Positions 1 through 64,000 of a stretch of 64,000 nucleotides of DNA are shown piece after piece. A program made the position numbers and the translations under genes. The DNA is from Candidatus Dojkabacteria bacterium (GTDB lineage: Bacteria > Patescibacteriota > Dojkabacteria > GCA-002793355): positions 635,412 through 699,411 of the forward strand of contig CP129470.1 in NCBI GenBank assembly GCA_030583685.1, written 5' to 3'. Each line of letters opens with the position of its first letter. Positions within the stretch are counted from its first letter, which is position 1. Below the pieces are notes generated by a model, which was not told where the DNA came from, ran no database searches, and saw only the letters and a list, made by a program, of their open reading frames with translations.

Positions 1-8
1 CTGAGTGG

Positions 9-482
9 ATGACCTGGGATGCAGAATCACGACAACTCTCGGGGACAGTCCCGAAGATTGGCGGTATTTTTTCTGTTTCACTCCGCGCAACGTCAACCTC
101 AGGGGATGTTGCGGAGCAAAACTTCACGGTAACGATTGACGCGCAAGGAGAAGTAAAGGGAACAAAATCAATTGGTTTGTGGAAGGACCCATTCCATCCT
201 AATTTCGTTGACCAAGAACAACAGGTGCTTCTCCCCGGAAATTTTGAGAATGAGACACCGACTCCTCAGGGATTGGTGCAGCCGCCCGCAGTACTCGGAG
301 AAAAAACTGATGCACAGGCAACGAATTTTGTATCCAAACAGGTGGAGCAATACATACTAATTGGGTTAGTAGCAGTTTTGATTGTCGTTATCGGCTCGAT
401 TGTCCGCAGATTAATTACGCTCTCTCGAAGTAATAGGAGCAAATTACCACCAGGTGTAGTAATTGAACGTGGAAGACAATGA
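9..482 (+). CDS. C-terminal part of a surface protein (putative-Ig-like repeat, C-terminal TM anchor plus basic tail). The 5' end lies upstream of the window
   Basis: The ORF begins at the window edge. It has Ig-like repeat wording (LSGTVPKIGGIFSVSLRATSTSGDVAEQNFTVTID) similar to the large surface protein at 6701-9985. The C-terminal hydrophobic stretch LIGLVAVLIVVIGSIV is followed by an RR/K-rich tail. Confidence 0.5.
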   Translation: MTWDAESRQLSGTVPKIGGIFSVSLRATSTSGDVAEQNFTVTIDAQGEVKGTKSIGLWKDPFHPNFVDQEQQVLLPGNFENETPTPQGLVQPPAVLGEKTDAQATNFVSKQVEQYILIGLVAVLIVVIGSIVRRLITLSRSNRSKLPPGVVIERGRQ

Positions 483-892
483 TTTCCATACTCAGAAAAA
501 TTGGCAAAGTGACGGGAGTTTTGTCGCTTATTCTTCCGGTCATCATCATGATTTTGTGGTATACATATGTTCGCGAACAAGAAGGCTTGTATTCGGCAAA
601 AACAACTGAGAAGTTTGGCTGTGAGCCCTATGGCATGATCGTCAGTAGAGAGAAAGAGCGAATGGTTATCATGTGGGAGACGAAAGAGGAATGTTCAGGA
701 TTTCTCCTTCTTGGAACGTCATACGCAGAATTTAGTGGGCTTCCGTATAAGGTACTGTCAGAACAGGGAGAAGCACCAGCACGAAGTCATAAGGTAACGC
801 TCCTGAAACAGGATGAAATCGCATATCGGTATGCAATCATTGTATCGGCAGGAGAATGGTATGGAATATCAGGAAGACCAATTGAACTGTAA
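479..892 (+). CDS. hypothetical small membrane protein
   Basis: 137-aa ORF with an N-terminal hydrophobic helix (VLSLILPVIIMILWY). Its start overlaps the previous stop (ATGA). No recognisable motif. Confidence 0.35.
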   Translation: MISILRKIGKVTGVLSLILPVIIMILWYTYVREQEGLYSAKTTEKFGCEPYGMIVSREKERMVIMWETKEECSGFLLLGTSYAEFSGLPYKVLSEQGEAPARSHKVTLLKQDEIAYRYAIIVSAGEWYGISGRPIEL

Positions 893-998
893 CGCATTGA
901 GGCTAAAAAGGATCGTAAGTATGCGATTCAAACCCCCAAACCATAATGTCTTCTCCTCGTTTTGTCAGTTGCGGGAATCGCTTTATAGTTTCACCGTA

Positions 999-1925
999 TT
1001 AACTTGTGGCCAGTAATACTTCGAATCCAAATCCTTCATCTTCAAACTTCCCTGATTTTAGTGCGGTCTCTAAGTTAAATAGGCGTAGAAGTAATTTTTC
1101 TGCACGCTCCGAAGAGATACTGTTTGCTTGCGCTGAGCGGAGGAGGGAGTCGATATAAAAGGGGTGTTTCCCGAGTTTTTTGGCCATGGATGCGTTATCA
1201 TAGCCTTCACGTTTTGCTTGTAAGAGAACGAGTAGTAAGAGTATCGTGCTTTTGGTGAACGACATAATTTCATAGGACGACATTGTTTCAGAAAGTGATT
1301 GGAAGTATTTGTTTTGCTTTTTTTTGTTAGAAGAAAAAAAGTTCGCAAGAATCTCCCACTGGCTTGCCTTACCTTCTTGCATGGTGAGGATGTTTTTGAA
1401 AAATGCTGGTCGCTTTTGTTCAGGTTCTGAGGCTATTGCTTGTAGTTGGCGAAGCAGTGTCATGCAGCGAAGGGGAGATAATCTTTCTCTTCCTCCAAAG
1501 TCTTCAAGCATTAAGGGAAGGTATAATCGGGCAAGTTCTTCGCGTGTTGAAGTGATACCAAGGTCACGGAGGTTTTTGTCAATGAGGGATTTCAGTGTTG
1601 CATCACCAATTTTTTCTTTGACAAGAGACACCGTAGTCGGAATCTTTGTTGGTAGTTTCCCAACGGTGGAAACTACATAGATATCTTGTGAATAAGAGAG
1701 CATGAGTGAAAAAATGTCCTTTGTTACCTCTACAGAGTGGGCGACGATTATTTTGTCTGCAGAGAAAAACGTTACGGTGTTGAGTTCCTGGAGTAATTTT
1801 GCTTTTCCTGTCTCTGTATCAGCATGGAGAATTAATAGTTGTTGTTCTTTTGGTAATTTATTCTTTACATGAAACCAATGGAACAAATCTGATTCTCTGT
1901 CTCCTGTGGAAAGTATTGTAACCAT
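999..1925 (-). CDS. DNA polymerase III delta-subunit-like (HolA-like) protein
   Basis: 308 aa with helical clamp-loader-like organisation. Position and size fit holA. The motif match is weak. Confidence 0.4.
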   Translation of the reverse strand: MVTILSTGDRESDLFHWFHVKNKLPKEQQLLILHADTETGKAKLLQELNTVTFFSADKIIVAHSVEVTKDIFSLMLSYSQDIYVVSTVGKLPTKIPTTVSLVKEKIGDATLKSLIDKNLRDLGITSTREELARLYLPLMLEDFGGRERLSPLRCMTLLRQLQAIASEPEQKRPAFFKNILTMQEGKASQWEILANFFSSNKKKQNKYFQSLSETMSSYEIMSFTKSTILLLLVLLQAKREGYDNASMAKKLGKHPFYIDSLLRSAQANSISSERAEKLLLRLFNLETALKSGKFEDEGFGFEVLLATS

Positions 1926-1928
1926 GAC

Positions 1929-3341
1929 CTATTTACCCATAACTATGACAATTGCAGTGTCTTTCGGTTTGGGAACAGAAATTGTTTCGTCGACTGTAAT
2001 GTACGGTAATTTTTGGCTCGTTGCTAAATACTGGGCTGCGGTTTCTGATGAAGTGCCTCCAATGTTATACACACCAGGTTCTGGTAAGTCTTTCGGCGTT
2101 CCTCCGTTGACGAAGTTTGTATAGTAATAGCGATTGCGAAGATTGTTGTAGACCGTTAGATAATTCTCTTTGCCTTTGTTATAGACGGTAACATTTTTAT
2201 CAAGCGTTACGAGACCAGGAAATGCCGCATAATCCTTTAGAAATGCTTTTACTTGCGACCAGTTGTTTCGACCTGCGGAGGGTTCAATCGTGTATAACGT
2301 GCTTTGGCCTCGAGTGATGAGTCTGCCATACCGTCCTCCTGCACTCGGATCGAGTACCAGAGAGAAGGTTGCGGGCTTACCTTTCTTCGCAAGAAGGGAA
2401 AGGCCAGCTTCAACGTCTTCTGGGGTGACACGATTCACTTTAATATGACTGGCGACGGTACTCATAATTTCAAAAATTGCTTGAGTATTCTGGAGTGTTT
2501 CTACTTTTGTTGCTTTATCGACGACCGCTTGAATGACTTTTTGTTGTCTTCTTGCTCGAGCAAAGTCTGATGCTTCACTTCCTGGGTAGGCAAAGCGAAT
2601 TCTCGAGAATTGGAGCGCTCGTTCTCCATTCATTTTGTTAACCCCTTTTGGAAAAGTAACACGAATCCAGCGATGGTTAGGTGTTGGATAATCTCCGGAA
2701 AATGCAGTGTCAACTGATACTTCAATGCCACCCAATTGGTCAATAATGGTCGTAAATCCTTTTAGGTCAACCATCACATGGTAGTGAATTTTTTGTCCTG
2801 AGATCGATTCAATGAGCTGTTTCAGATATTCGATTCCTGCACCAGACTTTCGAAGTTCCCCGTATGCATAAGTGGCATTTATCTTTCCGAAACTTGGGGT
2901 TCCGGGGTAATTAACCGTAAGGTCACGAGGAAAGGAAACCATGGCGACCTCGTTTGTCTTGTGGTTATAGGAGGCGAGAATAATGGTATCGGTGTTCAAG
3001 AGTCTACTCCCTTTTTCTCGAGTGTCGATACCGACAATTAACGCATTGGTAAAGCCATTCGCGTCTGTTCTGAGTGTCGGTTCTCTTTTCATGGATTCAA
3101 AGGCGGCCGAATTGCCGTTTACGGTGAAGTTGGCCGCCTTAAAAAACGGTTGTAGAATGGCAGAACTCACCATAATGAGGTAAGGTACGAGTGCGACAAT
3201 AATACCGACAGGAACAAGAAAAGCGAAAACTTTTACAATCCCAGATACAAAGAGAGATCGTTTTTTCTGATTTACAGGTGAGTCATCAGTGTCAAGCTTG
3301 GTTGGATTGACGGAGTGCTTTTTTATCGAGGTGAGCTTCAT
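1929..3341 (-). CDS. LytR-CpsA-Psr (LCP) family cell-wall polymer transferase
   Basis: N-terminal TM helix followed by the LCP core NALIVGIDTREKGSRLLNTDTIILASYN...VSFPRDL, which matches the LCP signature (R..D..D ... SIPRD). Confidence 0.7.
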   Translation of the reverse strand: MKLTSIKKHSVNPTKLDTDDSPVNQKKRSLFVSGIVKVFAFLVPVGIIVALVPYLIMVSSAILQPFFKAANFTVNGNSAAFESMKREPTLRTDANGFTNALIVGIDTREKGSRLLNTDTIILASYNHKTNEVAMVSFPRDLTVNYPGTPSFGKINATYAYGELRKSGAGIEYLKQLIESISGQKIHYHVMVDLKGFTTIIDQLGGIEVSVDTAFSGDYPTPNHRWIRVTFPKGVNKMNGERALQFSRIRFAYPGSEASDFARARRQQKVIQAVVDKATKVETLQNTQAIFEIMSTVASHIKVNRVTPEDVEAGLSLLAKKGKPATFSLVLDPSAGGRYGRLITRGQSTLYTIEPSAGRNNWSQVKAFLKDYAAFPGLVTLDKNVTVYNKGKENYLTVYNNLRNRYYYTNFVNGGTPKDLPEPGVYNIGGTSSETAAQYLATSQKLPYITVDETISVPKPKDTAIVIVMGK

Positions 3342-3359
3342 GATTGCATTCTCGCATAC

Positions 3360-4472
3360 TTAGGGACGCAAATACAAGGAGATATTTCTGTTGTGCTCTT
3401 CGATAGTTCTTCCATATCTAATGTTCCCATCGAGCCCATGAAGATAGAACCAATAGGCACTTTCCTTTGGTTCTAGGACTGCCCGAATACTCTCAAGACC
3501 AGGATTACAAATGGGGGTCGGGGGAAGCCCAAGATGCTTGTAGGTATTGAATGCAGAGTTGCTTGCTTTATCTTGAAGCGTAATGGGCGCTTTCCAATCC
3601 TTTTTATCATACAAAAAAGTTGCGTCAACCTGAAGTAGCCAGTTGTTTTTATACCGTTTTTCGAGGATACCCGCCACCATTTGTTTTTCTTCAAAGGATT
3701 TTCCTGCTTCCTTCTCAATGATGGACGCCATGACGAGAACTTGGTATGGCGTGAATGTTTTCGAACCATCAAGTGGCGCGGTTGTGGTAGTTTTCCTGCT
3801 AAACGTACTGGTTAAGATGTCTATGATCTCTTTTGCCGTGGCGTTTTTTGCAAATTCGTAGGTGTCTGGAAAAAGGAACCCTTCCAAGCTCTTTGCTCCT
3901 TGAGTATGGGGAAGGGAAGCGATGTACTCTTTGTCTTCTGTCAAGCCAAGGAACTCTGTTTTAGAAAATTTTTTGACTTCATTATCTTTACTCATTCCAG
4001 TATCAATTCTTTCTGCAATTTCGTCCATTCTGAGTCCTTCTGGAATCGTAATTCTTACCGTAGGAATTCGAGAATTTTGCAAGAGTGGTACGACCTGTTC
4101 CAGAGTAACAGGGAGCTGAATTTCATAATATCCCGCCTGGATCTTGTTTCCAGCTTCAATCTTACGGATATAACAGAAGAAGTCAGTTGCGCTGTGAATG
4201 ACGCCTTTTTTCTCTAAATCTTTCCCAATTGTGAGTGGATCTTCTCCCGGAGTAATGGTAATCATTGCGATACCTTGCTTTGTCCCCATACGTGAAATTA
4301 CCGTAGGATTCCAGTAACAGCGGTACAGAGTTAACCTACTTTGCACCAAAGGATGTGAATAGGCAAGATACCCTCCGACACCAATGAGTACAAAAAGTGT
4401 GAGCATTATCATAAGAAAGGGACTCTTTTTTCTTGCTGGTTCTTTTATAATTTTTCCAGAGTAAAATGCCAT
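3360..4472 (-). CDS. mltG: YceG/MltG-like endolytic murein transglycosylase
   Basis: 370 aa with an N-terminal TM helix and a YceG-like core (GYYEI motif region). Sits beside the yqgF-like gene, as in many bacteria. Confidence 0.5.
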   Translation of the reverse strand: MAFYSGKIIKEPARKKSPFLMIMLTLFVLIGVGGYLAYSHPLVQSRLTLYRCYWNPTVISRMGTKQGIAMITITPGEDPLTIGKDLEKKGVIHSATDFFCYIRKIEAGNKIQAGYYEIQLPVTLEQVVPLLQNSRIPTVRITIPEGLRMDEIAERIDTGMSKDNEVKKFSKTEFLGLTEDKEYIASLPHTQGAKSLEGFLFPDTYEFAKNATAKEIIDILTSTFSRKTTTTAPLDGSKTFTPYQVLVMASIIEKEAGKSFEEKQMVAGILEKRYKNNWLLQVDATFLYDKKDWKAPITLQDKASNSAFNTYKHLGLPPTPICNPGLESIRAVLEPKESAYWFYLHGLDGNIRYGRTIEEHNRNISLYLRP

Positions 4473-4475
4473 ACG

Positions 4476-4868
4476 TTATGCAGTCATGTTAAATGTTTCT
4501 GTTTGCCACTGTTCTAATATTGCAACGGCACTCAGTGAGTCCAGGTTTTTTTCCTGTTTAGGTGAGTTGATTTGAGACTTGATGCCAAGTGACGTATTGT
4601 CTTCGTTCACATACTGAATAGTCAAGTCCTTTTGTAAAAAGAGTTCAAAATTTTGTACAAAACGCTTTACCTTTTTCTGCGTTGTCTCGTAAGATGGCAT
4701 TCCCACAACAATTATTTCAACTCGATAATCCGAGACTATCTTAACAAGATGAAGAAAGAGATGACGATCATTTTTGACGACGGGAAGAGGACTGATAACG
4801 GTAGACGTTGCTTCAAGTAACGCAAGCCCAACCTTCTTCGTTCCAAAATCAATTCCAAGTACCATCAT
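4476..4868 (-). CDS. ruvX: YqgF/RuvX-like putative Holliday junction resolvase / pre-16S rRNA nuclease
   Basis: N-terminus MMVLGIDFGTKKVGLAL matches the YqgF RNase-H-fold signature (LGiDfGtkriGvA). 130 aa. Confidence 0.75.
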   Translation of the reverse strand: MMVLGIDFGTKKVGLALLEATSTVISPLPVVKNDRHLFLHLVKIVSDYRVEIIVVGMPSYETTQKKVKRFVQNFELFLQKDLTIQYVNEDNTSLGIKSQINSPKQEKNLDSLSAVAILEQWQTETFNMTA

Positions 4869-4871
4869 AGC

Positions 4872-6683
4872 CTATTCTAACACTCCTTTGACTCTGAGAA
4901 TGCCATTCCCGATTTTTTCTTGTTTGGTAATTTTGAACGTTCCCTTTATGTCACCTGTGTTTTTGACATGAGGGCCATTACAAAGCTCTTGAGAGAAAAG
5001 TGTGTCTCCCTCGCCTATACGATACACTTTAACGATTGAGGCATATTTTCCCTCGAATGCTGCAAATGGTACGAGTACTAATGCTTTCTCGCGTTCCATT
5101 TCAGTATAGGAGACGGGAAGAGCAGCAGCAATTTGTTCATTCACTAATTGTTCAACTGCAGAAATTTGCTCAGGAGAAAGTTTATCTGGGTTCGGAAAAT
5201 CAAATCGCAACCGTTCTGGTGTAATATTACTCCCTTTTTGGTAGATATGTTCACCGATGAGCTTCCTGAGTGCTGCGAGGAGTAAGTGGGTTGTGGTGTG
5301 GTAATGCGTTGATTTCTCAGAGGTGTCTGCAAGTCCTCCAGCGAACAGTCCTTGCGTTGCCGTTCTGGATTTCTCTTGGTGGTCTTTTACTTTTAAGGCA
5401 TGATTATTCCAGAATAGCGTTGTATCAACAGCAACACCAAGTGTTTGTAACTCCTCAAGAAACATTTCAGGAGGAAACCCATAGGATTCGTAGACAAAAA
5501 AGGACTCACCATTATCGTTCGTAAAGGTTTTATTTGCATAAGTATTGGCGATTTTTGAAACTTGCGAGATTCCTGTTCGTAAGGTATTTCTAAATTTCTT
5601 TTCTTCTTGCTCCATAACGGAGAGGATATGTTCTTCTTGTTCTGTTAATTGTGGGTAAATTGGTGAAAACTGAGTAATTGCAATCTTCCCTAATTCTCGC
5701 ATGAAGGGTTTTTCAATACCCATTTGCATTCCGTGGCGAATGGCTCGTCTGATAATACGTCTGAGGACATATTCCTTTTCTGTTTTGCCTGGCTCCACAC
5801 CGTCCATGATCATCCAAGTCGCAGTTTTGACGTGATCAATAATAACGCGGATTGATTTTTGATTGGGACGTGTTGCAAGCGCTTGTGCACCATCACCTAT
5901 TGGTTTGTAAATATCTGTATCATGATAACTCTCTACTTGTTGTAGTAAAATGACAATTCTGTCGAGGCCTCCTCCAAAATCTACATTTTTTCTTGCGAGA
6001 GGAGTAAATGTTCCCTCTTTGTTTAAAAATTCCATGAAAACATTATTTCCAATCTCTATGTATTTCCCACAATCACAATTGACATGGCAGTCTTTACCAC
6101 ATGCGTCTTTACCCGTATCGTAAAATATTTCTGACGTAGTCCCACAAGGGCCACCTCCAGGCAATCCCCACCAGTTTTTACTTTTTCCATAGAGTTGAAT
6201 TCTTTCACCTTTCCCGACTTTTGCGTCAATTCCGTACGTAGTAAATATTTTCTTGAGAATATCGATAGATTCTGTATCAAGTGCGGCATCGCTGTCTCCT
6301 TCAAAAACAGTGGCGTACAAGCGCTCTATGGGAATCTCTAATTTTTCAACGAAAAATTCGTAGGTTTGAGTGAGTGCTTGTTCTTTAAAATAATCCCCAA
6401 GCGACCAATTTCCGATCATCTCAAATGCAGTCGCATGAGAAGCATCACCAACTTCTTCAAGATCTTCAGTCCTGACACATCGCTGAACATTCACAAGTCT
6501 TGTTCCGAGTGGGTGATCTTCGCCTAAAAGAAAAGGGACAAGTGGAAACATGCCGGAGTTGACAAAGAGGAGTGTCGGGTCGTTTTCAGGAACGAGAGAG
6601 GCATTCGGAACTTCTTTGTGTCCATTGCTTTTTAAAAAGTTGAGGTATGCATTTCTGACCTCGAGATATGTCAGGTATTTCAT
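4872..6683 (-). CDS. alaS: alanyl-tRNA synthetase, short form with catalytic and editing domains and no C-Ala domain
   Basis: N-terminus LVPENDPTLLFVNSGM matches the AlaRS class-II core. The editing-domain zinc motif HTTTHLL (HxxxH) is present. 603 aa against about 870 aa for canonical AlaRS. Confidence 0.85.
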   Translation of the reverse strand: MKYLTYLEVRNAYLNFLKSNGHKEVPNASLVPENDPTLLFVNSGMFPLVPFLLGEDHPLGTRLVNVQRCVRTEDLEEVGDASHATAFEMIGNWSLGDYFKEQALTQTYEFFVEKLEIPIERLYATVFEGDSDAALDTESIDILKKIFTTYGIDAKVGKGERIQLYGKSKNWWGLPGGGPCGTTSEIFYDTGKDACGKDCHVNCDCGKYIEIGNNVFMEFLNKEGTFTPLARKNVDFGGGLDRIVILLQQVESYHDTDIYKPIGDGAQALATRPNQKSIRVIIDHVKTATWMIMDGVEPGKTEKEYVLRRIIRRAIRHGMQMGIEKPFMRELGKIAITQFSPIYPQLTEQEEHILSVMEQEEKKFRNTLRTGISQVSKIANTYANKTFTNDNGESFFVYESYGFPPEMFLEELQTLGVAVDTTLFWNNHALKVKDHQEKSRTATQGLFAGGLADTSEKSTHYHTTTHLLLAALRKLIGEHIYQKGSNITPERLRFDFPNPDKLSPEQISAVEQLVNEQIAAALPVSYTEMEREKALVLVPFAAFEGKYASIVKVYRIGEGDTLFSQELCNGPHVKNTGDIKGTFKITKQEKIGNGILRVKGVLE

Positions 6684-6700
6684 GGGTAATTATATCACCT

Positions 6701-9700
6701 TTACAGTGGAAGCGCAGGAGATTCGGGTGGCAACACTTCGGTAGATTTGGTGGGTAACGTTGGTGGAGCAGGTGGTTGCTGCGCGGGTGTGGGTTGTACT
6801 GGTTTTTGATCAGGTATGCGAGACTGAGCTTGGGTAGGTGCTGGTGTCTGTGGAACCAATGGCTGCCGTTGAGGGGTTGGAGTTGACTGAGGTGCCCCTG
6901 TTTTTGGTTGAGGGGGAGTATCTGGTTGGTTTGGTGCTGCAGGTGGTTGGATCGGTTTTTGAGGTGCCGGTGGTACTGGAGGCTTGGCCATTTGATTCAT
7001 TGGTTGTGGAGCCGGTGATTTTGGCTGCGTTGCTGGAGAGGTATTGTTTTGTTTCGGCCCGCTCACAAAGGAGGCTTGCGCGACAAAGTTAGCAATTGGA
7101 TCGACTTTTGGCGTGTCACTTGGTTTCGTGGGTGTTTGAATATCGGGTTGCGTCTTAGGGACGGAGGGAACCTTATGGTCAAGTGGTTGCTTTGGTGGAA
7201 CCGTAGGTGGCTGTGGTTTTGGTGTTTCAGGAGCAATTGGTGCGGGCACAGAAGGAACAGGTGCTGGTGTTTCTGGCGCTGGTGCAGGTTGAGGGCGCAC
7301 CTCTAGGGTAGGAATATATGCTGTGGTGGTTGGTGAATTTGCTGGTTGTGTGGCAAAAGAAGTAGTTGGCGTGCGAAGTCCTGACGTTGGAGGAGGTGCA
7401 ATCGGAGTAACAGGACGTTTTACTGCAGGAAAATCATTCTTTTCAGAATTCCTGTGCGCGAAGTAAAGGATAATTGGAAGTAGGGCAATTATTGCAAGTA
7501 AGATGAGCCCTGCGAGGAAAATCGTATAATAGCCCTTTTTAATAGTGAAACCGAAAAAATCAACATAGTCGTTATCCTGTGCTGAGGAGTCCACGATAGT
7601 AAAGGTGAGGGATACTTCTTTACTTTTTTCTACTGAATCCTTTGCGGTCACTGCAAGTTGATGAACACCAGGTTCTAACAAGACCGTAGGTTTGTAATTA
7701 GCCGTAAGTGTTTTACCAGAATTTGCGGAGTAGGTGAGCTGACCTGAAATATCTAACCCATCAAGTAACACTGAGACTCCCTCCTTTGTCACTTCTCCTT
7801 GTGAAGACGCGGAAACTGACATGACGAGTTGAAATTCTTCAGCGGTGACCTCAGCTTGATTGAGGGGTGAGGTGATTTGAATACTTAATTCGTCTGGTTG
7901 AGGTTCTTCGGAGGGTATTGTCGGTAAAACCGTTACTGAAGCAGTAGGAGTTGGTGTTGGTGTACTGGTTCCAGATGGTGTTGCTGTTGGAGCAGGAGTG
8001 CTGGTCGGCTTTGGTTTTGGCAATATTCGAACTAGCGCAGTATACCCACTTCCTGTCGCTGGAGGACTAAACCCATCGGTCGCAGTGACAATGAAATAGT
8101 AATCTCCTGGTGGAATAGAAGAAGTGTTAATTGAGAGCCCTCTGGTGTTGTACGAAACATTGTTATTGTAGGTGGTACGCGATGTTGAGTTAAGATTTTT
8201 CGTGTAGTAAATTCCGAAAGAAACAACTTGATGTCTATCGGTAACATCCCAACTTAGCTGAAAATTATTCCCTTGAGTTCTAGTCAATCCAACTGTTGGC
8301 GTAATAATTTGTACTCTAGGAATATCGTTATTTGGATAGTCAACGTTGATTACCCAGGTTCTCGTTATATAATGGCCATAGCCATCGTTAATTGATACGG
8401 AAAAAAGATTACTTCCTGCATGCTGACTCGTTGGTGTTCCCGTGAACTGAATCGAGTACTCAGATTCACCACCGGCACCAACAGAAGAAGTTACTGCAAC
8501 TGCAGCCCATCCTGGCTTTGTAACGATGGTATGTTGCAGTGGATCTCCATCTAAATCCTTTGCACGTAAGGTAAACGAGTAGGATATTCCATAGACGAAG
8601 GAAACTGACGGTGATGACCCCCCACTTGCTGGCGGAGCCATGGGATCAGAAACAAAGGTTGGCGCTCGATTTTCTCCAACATTAACCTGGGCAGATACTG
8701 CTGCGAAAACTCGTTTAATAGTTAATTCGGTAGCGTGTCTGAGAAGACTTGAGAGAGAAATCGCTGGATTGGTAAATTCACACGTAAATACCTTTCCGCT
8801 TTTTGTGGTGATACTTGCTTTGCCGGTGTATGTGCCTTCAGAAAACTTGTAGAGGAGCGCTGGACGGCTGTTCTGATCAAGAATGATATTGGTCGGTTCA
8901 TTTGCAAACTCGTAGTTAAATTCTTTTTCAACAGCGTTGTTTCTTTCGAGGGTCACTTGAGCACTTACCATTGGTTCGGAACTTTCTGCCACAATGACCA
9001 GTGGTGTTGTGACGCGATAATCGAGGAGTTTGACCGTCAGTGCCGGAGTAAACGTGCAAGACACAATTGCGGTGTTAGTTTGCAGCACATAGAGTAAGAA
9101 TGTTTGTGTCGAAACACTTTTTCCGTCATTTGCGAAAAGTGATATTTCGTAAGGTTTCTCTCGATAGACGGGATCTTTCCATGTCAATATGTTGCCCTCA
9201 AGGAGTATTCCTTCTGGAGTGGTAGGATTCTTTGTACAGAATGTTGTTTCAGGGCAAGTCAGCGTATAGGTAATAAGATCTCCGTCGGCATCAGTTGCCT
9301 CAAAAGAATAGGCATATTCTTGTTTTTCGGTGGCATATTTCTCTGGCCGAGTAACAAATTGTGGGGCTTGGTTTCTTACATATTCCCCCAGGTTAAGTGT
9401 TGGAAGAATTGTTTTCTCATTCCACAGCGTCGCGCTTTCTGCATCGGAAGCACCAATTATGGTCACTTGGATAGGACGTTGTTGCTCAGTTAACGTTTCT
9501 AGCAATACACCGTTGACGGTAAAAGAAATGGTTGCTGCAGAAATCATACCCAGTTCGCAAGTTTTATCTTTTGCACAAGTTTCCGGATACAATGCGTCTT
9601 TCGTGAGTGGCGTCGTCATTGTAGCAGGGTAAACAAGAAATCCATTTTGAAACTCACTTACTCGAAGCATTCGTTGGTCTTGCAGTTGTATGCCTTTAAT

Positions 9701-9985
9701 ATCAACTTTTGTTGTGTCGAATTCTATGAATGCTGCATAATAACCCAGCGGAATTCGTTGCGGCGCACTGGTTGACACTTTTACTGAAAACGGTGCTCCT
9801 TTCGCAATATTTGCAGAACTTTCTGTTTCAACAAGAAACGTTGCTTCGTTTTGTTGAAGCGGTTTTGCAAAGGCCTGGTTAATCAGTGTTGAGAGATTGG
9901 TAAACCCAACAATTGCAGTGGGAAGAACCAAAAGCATGAAAAGGGATGCAAGAGTCAAAGTTTGGCGCAGTCTTTGTTGTTTCAC
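6701..9985 (-). CDS. giant cell-surface protein: signal peptide, multiple Ig-like/adhesin-type domains, single TM, then a roughly 330-aa Pro/Thr/Gln-rich C-terminal tail
   Basis: Signal-like N-terminus (LASLFMLLVLPTAIVG). DADGD-containing putative-Ig repeats. A PT-rich linker (PKPKPTSTPAPTATPSGTSTPTPTPT). TM helix YYTIFLAGLILLAIIALLPIILYF followed by a long P/Q/T-rich tail. Last gene of the sortase operon. Confidence 0.8.
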   Translation of the reverse strand: MKQQRLRQTLTLASLFMLLVLPTAIVGFTNLSTLINQAFAKPLQQNEATFLVETESSANIAKGAPFSVKVSTSAPQRIPLGYYAAFIEFDTTKVDIKGIQLQDQRMLRVSEFQNGFLVYPATMTTPLTKDALYPETCAKDKTCELGMISAATISFTVNGVLLETLTEQQRPIQVTIIGASDAESATLWNEKTILPTLNLGEYVRNQAPQFVTRPEKYATEKQEYAYSFEATDADGDLITYTLTCPETTFCTKNPTTPEGILLEGNILTWKDPVYREKPYEISLFANDGKSVSTQTFLLYVLQTNTAIVSCTFTPALTVKLLDYRVTTPLVIVAESSEPMVSAQVTLERNNAVEKEFNYEFANEPTNIILDQNSRPALLYKFSEGTYTGKASITTKSGKVFTCEFTNPAISLSSLLRHATELTIKRVFAAVSAQVNVGENRAPTFVSDPMAPPASGGSSPSVSFVYGISYSFTLRAKDLDGDPLQHTIVTKPGWAAVAVTSSVGAGGESEYSIQFTGTPTSQHAGSNLFSVSINDGYGHYITRTWVINVDYPNNDIPRVQIITPTVGLTRTQGNNFQLSWDVTDRHQVVSFGIYYTKNLNSTSRTTYNNNVSYNTRGLSINTSSIPPGDYYFIVTATDGFSPPATGSGYTALVRILPKPKPTSTPAPTATPSGTSTPTPTPTASVTVLPTIPSEEPQPDELSIQITSPLNQAEVTAEEFQLVMSVSASSQGEVTKEGVSVLLDGLDISGQLTYSANSGKTLTANYKPTVLLEPGVHQLAVTAKDSVEKSKEVSLTFTIVDSSAQDNDYVDFFGFTIKKGYYTIFLAGLILLAIIALLPIILYFAHRNSEKNDFPAVKRPVTPIAPPPTSGLRTPTTSFATQPANSPTTTAYIPTLEVRPQPAPAPETPAPVPSVPAPIAPETPKPQPPTVPPKQPLDHKVPSVPKTQPDIQTPTKPSDTPKVDPIANFVAQASFVSGPKQNNTSPATQPKSPAPQPMNQMAKPPVPPAPQKPIQPPAAPNQPDTPPQPKTGAPQSTPTPQRQPLVPQTPAPTQAQSRIPDQKPVQPTPAQQPPAPPTLPTKSTEVLPPESPALPL

Positions 9986-9986
9986 G

Positions 9987-11333
9987 TTATCGTTTCAAAG
10001 TTAAATTGTTAATTTGTGATTGAATTTGTTCAAGTTCGTTTCTGGTGACTGCCCCTCGATCCTCATATTGTAGGAATTCTCGGCGTAAGGTTTCTTCCCA
10101 GATGCCATAGTCAAAGAGAGGCCAGCTTTTCATACCTGGGGCCATTTCTATGATTGCGCCAATGTACGGTGCATCTTGCTGCTCTGACGCCATGGATTTA
10201 ATTGGATAGGGATTCCCGATAATCCTTAGCTCTGTTTGTTTTGCATAAATTCTGCGAAGTTGTTCTGGTTCGCCGAGCCATTTTAAAAATTTCCAAGCCT
10301 CCTCTGGATTTTTAGATTTTTTAGAAACAACGTCAACCCAATAAGAGGCATAATACTGAGGTACACCAGGATTTGCTCCAGGAAGTACAGGGATTGGTAA
10401 GGCCTCAAAACGGAGAGAGGAGTTCATGCCTACTAAGTCTATAACACGCCAGCTTGGCGCAATCATCATAGCAAGTCGACCACTTGCGAACGCTTGCAGA
10501 TCGTCTTCCATTCTCGACGACCATGCGCCTACGCGGGAAAACTCAAAGAATCTGTTGACCGCTGCAACGCCGCCATCAGTTGCAAATGTTGCCGATACTG
10601 CACCATTCGTTTGGTTAATCGTAACAATCGGAACAGACGCTTGCGTCAACATTGCGAGTAATATTTCTGGTGAGCTTCGAACATTGGAGAAGCTTCCCAT
10701 ATTGATACCGGCAACTTTAATTGTGCCGTTTGTGTTTTTTTCAGAAAGTTGCAACGCTGTTTGCAGGGTGACATCCCAATCGCGTGTTGCTGTTCGGGGA
10801 TCGGTAATTTCGGCCTTGTCAAATAAATCTTTATTGTAGAGTAAAACCAAACCATCAATAATTTGCGGTGAGGCAAATACCTGATTGTTCGATGAAGTAA
10901 TTGCATCTGCAATGGCAGGATAATAGAGATCTCGTGCTTGCACCCCGGTCATGACCGTATTAGGAGCAGGTGCCAACTGCGGAAGCAATTTCGCTACCCA
11001 CGCCTGATGGACACGAACAATATCTACCGTCCCGCTATTTAAGCGTTCTTCCATATCAACCTGGTGGACACCTTGATAAGCAAGGTTTGGCGAGTTTTTA
11101 AAGGTTGCTTTTGTATAGATTATTTTAACGTGAGGATTATTATTCTGATATTCCTGAATCAAAGGTTCGTAAATCGAAGCATCGTCCCATAAACCGATAT
11201 AGTTCAACTCAACTGATCCTCCTGAACTGCCTGATTTGTTGTATTGTTGGTAAACAAAGAATGCGATGACAGCTACAATAGTGACAATACCTATGATAAG
11301 GAGGGCAAGCAACGGTCCTCGTTTGTTATTCAT
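9987..11333 (-). CDS. membrane-anchored extracellular protein, possibly solute-binding-protein-like
   Basis: 448 aa with an N-terminal TM anchor (LLALLIIGIVTIVAVIAFFVY). Translationally coupled to the sortase gene: its start overlaps the sortase stop at 11333. Fold assignment is weak. Confidence 0.5.
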   Translation of the reverse strand: MNNKRGPLLALLIIGIVTIVAVIAFFVYQQYNKSGSSGGSVELNYIGLWDDASIYEPLIQEYQNNNPHVKIIYTKATFKNSPNLAYQGVHQVDMEERLNSGTVDIVRVHQAWVAKLLPQLAPAPNTVMTGVQARDLYYPAIADAITSSNNQVFASPQIIDGLVLLYNKDLFDKAEITDPRTATRDWDVTLQTALQLSEKNTNGTIKVAGINMGSFSNVRSSPEILLAMLTQASVPIVTINQTNGAVSATFATDGGVAAVNRFFEFSRVGAWSSRMEDDLQAFASGRLAMMIAPSWRVIDLVGMNSSLRFEALPIPVLPGANPGVPQYYASYWVDVVSKKSKNPEEAWKFLKWLGEPEQLRRIYAKQTELRIIGNPYPIKSMASEQQDAPYIGAIIEMAPGMKSWPLFDYGIWEETLRREFLQYEDRGAVTRNELEQIQSQINNLTLKR

Positions 11334-12112
11334 TAAATTCTGTCAGCAATAACAATTAATCTTTTTGTTCCAATGCCGAGTGGCCAACAGGTAAGCAGTA
11401 TTGCTCGTTCTTTCTCTGTCGAATCGGTCATAAAACCGAGGTCTTGAGCTTCAATAATTTTTTTGCTCGAAACAACATACCGAAGCTCTTTGCCATCTCG
11501 CTCTATGGTCATTGTATCACCAATCGAAACAGCATCAAGACGTGAAAAGACAATTTGGGGACTACTTCTTCCCGCGAAAAAACCAGTCACGCCGCTGTGA
11601 CCGTAAATAACGGTTAATCCATTGTCTCCAGGGACTGCAGTTCCCTTGAGATGGGCAACACCGTACTTGAGCGCTTCGTCATATATTTCTGGATTACTCC
11701 CCGGTATATTGGCAGCTAAGTTAATTCTCATAATATTTGCACGAGGAATACTCAGTTTCATGGATTTCTTGTAGCCAGTATCGATGACGAGTGAATGGTT
11801 CTGTGCAACGACAGCTTCAAACCAATCAGATCCTGGATCAATGTATTTGGTTGTTCCGAGTCTTTCTATAAACTCTTGCGTTACGGGCATAAACATCGCA
11901 CTCGTTGAAGAAAGGGGAAGTCCGGCAAGCATTGACCATCCCAAGGGTATTATTTGACTTAGGATAAGCACGAGTCCACCGATAAGAAGAAGTCTGGGAA
12001 AGAGTGAATACGAAGTAGTTTTCTTTTTCGTTCTTTTTACAACTGCCGATTGTTGGGAGTTCTGCTTAGCACCTTGTTGTCTGGTATCAATTTTTGGTAA
12101 AATCGGGAGCAT
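11333..12112 (-). CDS. sortase-family transpeptidase
   Basis: N-terminal TM segment. Catalytic TLxTC motif (AILLTCWP) and the conserved His region (VIYGHSG). 259 aa. Confidence 0.7.
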   Translation of the reverse strand: MLPILPKIDTRQQGAKQNSQQSAVVKRTKKKTTSYSLFPRLLLIGGLVLILSQIIPLGWSMLAGLPLSSTSAMFMPVTQEFIERLGTTKYIDPGSDWFEAVVAQNHSLVIDTGYKKSMKLSIPRANIMRINLAANIPGSNPEIYDEALKYGVAHLKGTAVPGDNGLTVIYGHSGVTGFFAGRSSPQIVFSRLDAVSIGDTMTIERDGKELRYVVSSKKIIEAQDLGFMTDSTEKERAILLTCWPLGIGTKRLIVIADRI

Positions 12113-12139
12113 TACTTAGTATAAAGAAAGTAGTAAACT

Positions 12140-13249
12140 ATGTCAAAATCGGGAAAAAATTATTATGACGTTCTCGGAGTTCCCAAAACTGCGAGTGTCG
12201 AAGAAATAAAACGTGCGTATCGTAAGCTTGCTGCGAAGTTTCATCCAGATCGCAACAAAGAAAAGGATGCGGAAGAGAAATTCAAAGAAGTTGGTGAAGC
12301 ATACGAAATTCTTTCAAATCCACAGAAACGACAAATGTACGATCAATACGGGGAAGCCGGTGTGCAAGGCGGATTTGGTGGTGGTCAGGGTTCACCGATG
12401 GGTGGTGACTGGTCTCAGTATTCACAAGTGTTTGATATGGGGGATATGGGTGACCTATTTGGAGGCTTATTTGGAGATTTTTTTGGAAGGCAATCAGGTG
12501 GTGGGCGACGTGCAAGAAGGACTGATCAGTCTGAGCCAGGTGAAGATAGAGAATTAACCATTAAAATTCCCTTTGAAACAGCAAACCAAGGTGGCGAAGT
12601 AACCATTGAATACGAGCGGTATGGTACCTGTAAAGGATGTAAAGGAACCGGAAGTACAACGCAAAAGACAACGGATTGTTCTCGCTGTCAAGGAAGTGGT
12701 ATGGTGCAGTTTCAGCAGGCAACGCTATTGGGAAGTTTTATGTATCAATCACCGTGTCCAACCTGTCAAGGAACCGGTAAAACAGTATCTGACCCCTGTT
12801 CTCAGTGCAAAACGACAGGTCGCGTAACAGAGAAGGTTCATTTGGACATCAAGATTCCGCAAGGGTCGTATGATGGTTTAACACTTCGTTTTAGAGGCGG
12901 AGGAAATGTTGGAAAGACCAATGGTCCGAGCGGTGATTTATTCTTGACAATGTCCGTTGCAGATTTTCATACCTACCGTCGCGACAGAGAAACACTCTTT
13001 GGAGAACTTCAACTTCATCCTGCACAGGCAACGTTGGGAGCAAGGCTTGATATTACAACGCCGTATGGCACGCAACGCATTACAGTTCCAGCTGGAACAC
13101 AACCGGGAGAAGTCATTACGGTCAAAGGCGCCGGTGCCTACAAATTAGGAAGCAACTCAAAAGGTGAACTGAAGTTGTCAGTCAAAGTACTCATCCCTAA
13201 GAAGTTGTCGCGAGAAGAGCGGAAAAAGTGGGAAGCAATGGTGGAGTAA
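12140..13249 (+). CDS. dnaJ: molecular chaperone DnaJ
   Basis: J-domain ([32 protein letters not shown]), G/F-rich linker and four CxxCxGxG zinc-finger repeats ([32 protein letters not shown]). Confidence 0.95.
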
Positions 13250-13305
13250 AAAACTTAAAGCAGTTAATGCAAGAAAAGCTTTAAAGAGAAAAAATTTGAA
13301 GGTGT

Positions 13306-13833
13306 TTGGAGAAATTGACCTTGCATGGCAAATGGGAAAATGATATAATATGTGGTATGGGTTCAATTTCAGAACCAACAGTTCAAGTTTCTCTAGATTA
13401 TGATCCAACGTTAGCGCCGGAAATTTCACAAGGATTTGTTGATGCAGTATTGCGATCGACTTCACCTGTAGTGATGCTTCAGTTGCTTAACAAGCTTGGG
13501 GCGCGCATCGCAAGAATGAACGTGACGGAAGGATCAAAAGTTCTTTACAACATAACTGAAGGAGTTAGTCGGACTCCTTCGAATACTCCATTCGAATCGC
13601 TTAAGGATCAGTCTTCCTGTGACTTAGTTGGTCTCGCTTTGAAGCCTGGTGTGTATAGAACCGCTGGTGGACAGAAACTGACATGTATTGGTTCTGAACT
13701 GATGTTTGGTATTAGTATTATTGCTTCTGAACAAGGAGTGAATGAAGCTCTCTTTTTGCCCCCAATATTAAAACTTGAAATGGTACTTAAGGAATATGTT
13801 CGAAACAGTCAAGGAAATAAATTAACTCGATAG
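13306..13833 (+). CDS. hypothetical protein. The start may instead be the internal ATG at 13357, which lies directly downstream of a TGATATAAT extended -10
   Basis: 175-aa ORF with no recognisable motif. TGATATAAT at 13341-13349 sits inside the annotated 5' end, suggesting a shorter leaderless CDS. Confidence 0.4.
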   Translation: MEKLTLHGKWENDIICGMGSISEPTVQVSLDYDPTLAPEISQGFVDAVLRSTSPVVMLQLLNKLGARIARMNVTEGSKVLYNITEGVSRTPSNTPFESLKDQSSCDLVGLALKPGVYRTAGGQKLTCIGSELMFGISIIASEQGVNEALFLPPILKLEMVLKEYVRNSQGNKLTR

Positions 13834-13839
13834 AAAAAT

Positions 13840-14256
13840 ATGCCTGAACCAGAAATAAGAACTATGCCCTATGATTCTCAGCTTACTGTAGCTCGTAATC
13901 TCCTTAGTCATGCGTTAACAGGTAACTCAAGAGGTGCAGGCAACTACATAGGCTATATGAGTGAAATGGGGAAGTATGTTGCACTATATTTGGTTGGCAA
14001 TAACAATACAGAGACTGCAAGGCAGGTAGCCTTGACTGCTTTACGAAATAAAGTGAGTGAGTTACGGCAAGAAGGTCAAGAACTTAACAGATTTGCGTTA
14101 GGAATGTTGAGTCAAAGGGCAACAGACCGTACAACAAGTGATATTTTCACTTATTGGTTTGTTCAGGGGGCTGCTGCTAGTGGTGGAGGAAAAGAGGTGA
14201 GAGAGTCAATGAAGGGGATTATCTTTGATCTTCATCAAGAAGTTTTTGAGAGGTAG
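13840..14256 (+). CDS. hypothetical protein
   Basis: 138-aa ORF between dnaJ and nusA. Not RimP-like by motif. Confidence 0.4.
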   Translation: MPEPEIRTMPYDSQLTVARNLLSHALTGNSRGAGNYIGYMSEMGKYVALYLVGNNNTETARQVALTALRNKVSELRQEGQELNRFALGMLSQRATDRTTSDIFTYWFVQGAAASGGGKEVRESMKGIIFDLHQEVFER

Positions 14257-14274
14257 TCTCCCAACCCTCCTTTG

Positions 14275-14283
14275 TGATATAAT
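14275..14283 (+). promoter_or_regulatory. extended -10 element TGATATAAT upstream of nusA
   Basis: Exact TGnTATAAT about 30 nt upstream of the nusA ATG. The same 9-mer recurs at 13341 and 47305. Confidence 0.5.
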
Positions 14284-14314
14284 TCCCCAGTAACTAACAT
14301 CACGCCTTTTTCTC

Positions 14315-15406
14315 ATGAGTAATGAGCTCATTACTGCCGTCAATCAAATTTGCGCGGAACGTGGCATTGACCCAGCAGTTATTTTTACCGCCTTACAAAC
14401 CGCAATGGCCGACGCCTATCAAAAGGAAAACGGCGAAGACGCACGCGTAAAAGTCGAGATCGACAAACTTTCCGGACAGTTCCATATGTATGTGGTCAAG
14501 GAAGTTGTCAAAACAGTAACAGATGAAAAAAATCAACTTTCTCTCGCAGACGCTAAGAAGTATTCTAAGGAAGTAAAAGTTGGAGACGAACTCGAGCTTG
14601 AAATTCCTGTTGGCTCGCTTGGAAGAATTGCTGCACAGGTTGCAAAGTACACCGTTATGAGCAAGATTAGGGATGCAGAGCGTGAAGCAATGGTCGAATT
14701 CTACTCACAAAGACTTGGCGAAATTGTTACCGGTAAAGTACAAGGTGTTCGAGCAGATTTGATTCTTGTAGAATTAGAAAAGGGTGTTGGTGAAATGCCA
14801 GAAAACGAGCAAATCAAGGCAGAATTTTACGAAATTGGAAAACGATATCGCTTCTTGGTCAAGGAACTTATTAATGAGGAAAATAACCGACATGTCATCT
14901 TATCTCGAAGTGATGAAGGCTTTGTCCGTGCGTTATTTGCCATGGAAGTTCCAGAAATTGCCAATGAACAAGTCGAGATTAAAGGAATTGCACGATTTGC
15001 AGGAATGCGATCGAAGGTTGCCGTCGCGTCAAACCAAGACGGTCTTGACCCACAAGGTGCGTGTATCGGACAACGAGGAATGCGAATTAATGCAATTATG
15101 AACGAACTCGGTGAAGAAAAGGTCGACATTGTGAAATGGGACCTTGATATTGTTGAATATATTAAAAATGCGCTATCACCAGCAAATGTACTTGACGTGA
15201 AGTATAACCATACTCGCCAAGAAGCGGTGGTTGTTGTTGCAGAAGATCAACTTTCATTAGCAATTGGACGGGAAGGAACAAACGTTCGACTTGCTTCGAT
15301 TTTGACAGGTGTTGAGATTAGTGTTGTGCAAGAGGGAACTTCTGAGGAAGTGGTCGAAGCCGAGAAACCGGTGAAGAAAAAAAGAGTAGTAACGAAGAAG
15401 AAATAA
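14315..15406 (+). CDS. nusA: transcription termination/antitermination factor NusA
   Basis: Typical NusA N-terminal domain plus S1/KH arrangement (…AICAERGIDPAVIFTALQTAMADAY…). Directly followed by infB. Confidence 0.9.
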   Translation: MSNELITAVNQICAERGIDPAVIFTALQTAMADAYQKENGEDARVKVEIDKLSGQFHMYVVKEVVKTVTDEKNQLSLADAKKYSKEVKVGDELELEIPVGSLGRIAAQVAKYTVMSKIRDAEREAMVEFYSQRLGEIVTGKVQGVRADLILVELEKGVGEMPENEQIKAEFYEIGKRYRFLVKELINEENNRHVILSRSDEGFVRALFAMEVPEIANEQVEIKGIARFAGMRSKVAVASNQDGLDPQGACIGQRGMRINAIMNELGEEKVDIVKWDLDIVEYIKNALSPANVLDVKYNHTRQEAVVVVAEDQLSLAIGREGTNVRLASILTGVEISVVQEGTSEEVVEAEKPVKKKRVVTKKK

Positions 15407-15409
15407 TTT

Positions 15410-16984
15410 TTGGTTTATAACGAAATGGCAGACAATACGACAAAACTCATCAGAAATCCGATCGTTGTCGTGTTGGGTCACGTCGATCACGGAAAAACAT
15501 CATTATTGGACGCGATTCGTAATACGTCGGTGCAAACAGGTGAACCAGGGGGAATCACGCAGAATATCTATTTGTCTAATGTTGAGTGGAAAAATGAAAC
15601 CATTACTTTTGTTGATACTCCAGGTCACGAAGTGTTCAGTTTGATGCGTATTAATGGCGGAAAAGTTGCCGATATCGCTTTCTTAATTGTTGCAGCTGAC
15701 GAAGGGGTAAAACCTCAAACGCTGGAATCAATCGACATTATTCAATCAAATCACATGAAGTTTATCGTCGTGATTACAAAATGCGACAAAGAAGGTGCGA
15801 ATCCAGAAAAAATCAAGACAGAATTAGTCACACGTGGTGTGTATCTTGAAGGGTATGGGGGAGATGTTCCCTTTGTCGAAGTTTCGGCAATTACAAAGCA
15901 GGGGATTGATTCGTTACTCGACCTGGTTTTGTTGTACGCTGATGTCGAGAATCTTCTGACAGAAGATCAAGAGCGAGTCAAGTTAATCAATACATTTGGC
16001 GAAAGTAGCGAGAAAGTAAAGGTCCATGGCGTCGTCCTCGATAGTTCTGTTGACAAGGCTATGGGAAGGCAGGCATTTTGTGTTCTTCGTATGGGGTCCT
16101 TGAAGAAAGGTGATAGTTTATTGTTTGGGCCAAAGGTTGAGAGAGTTGGGCTTCTTTTTGATGCAAACAAAAAACCGATAACCGAAGTCACTCCAGGAAT
16201 GGCCTTTATTGTGACCGGATTGTCTGAATTACCCATGACTGGTGTTGATATTGTTGATACAGAATCTGAGGAAGTGAAGAATATTATTGAAAAGCAGTAC
16301 TCACTCCCCGTTGTCGGGCAAGAACAGGAAGAAAAATCGACGCAGGATTTGATAGATGATTTATTCGCGGACGAGCACGAAGTCATTATTCCAATTATTC
16401 TTAAAACGGATGTCAATGCCTCGTTGTTTTCAATTTTGCCAACATTCGAGAAATTTAATACCGATAAAGTGATGATTAAAGTCATCTCGAGCGGAGTTGG
16501 GGCATTGTCTATGAGTGACGTTGAAACCGCGAAAACCTTCAACGCCTTGCTTATCGGTTTTCGCGTCAAAGCAAACAACGAGGTGATCGAATTTGCAAAG
16601 CAACAGGGTGTCAAGCTCTCTACTTTTGATATTGTGTATCATCTCTACGATTTGATTCAGGAATACACTAAAAAGGCTCAGGATGGTGGTGAGATTCAAG
16701 AAGTTGTGTTGGGAACGGGTCGTGTCAAGAAGGTATTTGTTCTCTCCGATGGAGAAGTTGTTGCTGGAACCGTTATTACCGATGGAGAAGCACGACGAAG
16801 TGCTCTCGCTCGAGTTCTCAGGGAAGGTGAAATTATTGGTGATTATCCTATTCAATCACTGAAAATCCTCAAAGAAGAGAAGAATGTGGTCAAGAAAGGT
16901 TCAGAATGTGGAATCAATCTCGGAAAAGGCATAGCACTACAAGAGGAAGATACGATCACGTTTGTGGTGAAGAAATCTGAATAA
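15410..16984 (+). CDS. infB: translation initiation factor IF-2, short N-terminus
   Basis: G-domain motifs GHVDHGKTSLLD, DTPGHE, NKCD-like TKCD. 524 aa. Follows nusA. Confidence 0.9.
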   Translation: MVYNEMADNTTKLIRNPIVVVLGHVDHGKTSLLDAIRNTSVQTGEPGGITQNIYLSNVEWKNETITFVDTPGHEVFSLMRINGGKVADIAFLIVAADEGVKPQTLESIDIIQSNHMKFIVVITKCDKEGANPEKIKTELVTRGVYLEGYGGDVPFVEVSAITKQGIDSLLDLVLLYADVENLLTEDQERVKLINTFGESSEKVKVHGVVLDSSVDKAMGRQAFCVLRMGSLKKGDSLLFGPKVERVGLLFDANKKPITEVTPGMAFIVTGLSELPMTGVDIVDTESEEVKNIIEKQYSLPVVGQEQEEKSTQDLIDDLFADEHEVIIPIILKTDVNASLFSILPTFEKFNTDKVMIKVISSGVGALSMSDVETAKTFNALLIGFRVKANNEVIEFAKQQGVKLSTFDIVYHLYDLIQEYTKKAQDGGEIQEVVLGTGRVKKVFVLSDGEVVAGTVITDGEARRSALARVLREGEIIGDYPIQSLKILKEEKNVVKKGSECGINLGKGIALQEEDTITFVVKKSE

Positions 16985-17008
16985 ACTTTTGCTCTGACAA
17001 CCCATTAT

Positions 17009-17040
17009 TTCTTGATTTATCAAGAAGAGTGTCCTATAAT
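17009..17040 (+). promoter_or_regulatory. promoter TTGATT-17-TATAAT overlapped by a perfect 8-bp inverted repeat (TTCTTGAT-TT-ATCAAGAA). The -10 ends 5 nt before the ATG at 17046, consistent with a leaderless transcript
   Basis: Read directly: -35 at 17012-17017, -10 at 17035-17040, palindrome at 17009-17026. Confidence 0.45.
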
Positions 17041-17045
17041 ACTGC

Positions 17046-18629
17046 ATGGCAAATGAGGTGAACGCTTTGGCAGGAACAATCGCAAATGCAAAACGGCTTT
17101 TGCTGGTGGTTCATGAATACCTGCCTTTGCCACTTGCGTTGTGGATGAACTCTCTCGTTTCTCTTCTCAAAACACAAGATAAAGAGGTAACCGTTTTAGT
17201 TGCCCAGGAGATGAAAGGTTGGGCGCAACGAGTTGATGAACTCTATCCCGTTGATATGGTGGTATCGCTCGATCAGTTACGGCAAATCATTTCAATTCCA
17301 GTATCACACCAAGGTTCAGAAATTGGTGATGTCTCGTACCTTGTCGCGGAAGGGAACCTCGAGATTACCGTTGTACCGGTGAAAGAAACCCTTGAGACGG
17401 ATAAAATTACCACAAGGACTGAAGGAAAAATCTACGATGTCGTGGTTGGCGTTGGTGTATCTGCACGCCATCAGCTCCTACAGGTATTGCAAACTAATCA
17501 GGCGTCACTTTCTTCTGCAACAGGAATTTTTGTGGGTACGTTTGCGGTGGCTGGGGCATTGCAAGAAGTGTTACCATTTCTTGCAAAGGTCGAAACAATT
17601 GAGAAAGAAAGCGATTCATTTTTGAGAAAAGTACTTGAACAGATAACCGAGGGCAAAACATTGCTCTCGTCTCAGCGTGAGCTTGTTACTCTATTTATAC
17701 AAAGTATTGGCCTTTCGCAACAGCAGTTCGACTACATCGACCGAGCTGGCTATGAATATCTTGCGAAAATTTCAGCGGGCGACATGGACTCAGGGAGAAT
17801 GTCGTCGTTGTATGGTGGCGATTTTGCGAAGCAAAATCGCATACTCCAACAAATTCTGAGCGGAGCTCAGCAGTCAGATAACGGCGAGGTTTTGTTATTC
17901 ACTGTAAGAGCAACGCAGTTAGCACAGCTTCAAGTGACGGTTCAAGATGCAATTATCGCCCTGTATTATTTACCAAAGTATCCCCAAGTAAAACAAGTAG
18001 CTGTCGTGTTAGAAGAAAATCTCCAAACGCATCATGTGTATGTAACCGGAACTGAGGACAAAATTCAACAAGTTGCGATGAAATTTGGCTTTTCAAAGAC
18101 TCAGAAAATTTCAGGTGGCATAATTACTGGCCAAAGCTTCGAAAAAGTATGTCAAGATGTCTCTCGTGTACTAGGACATGAATTCCTGGTGTATCAAGAA
18201 CCGCAGGTTCAAACAGTGCCACAAAAACCGGTAAGAGTTATGTCTCAGACTGTATCTGCTCAAACTGCGGTTCCGATTGAAATTCAAGATAGTCCAACAA
18301 TTCCTGTCGCAGAAAAACCAGAGCCGCACCAAGAACCAATTGTACAACCATCACTTGATGAAGTCTTGGCGAATACGGTTCTTCCTCCAGAGGAAGATGC
18401 AGAAATCGATAGTGGAGAAGATTGGGATGCAACAGCTCCACAAACGGTTGCACCTTCATCACAAGAATCAAGACATCAATCAGGTTTTGTTCCTATTTCG
18501 GAAGCAGTTGCCCAAGTTGCGCAAGAAGTTGTTCCGCCTGAAAAGGCGCCTGTTGCACCTGTTGTAAGGACCTCGTCAGGTGTGGATTTTGCTGCAATCG
18601 CAAAGAAAATGCGAGAGAGTATTACATAG
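17046..18629 (+). CDS. hypothetical protein in the infB-rpsO interval, with an acidic/Pro-rich C-terminal region
   Basis: 527-aa ORF at the position where rbfA/truB/nrnA-type genes usually sit. No convincing DHH or other motif. Confidence 0.5.
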   Translation: MANEVNALAGTIANAKRLLLVVHEYLPLPLALWMNSLVSLLKTQDKEVTVLVAQEMKGWAQRVDELYPVDMVVSLDQLRQIISIPVSHQGSEIGDVSYLVAEGNLEITVVPVKETLETDKITTRTEGKIYDVVVGVGVSARHQLLQVLQTNQASLSSATGIFVGTFAVAGALQEVLPFLAKVETIEKESDSFLRKVLEQITEGKTLLSSQRELVTLFIQSIGLSQQQFDYIDRAGYEYLAKISAGDMDSGRMSSLYGGDFAKQNRILQQILSGAQQSDNGEVLLFTVRATQLAQLQVTVQDAIIALYYLPKYPQVKQVAVVLEENLQTHHVYVTGTEDKIQQVAMKFGFSKTQKISGGIITGQSFEKVCQDVSRVLGHEFLVYQEPQVQTVPQKPVRVMSQTVSAQTAVPIEIQDSPTIPVAEKPEPHQEPIVQPSLDEVLANTVLPPEEDAEIDSGEDWDATAPQTVAPSSQESRHQSGFVPISEAVAQVAQEVVPPEKAPVAPVVRTSSGVDFAAIAKKMRESIT

Positions 18630-18753
18630 AAAGCGTAAGTATATCACACCTCGCTTTATAGCTCTTGCATACGCAAGTTTCCTATGTTACAATTACTTCA
18701 CTGCACCTCATCCACAGATGAAGCAAACAGATAAAATTGTTTAATTTGCCACA

Positions 18754-19023
18754 ATGGCGTTAGTAAAAGACGAAAAAGCAGCTGTTATCAAAAAGTTTGG
18801 TCTCTCAGCAACTGATACTGGCTCACCAGAAGTGCAAATTGCTTTATTGACGGTACGTATTCAACGCTTGTCAGAGCACTTTACCAAGCATAATAAAGAT
18901 CACCACTCACGACGTGGTTTTATTAAGCTTGTTAAATTGCGACAAAGATTGCTTGCGTATCTCAAGAATGAGGATGAAGCACGCTATACGAAATTGATCG
19001 AATTACTCGGTCTTCGTAAATAA
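18754..19023 (+). CDS. rpsO: 30S ribosomal protein S15
   Basis: 89 aa. Sequence [55 protein letters not shown] matches S15. Followed by pnp. Confidence 0.95.
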
Positions 19024-19127
19024 TAACAGAGTAACTGTCCTGTATTGTGCGTTCACGCATCAACATTGCGTTACCTGTTCTGGCGTAGTAGTATCTGAGA
19101 GGTATATAAAGTGTATTGTATTAGTCG

Positions 19128-21245
19128 ATGAATAGATTTTCATTCGAATTTTCTGGCTCCACCATGACGTGGGAGTACAAGAGGTTTGCGCACCTGTGTA
19201 ATAGCGCAGTATTTGGAACATGGGGCAACTCAGCGGTTAACGTGACTGTGTTACGAGGTCCCGCACAGGAGAACGCCAATTTCTTTCCGTTACAGGTTGA
19301 GTATCTTGAAAAATACTATGCCTCAGGGAAAGTGATGTCTTCTCCGTATGTCAAACGTGAAGGATTTCCTTCAGAGTCCGCAATTTTACGAGGCAGAATT
19401 ATTGATCGTGCAATTCGTCCTCGATTCCCTAAGGAATTGGTTGATCAAGTGCAGGTCTTTGCTACTGTTCTTTCGTATGATGTAGACAATGATCCGCTTA
19501 TTCTCGCTTTTAACACTGCAGTTGCAGCACTCATGGCTTCAGATATTCCATTTGAAGGAAAGCTTGCTGGAATTCGCATGGGACTGTCTCAAGATGGACT
19601 CCCCATTGCCGTATCGCGAGATGTGACGTCATTAAAAGTGACGGCAAATAACGAAAATCATCCCATGAATATGGTACTCGGCTTGGACCCGAACGGAGTT
19701 GTCATGTTCGACGCAGAGATGACTGAGGTTCCTGAAGCAACGGTTAAAGAAGCTATCGCAAGAGCAAAAGATCTCTCACAAACTATGTGGAATGCGCAAG
19801 AATCTTTTGTCAAAGAACACGGTATCGAAAAGAAAGAAGGAACAATGTTGCATATTCCGGCAGAATTGGTTGAGAAATTAGAATCTGTGTATGGAAATGA
19901 CATCAACGCAGCCATTAGCGACAAAAGCAAGGAAGTGAGAAAAGGAAAAATTGATGAAATTGCGACCAAAGTAAAAGAAGAGCATAAAGAGGATGAATCT
20001 GTACTTGCATACCAAGTTGATGGTGCTCTCGAAAAAGTGATGAAAAAATATATTCGCAAGTCTGTTCTGGAAGCAAATCAGCGAATTGATGGACGGAATT
20101 TTGATGAAATCAGAACGCTCGGTGCCGAGACAAGTATACTGCCAAAAACTCACGGATCAGCAGTATTCAAACGAGGAGATACTCATTCTTTGACCATCGT
20201 GACACTTGCCTCTCCGGCAAAACAACAGAGTTTGGAAGACATGACAGGTGAAGATGTCGCTACTTATTTGCATGAATATAGTGCACCTCCTTACGCTTAT
20301 GGCGAAACCGGACGAATGGCATATAAACCAGGACGTCGGGAAATTGGTCACGGAGCACTAGCAGAGAAAGCACTTATTCCGGTCATTCCTTCGCAGGAAG
20401 CATTTCCCTATATGATTCGTGTGGTGAGCGAGATTATGTCATCTGCAGGGTCAACTTCAATGGCTTCAACTTGTGGAAGCACCCTCGCCTTGATGGATGC
20501 AGGAGTTCCGATTAAAGCACCTGTCGCAGGAATCTCTGTTGGTGTTATCGCAAACGACGACTTCTCTTCATATCATCTGTTGACTGATATTGAAGAAATT
20601 GAAGACTTTTACGGAGAAATGGACTTTAAGGTCGCTGGAACTGAGGCAGGTATTACGGCAATTCAAATGGATGAAAAGAGAATGTTCATTCCCTATGAGG
20701 TCATAAATGAAGCAATCGACGCAGGGAAGCTTGCAAGAACAACAATATTGAAAGTAATTACCGATGCAATTGCCGCTCCACGAGAGAGAATGTCCGAATA
20801 TGCACCACAAATTGAGAGAATTACGATTGATCCAGAAAAAATTGGAAAGCTCATCGGTCCAGGTGGAAAAATGATTAAAGAAATTACCAGACTATCTGGT
20901 ATGGACTTAAACATTAAAGATGATGGAACTGTCGAAATCTTCGGCGCACCTGCGGAAGCACGAGCAAAGGCAAGAGAAATGATTGATGCCTTATTTGAGG
21001 AGTTTAAGACTGGCGAAATCTACGAAGGTATGGTGCTAGAAACGAGACCTTTCGGCGCAATCGTCAAAATCTCCCGAGGTGATCTTGAAGGCAAAGGTCT
21101 AATCCATGTTTCTGAGCTTGCGGATGGGTTTGTCAAGAACCCTGAAGATGTCGTGAAAGCAGGACAGCGTGTTCGAGTAAAAGTTGTCGGTCTCGATGAC
21201 ATGGGACGATTGAAATTGTCACTTAAGCAAGTACCGAAGGAGTAA
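19128..21245 (+). CDS. pnp: polyribonucleotide nucleotidyltransferase (PNPase)
   Basis: Two RNase PH-like domains, a KH domain (GPGGKMIKEI) and a C-terminal S1 domain (GEIYEGMVLETRPFGAIVKI). 705 aa. Confidence 0.95.
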   Translation: MNRFSFEFSGSTMTWEYKRFAHLCNSAVFGTWGNSAVNVTVLRGPAQENANFFPLQVEYLEKYYASGKVMSSPYVKREGFPSESAILRGRIIDRAIRPRFPKELVDQVQVFATVLSYDVDNDPLILAFNTAVAALMASDIPFEGKLAGIRMGLSQDGLPIAVSRDVTSLKVTANNENHPMNMVLGLDPNGVVMFDAEMTEVPEATVKEAIARAKDLSQTMWNAQESFVKEHGIEKKEGTMLHIPAELVEKLESVYGNDINAAISDKSKEVRKGKIDEIATKVKEEHKEDESVLAYQVDGALEKVMKKYIRKSVLEANQRIDGRNFDEIRTLGAETSILPKTHGSAVFKRGDTHSLTIVTLASPAKQQSLEDMTGEDVATYLHEYSAPPYAYGETGRMAYKPGRREIGHGALAEKALIPVIPSQEAFPYMIRVVSEIMSSAGSTSMASTCGSTLALMDAGVPIKAPVAGISVGVIANDDFSSYHLLTDIEEIEDFYGEMDFKVAGTEAGITAIQMDEKRMFIPYEVINEAIDAGKLARTTILKVITDAIAAPRERMSEYAPQIERITIDPEKIGKLIGPGGKMIKEITRLSGMDLNIKDDGTVEIFGAPAEARAKAREMIDALFEEFKTGEIYEGMVLETRPFGAIVKISRGDLEGKGLIHVSELADGFVKNPEDVVKAGQRVRVKVVGLDDMGRLKLSLKQVPKE

Positions 21246-21414
21246 ATTTTGAAGCAATTGAAGCGAGGGTAACGCTATAACGCATCAAAGCGAGACTAAC
21301 GCTGGTAAAGTGGTATTGAAATATTCCTTTTTACTTCAACGCTGTATAACCGTACCGTTTCAATTCTGCTTTAAAGTTGTAACTTTCTTGTGAAAATGTT
21401 AAAACTATACCATT

Positions 21415-22545
21415 ATGGCTGATATCTCCTATCTCGAATCACAATCAGAGACGTACTCAGATATTACGGAACTTCTCGAAAAGCTTGAAGCAAGTCACGT
21501 ACCCACAGAGTTGAAAGAAGAAGGTAAAAAAATGATTGTGCGTGTGTACCGAATGGCAAAAAAGGGAAGCTACTCTTCAGAATTTGAAAATGTTTCTCGT
21601 TATGTTGATTGGGTATTAAGTATTCCCTGGGAAGTGTATTCAACTGATTCCCTTGATTTGGCCCGAATTCGCGAGGAGTTAGACAAATACCATTTTGGCC
21701 TCGACAAGGTGAAGGAAAGAATACTCGCCTATATGGCAGTGATGAAGTTGAAGCAAGACAGGCAGGTAACAGGTGGAGAAACGAGTGAAGTGAAAGGTAT
21801 GACAACGACGTATCTGCGGCCCCCTGTGCTTTGTTTTGTCGGGTTGCAGGGGTTGGGTAAAACAACGATTGCAAAGTCGATTGCAAATTCGCTCGGAAGA
21901 AAATATGTGCGTATTTCTCTCGCAGCTTTTGGAAGCATTGCGCAATTGCGTGGCTCAGCCCGGTCAAACCCCGATGCAGAACCAGGGTTGATTATCCAAG
22001 CAATTCGCCAAGCAGGAACGCTCAATCCCGTCATTGTGTTAGATGAGATTGATAAAGCGAGTGGTATTGAGTCCTTGCGAAATGACATTATGGCTGCATT
22101 ACTAGAAATTCTTGATCCTGCGCAGAACGAATCGTTTGTCGATCGATTTATTAATTACCCCGTTGATTTATCGAAGTGCTTCTTTATAACGACAGCGAAC
22201 ACCTTAGGAACGCTCTCAGCAGCATTACTTGATCGTTTGGAAATTATTCGCTTCACCAGTTACTCTGACGATGAGAAAATTACCATTGCGAAGTCGTATG
22301 TGATGCCTCGTGTTATTGCAGAAACAGGATTGACAGAAAATCAACTGCAAATCGCTGATGAAGCTTGGCCGCTGATTGTTCGTCCGATGGGGTATGATGC
22401 AGGAATTCGTCAGTTGGAGCGAACGATGAATAACTTGGCTCGCCGTGTCGCGTATCAGTTAATTACAGGAGAAACGACTTTTGTTCGCGTTACCCCTGAA
22501 AACGTGAAGCGTTATTTACCTGAAGATCTTGGGGTAATGGGATAA
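21415..22545 (+). CDS. Lon-like AAA+ ATPase with a Lon N-terminal region plus AAA+ module and no S16 protease domain
   Basis: Walker A VGLQGLGKTTIAKSIA. Lon-like Walker B/sensor region NPVIVLDEIDKASG. The ORF ends after the AAA+ lid at 376 aa. No downstream ORF encodes a protease domain, because RNase J follows. Confidence 0.6.
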   Translation: MADISYLESQSETYSDITELLEKLEASHVPTELKEEGKKMIVRVYRMAKKGSYSSEFENVSRYVDWVLSIPWEVYSTDSLDLARIREELDKYHFGLDKVKERILAYMAVMKLKQDRQVTGGETSEVKGMTTTYLRPPVLCFVGLQGLGKTTIAKSIANSLGRKYVRISLAAFGSIAQLRGSARSNPDAEPGLIIQAIRQAGTLNPVIVLDEIDKASGIESLRNDIMAALLEILDPAQNESFVDRFINYPVDLSKCFFITTANTLGTLSAALLDRLEIIRFTSYSDDEKITIAKSYVMPRVIAETGLTENQLQIADEAWPLIVRPMGYDAGIRQLERTMNNLARRVAYQLITGETTFVRVTPENVKRYLPEDLGVMG

Positions 22546-22655
22546 GGGTAACGCTTATCGCGATTGAAGCAGTTAAAGCTGATAGAAGAAACAAAGTGTT
22601 GAAAAGAATAAATTTCTAGGACTGCCCAACTATAGTTAAAAATTACTAAAAAATT

Positions 22656-24311
22656 ATGAAAAATGAAAATAAAAAAACAGGACTGCGGGTAATTCCGTTG
22701 TCTGGAGCCGAAACAGTTGGCTTAAACTGTTATGTTATTGAATACAATGACGATATCTTTGTTGTTGACTACGGGGTGACTTTTCCAGCAGGAGAATCAT
22801 ACGGAGTTGATTATATTTTGCCGCCACTTCAGTGGTTGCAGGAAAACAAAAAACGCATCAAAGCGATTATTGTGACTCACTCACACCTTGATCATATCGG
22901 GGGTATTCCTTTTGTGATTGACAAACTTGGGTATCCTCCTGTCTACGGAAGTCCTTTCTCAATGGAATTTCTGAAAGAAAAATTGACCGAAGTGAAAAAG
23001 GAAAAGCAGACAAAATTATTTGTAGCAAACGAAAGTGACGTCTTGACCTTTGGTGAGGTCAAAATTTCGTTTATTCATGTCACGCACAGTATTCCACAGT
23101 CGTATGCAATTTGTTTTGAAACGCCTGAAGGACGAGTTGTGTATACCGGTGATTATAAACTTGATCCAAAACCAATCAATCAGAAGCCAACGGATATGAA
23201 GAAGATTGAAGACCTCGGCAAGAAGGGGGTACTCGTAGCACTTGTCGACTCAACAAACGCATTTGAGCCAGGTAAATCACTCTCGGAAACCGAGATTCTT
23301 GAAGAATTAATTGAAGTCATTAAAAACGCACAGGGTCGAGTCATTATTGCTGCGTTTTCATCCTTGGTAAATCGTTTAGGAGGAGTTATTGAAGCAGCAA
23401 AGCGATTGAACAAAAAGATTTTTGTCACGGGACGCAGTTTGGAAAGTAACCTGAAGATTGCCATGAGAATTGGCTATATTCACCCACAATCAGGTGTTTT
23501 TGTAACGCATAAGCAACTGAACAATATACCCGACAATCAATTAATCATTTTGACGACAGGAAGCCAAGGTGAACCGATGGCGGCATTAACGCGTATTGCG
23601 ACTAATCGTCATAAACTTTTGACCATCAAGAAAACAGATACGGTCATTATGTCCTCCAGTATTATCCCAAATAACGTTTTGGAAGTGCAGAACCTTATGG
23701 ATGCCATTGCGCGTCGCGGTGCTCGAATTATTAACAACAAAATTATGAACGTTCATGTCAGTGGACATCCAAATCAGGAAGATTGTATAACGATGGCAAA
23801 AGCCCTCAATGCGAAATATACCATTCCTGTGCACGGGTTTGCTTCATTTACCAGTCAACTGCGGTATGTGTACAAACAAGCAGGATTACCAGAAGCTTCG
23901 GTATTTGTACCGGTTGAAGGAGGGGTTTTCTTCTTCGATAAAGGGACTATAATTCAGGAGCAGAAACTTGACGTTGAAGAAGTCTTAGTGTTTGGTAAGA
24001 AAATTCTCTCACCAACAGAACCGTTACTTGCAGATAGAAAGGTGATGGCATCTGAAGGGATTTGTCATGTCTCGGTTGCCAGAAGTGAGAAGAAACCACC
24101 AGAGTTTGCTGTTTCACTCCGCGGTTTTGTGACCGCAGAAGAGGTGGAGGAGATGAAGACGGAGATTAGAAATCGTTTGATTGCGCAAGTGTCAAAAATA
24201 AAAGACGAAAAAACGATGAAAAAGCAAATCTATACCACACTCGGGTCATTCTTCCATAATAAGTTACGAAGGTATCCGATTATTGCTGTTGAGCTTGTTT
24301 CAAATTATTAA
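22656..24311 (+). CDS. rnj: ribonuclease J (metallo-beta-lactamase / beta-CASP RNase)
   Basis: MBL motif HSHLDHIGG. Beta-CASP and C-terminal domain arrangement. 551 aa. Confidence 0.85.
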   Translation: MKNENKKTGLRVIPLSGAETVGLNCYVIEYNDDIFVVDYGVTFPAGESYGVDYILPPLQWLQENKKRIKAIIVTHSHLDHIGGIPFVIDKLGYPPVYGSPFSMEFLKEKLTEVKKEKQTKLFVANESDVLTFGEVKISFIHVTHSIPQSYAICFETPEGRVVYTGDYKLDPKPINQKPTDMKKIEDLGKKGVLVALVDSTNAFEPGKSLSETEILEELIEVIKNAQGRVIIAAFSSLVNRLGGVIEAAKRLNKKIFVTGRSLESNLKIAMRIGYIHPQSGVFVTHKQLNNIPDNQLIILTTGSQGEPMAALTRIATNRHKLLTIKKTDTVIMSSSIIPNNVLEVQNLMDAIARRGARIINNKIMNVHVSGHPNQEDCITMAKALNAKYTIPVHGFASFTSQLRYVYKQAGLPEASVFVPVEGGVFFFDKGTIIQEQKLDVEEVLVFGKKILSPTEPLLADRKVMASEGICHVSVARSEKKPPEFAVSLRGFVTAEEVEEMKTEIRNRLIAQVSKIKDEKTMKKQIYTTLGSFFHNKLRRYPIIAVELVSNY

Positions 24312-24317
24312 CGAGAA

Positions 24318-25508
24318 ATGAATCAGAGCCTTACCTCAAACATCTGGAAATATGCGGTATTATTGATTACCAATAAACGAGTTTGGGTATCAATAATTGC
24401 AGTTTATTACTTGACGATACCTGGTGTTAACGAGCTAGGGATTTCATATATTATTCTTGCAGGGAATGTAGCGGGAGTGCTTTTCGAGATTCCGAGTGGC
24501 TACTTGGCAGACCAAATTGGACACAAAAAGACCCTTGTTTTGTCTCGTATTTTTGCGGTGATTTCTTCAATTTTCTATCTTATGGCTTGGGATTTATGGA
24601 CACTGATAGCAGGAAGTGTTTTTCTAAGCTTATCGGTAGCGTTTATGAGTGGTACGGGAAATGCGTTTATGTTAGATACCCTGAAAAATCTTGGAAGAGA
24701 ACATGAGTATGCCAAAATCATGGGCAAAATTAAATCAATAGGCTTTTCACTTCCCCTTTTGATTAGCATGTTTGTCCCATTTCTTGCTGAAATAAGCATA
24801 AAGGCTCCATTTGTAGCCGGAATTGTAATGGATGTAATTGGATTGGTAGTATCGCTCCTGTTTATTGCGCCAAAAGTGATAAAAGCAAAAGTTGAAGACA
24901 ATGCATTTCGCGATTTACTAAGAATAGTAAAACAAGGAATCAGCATCGGTTTTGTTAAATATTCAGTATATTTGGGTGTTCTTGGTGGATTAATTTTTGC
25001 GATTGGAAATTATCGTGGTCCATATCAAGCTTCTCTTGGAATCCCGATTATCTATTTTGGTTTATTCTTTGGGTTGGGAAGAGGGTTTGCATCAATTCTC
25101 TTGTGGTTTAGTGGGAAGATACAAAAAAGATTTACGATGAAACAGTTCTTTTTTTGGCAAACCATTTTGTACGGTTTGATTTTTCTTGTACTTGGAACAG
25201 GAATTAACCCGTGGGTCCTTGTGATTCTTTTTGCCTTTCAGAACGGCCTCAAATGGGGACTAACCGAAATTGAAGATTCATACTTTATTGATCTTATCAA
25301 GGATGTTCCTAATAAGGCGACACTGTTATCCTTTGGTTCTCAAATTCAACAGATAATTGGAGGTATTGCGGCATTACTGGTAGGGTGGATTATTGTATCG
25401 TTTGGATATCAGCAAGGCTTTCTGTTTTTCGGTATCATTTTCTCGGTAATTATGCTCGCCATGTATTGGATAACATTTTCGCGAACGACCATAAAAAAGA
25501 ATCGATAA
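24318..25508 (+). CDS. polytopic membrane protein, putative MFS-like transporter
   Basis: 396 aa with about 10-12 predicted hydrophobic helices. No definitive family motif. Confidence 0.4.
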   Translation: MNQSLTSNIWKYAVLLITNKRVWVSIIAVYYLTIPGVNELGISYIILAGNVAGVLFEIPSGYLADQIGHKKTLVLSRIFAVISSIFYLMAWDLWTLIAGSVFLSLSVAFMSGTGNAFMLDTLKNLGREHEYAKIMGKIKSIGFSLPLLISMFVPFLAEISIKAPFVAGIVMDVIGLVVSLLFIAPKVIKAKVEDNAFRDLLRIVKQGISIGFVKYSVYLGVLGGLIFAIGNYRGPYQASLGIPIIYFGLFFGLGRGFASILLWFSGKIQKRFTMKQFFFWQTILYGLIFLVLGTGINPWVLVILFAFQNGLKWGLTEIEDSYFIDLIKDVPNKATLLSFGSQIQQIIGGIAALLVGWIIVSFGYQQGFLFFGIIFSVIMLAMYWITFSRTTIKKNR

Positions 25509-25541
25509 AAAGAAAGACGGGCTCATTCTTTCCATACGATT

Positions 25542-26807
25542 GTGCTATACTGTGCTATGAAGCTATTCTCCCTTTTCGGAGGGGCACAATCGGCAAAGAA
25601 AACCTCCAAATATCTGATATCTCTTGATATTGGTACAGAGGTTATGAAAGGTCTCTTGTTTTCAATGTCGAATCTTGGGGTAGATATTTGGGCGACCAAT
25701 CAAGTAACGCAACAAACTCACGCAATGCGAAGTGGTGTTATTCTTAACAGCGATACGGTTCTCGAGAATGCCCGATTATGTGTACAAAAGCTGGTCTCAA
25801 AATTGGAACCACAGGAAGTACCGACCAAAATGGTACTTGGAATGGCCGGTGAACTGGTCAATGGTATTTCAATTCGTGTATCGTACGATCGCGGTCGCGA
25901 TGCAGGGAGAAAAATATCTGAAAGCGAGGCAAATACCGTTGTTGAAAATGTTATCAGTGATATTCTTACCAAAGGTAGGGATGAATTAGCAAAAAGGCTT
26001 GATACCACAGAGGACAATGTTGAAGTATTACAAATTACCGTAACAGGAATGTTTGCAGATGGTGTCAAAATCGAATCGATGATTGGTTCTTCTCCTGAAG
26101 AAGTCGTGCTTCATTTGTATGCATCGTTTGCGCCAAAAACATATATCAATACGTTACGAGAACTTTCAGATGAACTTGGATTGGAAATTGCGTCGATAGT
26201 CACGCAGCCCTTTGCTGTTTCTCGATCGTTTGCAGGAAGTTGGGACTCTCAATTTTCGGGAATTTTTATTGATATTGGAGGAGGGACAACAGATGTCGCT
26301 CTCGTGCAAAATGGCGATACGATTCAAACACAGATGTATGCGTTTGGAGGCCGTGCATTTACCAAGAAAATTGCGCAATCAATGGATGTGAGTTATACAG
26401 TAGCGGAAGGCAGAAAAATTAAGTATGCAACAGGCGAATTACCACAAGATTTGCGTGATGAAGTCAGACGACTCATTGCGCCAGATGTACAATTGTGGCT
26501 TGATGCGTTGGTTGTTGCAATGGAAGAGTTTGAAAATGTTGAGGAATTCCCTCCGCAATTCTTCTTGTGTGGAGGTGGAGCAATGCTTCCAGACTTGAAA
26601 GAAGCAATACTTTCTTATCCGTGGCACAAACACCTTCCGTTCAAACGATTGCCAAAAGTTATGCTGGTAACACCTGATAAACTTGATAAGGTATATGACA
26701 AAAGCGGGTTACTCATTCATCCGTATGATGTGACACCAACGTCATTAGCAAAATTTTATTGGGATGTCCTTCGGCTGCCCAATCTTAATTATTTAGGAAC
26801 CTATTAA
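25542..26807 (+). CDS. FtsA/PilM-like actin-fold ATPase (probable cell-division FtsA)
   Basis: Phosphate-1 motif LISLDIGTE and the adenosine/phosphate-2 motif FIDIGGGTTDVAL. 421 aa. Confidence 0.65.
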   Translation: MLYCAMKLFSLFGGAQSAKKTSKYLISLDIGTEVMKGLLFSMSNLGVDIWATNQVTQQTHAMRSGVILNSDTVLENARLCVQKLVSKLEPQEVPTKMVLGMAGELVNGISIRVSYDRGRDAGRKISESEANTVVENVISDILTKGRDELAKRLDTTEDNVEVLQITVTGMFADGVKIESMIGSSPEEVVLHLYASFAPKTYINTLRELSDELGLEIASIVTQPFAVSRSFAGSWDSQFSGIFIDIGGGTTDVALVQNGDTIQTQMYAFGGRAFTKKIAQSMDVSYTVAEGRKIKYATGELPQDLRDEVRRLIAPDVQLWLDALVVAMEEFENVEEFPPQFFLCGGGAMLPDLKEAILSYPWHKHLPFKRLPKVMLVTPDKLDKVYDKSGLLIHPYDVTPTSLAKFYWDVLRLPNLNYLGTY

Positions 26808-26809
26808 CC

Positions 26810-28810
26810 ATGATTGATGCAGTACCAGAAAAAAAAATTGTCAAAATAAATGCCACTATCGATGACGATATCAACTTAATTCTTGATGCCATTATCAAAG
26901 TCGAGGCGGCCTATGTTATGTTGGTTTTACCTGAGGGTAATGACCTCGCAAATAGTCCGATTGGGTTGAAGGCACTACGAAAGAAAACACTAGAAAAAGG
27001 AAAGAGAATGGTTCTCGTTGTGCCGAAAGGAAGTGGCTATGAATTGGCGAAAAAGGCAGGATTCATCGCCTCTGTTTCTCAAGATGCGGTGACGGGGGAT
27101 GTTTGGCAGACGGTGAATGAACAGTACGATGAGTATAAACAGTCTCAAGCGGGAATGAATTCGAAAAAAGAACAAACCCGACAGTTAGAGAAACCTGAAG
27201 TTGAGTATATTGCCCCTGTTGCAAAAGCAAATCTCCCGGTACCAGAAATTATACGAGGTGGAGCAACTCAAACCTCACCAGAAGAAGGCGAGAGCGAGGT
27301 TGCGGAGGGTGAGTCCGAGAAAAAAAAGATGGTTGAGCCGCCAAAAATAAAAGAATCTGAAGAACCCAAGAAAGATACTAAACAAGAACCTTCGGAAAGA
27401 GAGAAAATGGCAGCTCAAAATGTAACGGGTATGGATTTCTCAAAATTCGTTAAAAGTAGTCCGAAATCATTCTGGGGTAAGCCGAAGGCTGCGCCAATGT
27501 CCGCAAATACGATAGTCGCTCCAAACGAGGTTAATACCTTCCATCCAGATATCGTTCCGAAGAAAGTTGGTGCGACGCTGGGTAAAGTGGGTAAAAAAGG
27601 AATGTCCGGTGTCGCAAAAATTATTCTTTTTGGCCTTATTGCCTGTCTCCTGTTGGGTGGTGGGGTGTTTGCTGCATGGTATGCGTATTTCCCAAAAATT
27701 CGAATAGAGTTGCAGCTGCAATCAACAATGATGTCTGTTAGTGAACAAGTTCTTGCAACTTCGGCAGTAACGGGGTTTGATGTTAATCGTAAAGAGGTTC
27801 AACTAACGAAAGAACGGGTAGAGAAGAACGCAACGCAGTCATTTACTGCGACTGAAAAGAGTGCTGACGGAACAAAAGCAACGGGAACGATTACCGTGAG
27901 TAGCTCAGGACCAGTAACGATTCAAGCAGGAACTTTGGTGACAATTAAGACAAAGAAGTTTTCTGTAACAACACAGACTGTTGCTAACGGAGCGTCAAAT
28001 TTAGTTCCTGTTACTGCTTCTGATTTCGGTACTGACTATAATCTTGAGGCGTGTGCACTTCCTTCAGAATGTGACATTGATGTCGCAAAATCTGGCATTG
28101 AGCCCATTGGAAACTCCGCGTTTACCGGTGGTACCAAGCGAGAATTTACCGTAGTTGGGCAGAAAGATGTTGATGCCGCAACAAAAGAGTTACAAACGGA
28201 GCTGGGAAAGCAAGGCGAGGCAGATCTCATGTATATGAATATGGATAAGGGCTATGAATTTATTCCTGAATCGGTAAAAACAGAAGTTAAAGACAAAGTT
28301 GCGGTTTCTCCTGCTGTTGGCAAAGAGGTAAAAGAAGCTGAAGAGGATCCAAATATTTCCATGACAACGGTCACTACCGCACTGTATTATCACCGAGAAT
28401 CATTGGAAATTATGGCGGAACGACTTCTGCTTGATAAATACAAGATTGAGAAAAACCTTTCGTTGGAAGCTGCTGCACTGACACAGATTAACAAAAATGA
28501 ACTCAAGGTTACGGTTGAGAAAATTACTGTTGATAAAGATGAAAAAGTTACCATTACTTTTTCTGCAACTGGGCTGGTTACCTCACGGGTGGACGTAGAT
28601 AAGATTCGTAACGATGTTGCAGGGAAGAAATGGCCAGAAATGTTGGAATATCTTTCTAAGCTTCCCGCGTTGGCCCGTGCTCCTGAGGTATTGTCGTTTC
28701 CCACATGGCTTCCTGAGTATGCCCGTTATGTACCTGGCGAGGTGAGCCGTGTTGATGTGCGCGTTCGGGTGGTTCCCCCTGAGCCGACAACAACTCCAGA
28801 AGCTGAGTAG
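26810..28810 (+). CDS. hypothetical bitopic membrane protein, 666 aa. N-terminal cytoplasmic region, Lys/Glu-rich linker, one TM, large extracytoplasmic domain
   Basis: Start overlaps the FtsA-like stop. TM helix IILFGLIACLLLGGGVFAAWYAYF at about residue 265. No recognisable motif. Possibly a division-associated protein, from context. Confidence 0.5.
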   Translation: MIDAVPEKKIVKINATIDDDINLILDAIIKVEAAYVMLVLPEGNDLANSPIGLKALRKKTLEKGKRMVLVVPKGSGYELAKKAGFIASVSQDAVTGDVWQTVNEQYDEYKQSQAGMNSKKEQTRQLEKPEVEYIAPVAKANLPVPEIIRGGATQTSPEEGESEVAEGESEKKKMVEPPKIKESEEPKKDTKQEPSEREKMAAQNVTGMDFSKFVKSSPKSFWGKPKAAPMSANTIVAPNEVNTFHPDIVPKKVGATLGKVGKKGMSGVAKIILFGLIACLLLGGGVFAAWYAYFPKIRIELQLQSTMMSVSEQVLATSAVTGFDVNRKEVQLTKERVEKNATQSFTATEKSADGTKATGTITVSSSGPVTIQAGTLVTIKTKKFSVTTQTVANGASNLVPVTASDFGTDYNLEACALPSECDIDVAKSGIEPIGNSAFTGGTKREFTVVGQKDVDAATKELQTELGKQGEADLMYMNMDKGYEFIPESVKTEVKDKVAVSPAVGKEVKEAEEDPNISMTTVTTALYYHRESLEIMAERLLLDKYKIEKNLSLEAAALTQINKNELKVTVEKITVDKDEKVTITFSATGLVTSRVDVDKIRNDVAGKKWPEMLEYLSKLPALARAPEVLSFPTWLPEYARYVPGEVSRVDVRVRVVPPEPTTTPEAE

Positions 28811-28825
28811 CTTCTAAGAGGAGCT

Positions 28826-28867
28826 GGCGATTTTTCGCCACGTCTTCGTTCTCAGCGAAAAATCGCC
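28826..28867 (+). terminator. perfect 13-bp stem hairpin (GGCGATTTTTCGC ... GCGAAAAATCGCC) 16 nt after the 26810-28810 stop. No T-tract, so a doubtful intrinsic terminator
   Basis: Inverted repeat read directly from the sequence. Confidence 0.35.
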
Positions 28868-29005
28868 CTTCCCACCACAACGCATCAAGTACCTGAAGGA
28901 GCTCGAAATAGAACTTTTTTCTTACTGATATAGAATTTGATGTCATACGTAGTATTGCCCGATTCTCTTAGGGAAATGTAAGAATTGTGTAAGAAATATA
29001 GAACG

Positions 29006-29029
29006 ACATGTCATAGTGTGATGACATCA
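29006..29029. promoter_or_regulatory. cluster of TGTCAT/ATGACA palindromes (GACATGTC; TGTCAT-n6-ATGACA) 20-40 nt upstream of the XRE regulator gene, a candidate operator
   Basis: Sequence acatgtcatagtgtgatgacatca read directly. Typical of autoregulated HTH-XRE operators. Confidence 0.4.
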
Positions 29030-29048
29030 TATTTCATACATTCGACGT

Positions 29049-29636
29049 ATGAACAATAAAGAAATCGGAGCACGTATTCGTCGTGAGCGTATAAAAAAGG
29101 GCTGGTCACAGCAACAACTTGCTAAACGTGTGGGAGTGACGTGGGAAATGATTAGCAGGTATGAGCGTGGGGTTTCTTCGCCACTAAAACAACTTTTTCC
29201 CATTGCAGAAGCATTAGAATTAAACCCAAATACATTATTTGGAGTGAAAACAGATTTGGGTAACTTTGCCGATGGCAGTGCCGAGTACTTGTCGACTAGA
29301 TTTATCCCAATTCTTTCTGTCATTCCTGTCTCCTCATTTGATTTAGTACAGATGTTGCAAACAACTGACGCGGGAATGCGATTGTTCGACGATGGCCAGC
29401 AGATTGAGAAATTTGGCATTAAACTCGGTCCTGACTCGAAAATTCGCGTTGCGTCCGCTCTCCTTCTTCCAAAAGGAACGTTAATTTGTACTCTTTCGCT
29501 TGCCAATCTTTCTGAAAAATCGTTAGTATTAGTGACACGCCAAGGGTTGATTACCGTTGAACAGTATAATCCACGAGATATGAAAACCTCCGTATTAGCA
29601 AGGGTACTGGAATGGGTAGTCAAATTTGACGACTAA
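29049..29636 (+). CDS. XRE-family helix-turn-helix transcriptional regulator with an uncharacterised C-terminal domain
   Basis: HTH_3 signature IGARIRRERIKKGWSQQQLAKRVGVTWEMISRYERG. The C-terminal 120 aa lack an S24 (GDSM) peptidase motif. Confidence 0.75.
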   Translation: MNNKEIGARIRRERIKKGWSQQQLAKRVGVTWEMISRYERGVSSPLKQLFPIAEALELNPNTLFGVKTDLGNFADGSAEYLSTRFIPILSVIPVSSFDLVQMLQTTDAGMRLFDDGQQIEKFGIKLGPDSKIRVASALLLPKGTLICTLSLANLSEKSLVLVTRQGLITVEQYNPRDMKTSVLARVLEWVVKFDD

Positions 29637-29657
29637 TCGGGGAGAGAGCTTACGACA

Positions 29658-30407
29658 GTGACAGATGCATCAACTTTTTGGCAATCGTCCTGCTTGAATA
29701 TTACAAGAGGAAGGAGTATAATAACTATGGGACAGAGCTCGCATACGCCCGCGTACAGTCGTGAAAGTAGGGAACTGGTCGATCGTATAGGAGAGGTTAT
29801 GGCTTTTGAGGATTATCTTACGACAATTTTAGCAATTCCTTTTGAACGTATTAGGTCGAAACTGCAAACTGTTTTAGAATTACGTCAATTGTTTCCAGGC
29901 TATAGACCTGACGATGCTTGGTATCAGGGATCATTGGATGGATTACATGAGTTAAAACGAATGACCTTAGCACAAGGGTTGTTTAAGATTGGTTTTGTCC
30001 GCAACAAAATTGCGAAAAGATACATTAAACCTGCCAAGGATGCGAAGAAAGAGATGATTGTAATGCTGCTATCTCAAAGGAATGCACCAAAAAAGTTGTT
30101 CGAAAGGGATGGGGAATATCAAGGGTTACATGAACTCCTCTGCCGTAATGGGAAACCCTCAATGTTTAAGATGGCTAAAATTCTTTCTGTTGTTGCTCCG
30201 ACTTTGGCAGGGGTGATTCCCCGTGAAGTCATCACCAAAGCGATAGATACGATGCACCATACACTGTATGGTGATGCTCTTCATCAATCAGTTATCGCAA
30301 CTCGTGAAAAAGTGAAGGAATGTTCGGATGTCACCGCTGTTATCTATTGGCTTGCACTGAAAATAGCAGTAAAATTACAAAAGCAAAATGACTCGGCAGT
30401 ACCCTGA
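29658..30407 (+). CDS. hypothetical protein (the true start is probably an internal Met)
   Basis: 249-aa ORF overlapping the next ORF by 20 nt. No motif. Confidence 0.45.
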   Translation: MTDASTFWQSSCLNITRGRSIITMGQSSHTPAYSRESRELVDRIGEVMAFEDYLTTILAIPFERIRSKLQTVLELRQLFPGYRPDDAWYQGSLDGLHELKRMTLAQGLFKIGFVRNKIAKRYIKPAKDAKKEMIVMLLSQRNAPKKLFERDGEYQGLHELLCRNGKPSMFKMAKILSVVAPTLAGVIPREVITKAIDTMHHTLYGDALHQSVIATREKVKECSDVTAVIYWLALKIAVKLQKQNDSAVP

Positions 30408-31224
30408 AGAAGCATTATCAATACGTGAAACAATTGATGTTGGTATTGGAATTAAGGATTTACCTAAAGTATTAGGGGATTTCACTGGTAACTTAGAAGT
30501 GACACTACCAGGGCAGTTATTAAAACACTTTGTCTCAGAACAATTTAAGGTGCATGTCTTGGCGAAATTCGAATTAGTCAAGGGAATACAAGAATTGTCC
30601 GCACTCTTTCCCGGCCTCGGAAATAATATAGAAAGAGAAACGTGGTTACGGAGATTGTTACCTGAAGATGAATGCAAAAGTCTTCAAGAGGCTATTTGTA
30701 ACGGATATTCAACGAATAATTTGTATCGTGCATTTATTGTTGGTAAAACACTTATTCAGTATGCAGATTTTGTTCTTGAAGAGTTCATGGTTCTGTTTGG
30801 AAAAAGGGAACTCCCTCCTGATTTTCCGCAAGGAAGAAAGGGTGAACTTCAAATATTCAAGGAATTATGTAGCCAACGTCGACGAGGAGAGGAAGAAGAA
30901 AAGTTTTCGCAACAAGTCTTTGCGATTATGAAGGATGGAATGTTCTATTTTAATACTATTGACCCGACAAACAGAGAATTTGTTCTGAGAAAATGGAAAA
31001 AAATCCTCATTGCTTATGCGAATAAAGCCTACGAAGGAAGACGAGACGGAAACGACTTACTTTTAGCAAAAACGCAGCAAGAAGTAATTAATAATCTCTC
31101 TCCTGGTGCAGTGTATGTGTATGCAGCAGTCATGTTATGGAAGTATCCGTTACAGTATGATGACCAGCAACCAGTACGGAATCCCTATTCGTGGATTGAA
31201 GAGGCAAGTAAGGTAGGGAATTAA
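30388..31224 (+). CDS. hypothetical protein
   Basis: 278-aa ORF co-oriented with and overlapping the previous gene. No motif. Confidence 0.45.
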   Translation: MTRQYPEEALSIRETIDVGIGIKDLPKVLGDFTGNLEVTLPGQLLKHFVSEQFKVHVLAKFELVKGIQELSALFPGLGNNIERETWLRRLLPEDECKSLQEAICNGYSTNNLYRAFIVGKTLIQYADFVLEEFMVLFGKRELPPDFPQGRKGELQIFKELCSQRRRGEEEEKFSQQVFAIMKDGMFYFNTIDPTNREFVLRKWKKILIAYANKAYEGRRDGNDLLLAKTQQEVINNLSPGAVYVYAAVMLWKYPLQYDDQQPVRNPYSWIEEASKVGN

Positions 31225-31243
31225 CCCGCTGTATTAATACGCC

Positions 31244-31272
31244 TTGACACACTTTCAAAACTCCTATACAAT
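31244..31272 (+). promoter_or_regulatory. near-consensus sigma-70-type promoter TTGACA-17-TACAAT
   Basis: TTGACA at 31244-31249, 17-nt spacer, TACAAT at 31267-31272. Confidence 0.6.
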
Positions 31273-31278
31273 CCCCTT

Positions 31279-31484
31279 TATCATGACACAGCCAGTGGTC
31301 AAAACTCAGCCCCAGGATTCCCTGTTGGTTGCGGTTGCACGGTCGTTGTCTTCTCTTATTTCCCCCATGCGTTGGGCAAAGTATCACCTTAGCCTTTCAC
31401 TCTTTGTCCTTTTTATTAAGACATCGGGGGGATAACTTTTATCAAACATAAAAAGAAAGTTAAACCCCCGAAAGGGGGTTTTTT
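31279..31484 (+). ncRNA. candidate small RNA or 5' leader/attenuator of about 200 nt, bounded by the promoter above and an intrinsic terminator
   Basis: No credible ORF: the 63-aa ORF at 31244-31435 starts inside the -35 box. The transcript ends in a strong terminator immediately (18 nt) before the next ATG. Confidence 0.4.
31462..31484 (+). terminator. Rho-independent terminator: CCCCC-GAAA-GGGGG stem-loop followed by TTTTTT
   Basis: aaacccccgaaagggggtttttt read directly. GNRA-type GAAA loop, 5-bp GC stem plus flanking A/U pairs, 6-T tract. Confidence 0.8.
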
Positions 31485-31501
31485 AGTTAATAAACATAAA
31501 A

Positions 31502-32584
31502 ATGAAAACATACCTGGTCCCAGTCCATGTGGACCCAGTAAAACCAATGAATCCGAGTCACTTGAGACATATATTGTATGTGGACTTTCTTTATAGGCAA
31601 TTTAAGGCTCTTGGTCATGACGTGGTGTATTTATACAATAGGTTGTGTTTTGATGTATCAAACCAGGTTATTAAGCTCGCAAAGTTTTTAGAATCTAGGA
31701 AAAGTAAAGTAGAAACCTCACTAGATATTGGGTTGCAGTACATTCAAATGACCTCAGAGAGATTTGAGATTGATGCTGATACCCTCTATGAAGAACGCGC
31801 ACAACAACAAACACACTTACATGGATATCCATATTATTCTATTCTGTTAGAGGATTGGAAGCGTGAGCATGAACTCTTAGACGTATTTGACCCAGGCTTT
31901 AGGTCTCCACGACGAATCAGGTTGACAGTACAAGAGGTGAGTACTGTTTTGAACGATCTTGGAGTGATATTTGACGCACGAAGAATTGATGGGAACATTT
32001 ATCTCGATTTGACTCCAGAAGGATTGCCAATGAGGAAGATTATTGGGGTGAATGAATATAGTTATAACTATTTGTTTATTGTTCTCAGGGAGCTGTTCGA
32101 GTACGTAAAGAAAGGAGATGAAGTATATTTTGTTTTTGATCCTGACTTGAGTTTAGACTATGAGTTGCTGAAGAGAGTCTTGAAAAAATACGGATGTCAC
32201 GTATTCAACCTAACAACCTCTCGGATTTCATTAGGTGGAAAAATACAATCAGCACGTAAAGGTGGATGGCAGGGATATACAACTAAAGATATTTTACATA
32301 GGTATACGCCCCGATTTTCTAGTAATAGCATAGGTCTAGCGATAAGACATTATCTTCTTGCAAAAAATGCAGTACATAAGCAATTTGATTTTTCTTATGA
32401 TGAATTTGAAAAATCGTTTGAGTTTGCACAAGCAGTTGAGAAGAAGTATGGCAGTCTTTCTTTTTCAGAGCTGATTGAAAAAGTCTATTCTCCAAATAGC
32501 GATTATTCTCCACCTTTGACGCGTAGTTTTAATATTTGGAGCACAAAAATTGAGAAAAATAAATCAAACGAGACAAAAAGATGA
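31502..32584 (+). CDS. class-I aminoacyl-tRNA-synthetase-like catalytic-domain protein (CysRS/MshC-type paralog) with a degenerate HIGH motif (HLRH)
   Basis: NPSHLRHILYVDFLYRQFKALGHDVVYLYN aligns with the CysRS/MshC pattern CHIGHaRs...D...RyLr..GydV.yv.N. A possible KMSKS-like stretch GGKIQSARKG appears at about residue 245. 360 aa, about the size of a catalytic core alone, with no anticodon-binding domain. Confidence 0.4.
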   Translation: MKTYLVPVHVDPVKPMNPSHLRHILYVDFLYRQFKALGHDVVYLYNRLCFDVSNQVIKLAKFLESRKSKVETSLDIGLQYIQMTSERFEIDADTLYEERAQQQTHLHGYPYYSILLEDWKREHELLDVFDPGFRSPRRIRLTVQEVSTVLNDLGVIFDARRIDGNIYLDLTPEGLPMRKIIGVNEYSYNYLFIVLRELFEYVKKGDEVYFVFDPDLSLDYELLKRVLKKYGCHVFNLTTSRISLGGKIQSARKGGWQGYTTKDILHRYTPRFSSNSIGLAIRHYLLAKNAVHKQFDFSYDEFEKSFEFAQAVEKKYGSLSFSELIEKVYSPNSDYSPPLTRSFNIWSTKIEKNKSNETKR

Positions 32585-33237
32585 AGGTGTCAAATCTGTA
32601 TCTCAATCAAGCGAAATTACAAGAGTACTATATGAGTCGAGTACAAGCAGCAGAATATGTTCCCGGAGAAGAGAGCAAAAATGCGATTGTAGTAATTTTA
32701 TTTGAGTATACTTTTGAAGAGTATGCACACGCATTGTTTAAATTGCATGAATCATTATTGGATGAAGAAAAAACAGTATGGCTTCAAAATTTTACGGAAA
32801 CTCATTTTCTTTTAGGGAATCCGCGTACTGTTTGTCAGAAAGATCCTGAAGACTTTGTTTATATTTCTGACGCGATTGCAGTTTCTCGACTTCTGCCAAG
32901 TAAGGTCGCAAAAGGGTACGTCTCCCGATGTCCTCGGTATTCACCAATCAAATCAAGAGTCATGCAATACGCTGCCATTTCTCAGAAGGAATCAGAAAGA
33001 CTTGAAGTGGTATTGTGTCGTTCAGATATTCCCGAAGAAATAGTGCTTATTGATTTATCTCATGTTGTCAATGAATACTTGATTAATAACCCTCTCGAGA
33101 TTGGAAAAGTGGTTAGTATTAAGTTCTTATCTGAACGAGAACAAGGTGAGGATGTGGTTTCATGGGACAGAACTCGAGTTGTATTCAATGCAGATGTAAA
33201 AGAATATGAATTAAGAGCATATATACGTGAATTCTAA
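32581..33237 (+). CDS. hypothetical protein
   Basis: 218 aa, overlaps the neighbours by 4 and 11 nt (operonic). No motif. Confidence 0.45.
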   Translation: MKVSNLYLNQAKLQEYYMSRVQAAEYVPGEESKNAIVVILFEYTFEEYAHALFKLHESLLDEEKTVWLQNFTETHFLLGNPRTVCQKDPEDFVYISDAIAVSRLLPSKVAKGYVSRCPRYSPIKSRVMQYAAISQKESERLEVVLCRSDIPEEIVLIDLSHVVNEYLINNPLEIGKVVSIKFLSEREQGEDVVSWDRTRVVFNADVKEYELRAYIREF

Positions 33238-33865
33238 TACAAAAAAATTCATAGTCCTGCTTGGCGGTGACGGAGCAGGGAAAACGTCGGTAATCAAAAA
33301 TTTGGGGCTGGATTGTTGTAGTGTCATTTCGTATTCTGAAACTCCGGTTTCCAATCGAATAGAATCTATGTGTGAAATTGAAAAGATTGTTCGCAAGGAC
33401 CTCCTCCCTCAATTTTCTACCATGTCTCCGCAGTTTAGAGTTGCAGTCTACAACTTATTTGTTGCCTATATGGCCGAGTCAATTTCTCATGAAATATGTC
33501 GAAACAATGTCATTTGCGACTCATATTATTACAAGTTCATGGCAAAGGAAATTTTATCAGGTGTCGATGCGAACCAGTTGCAGATTTGGAAAACACTCCA
33601 AAGGCCAGATGCCGTTGTGTATTTAGATGCTGATCCACGTCTTGCTTACAGAAGGATAAAAAAAACTCGTGCTATTCAAAGTAATGAAAAATTCGTAGAC
33701 GATCGAGAGGAAGAAGGATTTATTCGGTTACAAAAACGATTAAAAGAACAAATGATTGAGATTATTCGAAAATCCAATATCCCCCTCAGTCTCGTGGACG
33801 CGAACAAACCATTGAAGGATGTTTGTCTGCAAGTTCAAAATAATATTATTGAAATCTTAAAATGA
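33227..33865 (+). CDS. thymidylate-kinase-family (Tmk-like) nucleoside monophosphate kinase paralog
   Basis: Walker A KFIVLLGGDGAGKTS aligns with Tmk KYIVIEGLEGAGKTT. ICDSYYYKFMA aligns with the DRH/Y..S.AYQ region. The lid PDAVVYLDADPRLAYRRIKK aligns with PDLTLYLDV.PEV.LKR. The DR(Y/H) motif is replaced by DSY. Confidence 0.6.
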   Translation: MNSNTKKFIVLLGGDGAGKTSVIKNLGLDCCSVISYSETPVSNRIESMCEIEKIVRKDLLPQFSTMSPQFRVAVYNLFVAYMAESISHEICRNNVICDSYYYKFMAKEILSGVDANQLQIWKTLQRPDAVVYLDADPRLAYRRIKKTRAIQSNEKFVDDREEEGFIRLQKRLKEQMIEIIRKSNIPLSLVDANKPLKDVCLQVQNNIIEILK

Positions 33866-34638
33866 ATTTGGGGTTAAAAGACAAAAAAATTGTTGTTACC
33901 GGTGGTGCGAGTGGGATAGGAAAGGCAATCGCACTCGATCTCTGTAGAGAAGGAGCTTTCCCTATAATTATTGATCGTGATGAGTCTGCACTTTTACGTC
34001 TTAGGAAGGAGATAGGTGATGCAAGGATAAAAACATTTGTCTGTGATTTGTCTGATTGTTTAGAAACAAAACAGGTAATTTCACAGATTAATAAAATATT
34101 CGGAGATGAAATCTATGGCTTGGTTAACAATGCTGGAGTAAACGACGGGGTTAGTCTTTTGGACGGAATTTCCGCATTTCAGGCTTCATTACAAAGAAAC
34201 TTGATTCACTATTTTCAAATGACCAGTGGGTTGATGGAAAGTATCAAAAAAAATCAAGGGTCAATACTCAATATCTCTTCAAAAGTTGCTGAAACGGGGC
34301 AAGGAGGAACATCAGGATATGCTGCTGCAAAAGGAGCAATTAATGCGTTAACAAGAGAGTGGGCACTTGAGCTTGCGCAGTATGGAGTAGATGTAAATTG
34401 TATCGTTCCCGCTGAAGTGATAACACCTCAATATGAAAAGTGGATAAAAAACGAATCTGATTCTCGAAAAGTTCGGAACATACTTCGTAAGATTAACCTG
34501 GGAAAGCGTCTTACCAGACCAGAAGAAGTAGCAGATTTCGCAATATTCTTGCTGTCACAAAGAAACACACACACAACGGGGCAGTTAGTCTTTGTGGATG
34601 GTGGATATACGCACTTAGATGATTCAACGTCAGTATGA
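33862..34638 (+). CDS. short-chain dehydrogenase/reductase (SDR)
   Basis: TGGASGIGKAIALDL (TGxxxGIG), NNAG, and the catalytic YAAAKGA (YxxxK). 258 aa. Confidence 0.85.
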   Translation: MNLGLKDKKIVVTGGASGIGKAIALDLCREGAFPIIIDRDESALLRLRKEIGDARIKTFVCDLSDCLETKQVISQINKIFGDEIYGLVNNAGVNDGVSLLDGISAFQASLQRNLIHYFQMTSGLMESIKKNQGSILNISSKVAETGQGGTSGYAAAKGAINALTREWALELAQYGVDVNCIVPAEVITPQYEKWIKNESDSRKVRNILRKINLGKRLTRPEEVADFAIFLLSQRNTHTTGQLVFVDGGYTHLDDSTSV

Positions 34639-35297
34639 AAGAGAAGTTTATGACAAAAATCAGAAAGTTTGCAAAAGAGTGCATGGGAAAAGTTCCAGCG
34701 CACGGTTATGACCATGCTTTCCGAGTCGGAATAATGGCCCGGAATATTGCACGAAAGGAAAGCTTAAAAAAATTATACCTGTATGAAATCGCAGGTCTTC
34801 TGCATGATATTGGGTTGGATTTTCCCGACAGGTCAAAACACGGGGAGATTGGAGCAAAGAAAGCTTACAGCTTCTTGAGACAAGAGACGGATTTGTCTAT
34901 CACAGAATTATCTGAAATTACGTATGCGATTTCTTATCACAACCGGAAGCTATCAGCACCAAAGCATTCTCTTATACTTGATGTTCTTGCAGACGCTGAT
35001 ACGTTAGATTTATTGGGGGCAATAGGGATTTGGAGAGGAATCCAATCTCGTGCAGATGCTAATCTCCCTTCTCCGAGACAAGTAGCAGCTGCGATGAATC
35101 GATTTGAAGAGTATAACAAGAGCCGGAAAGATAAACGCGAAAACAACACGCATAGTATTGCTGAACAAATTAATTTTCAGATTCAATCTGCCAAGATAAT
35201 TACAACAAGTACGGGTAAAAAGATGGCAGAACCTTTACTTGCAACAATGAGGCATTTCCGATACATGATTGTCGAAGAGTTAACCCAATCTAAGTAG
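34635..35297 (+). CDS. HD-domain metal-dependent phosphohydrolase
   Basis: H...HD motif: HGYDHAFRV ... LLHDIGL. 220 aa. Confidence 0.65.
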   Translation: MKEKFMTKIRKFAKECMGKVPAHGYDHAFRVGIMARNIARKESLKKLYLYEIAGLLHDIGLDFPDRSKHGEIGAKKAYSFLRQETDLSITELSEITYAISYHNRKLSAPKHSLILDVLADADTLDLLGAIGIWRGIQSRADANLPSPRQVAAAMNRFEEYNKSRKDKRENNTHSIAEQINFQIQSAKIITTSTGKKMAEPLLATMRHFRYMIVEELTQSK

Positions 35298-35301
35298 CAT
35301 T

Positions 35302-35502
35302 ATGAACGAATTTCTTGATTCACACATCCCTTTGTGGAAGTATAAGAAGAAAGATTACTTCTTTGAAAAGTATCTTTTGAGAATTGGAAACGCCGAAAAG
35401 CTCTTTTGTGGTGGAGTTTTAGTTCAGGTACGACAAGGTAGGAATGAAACAGTTTACAGAAACTTATATACGGTATTTTTGACAGAATATGGTGAAATAT
35501 AA
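35302..35502 (+). pseudogene. decayed duplicate of the N-terminus of the amidohydrolase gene at 36736
   Basis: MNEFLDSHIPLWKY...CGGVLVQVRQGRNETVY against MNIIDTHIHLWKY...SGGVLVQARQSGEETEF of the ORF at 36736-37581. The metal-binding His is replaced (HIHLW to HIPLW) and the copy is truncated at 66 aa. Confidence 0.5.
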
Positions 35503-36739
35503 AGAAAATATGACTTCACAGGGCGGAATTGGCATAATTCCGGAGCAAGTGCTTTTGGCGCTTTTGGAGTATTCTCTTAATAGAAGTGTATTGACTAATA
35601 AGGCAGGTCTGATGGTTAAGATGAGTTATGGGAATGAGAGGGTATTTGCTGGTCGATATGGATTGCTTGCTGAGTGTCCTTTTGATACAAGATTCCCAGT
35701 GGGTTCTATCTCAAAGGTTAAGGTGTTAGGAGAAATTCTTAGCCTCGTATCAGAAGGCAAAGTAGTGCTAAACGAGCAGATTAAGGCCTACTTACCATGG
35801 TTAGCTGACTCAGCTGTTGGACAAAAACAAATTTTCACAATTTTTAACCATAGTACTGGACTATCAAGAGATGGTCTCTGGGGGAATGGTATAACACCAG
35901 AATATCCATCTGAAGTTGAGTTGAGGGCATATGTACGGGAATGCTCACTTGTTGAGGACATTGTGTGGAAGTATTCAAACATCGGCTTCGAGATAGCTCG
36001 TATGATTATTGAAAGTGTAACAGGGCGAGTGTATCCAAACTCTTTGTCAAGGAAAAACGATTTGCAAGTCTCTTTGTATGGTTTTGCTGATGAGGGAAGT
36101 TTGATTGCAGTACCTCATGAAGATCCCAAAGCTATGACTGCTTCTATTGGGCAATACATGTCTCTCGATGAAATTATTACGCTTTACCAATCTACAGTGC
36201 AGAAATATTCGAAGTTCATCTTTGATGAGCAATATCGAGTCGAACGTGCACCAGAACCTGTTTGGTTACTTGGTGTTTCTGAATGGCAAGATGTAAAGGA
36301 GGAGGTATATCATGGTCACCAAGGAAATGGATATGGATACTCTGTAAAAGTCGCAGTGACGCAGAGCTTAGAACACAGTGTCGTGATTTTCAGTAATGTC
36401 ATAAAGTACCCAGTGCATGAGATTTCAAACAAGCTTCTGCGAATCGCTAAACTGCTTTCTGCTACAAAACTAAAGAGCGCAGTAGGCTGGAAGGTGACGA
36501 AATTTCAGAATCGTACCTTAGCTCTCCTTGTTGCATATAACAGTGAGAGTGCGTTCTTCTTTCGTGAGGGAAATCATACTTTTTACGATTGGGTGATGCA
36601 GGCGGATGGGGATATTACCACTGGAGCTCTCATAAATAGAGGAGGAACTAATGCATTTATAGGAGAAATTGCAACAATTAATCAGGAGGAATTGACGATT
36701 GGTCCGTATAAACTTGAGAAAAAGAATAAGTTATTATGA
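35489..36739 (+). CDS. beta-lactamase-fold serine hydrolase (class C beta-lactamase / D-aminopeptidase / esterase superfamily)
   Basis: SxxK active-site motif in the typical context FPVGSISKVKVLGEIL. 416 aa. Confidence 0.6.
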   Translation: MVKYKENMTSQGGIGIIPEQVLLALLEYSLNRSVLTNKAGLMVKMSYGNERVFAGRYGLLAECPFDTRFPVGSISKVKVLGEILSLVSEGKVVLNEQIKAYLPWLADSAVGQKQIFTIFNHSTGLSRDGLWGNGITPEYPSEVELRAYVRECSLVEDIVWKYSNIGFEIARMIIESVTGRVYPNSLSRKNDLQVSLYGFADEGSLIAVPHEDPKAMTASIGQYMSLDEIITLYQSTVQKYSKFIFDEQYRVERAPEPVWLLGVSEWQDVKEEVYHGHQGNGYGYSVKVAVTQSLEHSVVIFSNVIKYPVHEISNKLLRIAKLLSATKLKSAVGWKVTKFQNRTLALLVAYNSESAFFFREGNHTFYDWVMQADGDITTGALINRGGTNAFIGEIATINQEELTIGPYKLEKKNKLL

Positions 36740-37581
36740 ATATCATTGATACACATATTCATCTTTGGAAGTATATTCCTGAGCAGTATTCATGGATTAC
36801 GGAGGAGATGAAAGTACTTAAGCAGGATTTCCTGTATTCACAGTATAAACAGCAAGTAAAGAGTTCTGGAGGAGTCCTTGTTCAAGCCAGACAGTCAGGG
36901 GAGGAGACTGAATTTCTGTGTGGTATCGCAAATCAGTATAATGATGTTATCGCAGTTGTTGGTTGGATGGATTACCAAGAGGATGAGCCTTCACAAATGA
37001 TAGCAAGAATTAAAGAACAACCACAATATGCAAAACTGACTGGTTTTCGACATTTAGTTCAAGATGAGCCTGATTTGAGATTTATGCTTCAGGAAAAGTT
37101 TAGATCATACCTTGAGCTACTTGCTAAGGAGAACTATACCTATGATGTTCTTATTCGCTCCCATCAAATGAAACAGTTTCTTGAGTATTTGCATACAACC
37201 GAGACTAATAAACAACCTGTGCTGGTTTTGGATCATATTGCAAAACCTGTTATTGGGGGACCTAAAGAATTATTTAACAAATGGCAACAGGACATACGGG
37301 AAATTGCGAAACACGAGAATGTGAATTGTAAGATATCTGGACTCTTAACAGAAGCGAGTACCGGTTCAACTCCAATTTTCACTCCATATCTTGAGGTAGT
37401 GCTTGAAGCTTTCGGAGTCGACCGACTCGTTTTGGGATCTGATTGGCCAGTGTGTACTTTGAGAGGGTCGGGGACTCAATCACTTTCGGTTTCTGTAGAT
37501 TTCTTGCAAGCCAATCTTGTTCAATCTGATTTAGAAAAAATACTTAATTTAAATGCCATACGGATATATGGAAAAAATTAG
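36736..37581 (+). CDS. TIM-barrel metal-dependent amidohydrolase (Amidohydro_2 / COG3618-like)
   Basis: N-terminal metal-binding motif IDTHIHLW. 281 aa. A paralogous fragment lies at 35302. Confidence 0.6.
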   Translation: MNIIDTHIHLWKYIPEQYSWITEEMKVLKQDFLYSQYKQQVKSSGGVLVQARQSGEETEFLCGIANQYNDVIAVVGWMDYQEDEPSQMIARIKEQPQYAKLTGFRHLVQDEPDLRFMLQEKFRSYLELLAKENYTYDVLIRSHQMKQFLEYLHTTETNKQPVLVLDHIAKPVIGGPKELFNKWQQDIREIAKHENVNCKISGLLTEASTGSTPIFTPYLEVVLEAFGVDRLVLGSDWPVCTLRGSGTQSLSVSVDFLQANLVQSDLEKILNLNAIRIYGKN

Positions 37582-39304
37582 TAACGTAATCGCTGCGCCA
37601 CAATTATCCGACTATTTTGTTTCTCATGCTGAAATTGAATATCTTTATGATGGAGAGGGAGAAAATTCTGGTGCTATAGATCCTAATGCTCTATCTGCGG
37701 GAGGTGGACCATTTATTTTTCGAATGATTTTAAGATTTGTCGATACAAGTCGGGCCGTTGCATCAGAAATTCCTAATAGATTGCAACAAACATTAAAGCA
37801 AGTTCTGCCTTCGATGGGAAATCAAGCGATTCAAGAGTTGAACTCGCAAATTGTTAGTCATTTGGAGCGGATGGGTATAAATTCTCTAGAGTCATTCGAA
37901 TATCTTGAGAAGAAAATTATCGAAAAGATGCCTGATATTCTTGAACTTTACAACAATACAGCACTGATTCAACGTTTGAACGGATTGTTTGAAACGGAAT
38001 ATGGAATCGTTTGGTTCGCACCAAAATTGTGGAGGGAATATAAACTGCGCCAGATAGAGCTTTTCTTAAAAGCAGTGAGACAAGGGAAGCAAATAGGTCC
38101 TTTTGCAGCTGATTTTAACAAAAATATGAAAGCGTATCTTGATACTCTTTGCCAAACGCTTGAACCAATTCCACCCGAGTATGTTACATTTGATGTTGAA
38201 TGGGAAACTGACTTTAGTTACTACGTTGCCTATAAAAAGAGTCAGGAAGGTGTTATTATACGAGTATTGATGGATTTGCACTCCAATAGTGGCTTGTTTG
38301 CTGAGATCCCATTACAAGCAATCCTTGCTCCATACGGAAAGAAACGATACAACGATGTTTATGGACTACTACTTGAATCTGATGCAGGGGTACAGGAAAG
38401 GAACGGTTTTAGATATACGAATCATAAATGTAAGATCATAATTGAGGAAGGTGGGCGAAAAGAACTTTGTTTCTCTTCTGGCATCATGATTAAGCTTGCA
38501 GATTCTGTTACAACAACACGCGAGGCTATCCAAGGAGATTTTAAGCAATATGCATATCTTTGGGAATGGTTCGATAAATCAAAGTTTGATTACTCACGGG
38601 ATAGTCATCGAAAGATGTATCTCTCAAGTTTTTTAAATGCAAAATCTGGATTTTTCGAAATTTTCAAGTATGCTCAGGAAAAATATGGTATTTCGTTGAA
38701 GTATCCAAAAACGAATGTGTTTGGGAAGAAAAGTATTCCAAATATGGACGGTTACTCTGAGTTTGTCAATATTAAAGATGGTGGCTGGTGTTCTACTGGA
38801 GGAAAACATGTACACCTTGTTAAAAAGGAGCACCTTAAGAGAGATGTTGAGAAATTACATTATCCTGGTTACCTTGTGCAGATACATATACCTTCACTTC
38901 TTTTTATTCATGAGGATGGAACAAAATATCATGGACACGCACGAAAAGTTTCGATTGTCAATCGAAGTGGTGACATTGTTCATCTCGGTTTCTTCTTGCG
39001 TATGGTTGAAGAGAGTAAAGGAAACAGTTCAGGTTACCGAGCTTATCGTATGGTATTTAATGATGAAGGGAATTTCATTGTTTCGTATAGAACTGGGGGA
39101 GAACCACAAACATACTTGTCGCTTGAGGAAACAAAACTCAAGCCATTAGTAAGCGATTTGAAAGCATTTCTAATTGAGGTAAAACAGGAATGGCATAAAC
39201 AAATTTATGCATTAAATAAATTTGTTGCAGAAGAAGATGTGCCAGCTTTTGTCGCACAACTCGTAAAAGATGGTAAACTGTCAAAGAGATATTTAATAAG
39301 TTAA
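37553..39304 (+). CDS. large hypothetical protein (583 aa) with no recognisable motif
   Basis: Long uninterrupted ORF co-oriented within the enzyme cluster. Contains the Cys/His-containing stretch GGWCSTGGKHVHLV...HYPGY...HGH, but no assignable family. Confidence 0.55.
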   Translation: MPYGYMEKISNVIAAPQLSDYFVSHAEIEYLYDGEGENSGAIDPNALSAGGGPFIFRMILRFVDTSRAVASEIPNRLQQTLKQVLPSMGNQAIQELNSQIVSHLERMGINSLESFEYLEKKIIEKMPDILELYNNTALIQRLNGLFETEYGIVWFAPKLWREYKLRQIELFLKAVRQGKQIGPFAADFNKNMKAYLDTLCQTLEPIPPEYVTFDVEWETDFSYYVAYKKSQEGVIIRVLMDLHSNSGLFAEIPLQAILAPYGKKRYNDVYGLLLESDAGVQERNGFRYTNHKCKIIIEEGGRKELCFSSGIMIKLADSVTTTREAIQGDFKQYAYLWEWFDKSKFDYSRDSHRKMYLSSFLNAKSGFFEIFKYAQEKYGISLKYPKTNVFGKKSIPNMDGYSEFVNIKDGGWCSTGGKHVHLVKKEHLKRDVEKLHYPGYLVQIHIPSLLFIHEDGTKYHGHARKVSIVNRSGDIVHLGFFLRMVEESKGNSSGYRAYRMVFNDEGNFIVSYRTGGEPQTYLSLEETKLKPLVSDLKAFLIEVKQEWHKQIYALNKFVAEEDVPAFVAQLVKDGKLSKRYLIS

Positions 39305-39316
39305 TAAAACTTTCTG

Positions 39317-40651
39317 ATGAAACTTTATGAAAATTACCAAAAATCGTTACAGGAGCTGGTTGCATTACAATCCATTTCTACTGACCCAACTTTTGCGCAG
39401 GGCATTGAGGACACCGTTCAGTGGCTCGTTTCGTACTTTGAAAAAAATGGCTTCTCTGTAGAGCGAGTAGATGGATATGGCAACCCGATTGTTGTCGCAC
39501 GGTATACCGTTGCGCCTGAAAAAGAAACCTATTTTGTGTACGGACACTACGATGTACAGCCTGCTTCTCAGGAAGACGGTTGGGAGAGTGATCCTTTCTC
39601 TTTGACGGAGCGTGATGGAAAGTTATACGGACGCGGAGTTGTTGATAATAAAGGGCAATTTATGGTGCATTTAACCAGTATTGTTGCTTTGATTGAAGAG
39701 GGAAAACTTGAAAAGAATGTTGTGTTTGTTGTTGAAGGAGATGAGGAAACCGGTGGCGAAGGCATCACGAAACTTTTTGAGGCACGACCCGAGTTATTCA
39801 AGGCAGATCAATATATTATTTCAGACGGAGAAATGCCGTACAAACCTGTAATCACTGCTTCTTTCCGAGGGACCTTTAATATCACCGCAAAAATTACGAC
39901 TGCTGCAAATAACTTGCACTCTGGTCTGTATGGCGGCGCAGCACCAAGTGCCACAGTTGTTGCGTCAAAACTGGTTGCGGGCATGTATGACGATGAGAAC
40001 AGACTGGCGATTACTGGATTCTATAATAACGATTTGGTCGCAGATGAAGTTGAAATGCAACTTTGTCGTGACATGGATGCAGTGAAGACAGCAACTCTTG
40101 AGCAAACTGGCGTGAAAAAATGGTTTACTGGCCCAAACAACTCATTCTGTGAAGTCGTTGGCTTTACCACTATGGTGGTTCCTTCTGGAATTTCAAGTGG
40201 CTATACCGGCAGTGGTTACTCAAACATTGTGCCTGCCTCTGCGCTGATCAAGATGAATGTCAGAATCGCAGCAAATCAGACGGTTGAACAAGTGAAAACG
40301 TTGCTTGAGCACTACTTTGCAAAAAATACTCCAGAATACGCAACAACGGAGCTGATTGAAATGCAGAGCAATAATGAACCAATCAAGGTGAATATTAACT
40401 CAGATATGCACAAAAGAACTATTCAATTGCTCGAGGAAGTCTATGGAGACAAGGTATTGATTGACTATTGTGGTGCAACTCTTCCGGTGGTAATTGATAT
40501 CAAACGCGTTTTTGGTGCTGATCCCGTACTGATTTCTTTGGCGAATGATGATTGTAATATGCATGGAGTCAATGAGAATTACGATATCGAGCTCTTGAAG
40601 AAAGGATTGGAGTTTTCTTACCGATTGTTTGGCGGGAATAGTAATGGGTGA
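39317..40651 (+). CDS. M20-family metallopeptidase (dipeptidase/ArgE/DapE-like)
   Basis: Metal-binding motifs GHYDVQPA, VDNKGQ and EGDEETGG. 444 aa. Confidence 0.75.
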   Translation: MKLYENYQKSLQELVALQSISTDPTFAQGIEDTVQWLVSYFEKNGFSVERVDGYGNPIVVARYTVAPEKETYFVYGHYDVQPASQEDGWESDPFSLTERDGKLYGRGVVDNKGQFMVHLTSIVALIEEGKLEKNVVFVVEGDEETGGEGITKLFEARPELFKADQYIISDGEMPYKPVITASFRGTFNITAKITTAANNLHSGLYGGAAPSATVVASKLVAGMYDDENRLAITGFYNNDLVADEVEMQLCRDMDAVKTATLEQTGVKKWFTGPNNSFCEVVGFTTMVVPSGISSGYTGSGYSNIVPASALIKMNVRIAANQTVEQVKTLLEHYFAKNTPEYATTELIEMQSNNEPIKVNINSDMHKRTIQLLEEVYGDKVLIDYCGATLPVVIDIKRVFGADPVLISLANDDCNMHGVNENYDIELLKKGLEFSYRLFGGNSNG

Positions 40652-41111
40652 GTATTTAGAAGGTAGTTTCTTCTCTCGAGTTCATGAGATTGAAAGGTAT
40701 GAAGGAAGTCAGCTTGTGCTATGCTCGATGTCAGAACAAAACAGGTTTACCTTAGCACTTACACAGAAAACAGGTAAAAAACACCTTATTGCCGCCAAGG
40801 TCGTAATTGAGGTCTCCGCTCCGAGTTCTTTTCCTATACCACAAGACCATCTAAGAAGCTTACAAATGTATAATAGAATAGCTAGCTATGCTTTTAAATC
40901 GTATAAAATAGAGAAAGGGTATGGTAGCTATTTGTGGAAAAAAGCAGATGAGTGGGTGAAAATGCAACGCCTTCCTGTATTTATTGAAGATACTAATCCT
41001 ATGTCATCAGCCGGATGGACAAGTGCAATGATAATAAAGTTGCATCCTAACGCTCAATATCTTGGAAAGAATGAAAGAGGAAACCACACATGGATATACA
41101 ATAAGAAATAA
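40629..41111 (+). CDS. hypothetical protein
   Basis: 160-aa ORF overlapping the M20 gene's 3' end. No motif. Confidence 0.35.
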   Translation: MAGIVMGEYLEGSFFSRVHEIERYEGSQLVLCSMSEQNRFTLALTQKTGKKHLIAAKVVIEVSAPSSFPIPQDHLRSLQMYNRIASYAFKSYKIEKGYGSYLWKKADEWVKMQRLPVFIEDTNPMSSAGWTSAMIIKLHPNAQYLGKNERGNHTWIYNKK

Positions 41112-41127
41112 AATTTGAACTCGTCTT

Positions 41128-42567
41128 TCAATATTCCCCCTTCTCACTCAAATACTGCTGTAAATAGTACCCTGTTTTTGTTAAATAGCCACGATTGTAG
41201 AGTTCTTGCGCGCGGGTAACACCGATATAGCGAATATGCCAGGGTTCGTACGTGTAGCCGGTGTATGGTTCTGAGCCGTTGGGATAGGAAATGATTAATC
41301 CGAATTTGTGTGCGTTATTGTGTAAGTAGGTGTAAACCGGTGTGTTTTTTGAGTCATAAAAATTGCATGGATAATTGCAGCCCATGATATCGACTGTTGT
41401 GCCTAATTGATGTTCAGAATGACCAGGTTTTGCGGAATACGTATTCGCTTTTACGACAGCCTGTTCGTAGGTGAGTCCCTTTTTTCTCTCATTATTGACG
41501 TACGAATTGAAGAGCGATTGTTGTGTTGTATACGACCGATATGAAGACGAAACTCGCATAACAGAAATCCCATTCGCTTTTGCATCAGCAAAAAGTTTTT
41601 GCAACGCGGTTCTCGTGTCAGGAGTAACATAGCCACCGCCGGTAACACCGGTTGCAACAACATAGGGAATATAGGATGAAGGCAGTGCGAAGTTCTTGCT
41701 GACGGGGGCAAGCCAGCAATTCTTACAACTAAGCACGCCACTGGTTGGTTTCGGCTTGGCGCAAAGTGATTGCAATGCTGTGAGTACGTTTCCTAATCGA
41801 TATTGCTGTTGATCTTTCAGGTAGTATAGGGGAATAGTCGCTTTTGTTGTGCAGTTTTTCTGCTGCAGGGTTACGGTCCCAATCTGAATCAAAAATTCTG
41901 ATTCTTCGCCGAGTGCAAGCGAGACTGATGCAGTGTGTTCCAAACGATACGCAAGGTCAGAGATTTTGAATATCGAGGCAAGTGTTCCAAAGTCTGTCGC
42001 AAGCAGGAAAGATTCTGCAGTATTCTGTTGTTTTTTCGACAGCGCAGTTTTCAGAGAATTCCAGTTGTCAGTTAGTTGTTTGGTCAGTTCTGCGTGTACT
42101 TTTTCACCAATAAATCGTTTTTCGTGCAACGGAGCGGTGAGTATCCGAGTTGAGTGATCATAGTACGCGGTTATTTTACCGTTTACCTGAACTTCGCGCA
42201 CTTCGACTTCGGCAAAACCATCGTGCCCCGCGGGAAAGGTATATTCCCACTCGGCAGGAAAGGTCGGATCAGTGCTTGTTTCAACGGTAAAGGGGAGGGC
42301 AACTTCTTTTGTTTCGACAATCGTCTCGGTAATCGTTAAACCGAGACTCTTTTTTTGCAATGCAGTTTGGTTTGGCGCTTCACCGTACAACAGAGTCAGC
42401 GCGTGTTGTCCGTTCTCAACAGAGGCAAATGAACCGGTGCGTAACTGATGCCACGCAATACCTTTATGGAGCGGCGAGGTCGGCCACTCCCACAAGAACA
42501 TGCCCAACGAACCAATGGTTGCGATACCAATCAGGATAGGCAGGAGTACTTCTCGCAACTTCATCAT
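41128..42567 (-). CDS. membrane-anchored VanY / M15-family D-alanyl-D-alanine carboxypeptidase
   Basis: N-terminal TM. C-terminal M15 signature SAKPGHSEHQLGTTVD ... EPWHIRYIG. Confidence 0.75.
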   Translation of the reverse strand: MMKLREVLLPILIGIATIGSLGMFLWEWPTSPLHKGIAWHQLRTGSFASVENGQHALTLLYGEAPNQTALQKKSLGLTITETIVETKEVALPFTVETSTDPTFPAEWEYTFPAGHDGFAEVEVREVQVNGKITAYYDHSTRILTAPLHEKRFIGEKVHAELTKQLTDNWNSLKTALSKKQQNTAESFLLATDFGTLASIFKISDLAYRLEHTASVSLALGEESEFLIQIGTVTLQQKNCTTKATIPLYYLKDQQQYRLGNVLTALQSLCAKPKPTSGVLSCKNCWLAPVSKNFALPSSYIPYVVATGVTGGGYVTPDTRTALQKLFADAKANGISVMRVSSSYRSYTTQQSLFNSYVNNERKKGLTYEQAVVKANTYSAKPGHSEHQLGTTVDIMGCNYPCNFYDSKNTPVYTYLHNNAHKFGLIISYPNGSEPYTGYTYEPWHIRYIGVTRAQELYNRGYLTKTGYYLQQYLSEKGEY

Positions 42568-42598
42568 GGTGCATTATAGCGGAAATGGGCAGAGGAAT

Positions 42599-43627
42599 TT
42601 AATCGTTAAGTGTATCGGAAATTCTCGCCAGGTAATCTTCTAATGCTCGATGGTTCTGATGATCTTGTATGTATTGTTGCAATTCAAGCTGCGTGTGTAT
42701 CAATCTAAATCCTCGCGGAATGGAATAAACACTGGAATTTGTCGGAAAATAAAGAAAATGAAAAGGTAGTTTTCTGTCAATAAAATGTGACTTTTCTGCA
42801 GGTCGAGGATTCTCAAGGAAGAACGTTTGTAAACGCTGTAGCGTTGAAATGAGGAGTGATCGAATGATTTCGTCATGTTCAAAAACCATTTGTCGTTTTG
42901 TCCACGCAACAGGACTTGTTTCTGCTTGTGCCTTTGCTCTTTCGACGCGAGTCTGTTTATCAGAATCCATAACAACAAAAAAACGAGGTGACCATGTCTT
43001 CAAATTGACAATAATCAGCATAAAGAGTGGTTCGGGTAAAGATATTTGCCCTGATTCTTTGTCAATTTCATAGGTTTTGGTAAATGCGCAGAGACCAACA
43101 AGAGTTTGTAGCAATCCGCCAATTGCAATAAAGTCGGCGCTGAGTGGTTTTGGCATTGTCTCCAGTTTTTTTTGCATGGTAAACGCTCCTCGAATACTTG
43201 CGTAGATATATTCTTCCCAGAGTACCGCAGCTTTTTCTTCGTCAGAAGAGTAAGGAGAGATTCGAGCCCTGTATTGTTTGTTACCAAAAAGTTCTGATGT
43301 TGGCCGATGTTCCATATATCGAAGTGATTCTTTAAGATATTCTGCGGTCGTAGTTTTTGCCGCAGCGCCAGGTCCAAGAATCATGACTCCGTTTCCAGGA
43401 TGAATTGTGGTTGTATCCTGCTTGATTGCGGTAACTTCTTGTTGGAGTAACTCAAGTCCAAAGGTAATTCTTCCTCGCAGTGTTCGTGGTGTTCCCATTT
43501 CCTGAGGAGCAAGTAGCTCTATTGCCACGTTTGCGGCAACTTCTTCTGGTTGAAAAACGAGCGGTCCAATTTTCTGACGGATTTCTGGAGCGGTTGCAGG
43601 AGGACCTTTTGCGGTTACTTGGTACAT
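42599..43627 (-). CDS. P-loop NTPase-fold protein (kinase / zeta-toxin-like Walker A) of unknown function
   Basis: Walker A MILGPGAAAKTTTAEYL. 342 aa. Immediately follows the gene at 43629-44636 (1-nt gap). Confidence 0.5.
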   Translation of the reverse strand: MYQVTAKGPPATAPEIRQKIGPLVFQPEEVAANVAIELLAPQEMGTPRTLRGRITFGLELLQQEVTAIKQDTTTIHPGNGVMILGPGAAAKTTTAEYLKESLRYMEHRPTSELFGNKQYRARISPYSSDEEKAAVLWEEYIYASIRGAFTMQKKLETMPKPLSADFIAIGGLLQTLVGLCAFTKTYEIDKESGQISLPEPLFMLIIVNLKTWSPRFFVVMDSDKQTRVERAKAQAETSPVAWTKRQMVFEHDEIIRSLLISTLQRLQTFFLENPRPAEKSHFIDRKLPFHFLYFPTNSSVYSIPRGFRLIHTQLELQQYIQDHQNHRALEDYLARISDTLND

Positions 43628-43628
43628 A

Positions 43629-44636
43629 CTACGTTGCTGAAATCAATTTGTATCCTTTTCCTGAGATTGTTCTGAGCATATACTTCTCTTGGATCGCCTT
43701 GCCAAAACGAGACATCGTTTTGTAGACTGCCCACAGGGAATAGGGCTTTTGCTGGTTCAAATGTGCGTGAATTGCTTCTTTGGAAAGGAATTTGCCAGGT
43801 TGTTGCAGAAAAAGCTCGAGAAGCTCTTGATACAGCGGTGAGAGCTGGTCCAATGTCGGTTGAGCAAGAGATTTGACAAACGCTTTGAGAAGAGGAATGG
43901 TAATAACTCCGTTTTCCGTTGTTAATCCAATCCTTTCGGTTGTCATGCGAGAAAGTGTGCGATACTCAAGCTCAAGCTGTAATAGTTCTGCGCGAATGGT
44001 CGGTTCATGAAGGAGTTTTGGAATAGTGAGAGGATGCTTTTGTTGCGCAAGCAGGAAAAGTCGCTTCGTTAGGCCGATATGTCCGTTTGTTAAGGAAAGG
44101 ATGGTTTTTCTTGCTCCTGGCGGTAATTTTTTTCCGTACAGCTGTTCTCGTACGTCGAGCAAGTGTTTCGAATTTTCTTTGGACAATGGTTTGCGAGTGA
44201 GAATCACTTCAACAGGGGTAGAGGTGTGGGAGAATACTTTTTCAGGAGTATCAAAGTATGATGCCTCAAGAATAATGAGCGAGAGAAAAGTATTCGATTT
44301 GTTCCGCATATACCGGGTAAATGCGCTTGTAAAGGACTTTTCTTTACGGAAATACCAGGGAACAAGAAGCAGTTTTTGACGCGTGCTTTCTTTCTTTTGG
44401 ACAAGATCAAGCGTTTGCGCAGTAAAGGAATCGTCGTGGTCGTAATATACGTCATACTCGCCTGAATGCTGAAAAATTGAGTATAAATAGTCGAGAAAAC
44501 GTCGGTCTCCCATCTTATAGGCAGAACAAAACGCGACACATTGTTTCCGTTGTAGTGCCTCTTGAACGAGTGTTACCTCCTCCGAAAAGTAGGGAAGTCC
44601 TTGAAGGTAGAGGGTTTGATAGGTTTGTGTGTCCAA
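43629..44636 (-). CDS. protein with a C-terminal OmpR/PhoB-type winged-helix DNA-binding domain and a non-canonical N-terminal domain
   Basis: C-terminus SLWAVYKTMSRFGKAIQEKYMLRTISGKGYKLI matches the OmpR wHTH (TVDVHI.RLRKKL...I.TVRG.GYRL). The N-terminal 230 aa lack receiver D/D/K residues and a Walker A. Confidence 0.5.
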   Translation of the reverse strand: MDTQTYQTLYLQGLPYFSEEVTLVQEALQRKQCVAFCSAYKMGDRRFLDYLYSIFQHSGEYDVYYDHDDSFTAQTLDLVQKKESTRQKLLLVPWYFRKEKSFTSAFTRYMRNKSNTFLSLIILEASYFDTPEKVFSHTSTPVEVILTRKPLSKENSKHLLDVREQLYGKKLPPGARKTILSLTNGHIGLTKRLFLLAQQKHPLTIPKLLHEPTIRAELLQLELEYRTLSRMTTERIGLTTENGVITIPLLKAFVKSLAQPTLDQLSPLYQELLELFLQQPGKFLSKEAIHAHLNQQKPYSLWAVYKTMSRFGKAIQEKYMLRTISGKGYKLISAT

Positions 44637-44723
44637 AGTTGTCCAAAAGTGTCAAGTTATGACGGTGTTACCGTGTTAATTATACCATACTTGCGGAATG
44701 TTGAATAACTTAAAAACAGGGCT

Positions 44724-45155
44724 ATGACACAACCACTTGCTATGAAACAGGTTCAAGAACAATTACTCCGTTATCAATCAGATTTGCAACATATTCCGGT
44801 ATCGGATCGCGATACCGTTGATCAGCAATTTTTCGCAATAGGCAAAAAATTGCTCTCCCTCTTCCCTCAGTTTACCTCCTCAGACCTTCCAACGCTCACG
44901 CAGTTGCTGGCCAGTTGGTATACACTCGTGTTGCAGCGCCTTCATACCGAAGCAGTTTCAGGAAATCAAGAGCTAGCCTATGCGTATGTGTTGCACTTGC
45001 TTGAGCAACCACCACTGACGGTGCAAGAAATGAAAGAACAAGTACCCTTGGCAATTAACGGAATTATCGCGTCATACCGCACAAAAGACTGGCACCGCCT
45101 TCTTTCTGGATTAGGAAGGGTGAGAGGGGGAATAGGTGAGGGTGGTGATGAATAA
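44724..45155 (+). CDS. hypothetical protein
   Basis: 143-aa ORF divergent from the wHTH/P-loop operon. The intergenic region carries a GTCCAAAG direct repeat and an AT-rich -10-like box. Confidence 0.4.
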   Translation: MTQPLAMKQVQEQLLRYQSDLQHIPVSDRDTVDQQFFAIGKKLLSLFPQFTSSDLPTLTQLLASWYTLVLQRLHTEAVSGNQELAYAYVLHLLEQPPLTVQEMKEQVPLAINGIIASYRTKDWHRLLSGLGRVRGGIGEGGDE

Positions 45156-45283
45156 GGAATTCCTTCGTTGCACTTCAAGGGAGCCTTTGTTGGTTAATGT
45201 GAGGAAGTGACGGATGTTACCCATGTTTTTGGAGAGATTATTATAAAAGTAGATTGTAGACACACATAAACAAAGACGGTACA

Positions 45284-47299
45284 ATGTTGATTATGGATGT
45301 TGCAGCTTTTGGAAATATTTCCAAAAAAAAAATAAAAATAAGTCAACGTAGGTACCTTGGGAGTAAGTCTAAGTTACTAGAATTCATTGAAGATATTCTT
45401 AAGAAAGAAAGTGTTGAATACAAGGTTTTTGCGGACATATTTGGTGGCTCTGGCGTCGTCGCTCATCACTTCTACGGGAGGGCAGATATTATTGTAAATG
45501 ACATTCTCAAGTCTAACTACCTTGCATACGTTGCATACTTTGGAAAAGGTCGAGTTCGCCAATTTTATATTGATAAAAAGATTGAAGAGTATAATGCTCT
45601 AGATTCTAAGAATATAACGGAAAATTATTTTTCAATAAATTTTGCTAATACCTATTTTGATCGTGAGAACTCCCTAAAAGCTGGTGCTATTCGAGATGAC
45701 ATTGAATTACAGTATACAAGCGGGTTTATTAATAATAGGGAACGAGCCTATTTAATTACGTCGCTGATATATGCACTTGATAGAATTGCTAACACGGTTG
45801 GTCATTATGACGCCTATAGACAAGTAACTATACCGAAACGCCCCTTGATTCTAAATCATTTAGAACTCAAAGTATGTAAGTCAAAAAGCTGGATTTACAA
45901 CATGGATGCGAACAATCTTGTAAAACTGATCAAACCAGATGTCATATATATTGACCCCCCATATAATTCTAGGCAATATTCGGACTCTTATCATCTACTG
46001 GAAAATATAGCTGAATGGAAGAAAGAGCCAGTATATGGAGTTGCAAGAAAAATTAACCGCTCTCACCTCAAAAGTAAATATTGTCTTAAGATTGCCGGGG
46101 AAACTTTTAGCGATTTGATTGATAAGATCGACGCAAAATACATTCTTGTTTCGTACAACGATATGGGAAAGAATGGAGATAACCGGTCTCAATCTCGAAT
46201 CACTGATCATGAAATCATTTCTGCGCTAGAACGATGTGGTGATGTTAAGATTTATGAAAAATCTTATAAACAATTCACTACAGGTCGATCGTCAAAGAAG
46301 GATCTTAGTGAAAGAATCTTTTTTTGCAGAGTCGGCAAAAGTCCACAAAAAAGGAGGTTACAGGTTTTCGTATCTAAAGGTGATGAGAGGAGAGAATTTA
46401 TAAAGTCTCCACTAAATTATACAGGTGGTAAATATAAATTACTTCCACAGATAACAAAATTTTTTCCAGATGAAATTGAAACATTTTATGATGTGTTTTG
46501 CGGTGGGGCGAATGTCGGGATAAATGTAAATTGTAAAAATGTAGTATGTATTGATAAGGATAGTCATGTAATAGATTTGCATCATTTAATTTCAACTGTT
46601 AACTTTGATGAGTTACATCAAAATATTCTTGCAATTATAGATCGATTTGGTTTGAGTCATAGTTTTGTGAATGGTTACGAGGTGTATGGCACTGAAAGTT
46701 CTAAAGGTCTGGGGCAGTACAATAAAGATAAATATTTATTGCTACGAGCAGAATATAATAAGATGGAGCAGTCTAATGAGAAAACACTTCTACTACTTGT
46801 ATTAATTATATATGCATTTAACAATCAAATACGCTTTAATTCAAAAGGTGACTTCAATTTGCCTGTAGGAAAGCGTGATTATAACGGTAGCTTACGCAGA
46901 AATCTTGCTGCATTTAACCGGGCAGCTATGGAAAAAGTAATTAAATTTCAGGTTGCTGATTTTAAGGATATACTCAAAATGCCCCTTATAGAAAAAGATT
47001 TTGTCTATCTGGATCCTCCATATTTACTTGGACTTGCTTCGTATAATGAAAATGGTAGATGGAATGAAAATCATGAGAAAAAACTATATTGGGTTCTCGA
47101 TAAGCTCAATAAACGTGGAATTCGGTTTGCTTTGTCTAACGTTATAGAACATAAGGGTACCTCAAACAAAATTCTTAAAAAATGGATTGAAAGTCGTGGG
47201 TATAGACTGAATGAGTTAGACTTTCACTACAATAACTCTAACTATCAGTCGAAGGCGAAATTTGACAGTTCGCTTGAGGTGCTCATTACAAATTACTAA
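45284..47299 (+). CDS. type IIS restriction-modification methyltransferase: fusion of two Dam-like (D12 class) N6-adenine DNA methyltransferase domains
   Basis: Two complete MTase modules, each with a DPPY motif (YIDPPYNSRQY; YLDPPYLLGLASY), plus N-terminal SAM-binding regions (FADIFGGSG; DVFCGGANVG). 671 aa. Strongly AT-rich. TACAAT overlaps the first ATG, so the real start is probably the ATG at about 45293. Confidence 0.8.
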   Translation: MLIMDVAAFGNISKKKIKISQRRYLGSKSKLLEFIEDILKKESVEYKVFADIFGGSGVVAHHFYGRADIIVNDILKSNYLAYVAYFGKGRVRQFYIDKKIEEYNALDSKNITENYFSINFANTYFDRENSLKAGAIRDDIELQYTSGFINNRERAYLITSLIYALDRIANTVGHYDAYRQVTIPKRPLILNHLELKVCKSKSWIYNMDANNLVKLIKPDVIYIDPPYNSRQYSDSYHLLENIAEWKKEPVYGVARKINRSHLKSKYCLKIAGETFSDLIDKIDAKYILVSYNDMGKNGDNRSQSRITDHEIISALERCGDVKIYEKSYKQFTTGRSSKKDLSERIFFCRVGKSPQKRRLQVFVSKGDERREFIKSPLNYTGGKYKLLPQITKFFPDEIETFYDVFCGGANVGINVNCKNVVCIDKDSHVIDLHHLISTVNFDELHQNILAIIDRFGLSHSFVNGYEVYGTESSKGLGQYNKDKYLLLRAEYNKMEQSNEKTLLLLVLIIYAFNNQIRFNSKGDFNLPVGKRDYNGSLRRNLAAFNRAAMEKVIKFQVADFKDILKMPLIEKDFVYLDPPYLLGLASYNENGRWNENHEKKLYWVLDKLNKRGIRFALSNVIEHKGTSNKILKKWIESRGYRLNELDFHYNNSNYQSKAKFDSSLEVLITNY

Positions 47300-47304
47300 T
47301 TAGT

Positions 47305-47313
47305 TGATATAAT
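47305..47313 (+). promoter_or_regulatory. extended -10 TGATATAAT immediately upstream of the restriction endonuclease gene (ATG at 47322)
   Basis: Read directly. Gives the REase its own promoter at the 3' end of the MTase gene. Confidence 0.5.
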
Positions 47314-47321
47314 TACAAATA

Positions 47322-49115
47322 ATGGCTGAAGTATGGAGTTTTAACACAACCATCCGAAATCCTGAACGTCTAGAGTCGCTACTCAGAATCCTGTCCGACA
47401 TGGAGGGAGTGATCTTCGATGCACAAGGTCAAGAGCTCTTTTTTAGTTTGCAAATAAAGAAACGGTTTTACAAACCTAGTAGGAGTACTTTGGGAGAAGA
47501 ATTAGCGTCCGCAGTTTTTGATTCCGAGCAAAATGAAGAACTTGATGATAGTGTCGTTAGTAGTATTCTGGACCAATATAGAGGAAACGTCGATAGTGCT
47601 GGTCGTGGGCGAACCTCAGTTGCTGTTCTTAATAGATTTGGATTGAGTATTGCCCTTCAATCTCATGGTCCCGTAATTATTACGCCTTTAGGTAAGAAAT
47701 GGCTTAGCGGCGAAATTGATGATGAGGAACTTTTTACGCGTTTTCTGTTAAGATGGCAGTATCCGAACCCGATTGAAAGTGGGTATACCAATTACGATAT
47801 TAAACCTTTTCCAGCTGTGCTGCAGCTTATTAATGAAGTTAACATAAAATGGAAGGCTGCTGGTAATAATCCCGTAGGTATATCAAAAGATGAATATCGA
47901 CTTTTTGCATTATCATTACATCGGCAAAGTGATATTGTAAGTGCAGCAGAACAAATAATCGAACTCAGAAGGTGTGTCAACACTTTAGTTGGAACCGAGC
48001 GTTCAGATTATATAAATAGATTTACACAACAGCGTGTTATTGGGATTTTTGGTGACACAAATGATGAGCCGATTAGGAAACACATTAGTAATCTAAAAGA
48101 TTACACTGACTCATCTCTACGGTACTTTAGAACATCGGGCTTGATTACACTGCGTGGTGCGGGTCGGTATATAGACATTGCTGTTGATAAAAAAGTAGAG
48201 GTAGATAGTATTCTTAACGACGTTTCCTTAGAGTCAATTGGCTTTACTGAAGCTGCAGATTATCTTGCTTATCTCGGTGATTTATCCTATGAATTACCGT
48301 GGCAAAATGAGGAAGATCTACAGAGGATTAGCGAAAATCTTATGTCCGTTCTTGAATCTGAAGTCCAAGAAACTACGATTGAATTTGATTCTTCAACGAT
48401 CCACAACAAGACTCTTCCACAGAAAGTTAGTATACTCAAAGGCAGAATCAATCAGGTACGTATAGAAAAACTTCGATCACTTAAGCATGACTTAGAAGTA
48501 CTCGATGAAGCAATAGAGAAGTTGTCGAGTATTACTAGCCCAAGGTACGAAATCATAACATCCCGTCCATCTCTCGATTTAGAGTGGTATGTTTCAAGAG
48601 CGCTTATGGTTATCAATGATGCCATTAGAATTGACCCAAGTTTCAAGGTGGGGGATGACGGAGTACCAACTGGTTTTAGGGGTAAAATCTCTGATATTGA
48701 GTGTGAATATACGTCATTTGGATTGACGGTGGAGGTGACACTAATTAAGGGCCGAGACCAATGGTACGCAGAAGGACAGCCTGTTATGAGACACCTAAGA
48801 GATTTTGAAGACACTTTGCCTGAAGGCAAGGAAGCGTACTGTGTGTTTATTGCCCCTCATATTCACCGTGATACGTTAAATCAATTCTGGACTAGTAATA
48901 AATACGAATTTGAAGGAAGGCGGCAGAAAATTATACCTATTTCGATTGGTGAGTTTGTAGACTTCTTGCACAAAGCTCGTGAAATGATTCAATCGAGTAC
49001 TCTGGACCATAGTGCACTAAGAGAACTACTTAACAATATAACTTTATCAGTCGATACTTATTCTGACTCAATCGAGTGGCAAAGCAATATACATAATACT
49101 ATCTTAGGTTGGTAG
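47322..49115 (+). CDS. AlwI/PleI/MlyI/N.BstNBI-family type IIS restriction endonuclease
   Basis: 597 aa, the same size class as N.BstNBI/PleI. Motifs recalled from that family: FLLRWQYPNP (compare KWQYPS), SLRYFRTSGLITLRG (compare TRYFRYTGLFVARG), YCVFIAPHIHRDT (compare YCLFIAPEINKNT). Paired with a tandem-Dam MTase, as for GAGTC/GGATC type IIS systems. Confidence 0.7.
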   Translation: MAEVWSFNTTIRNPERLESLLRILSDMEGVIFDAQGQELFFSLQIKKRFYKPSRSTLGEELASAVFDSEQNEELDDSVVSSILDQYRGNVDSAGRGRTSVAVLNRFGLSIALQSHGPVIITPLGKKWLSGEIDDEELFTRFLLRWQYPNPIESGYTNYDIKPFPAVLQLINEVNIKWKAAGNNPVGISKDEYRLFALSLHRQSDIVSAAEQIIELRRCVNTLVGTERSDYINRFTQQRVIGIFGDTNDEPIRKHISNLKDYTDSSLRYFRTSGLITLRGAGRYIDIAVDKKVEVDSILNDVSLESIGFTEAADYLAYLGDLSYELPWQNEEDLQRISENLMSVLESEVQETTIEFDSSTIHNKTLPQKVSILKGRINQVRIEKLRSLKHDLEVLDEAIEKLSSITSPRYEIITSRPSLDLEWYVSRALMVINDAIRIDPSFKVGDDGVPTGFRGKISDIECEYTSFGLTVEVTLIKGRDQWYAEGQPVMRHLRDFEDTLPEGKEAYCVFIAPHIHRDTLNQFWTSNKYEFEGRRQKIIPISIGEFVDFLHKAREMIQSSTLDHSALRELLNNITLSVDTYSDSIEWQSNIHNTILGW

Positions 49116-49142
49116 CTAATGATTGGGGAATGATAGCATTTA

Positions 49143-49814
49143 TTAAGATTTGAATATTCGATTGAAGTAAAATCGTTTGAACAATTGCAAAATATTATGG
49201 TGTTTTTTCGCAATTTTTGAATGAGATCGTTGCATTCGATTTAGAATAAAGCTTAAAGAAGTTTTTGTTTGTTCTTCTCCAAATTTTGTTGCAAATGTTG
49301 ATACACCTTCCTCTTTATCGAACTTGATATCCATGAGATCATCTAATAGCTGGCGTAGTAGAAAGTAGTCGGCAATATAGTTTAAATCCTTAAATGAAAG
49401 TTGACTATTTGCTTTTTTTATCAAATTTGTTAGTGGTCGATGTCTATTAGTAATTGAAAGCAGTGTATCTCTTTTTACATTGTGAATCTCGAAGTAATCA
49501 CTCATTTTGTACAGCTCCCAGATAGAAATGATTTTCTCTGTTTGTATTGGGCTATCAGTGTAGTTAATAAAGATTAGTGTATCTGTAAAAATAGTATCGT
49601 AAATAGCATTTGGTCTTAAATTTTTGGAAATTGTGTTAAGACACCTGAGGTATGACCGGAGGTTAGGGTCGTTATTCGTTATTTCAAATGTTTTATAATA
49701 TTTAGTCAAAAAAACGCAATGATACAACGAGGGAAACTTTTTAGTCGAAAAAAATAAATACAAGAAAAGCGAGATACTGTTTGTAAGTAAAGTTTTTGTA
49801 ATTATGGATTCCAA
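49143..49814 (-). CDS. hypothetical protein in the AT-rich island. Contains a UbiA-like Asp-rich segment, but the protein is not strongly hydrophobic
   Basis: QLLDDLMDIKFDKEEGVSTFATKFG resembles the UbiA second motif (DDDLKIGIKSTAILFG), but there are no 8-9 TM helices and the protein is only 223 aa. Very AT-rich codon usage. Confidence 0.35.
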   Translation of the reverse strand: MESIITKTLLTNSISLFLYLFFSTKKFPSLYHCVFLTKYYKTFEITNNDPNLRSYLRCLNTISKNLRPNAIYDTIFTDTLIFINYTDSPIQTEKIISIWELYKMSDYFEIHNVKRDTLLSITNRHRPLTNLIKKANSQLSFKDLNYIADYFLLRQLLDDLMDIKFDKEEGVSTFATKFGEEQTKTSLSFILNRMQRSHSKIAKKHHNILQLFKRFYFNRIFKS

Positions 49815-50030
49815 GGCAGTTTGACTTTACTCAATAATGGTACGATAAACTCTACAACTTGATTGAATATTTCCATGAAGCTATGGTGAGCCATTTTTAT
49901 TAGAAAGTCAAGACCACATGTTTGTTGCACGACTTACAGTCTCTTTGAAAGTTCAAGCTATAGATACAGACAATCCATGAAAAAGATTGTATGGCTTCGT
50001 GAGCTGAATTATATGAGAGTATAATAATGA

Positions 50031-50972
50031 ATGGTAAAAAGGAGTAATGATACAAAGTCTCGTATGAACGTTGACTTGTTTAGCGATATAAAAATTGTCG
50101 ACGATGGGTGTTATTTAAAATTGCCTAATTTAAATTCAGACAAATATAGGACATATGATCCTGAGTATATCGTTACAGGTATGATAAAAACTAGAAGAAG
50201 AAAGATTAATGAATTATGGAAAGTTTTCAGAGGAACGCAGGATAACGATTTTTTGAATCAGTACAAATACGATAAAAATTTCTCTTCACGGATGTGGGAA
50301 ATGTATATTGGAGTTATATTGCTTAATAATGGTTGTAAGATTAATGCTAAAAATAACTCTCATTTAGATTTCTTTGTAAATGATTCTTTCTACATAGAAT
50401 GTGTATACCCTCAAAATGCAAACTGTCAAGATAAGCCTGACTATGTTAAGCCGTTGCTTAGGAAAAATAATATCACCGAAAGACCTGAAGAGAGTTTCAA
50501 AACAAGAATTACAAGTTCCATTGCAGATAAGTATAGAAAATACCGGGAAAAGTTAGAGAATGGTAGTGTCAATGAAAATGTGCCCTATGTACTTGCAATA
50601 AATACTGCTTTTAGGGATATGCCCGATGGGATTGTCCATTCTTTATTATTTGGGTATGGCAATACCCAAATCTTATACCAGCGTGATAAATCAGATTTTG
50701 GTACAAAAGTGGTTGCCTATGACAAGGAGAGTATATCTTATATCCTCAAAAGTTTCTGTAAAAAGGTTACAATTGGATACTTTGAGAACAATGAATTTGA
50801 CGGAATAAGTGCAGTCATTTGTTGTAATAATCATATTATTAATTCATCAAAAGAACCTGGCGCAGATTGTTATATAATACGGAATCCATATGCAAAAAAT
50901 GTATTGTGTAACCAAATTAATTTCATTTCAGAAATTTACAGAGAAGATAACTTTGATGGTATATTCTGGTAA
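50031..50972 (+). CDS. hypothetical protein (313 aa) in the AT-rich island
   Basis: Long AT-rich ORF with TATAAT about 5 nt upstream of the ATG (leaderless-type). No motif. Its position next to the R-M system suggests a defence or mobile-element cargo role. Confidence 0.5.
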   Translation: MVKRSNDTKSRMNVDLFSDIKIVDDGCYLKLPNLNSDKYRTYDPEYIVTGMIKTRRRKINELWKVFRGTQDNDFLNQYKYDKNFSSRMWEMYIGVILLNNGCKINAKNNSHLDFFVNDSFYIECVYPQNANCQDKPDYVKPLLRKNNITERPEESFKTRITSSIADKYRKYREKLENGSVNENVPYVLAINTAFRDMPDGIVHSLLFGYGNTQILYQRDKSDFGTKVVAYDKESISYILKSFCKKVTIGYFENNEFDGISAVICCNNHIINSSKEPGADCYIIRNPYAKNVLCNQINFISEIYREDNFDGIFW

Positions 50973-51043
50973 CAATATCAAGATGTATAGTGAATCAAAA
51001 AATGCTATATGTTTGGTCTATCGATATATGCATATTGAAGTTT

Positions 51044-53668
51044 TTACCCCTCATTCACCACCTTCTTTAACTGTTCTACCAGCAGGAGGGCTTGGAGGGG
51101 GGTGAGGTTGTTTGGGTCGACGTCTGAGAGTAATTCCTTGACTCGTTTACTTTGCTCGCTTTCAATGGTGCGTGGGGTAGAAAAGAGGTCGAGTTGCGAG
51201 TCGTTTGTTTCCTTGGAGCGTGCGGGTTGTCTAGGAACGGTTAATTCCTTCCCTTCTACGGACAGGGCTCTGGTTTCAAAGGAATTGAGCACCTCAAAGG
51301 CGGTATCGATAATTTCCTTGGGTAAATTGACCAGTTTTGCAACCTGAATACCATAGCTTTTATCACTTCTGCCTCGAGTAATGGTGTGCAAGAAATAAAT
51401 GGTATCGTTTTCCTCTTTCAAGTTGACCTTGTAGTTGATAAATTTCTGGGATAACTCCTCTAAATCGGTTAACTCACGAAAATGTGTGGTGAATATGGTG
51501 GTGCAGCCAATTTTATGGGCAAGATACTGTGCAATGCCCCAGGCAAGCGAAATTCCTTCGTAGGTGCTGGTGCCTCGGCCAACTTCGTCAAGAATGACCA
51601 AAGAATGTGGCGTTGCCTGTGATACGATATAGGCAACCTCCGAAAGTTCAACCATAAAGGTGCTTTTTCCCGTAGAAATATCGTCTGATGCACCAATTCG
51701 CGCAAAGACTTTGTCGACCAAGGGAAGTGTCGCTCGTTCAACGGGAATATACGAACCGATTTGTGCCATAATCTGTAAGAGTGCAATCTGGCGAACGAAT
51801 GTTGATTTTCCTCCCATGTTTGGTCCAGTCAAAATCAAGAAGTTGCTGTCTTGGGTGATTTCCAAATCATTCGCGACAAATTCGGAGACAGTGTTTTCAA
51901 CAACGGGGTGGCGCATGCCGGTTATCTGCATGGTTCTTTCGGTTGTGGTAAGGGTTGGTCGCGTGTAGCGTTTAGTCAACGCTGAAGTCGCAAAACTGGT
52001 TAAAACATCAACAGTTGCGACCATTCTGCCGAGTGCAACCAATTCAGGAATATACTCCTGCAGTTCAGAAATAAGTGCTTTATACAATTCCGCCTCAAGA
52101 AGCTGCATATTGTCCCGTGCTGACAGTACTTGTGCCTCAAGTTGTTTTAGTTCTTCGGTAATATATCGCTCTGTGTTCACCAGCGTCTGTTTTTTTATAA
52201 AATGCGCCGGTGCGTTGGCACTTTGTATACGGGATAATTCGAAGGAATACCCAAAAATATTGTTAAAACTGAGTTTTAAGCCGGGAAGATCGTGGGATAC
52301 TTTCTCTTTTTGGTAAAGGTCTTGAATGTACCGTTCACCATTTGTTGACAGTTCGACCAATTTGTCCAATTCTTGATTGTGTCCCATAGAGACGAAGGTC
52401 GGGCGGTCTCCGTTATCTGATAGTATATTTCGGACTTTTGCGATGAACGCTGATAATTTTATCTTTTGTGTTTTTTCGATTTTTGGGATTGCGGGTAATT
52501 TTTCATGGAGCACAGTAAGTGAAATTCCTTTTTCGACTGCATCCGCCAGTGCGAGTACTTGTCGAAAATGAATTCGTCCGAGACCAAGTGCGCTGGTCAA
52601 TCGCTGGATATCAGGGTAGCGTTGCAACAGGTTTCGAGTCTCTTGATAATGACTGCTGTTTCGTGTATAATGCTCAACTGTATCGTATCTACGGCCCAAT
52701 TCTTCAGGGTCCGTTAACGGAAAGGAAAGCCACTCATACAAGAGGCGGTGACCGGGCGCTGTTTGTGTCTGGTCAAGTATTCCGAGGAGCGATCCTTCAA
52801 GACGATGTGTCTTGAGGTTGTAAAAAAGTTCTAAATTTCTCTGAGTGGTTGGGTCAATCTGGAGTGTATGTCTTAGATTAAAATACTCGAGGGTGGTAAT
52901 GTGTTTTGGTTCAGTTTTTTTTGTTTCTGCAAAATATGTGAGTAAAACGCCGGAGGCTATAGTTGCAAGGGGGTATTCAGAGAGTCCCAGTGGGTCTAGA
53001 TTGGGTACACTAAAGTGAGACAGGAGCGTTTTGGTACTTTTTTCTAAAGAAAATTCTTTATCCTCTAGTGGCTGGATAACCATTCGGTCATGTTTTCGAT
53101 ACTGATATCCATCTTTCATCGACTTTAAGAGCTCTTTGATTCCTAATTGTTCCAAAATATCATCAATCTCTTCGTGATTCTTGGTGACATTTCCTTCATA
53201 CACCTTAAATTCACCGGTTGAAATGTCTGCAAACGCAAGTCCAAACTTTTGTGGAGTGGTCACAATACAGGCAATATAATTCTTGTTTTGCGAGAGTAAT
53301 TCTTCTTGTGTTGCGATGGTCCCTTGGGTAATAACTTCAGTTACCGCACGCTTCACAATACCTTTTGCATTTTTTGGGTTTTCCATTTGACGGGCAACGG
53401 CCACTTTTAGCCCTGCGGCAATGAGCTTTGGTAGATACTCATCAAGCGCTTTTTGTGGGAAGCCCGCCATCGGTGGTGCTTTTTCATCTTTTGACCGACT
53501 GGTCAGCACAATGCCAAGCACTTCGGAAACTTTGACCGCGTCGTCGTAGAAACATTCAAAAAAGTCTCCCATTTGAAAAAGTAAGAGGGCATCTGGATAT
53601 TCCGCCTTGATGGCAGCGTATTGCGCCATCAGTGGCTTAGTTTCGGTCATATGGGAATTGTAACACAT
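51044..53668 (-). CDS. mutS: DNA mismatch repair protein MutS
   Basis: N-terminus MTETKPLMAQYAAIKAEYPDALLLFQMGDFFECFYDDA (mismatch-binding domain). Walker A GPNMGGKSTF. MutS domain V (ILDEVGRGTSTYEG). 874 aa. Confidence 0.95.
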   Translation of the reverse strand: MCYNSHMTETKPLMAQYAAIKAEYPDALLLFQMGDFFECFYDDAVKVSEVLGIVLTSRSKDEKAPPMAGFPQKALDEYLPKLIAAGLKVAVARQMENPKNAKGIVKRAVTEVITQGTIATQEELLSQNKNYIACIVTTPQKFGLAFADISTGEFKVYEGNVTKNHEEIDDILEQLGIKELLKSMKDGYQYRKHDRMVIQPLEDKEFSLEKSTKTLLSHFSVPNLDPLGLSEYPLATIASGVLLTYFAETKKTEPKHITTLEYFNLRHTLQIDPTTQRNLELFYNLKTHRLEGSLLGILDQTQTAPGHRLLYEWLSFPLTDPEELGRRYDTVEHYTRNSSHYQETRNLLQRYPDIQRLTSALGLGRIHFRQVLALADAVEKGISLTVLHEKLPAIPKIEKTQKIKLSAFIAKVRNILSDNGDRPTFVSMGHNQELDKLVELSTNGERYIQDLYQKEKVSHDLPGLKLSFNNIFGYSFELSRIQSANAPAHFIKKQTLVNTERYITEELKQLEAQVLSARDNMQLLEAELYKALISELQEYIPELVALGRMVATVDVLTSFATSALTKRYTRPTLTTTERTMQITGMRHPVVENTVSEFVANDLEITQDSNFLILTGPNMGGKSTFVRQIALLQIMAQIGSYIPVERATLPLVDKVFARIGASDDISTGKSTFMVELSEVAYIVSQATPHSLVILDEVGRGTSTYEGISLAWGIAQYLAHKIGCTTIFTTHFRELTDLEELSQKFINYKVNLKEENDTIYFLHTITRGRSDKSYGIQVAKLVNLPKEIIDTAFEVLNSFETRALSVEGKELTVPRQPARSKETNDSQLDLFSTPRTIESEQSKRVKELLSDVDPNNLTPLQALLLVEQLKKVVNEG

Positions 53669-53744
53669 AAAATCGGGTGATTTCCTGTATGATCAGCTCA
53701 CTTGGCAAACGTTTGTTCCAGGAACATTCTCTGACATAGTCAAC

Positions 53745-53774
53745 TTGCAGAATGAGAAGAGGAAATGGTATAAT
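53745..53774 (+). promoter_or_regulatory. promoter TTGCAG-18-TATAAT ending 7 nt before the ATG at 53782 (leaderless-type)
   Basis: Read directly. Divergent from mutS. Confidence 0.4.
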
Positions 53775-53781
53775 ATAGGAT

Positions 53782-54339
53782 ATGGTAGTCCCTGCATCAA
53801 GAAATGTGCCGACAAGGCGAGCAACGCCACCTCACTCTGAAAGTCATAGGGTAGAGGATCAAACCAATTATGACTATTCTTGTCGCTTAGCGAGCAGTAT
53901 TGCAGTAAATACTGGAATCCCGCCAAAAACTCGTTGGAAAATTCAAGTAGACCGTCATGAAGACGAAGAACATTGGAAGATTGCGAATGCTGCAAGCGGG
54001 CCGGATGTTTCAATAGAATTCAAGCTTGGTGCAGAGGAAACCCTTGTGGCAAATGTAAGAGTGGCGAGGTTAGATTTCGAAAGAACTGCCCTTGACAGTT
54101 TGACTGCTGTGTATGTTTGTACTAAAAAAGGCGATATTGAGCTCAGAAATGCATCGTATAGAGTAGATAATGCATATTATACAATAACAAATAGAACGCA
54201 AGAACCACTGGATTCACCGACCAAGTTTGTCTACAAAGTAATCAAAATTCAAGGAAATAGCCTGTTGAAAGAGGAAAATGTATCAAGCGGTCAAGCTTAT
54301 AGCATTCTTCAGCAAAAAGTTGCATCCTTCTTTCAATAG
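53782..54339 (+). CDS. hypothetical protein
   Basis: 185-aa ORF. The promoter-like element directly upstream supports this start. No motif. Confidence 0.45.
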   Translation: MVVPASRNVPTRRATPPHSESHRVEDQTNYDYSCRLASSIAVNTGIPPKTRWKIQVDRHEDEEHWKIANAASGPDVSIEFKLGAEETLVANVRVARLDFERTALDSLTAVYVCTKKGDIELRNASYRVDNAYYTITNRTQEPLDSPTKFVYKVIKIQGNSLLKEENVSSGQAYSILQQKVASFFQ

Positions 54340-54342
54340 CAT

Positions 54343-56616
54343 TTACCCTAACTGTACACCAACCACTTCCTCACCAATTTTTTCCACATCTTCTGCGGTA
54401 ACCGAGGGGAGTGACTCGACAAATACCAGCACATTTACCCCTTTCTTCACGACTGGTTTCATTTCTTTACGGAGCGGTACGGTAAAATAAGGCTTATCAA
54501 GGGTAATTCCAAGGTAGCTCCATTTTTGCTTCTTCAATGATTCAACGGTTCTTTCAACTAATTGCCATAATTCTGGGTCAATTTCGGTTGCACCAGGTTT
54601 GAAGGCAGTTGCTAAATCCTGCATAGCGAAAAAGACACCGTCAACGGATAAGTCAGAGACCGATTTCGAATTCATAACGCCATACAGCGTTGAAAAGGCA
54701 ACAACCATATGAATTTTTTTGGAACGTCGAATACCAAGTGCCGAAAGTGCCCGTTTTGTAGCGAGCACCTCATCAAAGGAACCGGTGACCGGTAGGAGGA
54801 GAACGAGCGTCCCGTTGAGTTGCTTCTTTAATTTCTTGATACTGAGAATGGTGGACTTTTTCGTATCGAGAACGGGAACGATCAAAAGTTCAGCGTCTGG
54901 AAATTGTTTCGCATCGTCTAAGGAGACGGTAAAGGTGAAGTTGCTGATATCAGTATCACGCAAAAAGAGTTTTATGGGGAAATTCTTTTTTGCTTTTTTG
55001 GTTGTAGTTGTAGTTTCAGGAGTACTCTCTGTTTTTGTAGGCGGAGGCGCTGGCACGGGAGCAGGAGCTGGTGGCATTTCCTTGACAGGAGTAGAAACCG
55101 CAGTTTTTGCAGCAGTCTTCTTCTTTTTCTTTTTGCGTAGAATCCTTTTCACAGGTTGTTCTGGAAGTTCTTCAGGAAGAAAATCAACACGATACACAGC
55201 GCCAGAAGAACCATCTATTTTGAGTAAAGTGCCGGATTGCACGTAAGTTGTGCCAATACGGGTGCCAACAACAGCGGGAATATTTGCAGAACGGGTGAGC
55301 AATCCGACATCACTATTTGCACCGCCGAAATTTGAGACAACACCACCTGCCAAGGCGAAGAGTGGTTCAAGTGTTGCGGTAAATTCATTGACAAAGAGAA
55401 TATGGCGCTTGCTAATGGTGCTTTGCAGGTGCGCAAGCGCCTCGCCAGAAATGCTTTCTGCATTTGGCAGCAAGAGAGCTTCACCATACGCAACACCAGT
55501 TCCTGCAGCAATTCCAGTAAATAGGAGGGTTTCTGGTGGGAGTACGGGAGCAGGTTTCTCAGGTTTCGTATCTTTTGTAATAATGAGTGGAGTAGAATCG
55601 GCAATTTTACTAAATGAGTCTAAATCAGAGGCTGTGGTCACTTTGCGTGAGACCTCCTGAACCTTCTGAAATGTGTTTTCTGATGCGTGAGAAAGCGGTT
55701 TTGCTTGGAGAATATAAAGACTTCCGCGTTCCATGGCCCATTCAATAATTTGCGGTTCTCCGAAGGATTTTTCAACAACGTCAGCAAGTTTGGTGAGTTC
55801 TCTGATCAACATGTCGTCTAATTTTTGGGAGTATTGCCACATCTGGGAGATGGTAATCTTCTGTAAGTGTTCTAGTTCGTTGGCGTCTCCCATTTTGCGA
55901 ACTTTCATCCACTCTTGTGGAACAATCTTTTTTTCGACAATATCCAATGATTCTTTTGAAACAGTATAAATGTCTGGGTTAACACTTCCTTCTGCCAAGA
56001 CGTCACCTAGCCCAAAGACTGCTTCAATTGAAACATGCGACGGATTGTTTGTGATTGGATCGTAGGTATACATAATCCCCGAAACCTCCGCTTGAATCAT
56101 TTTTTGAATAATCACCGCAGTACTGACATCACCGTAAGAAATTTTGTTTCGTTTGAGATAGTCGTAGGTTCTATCGGTAAAAAGCGAGAGGTAAACTTCT
56201 TTCAGTGCAGCTTCGATTTCTTGACTTCCGCGTACGTTTAATTTTGATGCTAACAATCCGCTAAAGGATGTTTGTTCATGACTTGTTGCCACAACAGAAG
56301 ACCGCGCCGCGACCCATGCTTTCCCAAAACCTGAGAGTTTGCCGTATTCAGCTGCAATGAGTGCTTTTGTCTCCTCATCAAGCGTGAGCGAGGAAATACT
56401 TTTTCGAAAATCTTCCAAGGAAGAAACTTGCTTATCTTTGAAAATACGAGCAACAAATTTTGAATACCAATCAGCAGGAATGATGAAAAAAGGAGGAACG
56501 GGGATTTTGTTCTGAACAAGATGGGCAAGGCTCACACCTTTGCGGCCGAGTGTTTTTTCCGTTACGGGTTTTGATTGTGCAGACAAGAAGTCTTTATAAA
56601 ACAAGGGCTGTGTCAT
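54343..56616 (-). CDS. PEP-utilising-enzyme homolog: PPDK_N (ATP-grasp) domain plus a swivel 'mobile' domain whose catalytic His is replaced, a Pro-rich linker and an unknown C-terminal domain
   Basis: N-terminal TLGRKGVSLAHL...IPVPPFFII matches pyruvate phosphate dikinase / PEP synthase PPDK_N. The mobile-domain motif GGANSDVGLLTRSANIPAVVG compares with canonical GG.TSHAAI.ARE.GIPAVVG, i.e. His to Asp. A PAPAPVPAPPP linker precedes a roughly 230-aa C-terminal region. Confidence 0.65.
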   Translation of the reverse strand: MTQPLFYKDFLSAQSKPVTEKTLGRKGVSLAHLVQNKIPVPPFFIIPADWYSKFVARIFKDKQVSSLEDFRKSISSLTLDEETKALIAAEYGKLSGFGKAWVAARSSVVATSHEQTSFSGLLASKLNVRGSQEIEAALKEVYLSLFTDRTYDYLKRNKISYGDVSTAVIIQKMIQAEVSGIMYTYDPITNNPSHVSIEAVFGLGDVLAEGSVNPDIYTVSKESLDIVEKKIVPQEWMKVRKMGDANELEHLQKITISQMWQYSQKLDDMLIRELTKLADVVEKSFGEPQIIEWAMERGSLYILQAKPLSHASENTFQKVQEVSRKVTTASDLDSFSKIADSTPLIITKDTKPEKPAPVLPPETLLFTGIAAGTGVAYGEALLLPNAESISGEALAHLQSTISKRHILFVNEFTATLEPLFALAGGVVSNFGGANSDVGLLTRSANIPAVVGTRIGTTYVQSGTLLKIDGSSGAVYRVDFLPEELPEQPVKRILRKKKKKKTAAKTAVSTPVKEMPPAPAPVPAPPPTKTESTPETTTTTKKAKKNFPIKLFLRDTDISNFTFTVSLDDAKQFPDAELLIVPVLDTKKSTILSIKKLKKQLNGTLVLLLPVTGSFDEVLATKRALSALGIRRSKKIHMVVAFSTLYGVMNSKSVSDLSVDGVFFAMQDLATAFKPGATEIDPELWQLVERTVESLKKQKWSYLGITLDKPYFTVPLRKEMKPVVKKGVNVLVFVESLPSVTAEDVEKIGEEVVGVQLG

Positions 56617-56636
56617 AAATACAACAGGGTACGGTA

Positions 56637-56665
56637 TTCACACACTATTGTCAATGAGGTATAAT
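56637..56665 (+). promoter_or_regulatory. promoter TTCACA-17-TATAAT upstream of the GT2 synthase gene
   Basis: Read directly. ATG at 56689. Confidence 0.45.
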
Positions 56666-56688
56666 ACGGTAAAGATTGACAAAACCGC

Positions 56689-58248
56689 ATGAAACACATT
56701 TATAACTTTGATTCTTCATTTTTTAAAGTTGTTCGCGTTATTCCTGGATTGGTTACCTTGTTGTTACTTCTTGCACCAATTTGGGCAACACTTATCGGGA
56801 AGCCAGAAATAGTTCTGTACTATGTTGCTTTTCTTTCAGTGTATTGGTTTTATAAAACAATTGTAACCAATATCGGGAATGTTATTGCATTTCGTCGGTA
56901 CAAACGCGCAATAGCGTTAGATTGGGATGTAATGATTAGTAGGCTCGATTGGAGTACGTTACCCAACCCTGAGCAATTGCCAGCATCATACAACGATTTC
57001 AAACTGGTTGTGCTGATTCCTTTCTATAAAGAACCCTACGAGGTGCTACAGGAGACGGTTGAATCAATAAAAAGCTCGACATATGACTTGCGGAAAGTGC
57101 ATATTGTATTTGGCGTCGAGGAACGTGCGGGCGAACTTGGTGAACAGAATGCAAAACGACTGGTTGAAGAATACTCACCCTATTTTGCTGAAATTAAATA
57201 CTACATTCACCCTGAGGGAATTCCAGGAGAAGCGGTAGGGATTGCAGGTGCAAATCTCTCTTGGGCCTCTCGTGAGTATGTGAAAGATGTGCTTGCCCGA
57301 GGCGATAATTTACAGGAGTATCAAGTCATTAAGTATGACAGTGATATGCTGATTCACCCGAAATTTTTATCGAACTATGTTCATACATATCTAACAACGC
57401 CAGATCGCTATAACGCGTTCTTTTCTCCCGCAATCATGTTGTATTCCAATAATTATTGGGAAGTTCCTGTATTGATGCGTGTCTTCTCTGGTGTTTTGAC
57501 ACTTGCCTTGATGAGTGAGTGGGTTGTCGCCAAAAAAACAAAACAATCATTTTCCTGCTATGGTTTCAATTTGAAACTTCTTCACGAAATTGATTACTTT
57601 GATCCAAAAATTGGAGTTGACGATACAGGGTTTTACTGGCGTGCATTTCTGGCGTTAGATGGAAATTTTCGAGGAGAGGAGTTCTATGCCCCCTGTTACA
57701 ATGATGCAGTTCAGGCAGAATCGTATGTAAAAACACACATTATTCAGTATAAACAACTGAGACGTTGGGGGTGGGGGGCAATTGTTTACCCTATGACCTT
57801 GCAAGGAATCACCAACAACAAGAAGATTAGCATAAAAAAGAAAGTTCTGAGTGTGGCAGAACTCTTTCGTGTGTACAATCTGTATTCGACCATTACCTTT
57901 CTCTTATTCTTCTCCATCCCCTTACTCACCTTGCTCAATCCAGATTTTGGATTTCAAGGTTCAGCCCATGTTCTACCAAAAATCGTGAGTTATATTCTAA
58001 CTTTTGCACTTCTTGGGTTACTACCTTCACGATCAATACTAGAAGGGTTGTACGGAAGACCACCTAAAAAATACGGGGTTCTGTTTTTCCTCTGGCATTA
58101 TTTTGAGCAGTTGATGCTCATATTCTTCTCTTTAACACTTGGTTTTTTCCCGTATTTGCAAGCACAAATGGAGATGATGTTTGGCAAATCGATGACTTTT
58201 ATTGTAACGCCGAAAGTGCGAGGCGAAGGGAAAGTTGGAGGAGCATAG
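56689..58248 (+). CDS. processive family-2 glycosyltransferase (cellulose/chitin/hyaluronan-synthase-like) with integral membrane domains
   Basis: GT2 catalytic motifs, including the D,D,D region (KYDSDMLI) and the processive QxxRW motif (QLRRWGWG). N- and C-terminal TM helices. 519 aa. Confidence 0.7.
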   Translation: MKHIYNFDSSFFKVVRVIPGLVTLLLLLAPIWATLIGKPEIVLYYVAFLSVYWFYKTIVTNIGNVIAFRRYKRAIALDWDVMISRLDWSTLPNPEQLPASYNDFKLVVLIPFYKEPYEVLQETVESIKSSTYDLRKVHIVFGVEERAGELGEQNAKRLVEEYSPYFAEIKYYIHPEGIPGEAVGIAGANLSWASREYVKDVLARGDNLQEYQVIKYDSDMLIHPKFLSNYVHTYLTTPDRYNAFFSPAIMLYSNNYWEVPVLMRVFSGVLTLALMSEWVVAKKTKQSFSCYGFNLKLLHEIDYFDPKIGVDDTGFYWRAFLALDGNFRGEEFYAPCYNDAVQAESYVKTHIIQYKQLRRWGWGAIVYPMTLQGITNNKKISIKKKVLSVAELFRVYNLYSTITFLLFFSIPLLTLLNPDFGFQGSAHVLPKIVSYILTFALLGLLPSRSILEGLYGRPPKKYGVLFFLWHYFEQLMLIFFSLTLGFFPYLQAQMEMMFGKSMTFIVTPKVRGEGKVGGA

Positions 58249-58249
58249 G

Positions 58250-58984
58250 TCATATCAGTGGTTTTGTGAGCGAATATCCATACCCATAAAGATTTCGAAT
58301 CGTTTTCGGTATACCGACAGTTTGTAATTTGAGGCGTAATTTTTTTATCGTTACGGTGACAGTATTTGGTTTTATACCAAAATGCTTCCATCCAATATAG
58401 GATAGTTCTCCGATACTCGCAAAACCTTGTCGCTGACTTAAATATTCTAAAAGTCGCTTCTCAATAGCGGTGATGGTAACAGTTTTATTTTTATTTACCA
58501 GAAACAGTTTGTCATGTGGAGCGTGAAGATAGGTAAATTGCTCCCCACTGGTATAAGAAATGGAAGTGTCGTGCATTTGTGGAGCTTTCTTTGCCTGTAT
58601 TTCGATTGTTTTAATGATGACACTGGTGGGAACGGGTAATTCAAAACAATGGCTAAATCCGAGGTCAAGAAGGTCAAGTTTTTGTTGGTAATTACGGTCG
58701 ATAGTTAATGCAATACTGGTATGTTGTCGGAATAACTGGGCCTGCAGTTTTTGCAGGTCAGAAGAGGTCTTTTTAGTCACTTGCGTCGCATCAATAATTG
58801 AAAAATTAGCCTGCGTTTCCTCAAATTCGGAAAGCGAAGGAACCACCACTATCGCTATTCCGCGGAGACGTAATTGAGGAGCAAGAATTGATCCGAGATA
58901 GGGAGAATTGCCAATGGCAATACCGCTCTGTAAGTGTGTTTCCATAGAGTAGTGTATGGGGAAATCCTTACAACATTCTTGCAA
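58250..58984 (-). CDS. OmpR/PhoB-type winged-helix transcriptional regulator with an atypical (non-phospho-acceptor-like) N-terminal domain
   Basis: C-terminus TVTVTIKKLRLKLQTVGIPKTIRNLYGYGYSL matches the OmpR wHTH. The N-terminal about 110 aa lack the receiver DD...D...K pattern. Confidence 0.55.
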   Translation of the reverse strand: MQECCKDFPIHYSMETHLQSGIAIGNSPYLGSILAPQLRLRGIAIVVVPSLSEFEETQANFSIIDATQVTKKTSSDLQKLQAQLFRQHTSIALTIDRNYQQKLDLLDLGFSHCFELPVPTSVIIKTIEIQAKKAPQMHDTSISYTSGEQFTYLHAPHDKLFLVNKNKTVTITAIEKRLLEYLSQRQGFASIGELSYIGWKHFGIKPNTVTVTIKKLRLKLQTVGIPKTIRNLYGYGYSLTKPLI

Positions 58985-59816
58985 ACAAGGCTTTTGTTGC
59001 CTGACTTGTGAGTTCTATAACAGCTTCAAGCGGTATTCTTTTTATGGCAGCAATTCTTTTTGCAGTCGCATGAATACCGATAGGTTCGTTTGTTTTCGGA
59101 TCTTGCAACAAACTCCTGTCACAGTTGCTTGGGATAAGAAAAGGGGCGTCAGTTTCAAGAAGAATCCTATCGGTCGGGATATACGCCAGGGCTTCGACGA
59201 GGTCTTTCGCCCCAGAATAAGTCACAATACCATTGATTCCGAGATAATGTCCAGCATCAAGCAGTTGCTTTGCTTCCTTGCGAGATGCTCCAAAACTATG
59301 AAAATACGCACTGTTATTGTAATTTTCCTGGTTCAATAGTGAGACGATTTCCCCAATTACCTGATATTCGTGGTTCTCTTTTCCTCGCGCATGGATTACT
59401 AGTGGGAGTTGGTGTTTCTTTGCCTCAGCTATGTGTAACGTGAGGAGTTGGCGTTGCTGTTCGATAATCTTCGAAGAACTGTCTTGTTCAGTGGGTAAGT
59501 ACCAATAGTCTAACCCGGTTTCTCCGACCCCAACAACATTTTTTAAGAGGGATAGCTGTGAAAATCCTGCGTGAAAATCTTTGCATAATTGTTCGAAGAT
59601 GACAGCGTCACCTGTACAACTTTCAGGATGAAAACCGATGGTTGTAGAAACCATGTGCGAATACGCGTCAATAATGCTTTGGGAAACCTGAATGTCTGTT
59701 GCACTAGTGGTAACATCAATTACCTGTTTTCCCCCTGCTTTGATGAATTTCTCTAAAATGACACCGACAGTTTCTGCGGTATAGGAGGCGTTTAAATGTG
59801 CATGCGAGTCAATCAT
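58968..59816 (-). CDS. tatD: TatD-family metal-dependent deoxyribonuclease/hydrolase
   Basis: N-terminal MIDSHAHLN (HxH). TIM-barrel TatD pattern with conserved E/H/D residues. 282 aa. Confidence 0.75.
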   Translation of the reverse strand: MIDSHAHLNASYTAETVGVILEKFIKAGGKQVIDVTTSATDIQVSQSIIDAYSHMVSTTIGFHPESCTGDAVIFEQLCKDFHAGFSQLSLLKNVVGVGETGLDYWYLPTEQDSSSKIIEQQRQLLTLHIAEAKKHQLPLVIHARGKENHEYQVIGEIVSLLNQENYNNSAYFHSFGASRKEAKQLLDAGHYLGINGIVTYSGAKDLVEALAYIPTDRILLETDAPFLIPSNCDRSLLQDPKTNEPIGIHATAKRIAAIKRIPLEAVIELTSQATKALFARML

Positions 59817-61195
59817 ATGAGGAATTGTATCCCAAGAAGCAGTCCCCCGAATAGGGCAACGAGAGAAAGCCAGAAAACAGTTTGGTGTTTGAAGCGCTTT
59901 TCCCCAAAGGCGGTGACTATACTGAGTTTGAAAAGTAGGTTAAACACCACTGCGCCAAGCAGTACACTTGTCCCGAGTTGGAGAGATACCGTTTCGGGGA
60001 TTGCCTGGGAGGTGATAATCGTTACTGTATCTAATCCGGTCATTGATGCCAGAATTGCCGTGATAATGAATCCGCTATCTCCAAACAGAAGAAGTCCTAA
60101 GTTGGTAAAGATTGTGACGAGTAGAAACAAAGCGCCAAACATAAAGGCAGGTTTCAATGCAAGTGGAGACGTGAATATTTTTAAGGGGGTTCCCGTAATT
60201 TTTGCTTGAGACCTAAGGAAGAATGCGACAATGGTAGTAAATATTGTTAATCCCAGCAGTATGGGGGCTATTGAAATAAAGAGTGTGGGGTTCAAGGCGA
60301 GTGCAATCAGGGGAATCCTGATAAAACTTGTCATGTTTGCCAAAAGTACAGCTGCTGTCAGTAGTTTGCTCCCTCCCGCTGTTGAACTTGTTTTGCTTTT
60401 CTCTGACAGAAATTCTGTAACCGCAGTGCTCGAAACGATTCCTCCTAAAAAGGCAGTCAGCAAAATACTTGATGAAGATTGAATTGTCTTTGTGAGAAAA
60501 TACCCTGCAAAGTTGAGAGCACTAATAAAAACTACAACGTATCCAAGTGTAAGCGGATTAACAAGCACGAGTGAGTCAAATTGTCCACCAGATATACCAA
60601 AGTTTCCTAAGATATTCCCCACTGTGTAAGAAACATTTGGCAACCAGGGGAGTAATATTGCTGCTAATGCAACAAATTCGATTGATTCAAGAATTTCTTT
60701 TTTTGTAAAAGAACCAATAAACTTTCTCAATTCTACTTTTAAATTTGAAATCAGGGAGGCTACAACTGCAATTCCCATGACAATACGAGGTTCAAGCAAT
60801 CCTGCCCCAAGTGCTACCGCAAGAGAGAACATAAGGAGCATGCCAAGCTCTGTCGTGAGCCCAAGTGTATTTTTATCAAAATAGTTTAAAAAATATGCAA
60901 TTGAAATATACGCAACAACGCCGATGAAACCGATAATCATGAGTGGAAGCATTCGCGGATCGACGACATAGAATGTTCCCAGTACAACACCGAGGAGCGA
61001 GAGGATTGCGTACGTCCTAACACCACCTAAACCTGTTGCATATTTTCCGGGCCGAACAAACGTAAATCGCGAACGGGTGAGTGATTTCTGTTTCTGCCAG
61101 CTATCATCACGGTCGATACCAATTAAAAGTCCGACAAAAAGCGCGAGGATTATTCGGAGTAAGATACTTTGTGGATCTAGTATATAATTACTCAT
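59813..61195 (-). CDS. MgtC/SapB-N-terminal plus DUF4010-like polytopic membrane protein
   Basis: N-terminus LLRIILALFVGLLIGIDRD resembles the MgtC signature (GxLIGxER). 460 aa, highly hydrophobic. Confidence 0.45.
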   Translation of the reverse strand: MSNYILDPQSILLRIILALFVGLLIGIDRDDSWQKQKSLTRSRFTFVRPGKYATGLGGVRTYAILSLLGVVLGTFYVVDPRMLPLMIIGFIGVVAYISIAYFLNYFDKNTLGLTTELGMLLMFSLAVALGAGLLEPRIVMGIAVVASLISNLKVELRKFIGSFTKKEILESIEFVALAAILLPWLPNVSYTVGNILGNFGISGGQFDSLVLVNPLTLGYVVVFISALNFAGYFLTKTIQSSSSILLTAFLGGIVSSTAVTEFLSEKSKTSSTAGGSKLLTAAVLLANMTSFIRIPLIALALNPTLFISIAPILLGLTIFTTIVAFFLRSQAKITGTPLKIFTSPLALKPAFMFGALFLLVTIFTNLGLLLFGDSGFIITAILASMTGLDTVTIITSQAIPETVSLQLGTSVLLGAVVFNLLFKLSIVTAFGEKRFKHQTVFWLSLVALFGGLLLGIQFLI

Positions 61196-61213
61196 CTATT
61201 TGAACATAGTAGC

Positions 61214-63328
61214 ATGATACATTTATACTTTCTAGGCATCGAGGCATTCACGATATTGGGATATTTCCTCGGTTCTGTGTTGTTTCCCAAACGGTACTCT
61301 TTACTCTTCTACAAGTTTTTTGGAGTAACAATATTCTCACTCTTGGTTTGGTATATGTCGCTATTGAGTGGGAAAGGGTGGACAAACTTTCTCTGGTGGA
61401 GTATTGCCTTTTTATTTCTTTTTGGCGTTACATGTATGGTCATTTGGCATAAGCGTGCTCGATTGCCGACCAAGCAACAATTAAAAACATTCATTGGAAT
61501 AGAAATTCTCTCTTATTTATTATATCTCTTGTTGGTATATATACGAACATTCAAGCCCGATATCTTGGGAACAGAAAAACTTATGGACGTAGCCTTGATT
61601 AATGCAATTATGAAGCAAAATCAGGTACCTATTGAGAATCCTTGGTTGTCAGGTTTCTTTATGAATTACTACTACTTTGGGCATTTCATTTTGGCAGTGT
61701 TTCAATTCATCTTCAAAATTCCAACGGCGGTCGGATATAACTTAGCGGTTTCACTGGGTGGGGTTTGGATCGTTCAAGCAGCGTATCTAGTTGTGAGAAA
61801 GTTGCAGGTTTCTCATATAGCGGCATTCGTGATTGCGCTTATCGTTACTTTTGGAGGAAATTTATACTTACTTGCACAAGTTATTCTGCATAATAATACT
61901 GAACAGTGGTTTGCTTCTGCAACACGAGTTATACCTTTTACTATTAATGAATTCCCGTCATATTCGGTTATCCTAGGCGACTTACATGGGCATTATCTCT
62001 CTTATCCTTTCTTTTTAGTAGGGATCTTTTTGTTGTTAGATATTCTCTTCCCGAAAAGGGAAACAAAGAGGCAGGATTGGATAGTTCCCAAAAGTCTTTT
62101 TCTTGGGATACTACTCGGTCATCTCTATTTAACGAATAGTTGGGATGTACTTACGTTGGCACTTTTTGGATGTATCCTCGTGCTGTTTCTGCTCATTAAC
62201 GTACGTTTTGTCCAGAAGAAAAGTATGAGAAGCGCTCTGCTTTGGATGAAAAAGGTAATCCTCTTGGTGGGTCTTCCTGTTGCGTCAATGAGTATTCCTC
62301 AGTTTCTTTCTTCAAGATCGTATTATTTGCCGCCAGTTGGAGGAATTGGGATTAATACCAATTTCAGTGGACTGTGGGAGATGTTTTTATTATTCGGACA
62401 ATTTCTCCTCTTGTTGCTCTTCGCTGGAGTATTATACTGGTGGATTTTGCGTGGCTACACCCGAAGAGGAATAATTCGATATATTTTTACCGAGAAACAG
62501 TTGCTTCCTGTTTTGTTGTTGATAACCGCTTTTGTATTAATTCTTAGTGTGGAGTTTGTTTATGCAAAAGATGTCTTTACGACGTTAAATCCGCCATACG
62601 CACGGACAAACACAGTTTTTAAAATATATTTTCATGCATGGGCTTTTCTGAGTATTGGGACACTCGTTCTTGCAGGTAGGGCAATTGGGGAACTTTTTCG
62701 AAACATGTCCCAGAAATGGCTCATTGCAGTCCCTTATGCAGGGCTCGTTGCAGTGGTAGCGGTGATGATGTCATATCCTTTTATTTCTGTAGATCAGTAT
62801 ATCAATCCGGTATTCCGCCCATTTCAAATAAAACGGCTCGTTGACGCAAATTGGAGTAATGGGTACGCCTATATGCAAAGTCAATACGGTCCAGATTATA
62901 ATCTTGTTTCTCATCTGTTAGTACAGCCGAAATCAACAATTCTTGAAATAGTTACCTATGATTCATATTCGTATTATGCACGAGTTGCTTCATATAGTGG
63001 GCATACTGCAGTATCCGGATGGCCATTACATAACGTGCAATGGTACGGGGGATATGATGGCAGCGGCATTTCTCTGCAGACGAAGGAGCAACAACCGATT
63101 TTGATAGCTGAGCGAATTATTGACATTGAGCAGTTATACACCGAGCAAGAACCTCAGTATGTTGAGCAGATGCTCCGAAAATACGGCATAGATTTTGTCG
63201 TTTTTAGTGCGAGAGAGGCAAGTTGGGCCGAGGAAAAAGGGCGGGTTTTGAACCGTGCTGCGTACGATGAATTATGCACAGTAAGTTGGGAGCAAGACGA
63301 TGCGAAACTCTATGACTGTCGCGAATAA
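61214..63328 (+). CDS. Chlor_Arch_YYY / DUF2298-like large polytopic membrane protein (glycosyltransferase-like topology)
   Basis: 704-aa hydrophobic protein containing the family-defining YYYxG motif (NYYYFGHF). Many TM helices with a C-terminal soluble domain. Confidence 0.5.
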   Translation: MIHLYFLGIEAFTILGYFLGSVLFPKRYSLLFYKFFGVTIFSLLVWYMSLLSGKGWTNFLWWSIAFLFLFGVTCMVIWHKRARLPTKQQLKTFIGIEILSYLLYLLLVYIRTFKPDILGTEKLMDVALINAIMKQNQVPIENPWLSGFFMNYYYFGHFILAVFQFIFKIPTAVGYNLAVSLGGVWIVQAAYLVVRKLQVSHIAAFVIALIVTFGGNLYLLAQVILHNNTEQWFASATRVIPFTINEFPSYSVILGDLHGHYLSYPFFLVGIFLLLDILFPKRETKRQDWIVPKSLFLGILLGHLYLTNSWDVLTLALFGCILVLFLLINVRFVQKKSMRSALLWMKKVILLVGLPVASMSIPQFLSSRSYYLPPVGGIGINTNFSGLWEMFLLFGQFLLLLLFAGVLYWWILRGYTRRGIIRYIFTEKQLLPVLLLITAFVLILSVEFVYAKDVFTTLNPPYARTNTVFKIYFHAWAFLSIGTLVLAGRAIGELFRNMSQKWLIAVPYAGLVAVVAVMMSYPFISVDQYINPVFRPFQIKRLVDANWSNGYAYMQSQYGPDYNLVSHLLVQPKSTILEIVTYDSYSYYARVASYSGHTAVSGWPLHNVQWYGGYDGSGISLQTKEQQPILIAERIIDIEQLYTEQEPQYVEQMLRKYGIDFVVFSAREASWAEEKGRVLNRAAYDELCTVSWEQDDAKLYDCRE

Positions 63329-63896
63329 AGAAATTAGAATTCTGAAAACGCTGGTAGTGATAGTGAATATGTTGGTACTTTTACCACCAATTCTGTTTCA
63401 CTTAGGATTAGAGCGAATTGCAACATTTTTGTATTCTGGGTTGGGGTTTCTCTGTCATCAACGAGCTGACAGAAGTTTTTTTCTCTTTGGTGAACAACTG
63501 ACGTATGAGAAGAGCACTGTTCAAGGAATTGTTCCTTTTGATCAGATAATGACGATATCTTTTGGAAAACGATTTACCTGCAATGAAGAATTGGGGTGTA
63601 AATTCGGTGTTTGTTCGCGATGTACTGGCATGTACTTGGGTGTGCTGGTTGGCGTTTTTCTCTCTGAACTGATGCAGCGTTGGAAAATTCCTAAGATTTT
63701 TCCATTGTTTCTACTCGTTCCCTTAGCGCTTGATGGGATTATTCAAACGATTGCGTATGTTCTTGCCCCTGAGCGAGGTTTTTACGAAAGTACGAATCCT
63801 CGGAGGTTTATAACGGGAGTACTGTTCGGTTTTGGAGTTGGCTATCTTGCCGTATCAGCAATCAAGACTGTGATTGCTAAAACGGAAGAATCATAA
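63300..63896 (+). CDS. DUF2085-like membrane protein
   Basis: Four TM helices with the conserved Cys/His pattern (CHQRADRSF ... CSRCTGMYLG). Overlaps the previous gene's 3' end. Confidence 0.5.
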   Translation: MRNSMTVANKEIRILKTLVVIVNMLVLLPPILFHLGLERIATFLYSGLGFLCHQRADRSFFLFGEQLTYEKSTVQGIVPFDQIMTISFGKRFTCNEELGCKFGVCSRCTGMYLGVLVGVFLSELMQRWKIPKIFPLFLLVPLALDGIIQTIAYVLAPERGFYESTNPRRFITGVLFGFGVGYLAVSAIKTVIAKTEES

Positions 63897-63907
63897 TACA
63901 ATCGGAT

Positions 63908-64000
63908 ATGACCGAGCGACAGAAACTCATCTTAAAGGCCCTGGTTGAGTCCTTTATTGAAAGTGGTCGTGATATTAGTTCTTTTGAATTGCTGCGCTCC
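63908..64000 (+). CDS. hrcA: heat-inducible transcription repressor HrcA, 5' end only (runs off the window)
   Basis: Translation MTERQKLILKALVESFIESGRDISSFELLRS matches the HrcA N-terminus (LTERQ..IL.AIV..YI..G.PVGSK.L). Confidence 0.6.
   Translation, partial: MTERQKLILKALVESFIESGRDISSFELLRS

What the first reader, a model, noticed from the sequence alone, without database searches (positions are those of the whole stretch)
54343..56616. PEP-utilising enzyme homolog lacking the catalytic phospho-histidine
The domain order is PPDK_N (nucleotide-binding), swivel domain, Pro-rich linker (PAPAPVPAPPP), then an unknown roughly 230-aa C-terminal domain. In the swivel domain the invariant T-S-H of GG.TSHAAI is N-S-D. 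The protein is therefore probably not a pyruvate/PEP phosphotransferase. It could be a regulatory or ATP-binding pseudo-enzyme, or a kinase that uses a different phospho-carrier (rifampin phosphotransferase-like proteins keep the His). It is divergently paired with a processive GT2 synthase, which might link it to exopolysaccharide production.
Basis: seen in the sequence. Interest (0 to 1): 0.5.

Follow-up and report, generated by a model that had tools for sequence, protein, structure and literature searches.

The report
PEP-synthase relative with Asp replacing catalytic His
This gene encodes the Dojkabacteria (candidate phylum WS6) version of PEP synthase, in which the phosphate-carrying histidine is replaced by a conserved aspartate and the PEP/pyruvate site is dismantled, so it is very unlikely to be the glycolytic enzyme it is often annotated as.

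Summary
ORF 54343-56616(-) encodes a 757-aa protein with a PPDK_N ATP-grasp domain and a swivel domain. GGANSD(436) aligns with the GGxTSH motif of solved PEP synthases.

The His-to-Asp change is a clade trait. All 120 best database homologs carry Asp (one Glu). So do 83 related loci (two Glu), 80 of them from distinct GTDB species assemblies, nearly all Dojkabacteria or unclassified Patescibacteria. Both Asp codons are used.

The Asp loop is the most conserved segment of the protein. Four experimentally tested ATP-site residues are kept, while others changed to new conserved states (Glu to Pro, Arg to Lys). The canonical PEP/pyruvate residues (two Arg, Asn-Asp, Cys) are gone.

It is therefore a remodelled ATP-grasp protein and not a PEP synthase. 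My best inference is carboxylate chemistry at the nucleotide site, possibly an aspartyl-phosphate. Its output is unknown.

The link to the neighbouring GT2-like gene is weak, because that neighbour is kept only in the NSD subclade. I found no description of this variant in the literature I searched.

The parts
54343..56616 (-). Complete ORF, 757 aa plus stop: PEP-synthase-family protein with Asp in place of the catalytic His (NSD type).
   Evidence: ORF listing. Pfam domains. Identical protein P0001 in an independent assembly. The full-length AF2 model matches Neisseria PEP synthase 2OLS best (Foldseek E 2.6e-27), then rifampin phosphotransferase and PPDK.
55654..56556 (-). ATP-grasp nucleotide-binding domain (PPDK_N), residues 21-321.
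   Evidence: Pfam PF01326 E 2.9e-58. K26, R105, S124 and E292 align with K22, R117, T136 and E297 of rifampin phosphotransferase, residues tested by mutagenesis in PMC4844700. Mean pairwise identity is 63% among orthologs.
55183..55533 (-). Swivel (mobile, PEP-utilizers) domain, residues 362-478.
   Evidence: Pfam PF00391 at residues 403-472, E 5.6e-10. Alignment to 8a8e and 5fbs swivel domains. Folded region in the AF2 model.
55309..55326 (-). Motif GGANSD, residues 431-436. The Asp436 codon at 55309-55311 occupies the position of the phospho-carrier His of GGxTSH.
   Evidence: Translation. Alignments. G431, G432, D436 and R442 are invariant across 25 diverse family members. The surrounding loop, residues 424-451, is the most conserved segment of the protein (72% and 60% identity).
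54991..55161 (-). Lys/Pro/Thr-rich low-complexity linker, residues 486-542, between the swivel domain and the TIM barrel.
   Evidence: Translation. pLDDT below 50. About 15% identity among orthologs, with variable length.
54346..54975 (-). Compact eight-stranded TIM barrel, residues 548-757, homologous to the PEP-binding domain of PEPS but lacking its catalytic residues.
51044..53668 (-). mutS, the conserved downstream neighbour on the same strand. It serves as a positional marker of orthology. No functional link is shown.
   Evidence: tblastn finds MutS directly downstream in most of the 83 related loci, including those of the long TSD type. Pfam MutS_I-V in L001-L003.
56689..58248 (+). Divergent 519-aa membrane protein, possibly a GT2-like glycosyltransferase. 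It is a neighbour only in the NSD subclade.
   Evidence: Sub-threshold Pfam GT2 hits. No PDB sequence match. Homologs present in L001-L011 and found in none of L012-L084.

Best explanation
What it is (well supported). This is the ortholog, in one Dojkabacteria lineage, of a clade-wide derivative of PEP synthase. It keeps all three PEPS domains: ATP-grasp, swivel and TIM barrel. Two things have changed. The phosphohistidine relay is abolished (His to Asp). The PEP/pyruvate-binding site of the barrel is dismantled, and in this short 'NSD' type partly deleted. It therefore does not interconvert pyruvate and PEP.

How it most likely works (inferred).
- The ATP-grasp domain still binds Mg-ATP, because the phosphate-positioning residues are kept.
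- The swivel loop is still used, because it is the best-conserved segment of the protein.
- The loop presents a carboxylate to the nucleotide site instead of an imidazole.
- The most likely chemistry is the classical ATP-grasp reaction, phosphorylation of a carboxylate, carried out in cis on Asp436. This would give a labile aspartyl-phosphate or aspartyl-pyrophosphate.
- That intermediate would then be hydrolysed or passed to an acceptor that is not pyruvate. The protein would act as an ATP-driven switch or a kinase of unknown output.
- The trimmed barrel probably survives mainly as a structural or oligomerisation module in this short type.

For: His to Asp: direct alignment to solved PEPS and RPH and to E. 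coli PpsA His421.

Clade-wide and selected:
- 119 Asp and 1 Glu among the 120 best homologs.
- 81 Asp and 2 Glu in 83 related loci, 80 of them from distinct assemblies, with no His.
- Both Asp codons are used.
- The Asp-bearing proteins form one clade nested within His-bearing PEPS in a neighbour-joining tree.

Functional loop: residues 424-451 show 72% mean pairwise identity among orthologs and 60% family-wide. The ATP-grasp domain shows 63% and 48%, the barrel 35% and 30%, and the linkers about 15%. GG-x-[T/N]-S-D...R is retained.

ATP site competent but re-tuned. In 155 Asp-type against 131 His-type proteins, K27, R127, T146, E320 and Q334 (E. coli numbering) are kept in more than 96%. E133 becomes Pro (129/155), R336 becomes Lys (139/155), and D318 becomes Asn or varies. 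These are new conserved states, not random drift. The kept residues correspond to K22, R117, T136 and E297 of RPH, which were tested by mutagenesis.

Not a PEPS: R511, R578, N703-D704 and C751 are lost or deleted. Equivalog scores are far below cut-off.

[quoted passage not shown] 1999 JBC 274:21776, title as cited in PMC6763467). That ATP-grasp enzymes generally form acyl-phosphates is established knowledge of the superfamily, not something tested here.
Against: - No experiment or structure shows phosphorylation of the Asp, and no acceptor is identified.
- Residues on the catalytic face of the barrel are not shared between the short NSD and long TSD types, so no conserved second active site is visible.
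- The structured linkers that guide the swivel in PPDK are replaced here by disordered low-complexity segments.
- The sister lineage lost the His in other ways (Tyr, Ser, Phe, Lys, Glu), often with a degenerate loop. This shows that proteins of this group can persist without any obvious phospho-carrier.
- Two members of the Asp clade have Asn or Ala at the site (P0132, P0136).
- The AF2 full-length model has low inter-domain confidence (pTM 0.42) and gives no docking information.
Confidence: 0.4

Rival explanations
1. Non-catalytic pseudo-enzyme. The relay is dead. Asp436 acts as a permanent phospho-histidine mimic, or simply as a structural residue, fixing the swivel domain in one docked state. 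The protein then works as a nucleotide-sensing regulator or scaffold, with the barrel as its oligomerisation module.
For: - The barrel's catalytic residues are lost, and no active-site residues are shared between the NSD and TSD types.
- The linkers are disordered.
- The sister lineage has Tyr, Ser, Phe or Lys at the site and degenerate loops.
- There are Asn and Ala exceptions inside the Asp clade.
- A PPDK relative turned regulator is a precedent: VadK.
Against: - The Asp loop is the most conserved segment of the protein, and the flanking GG, T/N-S and R are all kept.
- The ATP-site phosphate-binding residues are retained, and the changed ones are fixed in new states.
- The Arg residues of the barrel that would receive a phosphomimetic group are gone.
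Confidence: 0.3
2. Single composite active site. The swivel loop docks into the ATP-grasp site, and Asp436 serves as a Mg2+ ligand or general base for direct phosphoryl or adenylyl transfer from ATP to a bound substrate, without a covalent enzyme intermediate. This would turn the two-site ping-pong enzyme into an ordinary kinase or ligase.
For: In the Asp clade the ATP-grasp domain has lost acidic residues near the phosphates: E133 becomes Pro, D134 varies, and D318 becomes Asn or varies. At the same time the swivel gains a carboxylate, a pattern consistent with charge or ligand compensation. The loop and the ATP-grasp domain are the two best-conserved parts.
Against: D318 is still Asp in 27 of 155 members, so the compensation is not strict. 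No substrate pocket has been identified. The idea rests on inference only.
Confidence: 0.15
3. It is still a pyruvate, water dikinase (PEP synthase) working in glycolysis or gluconeogenesis, as many database names say, using Asp-phosphate and unrecognised substrate-binding residues.
For: - Full three-domain architecture.
- JGI and some NCBI records name family members 'pyruvate, water dikinase' or 'phosphoenolpyruvate synthase'.
- CPR bacteria lacking pyruvate kinase have been proposed to use PEPS (PMC7304191).
- The nearest His-bearing relative sits next to enolase fragments and GPI.
Against: - The catalytic His, both phosphate-binding Arg, Asn-Asp and the proton-donor Cys are all absent. The barrel's N-terminal part, which carries the Arg motifs, is deleted in this protein.
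- NCBIfam equivalog scores are about a third of the cut-off.
- From general knowledge, an acyl-phosphate has a lower group-transfer potential than PEP, so synthesis of PEP would be unfavourable.
Confidence: 0.07
4. Decaying pseudogene, or a sequencing or assembly artefact.
For: Catalytic residues are lost in two domains.
Against: - The 757-aa ORF is intact and an identical copy exists in another data set.
- Orthologs are intact in 80 distinct assemblies, with 36-57% identity over the full length.
- There is strong domain-specific conservation and synonymous codon turnover at the Asp.
Confidence: 0.02

Closest known systems
Phosphoenolpyruvate synthase (pyruvate, water dikinase, PpsA; EC 2.7.9.2), e.g. 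E. coli PpsA, Neisseria 2OLS, archaeal 8A8E and 9DAE
   Same: Same domain order and folds: an ATP-grasp PPDK_N domain, a swivel PEP-utilizers domain and a C-terminal TIM barrel. It is the best sequence and structure match. Most ATP-phosphate-binding residues are conserved.
   Different: - His421 becomes Asp and Thr419 becomes Asn.
- The PEP/pyruvate/Mg residues R511, R578, N703, D704 and C751 are absent.
- The barrel is trimmed to about 215 aa.
- ATP-site residues E133, D318 and R336 are changed.
- The linkers are disordered and low-complexity.
- Equivalog scores are below cut-off.
Rifampin phosphotransferase (RPH) and prodigiosin ligases PigC/RedH
   Same: These are repurposed members of the same superfamily that use the ATP-grasp plus swivel module on a non-pyruvate acceptor. 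There is high similarity in the ATP-grasp domain. They show that the module can serve new substrates.
   Different: They keep the catalytic His (His825 in RPH, PMC4844700). They have a different domain order and a dedicated substrate-binding domain instead of a TIM barrel. NCBIfam scores here are 161 against 999 and 217 against 1300.
VadK (Rv1127c), a truncated PPDK of Mycobacterium tuberculosis that acts as an autophosphorylating regulatory kinase
   Same: A PPDK/PEPS-family protein that has left central carbon metabolism and no longer has a working PEP/pyruvate site (bioRxiv 10.1101/2025.10.30.685616).
   Different: VadK lacks the C-terminal domain altogether. It autophosphorylates on a retained His (H422), and H422A abolishes the reaction. 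The present protein keeps a barrel and has Asp.
HPr His15Asp mutant of the E. coli PTS (engineered)
   Same: [quoted passage not shown] 1999, cited in PMC6763467). This is a chemical precedent for the proposed mechanism.
   Different: It is a laboratory mutant of an unrelated fold, not a natural conserved variant. Its acyl-phosphate is unstable and cyclises.
Sister 'DSY' lineage of Dojkabacteria-labelled PEPS-like proteins (P0147, P0264-P0278)
   Same: Same family and a neighbouring clade. It is also His-less, with the ATP-grasp domain conserved.
   Different: His becomes Tyr and Thr becomes Asp. The GG and RE of the loop are degenerate. PF02896 is still detectable. The gene context differs, with no mutS.

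Membership tests
PEP synthase / pyruvate, water dikinase (TIGR01418, NF005057) | N-terminal ATP-grasp nucleotide-binding domain (PPDK_N) | tested here: met
   PF01326 E 2.9e-58 over residues 21-321. K26, R105, S124, E292 and Q304 are conserved.
PEP synthase / pyruvate, water dikinase (TIGR01418, NF005057) | Swivel domain carrying the phospho-carrier His in GGxT[S/C]H | tested here: not met
   The domain is present (PF00391), but the His position is Asp436. No conserved alternative His exists.
PEP synthase / pyruvate, water dikinase (TIGR01418, NF005057) | C-terminal PEP/pyruvate-binding TIM barrel (fold) | tested here: met
PEP synthase / pyruvate, water dikinase (TIGR01418, NF005057) | PEP/pyruvate/Mg2+ catalytic residues of the barrel (E. 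coli R511, R578, E680, N703-D704, C751) | tested here: not met
   These residues are deleted or substituted in the query and across the Asp clade. They are present in 88-95% of 131 His-type proteins.
PEP synthase / pyruvate, water dikinase (TIGR01418, NF005057) | Score above the curated equivalog cut-off | tested here: not met
   NF005057: 224.9 bits against a cut-off of 598. TIGR01418: 205.9 against 739.75.
PEP synthase / pyruvate, water dikinase (TIGR01418, NF005057) | Catalysis of ATP + pyruvate + H2O to AMP + PEP + Pi | not testable with these tools
   Needs an enzyme assay.
PEP-utilising enzyme superfamily (homology only) | Significant homology of the ATP-grasp and mobile domains to PPDK, PEPS, RPH and Enzyme I | tested here: met
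   In a neighbour-joining tree the Asp clade nests within His-bearing PEPS.
Rifampin phosphotransferase (NF041857) | ATP-grasp, then a rifampin-binding domain, then a C-terminal His swivel domain; score above cut-off | tested here: not met
   161 bits against 999. The swivel is central rather than C-terminal, there is a TIM barrel instead of a RIF-binding domain, and the His is absent.
Prodigiosin ligase PigC/RedH (NF052631, NF052632) | Score above the equivalog cut-off and a retained phospho-carrier His | tested here: not met
   216.6 bits against 1300 and 199.7 against 1350. Asp occupies the His position.
HpcH/HpaI aldolase / citrate lyase beta (PF03328) | Pfam gathering score and the family's metal and substrate ligands | tested here: inconclusive

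The most novel reading that the evidence does not exclude
The invariant Asp is a true phospho-carrier. The ATP-grasp domain phosphorylates the swivel-domain carboxylate in cis, which is classical ATP-grasp acyl-phosphate chemistry. This would make the clade the first natural PEP-utilising-family proteins to run on an aspartyl-phosphate instead of a phosphohistidine, delivering the phosphoryl group to a new acceptor that is not pyruvate.
Probability: 0.25. Interest if true: 0.8.

Novelty: new variant of a known kind. Interest (0 to 1): 0.6.

Why it matters
1. Enzymology. The phosphohistidine swivel relay is the defining feature of the PPDK/PEPS/Enzyme I/RPH superfamily. A large natural clade that fixes Asp at this site, keeps the loop as its most conserved element and re-tunes the ATP site in concert would be either a new phospho-carrier chemistry or a clear case of enzyme-to-regulator conversion.

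2. Genome interpretation. Members of this clade are named 'pyruvate, water dikinase' or 'phosphoenolpyruvate synthase' in public databases. CPR bacteria without pyruvate kinase have been proposed to use PEPS for the PEP-to-pyruvate step (PMC7304191). For Dojkabacteria that inference is probably wrong, which changes how their already minimal carbon and energy metabolism should be reconstructed.

3. Biology of the lineage. A 740-860-aa protein kept in every sampled Dojkabacteria genome of about 1 Mb probably does something important that is not yet known.

Tried and rejected
- A sequence profile of the C-terminal domain against PDB sequences gave only chance hits (ubiquitin D, E 0.029). The fold was recognised only after structure prediction.
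There is none.
- I tested the GT2/exopolysaccharide link by synteny. The pairing is limited to the NSD subclade. The 519-aa protein has no PDB sequence match and only sub-threshold Pfam hits.
- I considered a functional link to mutS, which lies directly downstream across the clade. The upstream neighbour is about equally conserved within the TSD clade (61 of 73 loci). Relatives outside the clade lack mutS. I therefore treat the adjacency as inherited synteny and use it only as a marker of orthology.
- I asked whether the puzzling, near-universal 'PEP synthase' of reduced DPANN archaea (bioRxiv 10.64898/2026.05.13.725050) is the same His-less type. It is not: the Woesearchaeota and Pacearchaeota proteins I recovered keep T[S/A]H.
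- The family motif PQEWM[K/L]VR looked tied to the Asp, but it also occurs in the nearest His-bearing relative P0139.
- Literature searches for a described His-less or Asp-type PEPS in CPR found nothing. The library is limited to open-access papers.
- The full-length AF2 model has pTM 0.42, so I drew no conclusion on domain docking.
- Cluster look-ups gave almost no organism names for the more distant relatives.
Full report
**1. The observation**

The ORF 54343..56616(-) is intact and encodes 757 aa. Pfam finds PPDK_N at residues 21-321 (E 2.9e-58) and the PEP-utilizers mobile domain at 403-472 (E 5.6e-10). It also gives a sub-threshold HpcH_HpaI hit at 596-707.

phmmer against all PDB sequences aligns 'ggansdvgllt' of the query with 'ggrtshaaivs' of the archaeal PEP synthase 8a8e, and with the matching loop of rifampin phosphotransferase. 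This puts Asp436 exactly on the phospho-carrier His. An alignment with E. coli PpsA, taken from NC_000913, puts it on His421. The codons 55309-55326(-) read GGANSD.

The two His residues of the swivel domain are not conserved among orthologs. No His is invariant in the family-wide alignment.

The Lys/Pro-rich linker is real and is predicted disordered.

**2. The C-terminal domain is not unknown**

A sequence profile of 21 orthologous C-terminal domains finds nothing significant in the PDB. AlphaFold2 on that alignment, however, gives a confident model (pLDDT 92.5, pTM 0.88) with eight beta-alpha units.

The full-length model matches Neisseria PEP synthase 2OLS best, followed by RPH and PPDK. 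The protein therefore has the complete PEPS architecture, with a barrel trimmed from about 300 to about 215 residues.

**3. The change is a clade trait**

The closest named relatives are Candidatus Dojkabacteria (WS6), a CPR/Patescibacteria lineage. Two forms exist among the homologs:
- 23 proteins of about 720-757 aa (one is a 618-aa partial), 36-100% identical to the query, with GGxNSD;
- a much larger set of about 830-1000 aa with GGxTSD.

Among the 120 best homologs the His position is Asp in 119 and Glu in one.

A scan of one genome per GTDB species found 127 related loci. The 80 that were kept come from 80 different assemblies, nearly all labelled Dojkabacteria/WS6 or carrying unclassified Patescibacteria-type labels. 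Across these 80 loci and the three context loci (L001-L003) the site is Asp in 81 and Glu in 2, never His. The codon is GAT 68 times, GAC 16 times and GAG once.

mutS lies immediately downstream on the same strand in most of these loci, for both the short and the long type. No assembly appears twice among the 80. The two types are therefore positional orthologs, apparently one per genome.

A profile search of 1.84 billion representatives gives this ranking:
- the top 28 clusters are Asp, except for one Asn and one Ala;
- the nearest His-bearing protein, P0139, appears at rank 29;
- beyond it lie many relatives with Tyr, Ser, Phe, Lys, Glu, Arg, Pro or Gln at the site.

A second Dojkabacteria-labelled lineage has [R/K]-D-S-Y in place of x-T-S-H and a different gene context.

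A crude neighbour-joining tree on the ATP-grasp and swivel columns, without bootstrap support, shows three things. The Asp proteins form one clade. The NSD type is a subclade inside it. The mixed His-less lineage is its sister, and both are nested in His-bearing PEPS.

DPANN and other archaeal PEPS recovered in the same searches keep the canonical His.

**4. What is kept and what is lost**

I compared 155 Asp-type with 131 His-type single-swivel proteins, using E. coli PpsA numbering.

| Region | Residue | His type | Asp type |
|---|---|---|---|
| ATP-grasp, kept | K27, R127, T146, E320, Q334 | 93-99% | more than 96% |
| ATP-grasp, changed | E133 | Glu in 122/131 | Pro in 129/155 |
| ATP-grasp, changed | R336 | Arg in 124/131 | Lys in 139/155 |
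| ATP-grasp, changed | D134 and D318 | Asp in 120 and 121/131 | variable; D318 most often Asn |
| TIM barrel | R511, R578, E680, N703, D704, C751 | canonical residue in 88-95% | see below |

The kept ATP-grasp residues include the equivalents of K22, R117, T136 and E297 of rifampin phosphotransferase. Their roles in positioning ATP were tested by mutagenesis (residue mapping).

In the Asp type the barrel residues behave as follows:
- R511 becomes Asp (103) or is deleted.
- R578 becomes Ser, Thr or Ala.
- N703 becomes Pro (95).
- D704 becomes Arg or Lys (81).
- C751 falls in a gap (113).
- Only the acid at E680 tends to stay, and it is Ala in the query.

The query's short type has in addition lost the barrel segment that carries the two Arg motifs.

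Mean pairwise identity by domain is shown below.

| Segment | NSD orthologs | Whole family |
|---|---|---|
| Loop around Asp436 (residues 424-451) | 72% | 60% |
| ATP-grasp | 63% | 48% |
| Swivel domain | 61% | 41% |
| TIM barrel | 35% | 30% |
| Linkers | about 15% | about 14% |

The loop around Asp436 is thus the best-conserved segment of the protein.

**5. Interpretation**

Shown:
- The protein is a PEPS homolog with all three domains.
- It lacks the catalytic His and the PEP/pyruvate site.
- It scores at about a third of the NCBIfam PEPS cut-offs.
- The gene is under purifying selection, and the changes are fixed across a clade.

It is very unlikely to be a PEP synthase.

Inferred: the ATP-phosphate-binding residues are kept, the other ATP-site changes are themselves conserved, and the Asp loop is the most constrained part. 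From this I infer that the ATP-grasp and swivel pair is still a working unit that needs a carboxylate.

The reading I favour is phosphorylation of Asp436 by the ATP-grasp site, giving an acyl-phosphate. This is the generic chemistry of ATP-grasp enzymes, which I take from established knowledge of the superfamily. The intermediate would then be hydrolysed or transferred to an unknown acceptor. An engineered His-to-Asp HPr that accepts and donates phosphate is a precedent (Napper 1999, cited in PMC6763467).

I give this reading 0.4. The rivals are:
- a non-catalytic regulator with Asp as phosphomimetic or structural residue, 0.3, supported by the degenerate sister lineage and the lack of a conserved second site;
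- Asp as metal ligand or general base in a single composite site, 0.15;
- a still-functional PEPS, 0.07;
- pseudogene or artefact, 0.02.

**6. Gene context**

The neighbourhood DUF2085, DUF2298, MgtC/DUF4010, TatD, Trans_reg_C, 519-aa membrane protein, then (divergently) the PEPS-like gene, then mutS, is conserved among NSD-type genomes down to 36% protein identity.

Three points weaken the proposed exopolysaccharide link:
- The 519-aa protein has only sub-threshold GT2 hits.
- It is not found in any of the long-type loci L012-L084.
- The long-type loci have their own conserved upstream gene.

The exopolysaccharide idea has no specific support, and the mutS adjacency is best read as inherited synteny.

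**7. Comparison with what is known, and novelty**

The closest family is PEP synthase, but three defining features were tested and not met: the His, the substrate residues and the equivalog score.

RPH, PigC and VadK show that the ATP-grasp plus swivel module can be repurposed. RPH and VadK demonstrably keep the His.

I found no paper describing an Asp-type or His-less PEPS clade in CPR. CPR metabolic surveys treat PEPS hits as possible substitutes for pyruvate kinase (PMC7304191). Database names for this clade include 'pyruvate, water dikinase'.

I classify it as a new variant of a known kind. Its interest to enzymologists is the natural replacement of the phospho-carrier. Its interest to CPR genomics is a probable systematic mis-annotation in an already minimal metabolism.

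Noticed in passing
window 45284-50972: Probable mobile restriction-modification island just beyond mutS. It holds a 671-aa D12-class N6-adenine methyltransferase and a 597-aa AlwI-family restriction endonuclease. They sit in the lowest-GC stretch of the window (0.356-0.359) and are flanked by 223-aa and 313-aa ORFs with no Pfam hit.
   Followed up: partly
window 53782-54339 (+): A 185-aa ORF fills the 674-bp gap between the PEPS-like gene and mutS. It has no Pfam hit and no tblastn match in 83 related loci. In L001 the same gap holds four other genes, while in L002 and L003 the two genes are only 49-77 nt apart. The spot seems prone to insertion, or the ORF may be spurious.
   Followed up: partly
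window 56689-58248 (+): The 519-aa membrane protein reads like a divergent processive GT2, with VLIPFYKEP, DSD and QLRRW motifs. It reaches only sub-threshold Pfam scores and has no PDB sequence match. It is conserved at 43-82% identity in NSD-type genomes only.
   Followed up: partly
proteins P0152, P0157 and many of P0169-P0257: Giant PEPS-family proteins of 1100-2650 aa with one ATP-grasp-like region and 2-6 tandem swivel domains. Each swivel domain keeps the catalytic His.
   Followed up: no
proteins P0169, P0193, P0219, P0239, P0259, P0308: The catalytic T-C|H motif is split by about 415 residues. P0308 and P0329 carry a Pfam PF14890 hit, which I take from memory to be an intein domain. 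I read these as inteins inserted at the active-site loop of PEP synthase.
   Followed up: no
P0147, P0264-P0278; loci L085, L087: A second Dojkabacteria-labelled lineage of PEPS-like proteins has His replaced by Tyr and the motif Thr replaced by Asp ([R/K]-D-S-Y). PF02896 is still detectable in it. The genes sit after GluRS, a transglutaminase-core protein and a Na/H exchanger, with no mutS.
   Followed up: partly
L086 8658-9145: The nearest His-bearing relative, P0139, is followed by two tiny ORFs (59 and 67 aa) with weak Enolase_N hits, and by a GPI gene. This may be a fragmented enolase. P0139 itself has already lost the barrel's Glu and Cys.
   Followed up: no
window 1-64000: ARAGORN finds no tRNA or tmRNA gene in 64 kb. 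GC skew is positive in nearly every 2-kb bin, so the window appears to lie on one replichore.
   Followed up: no
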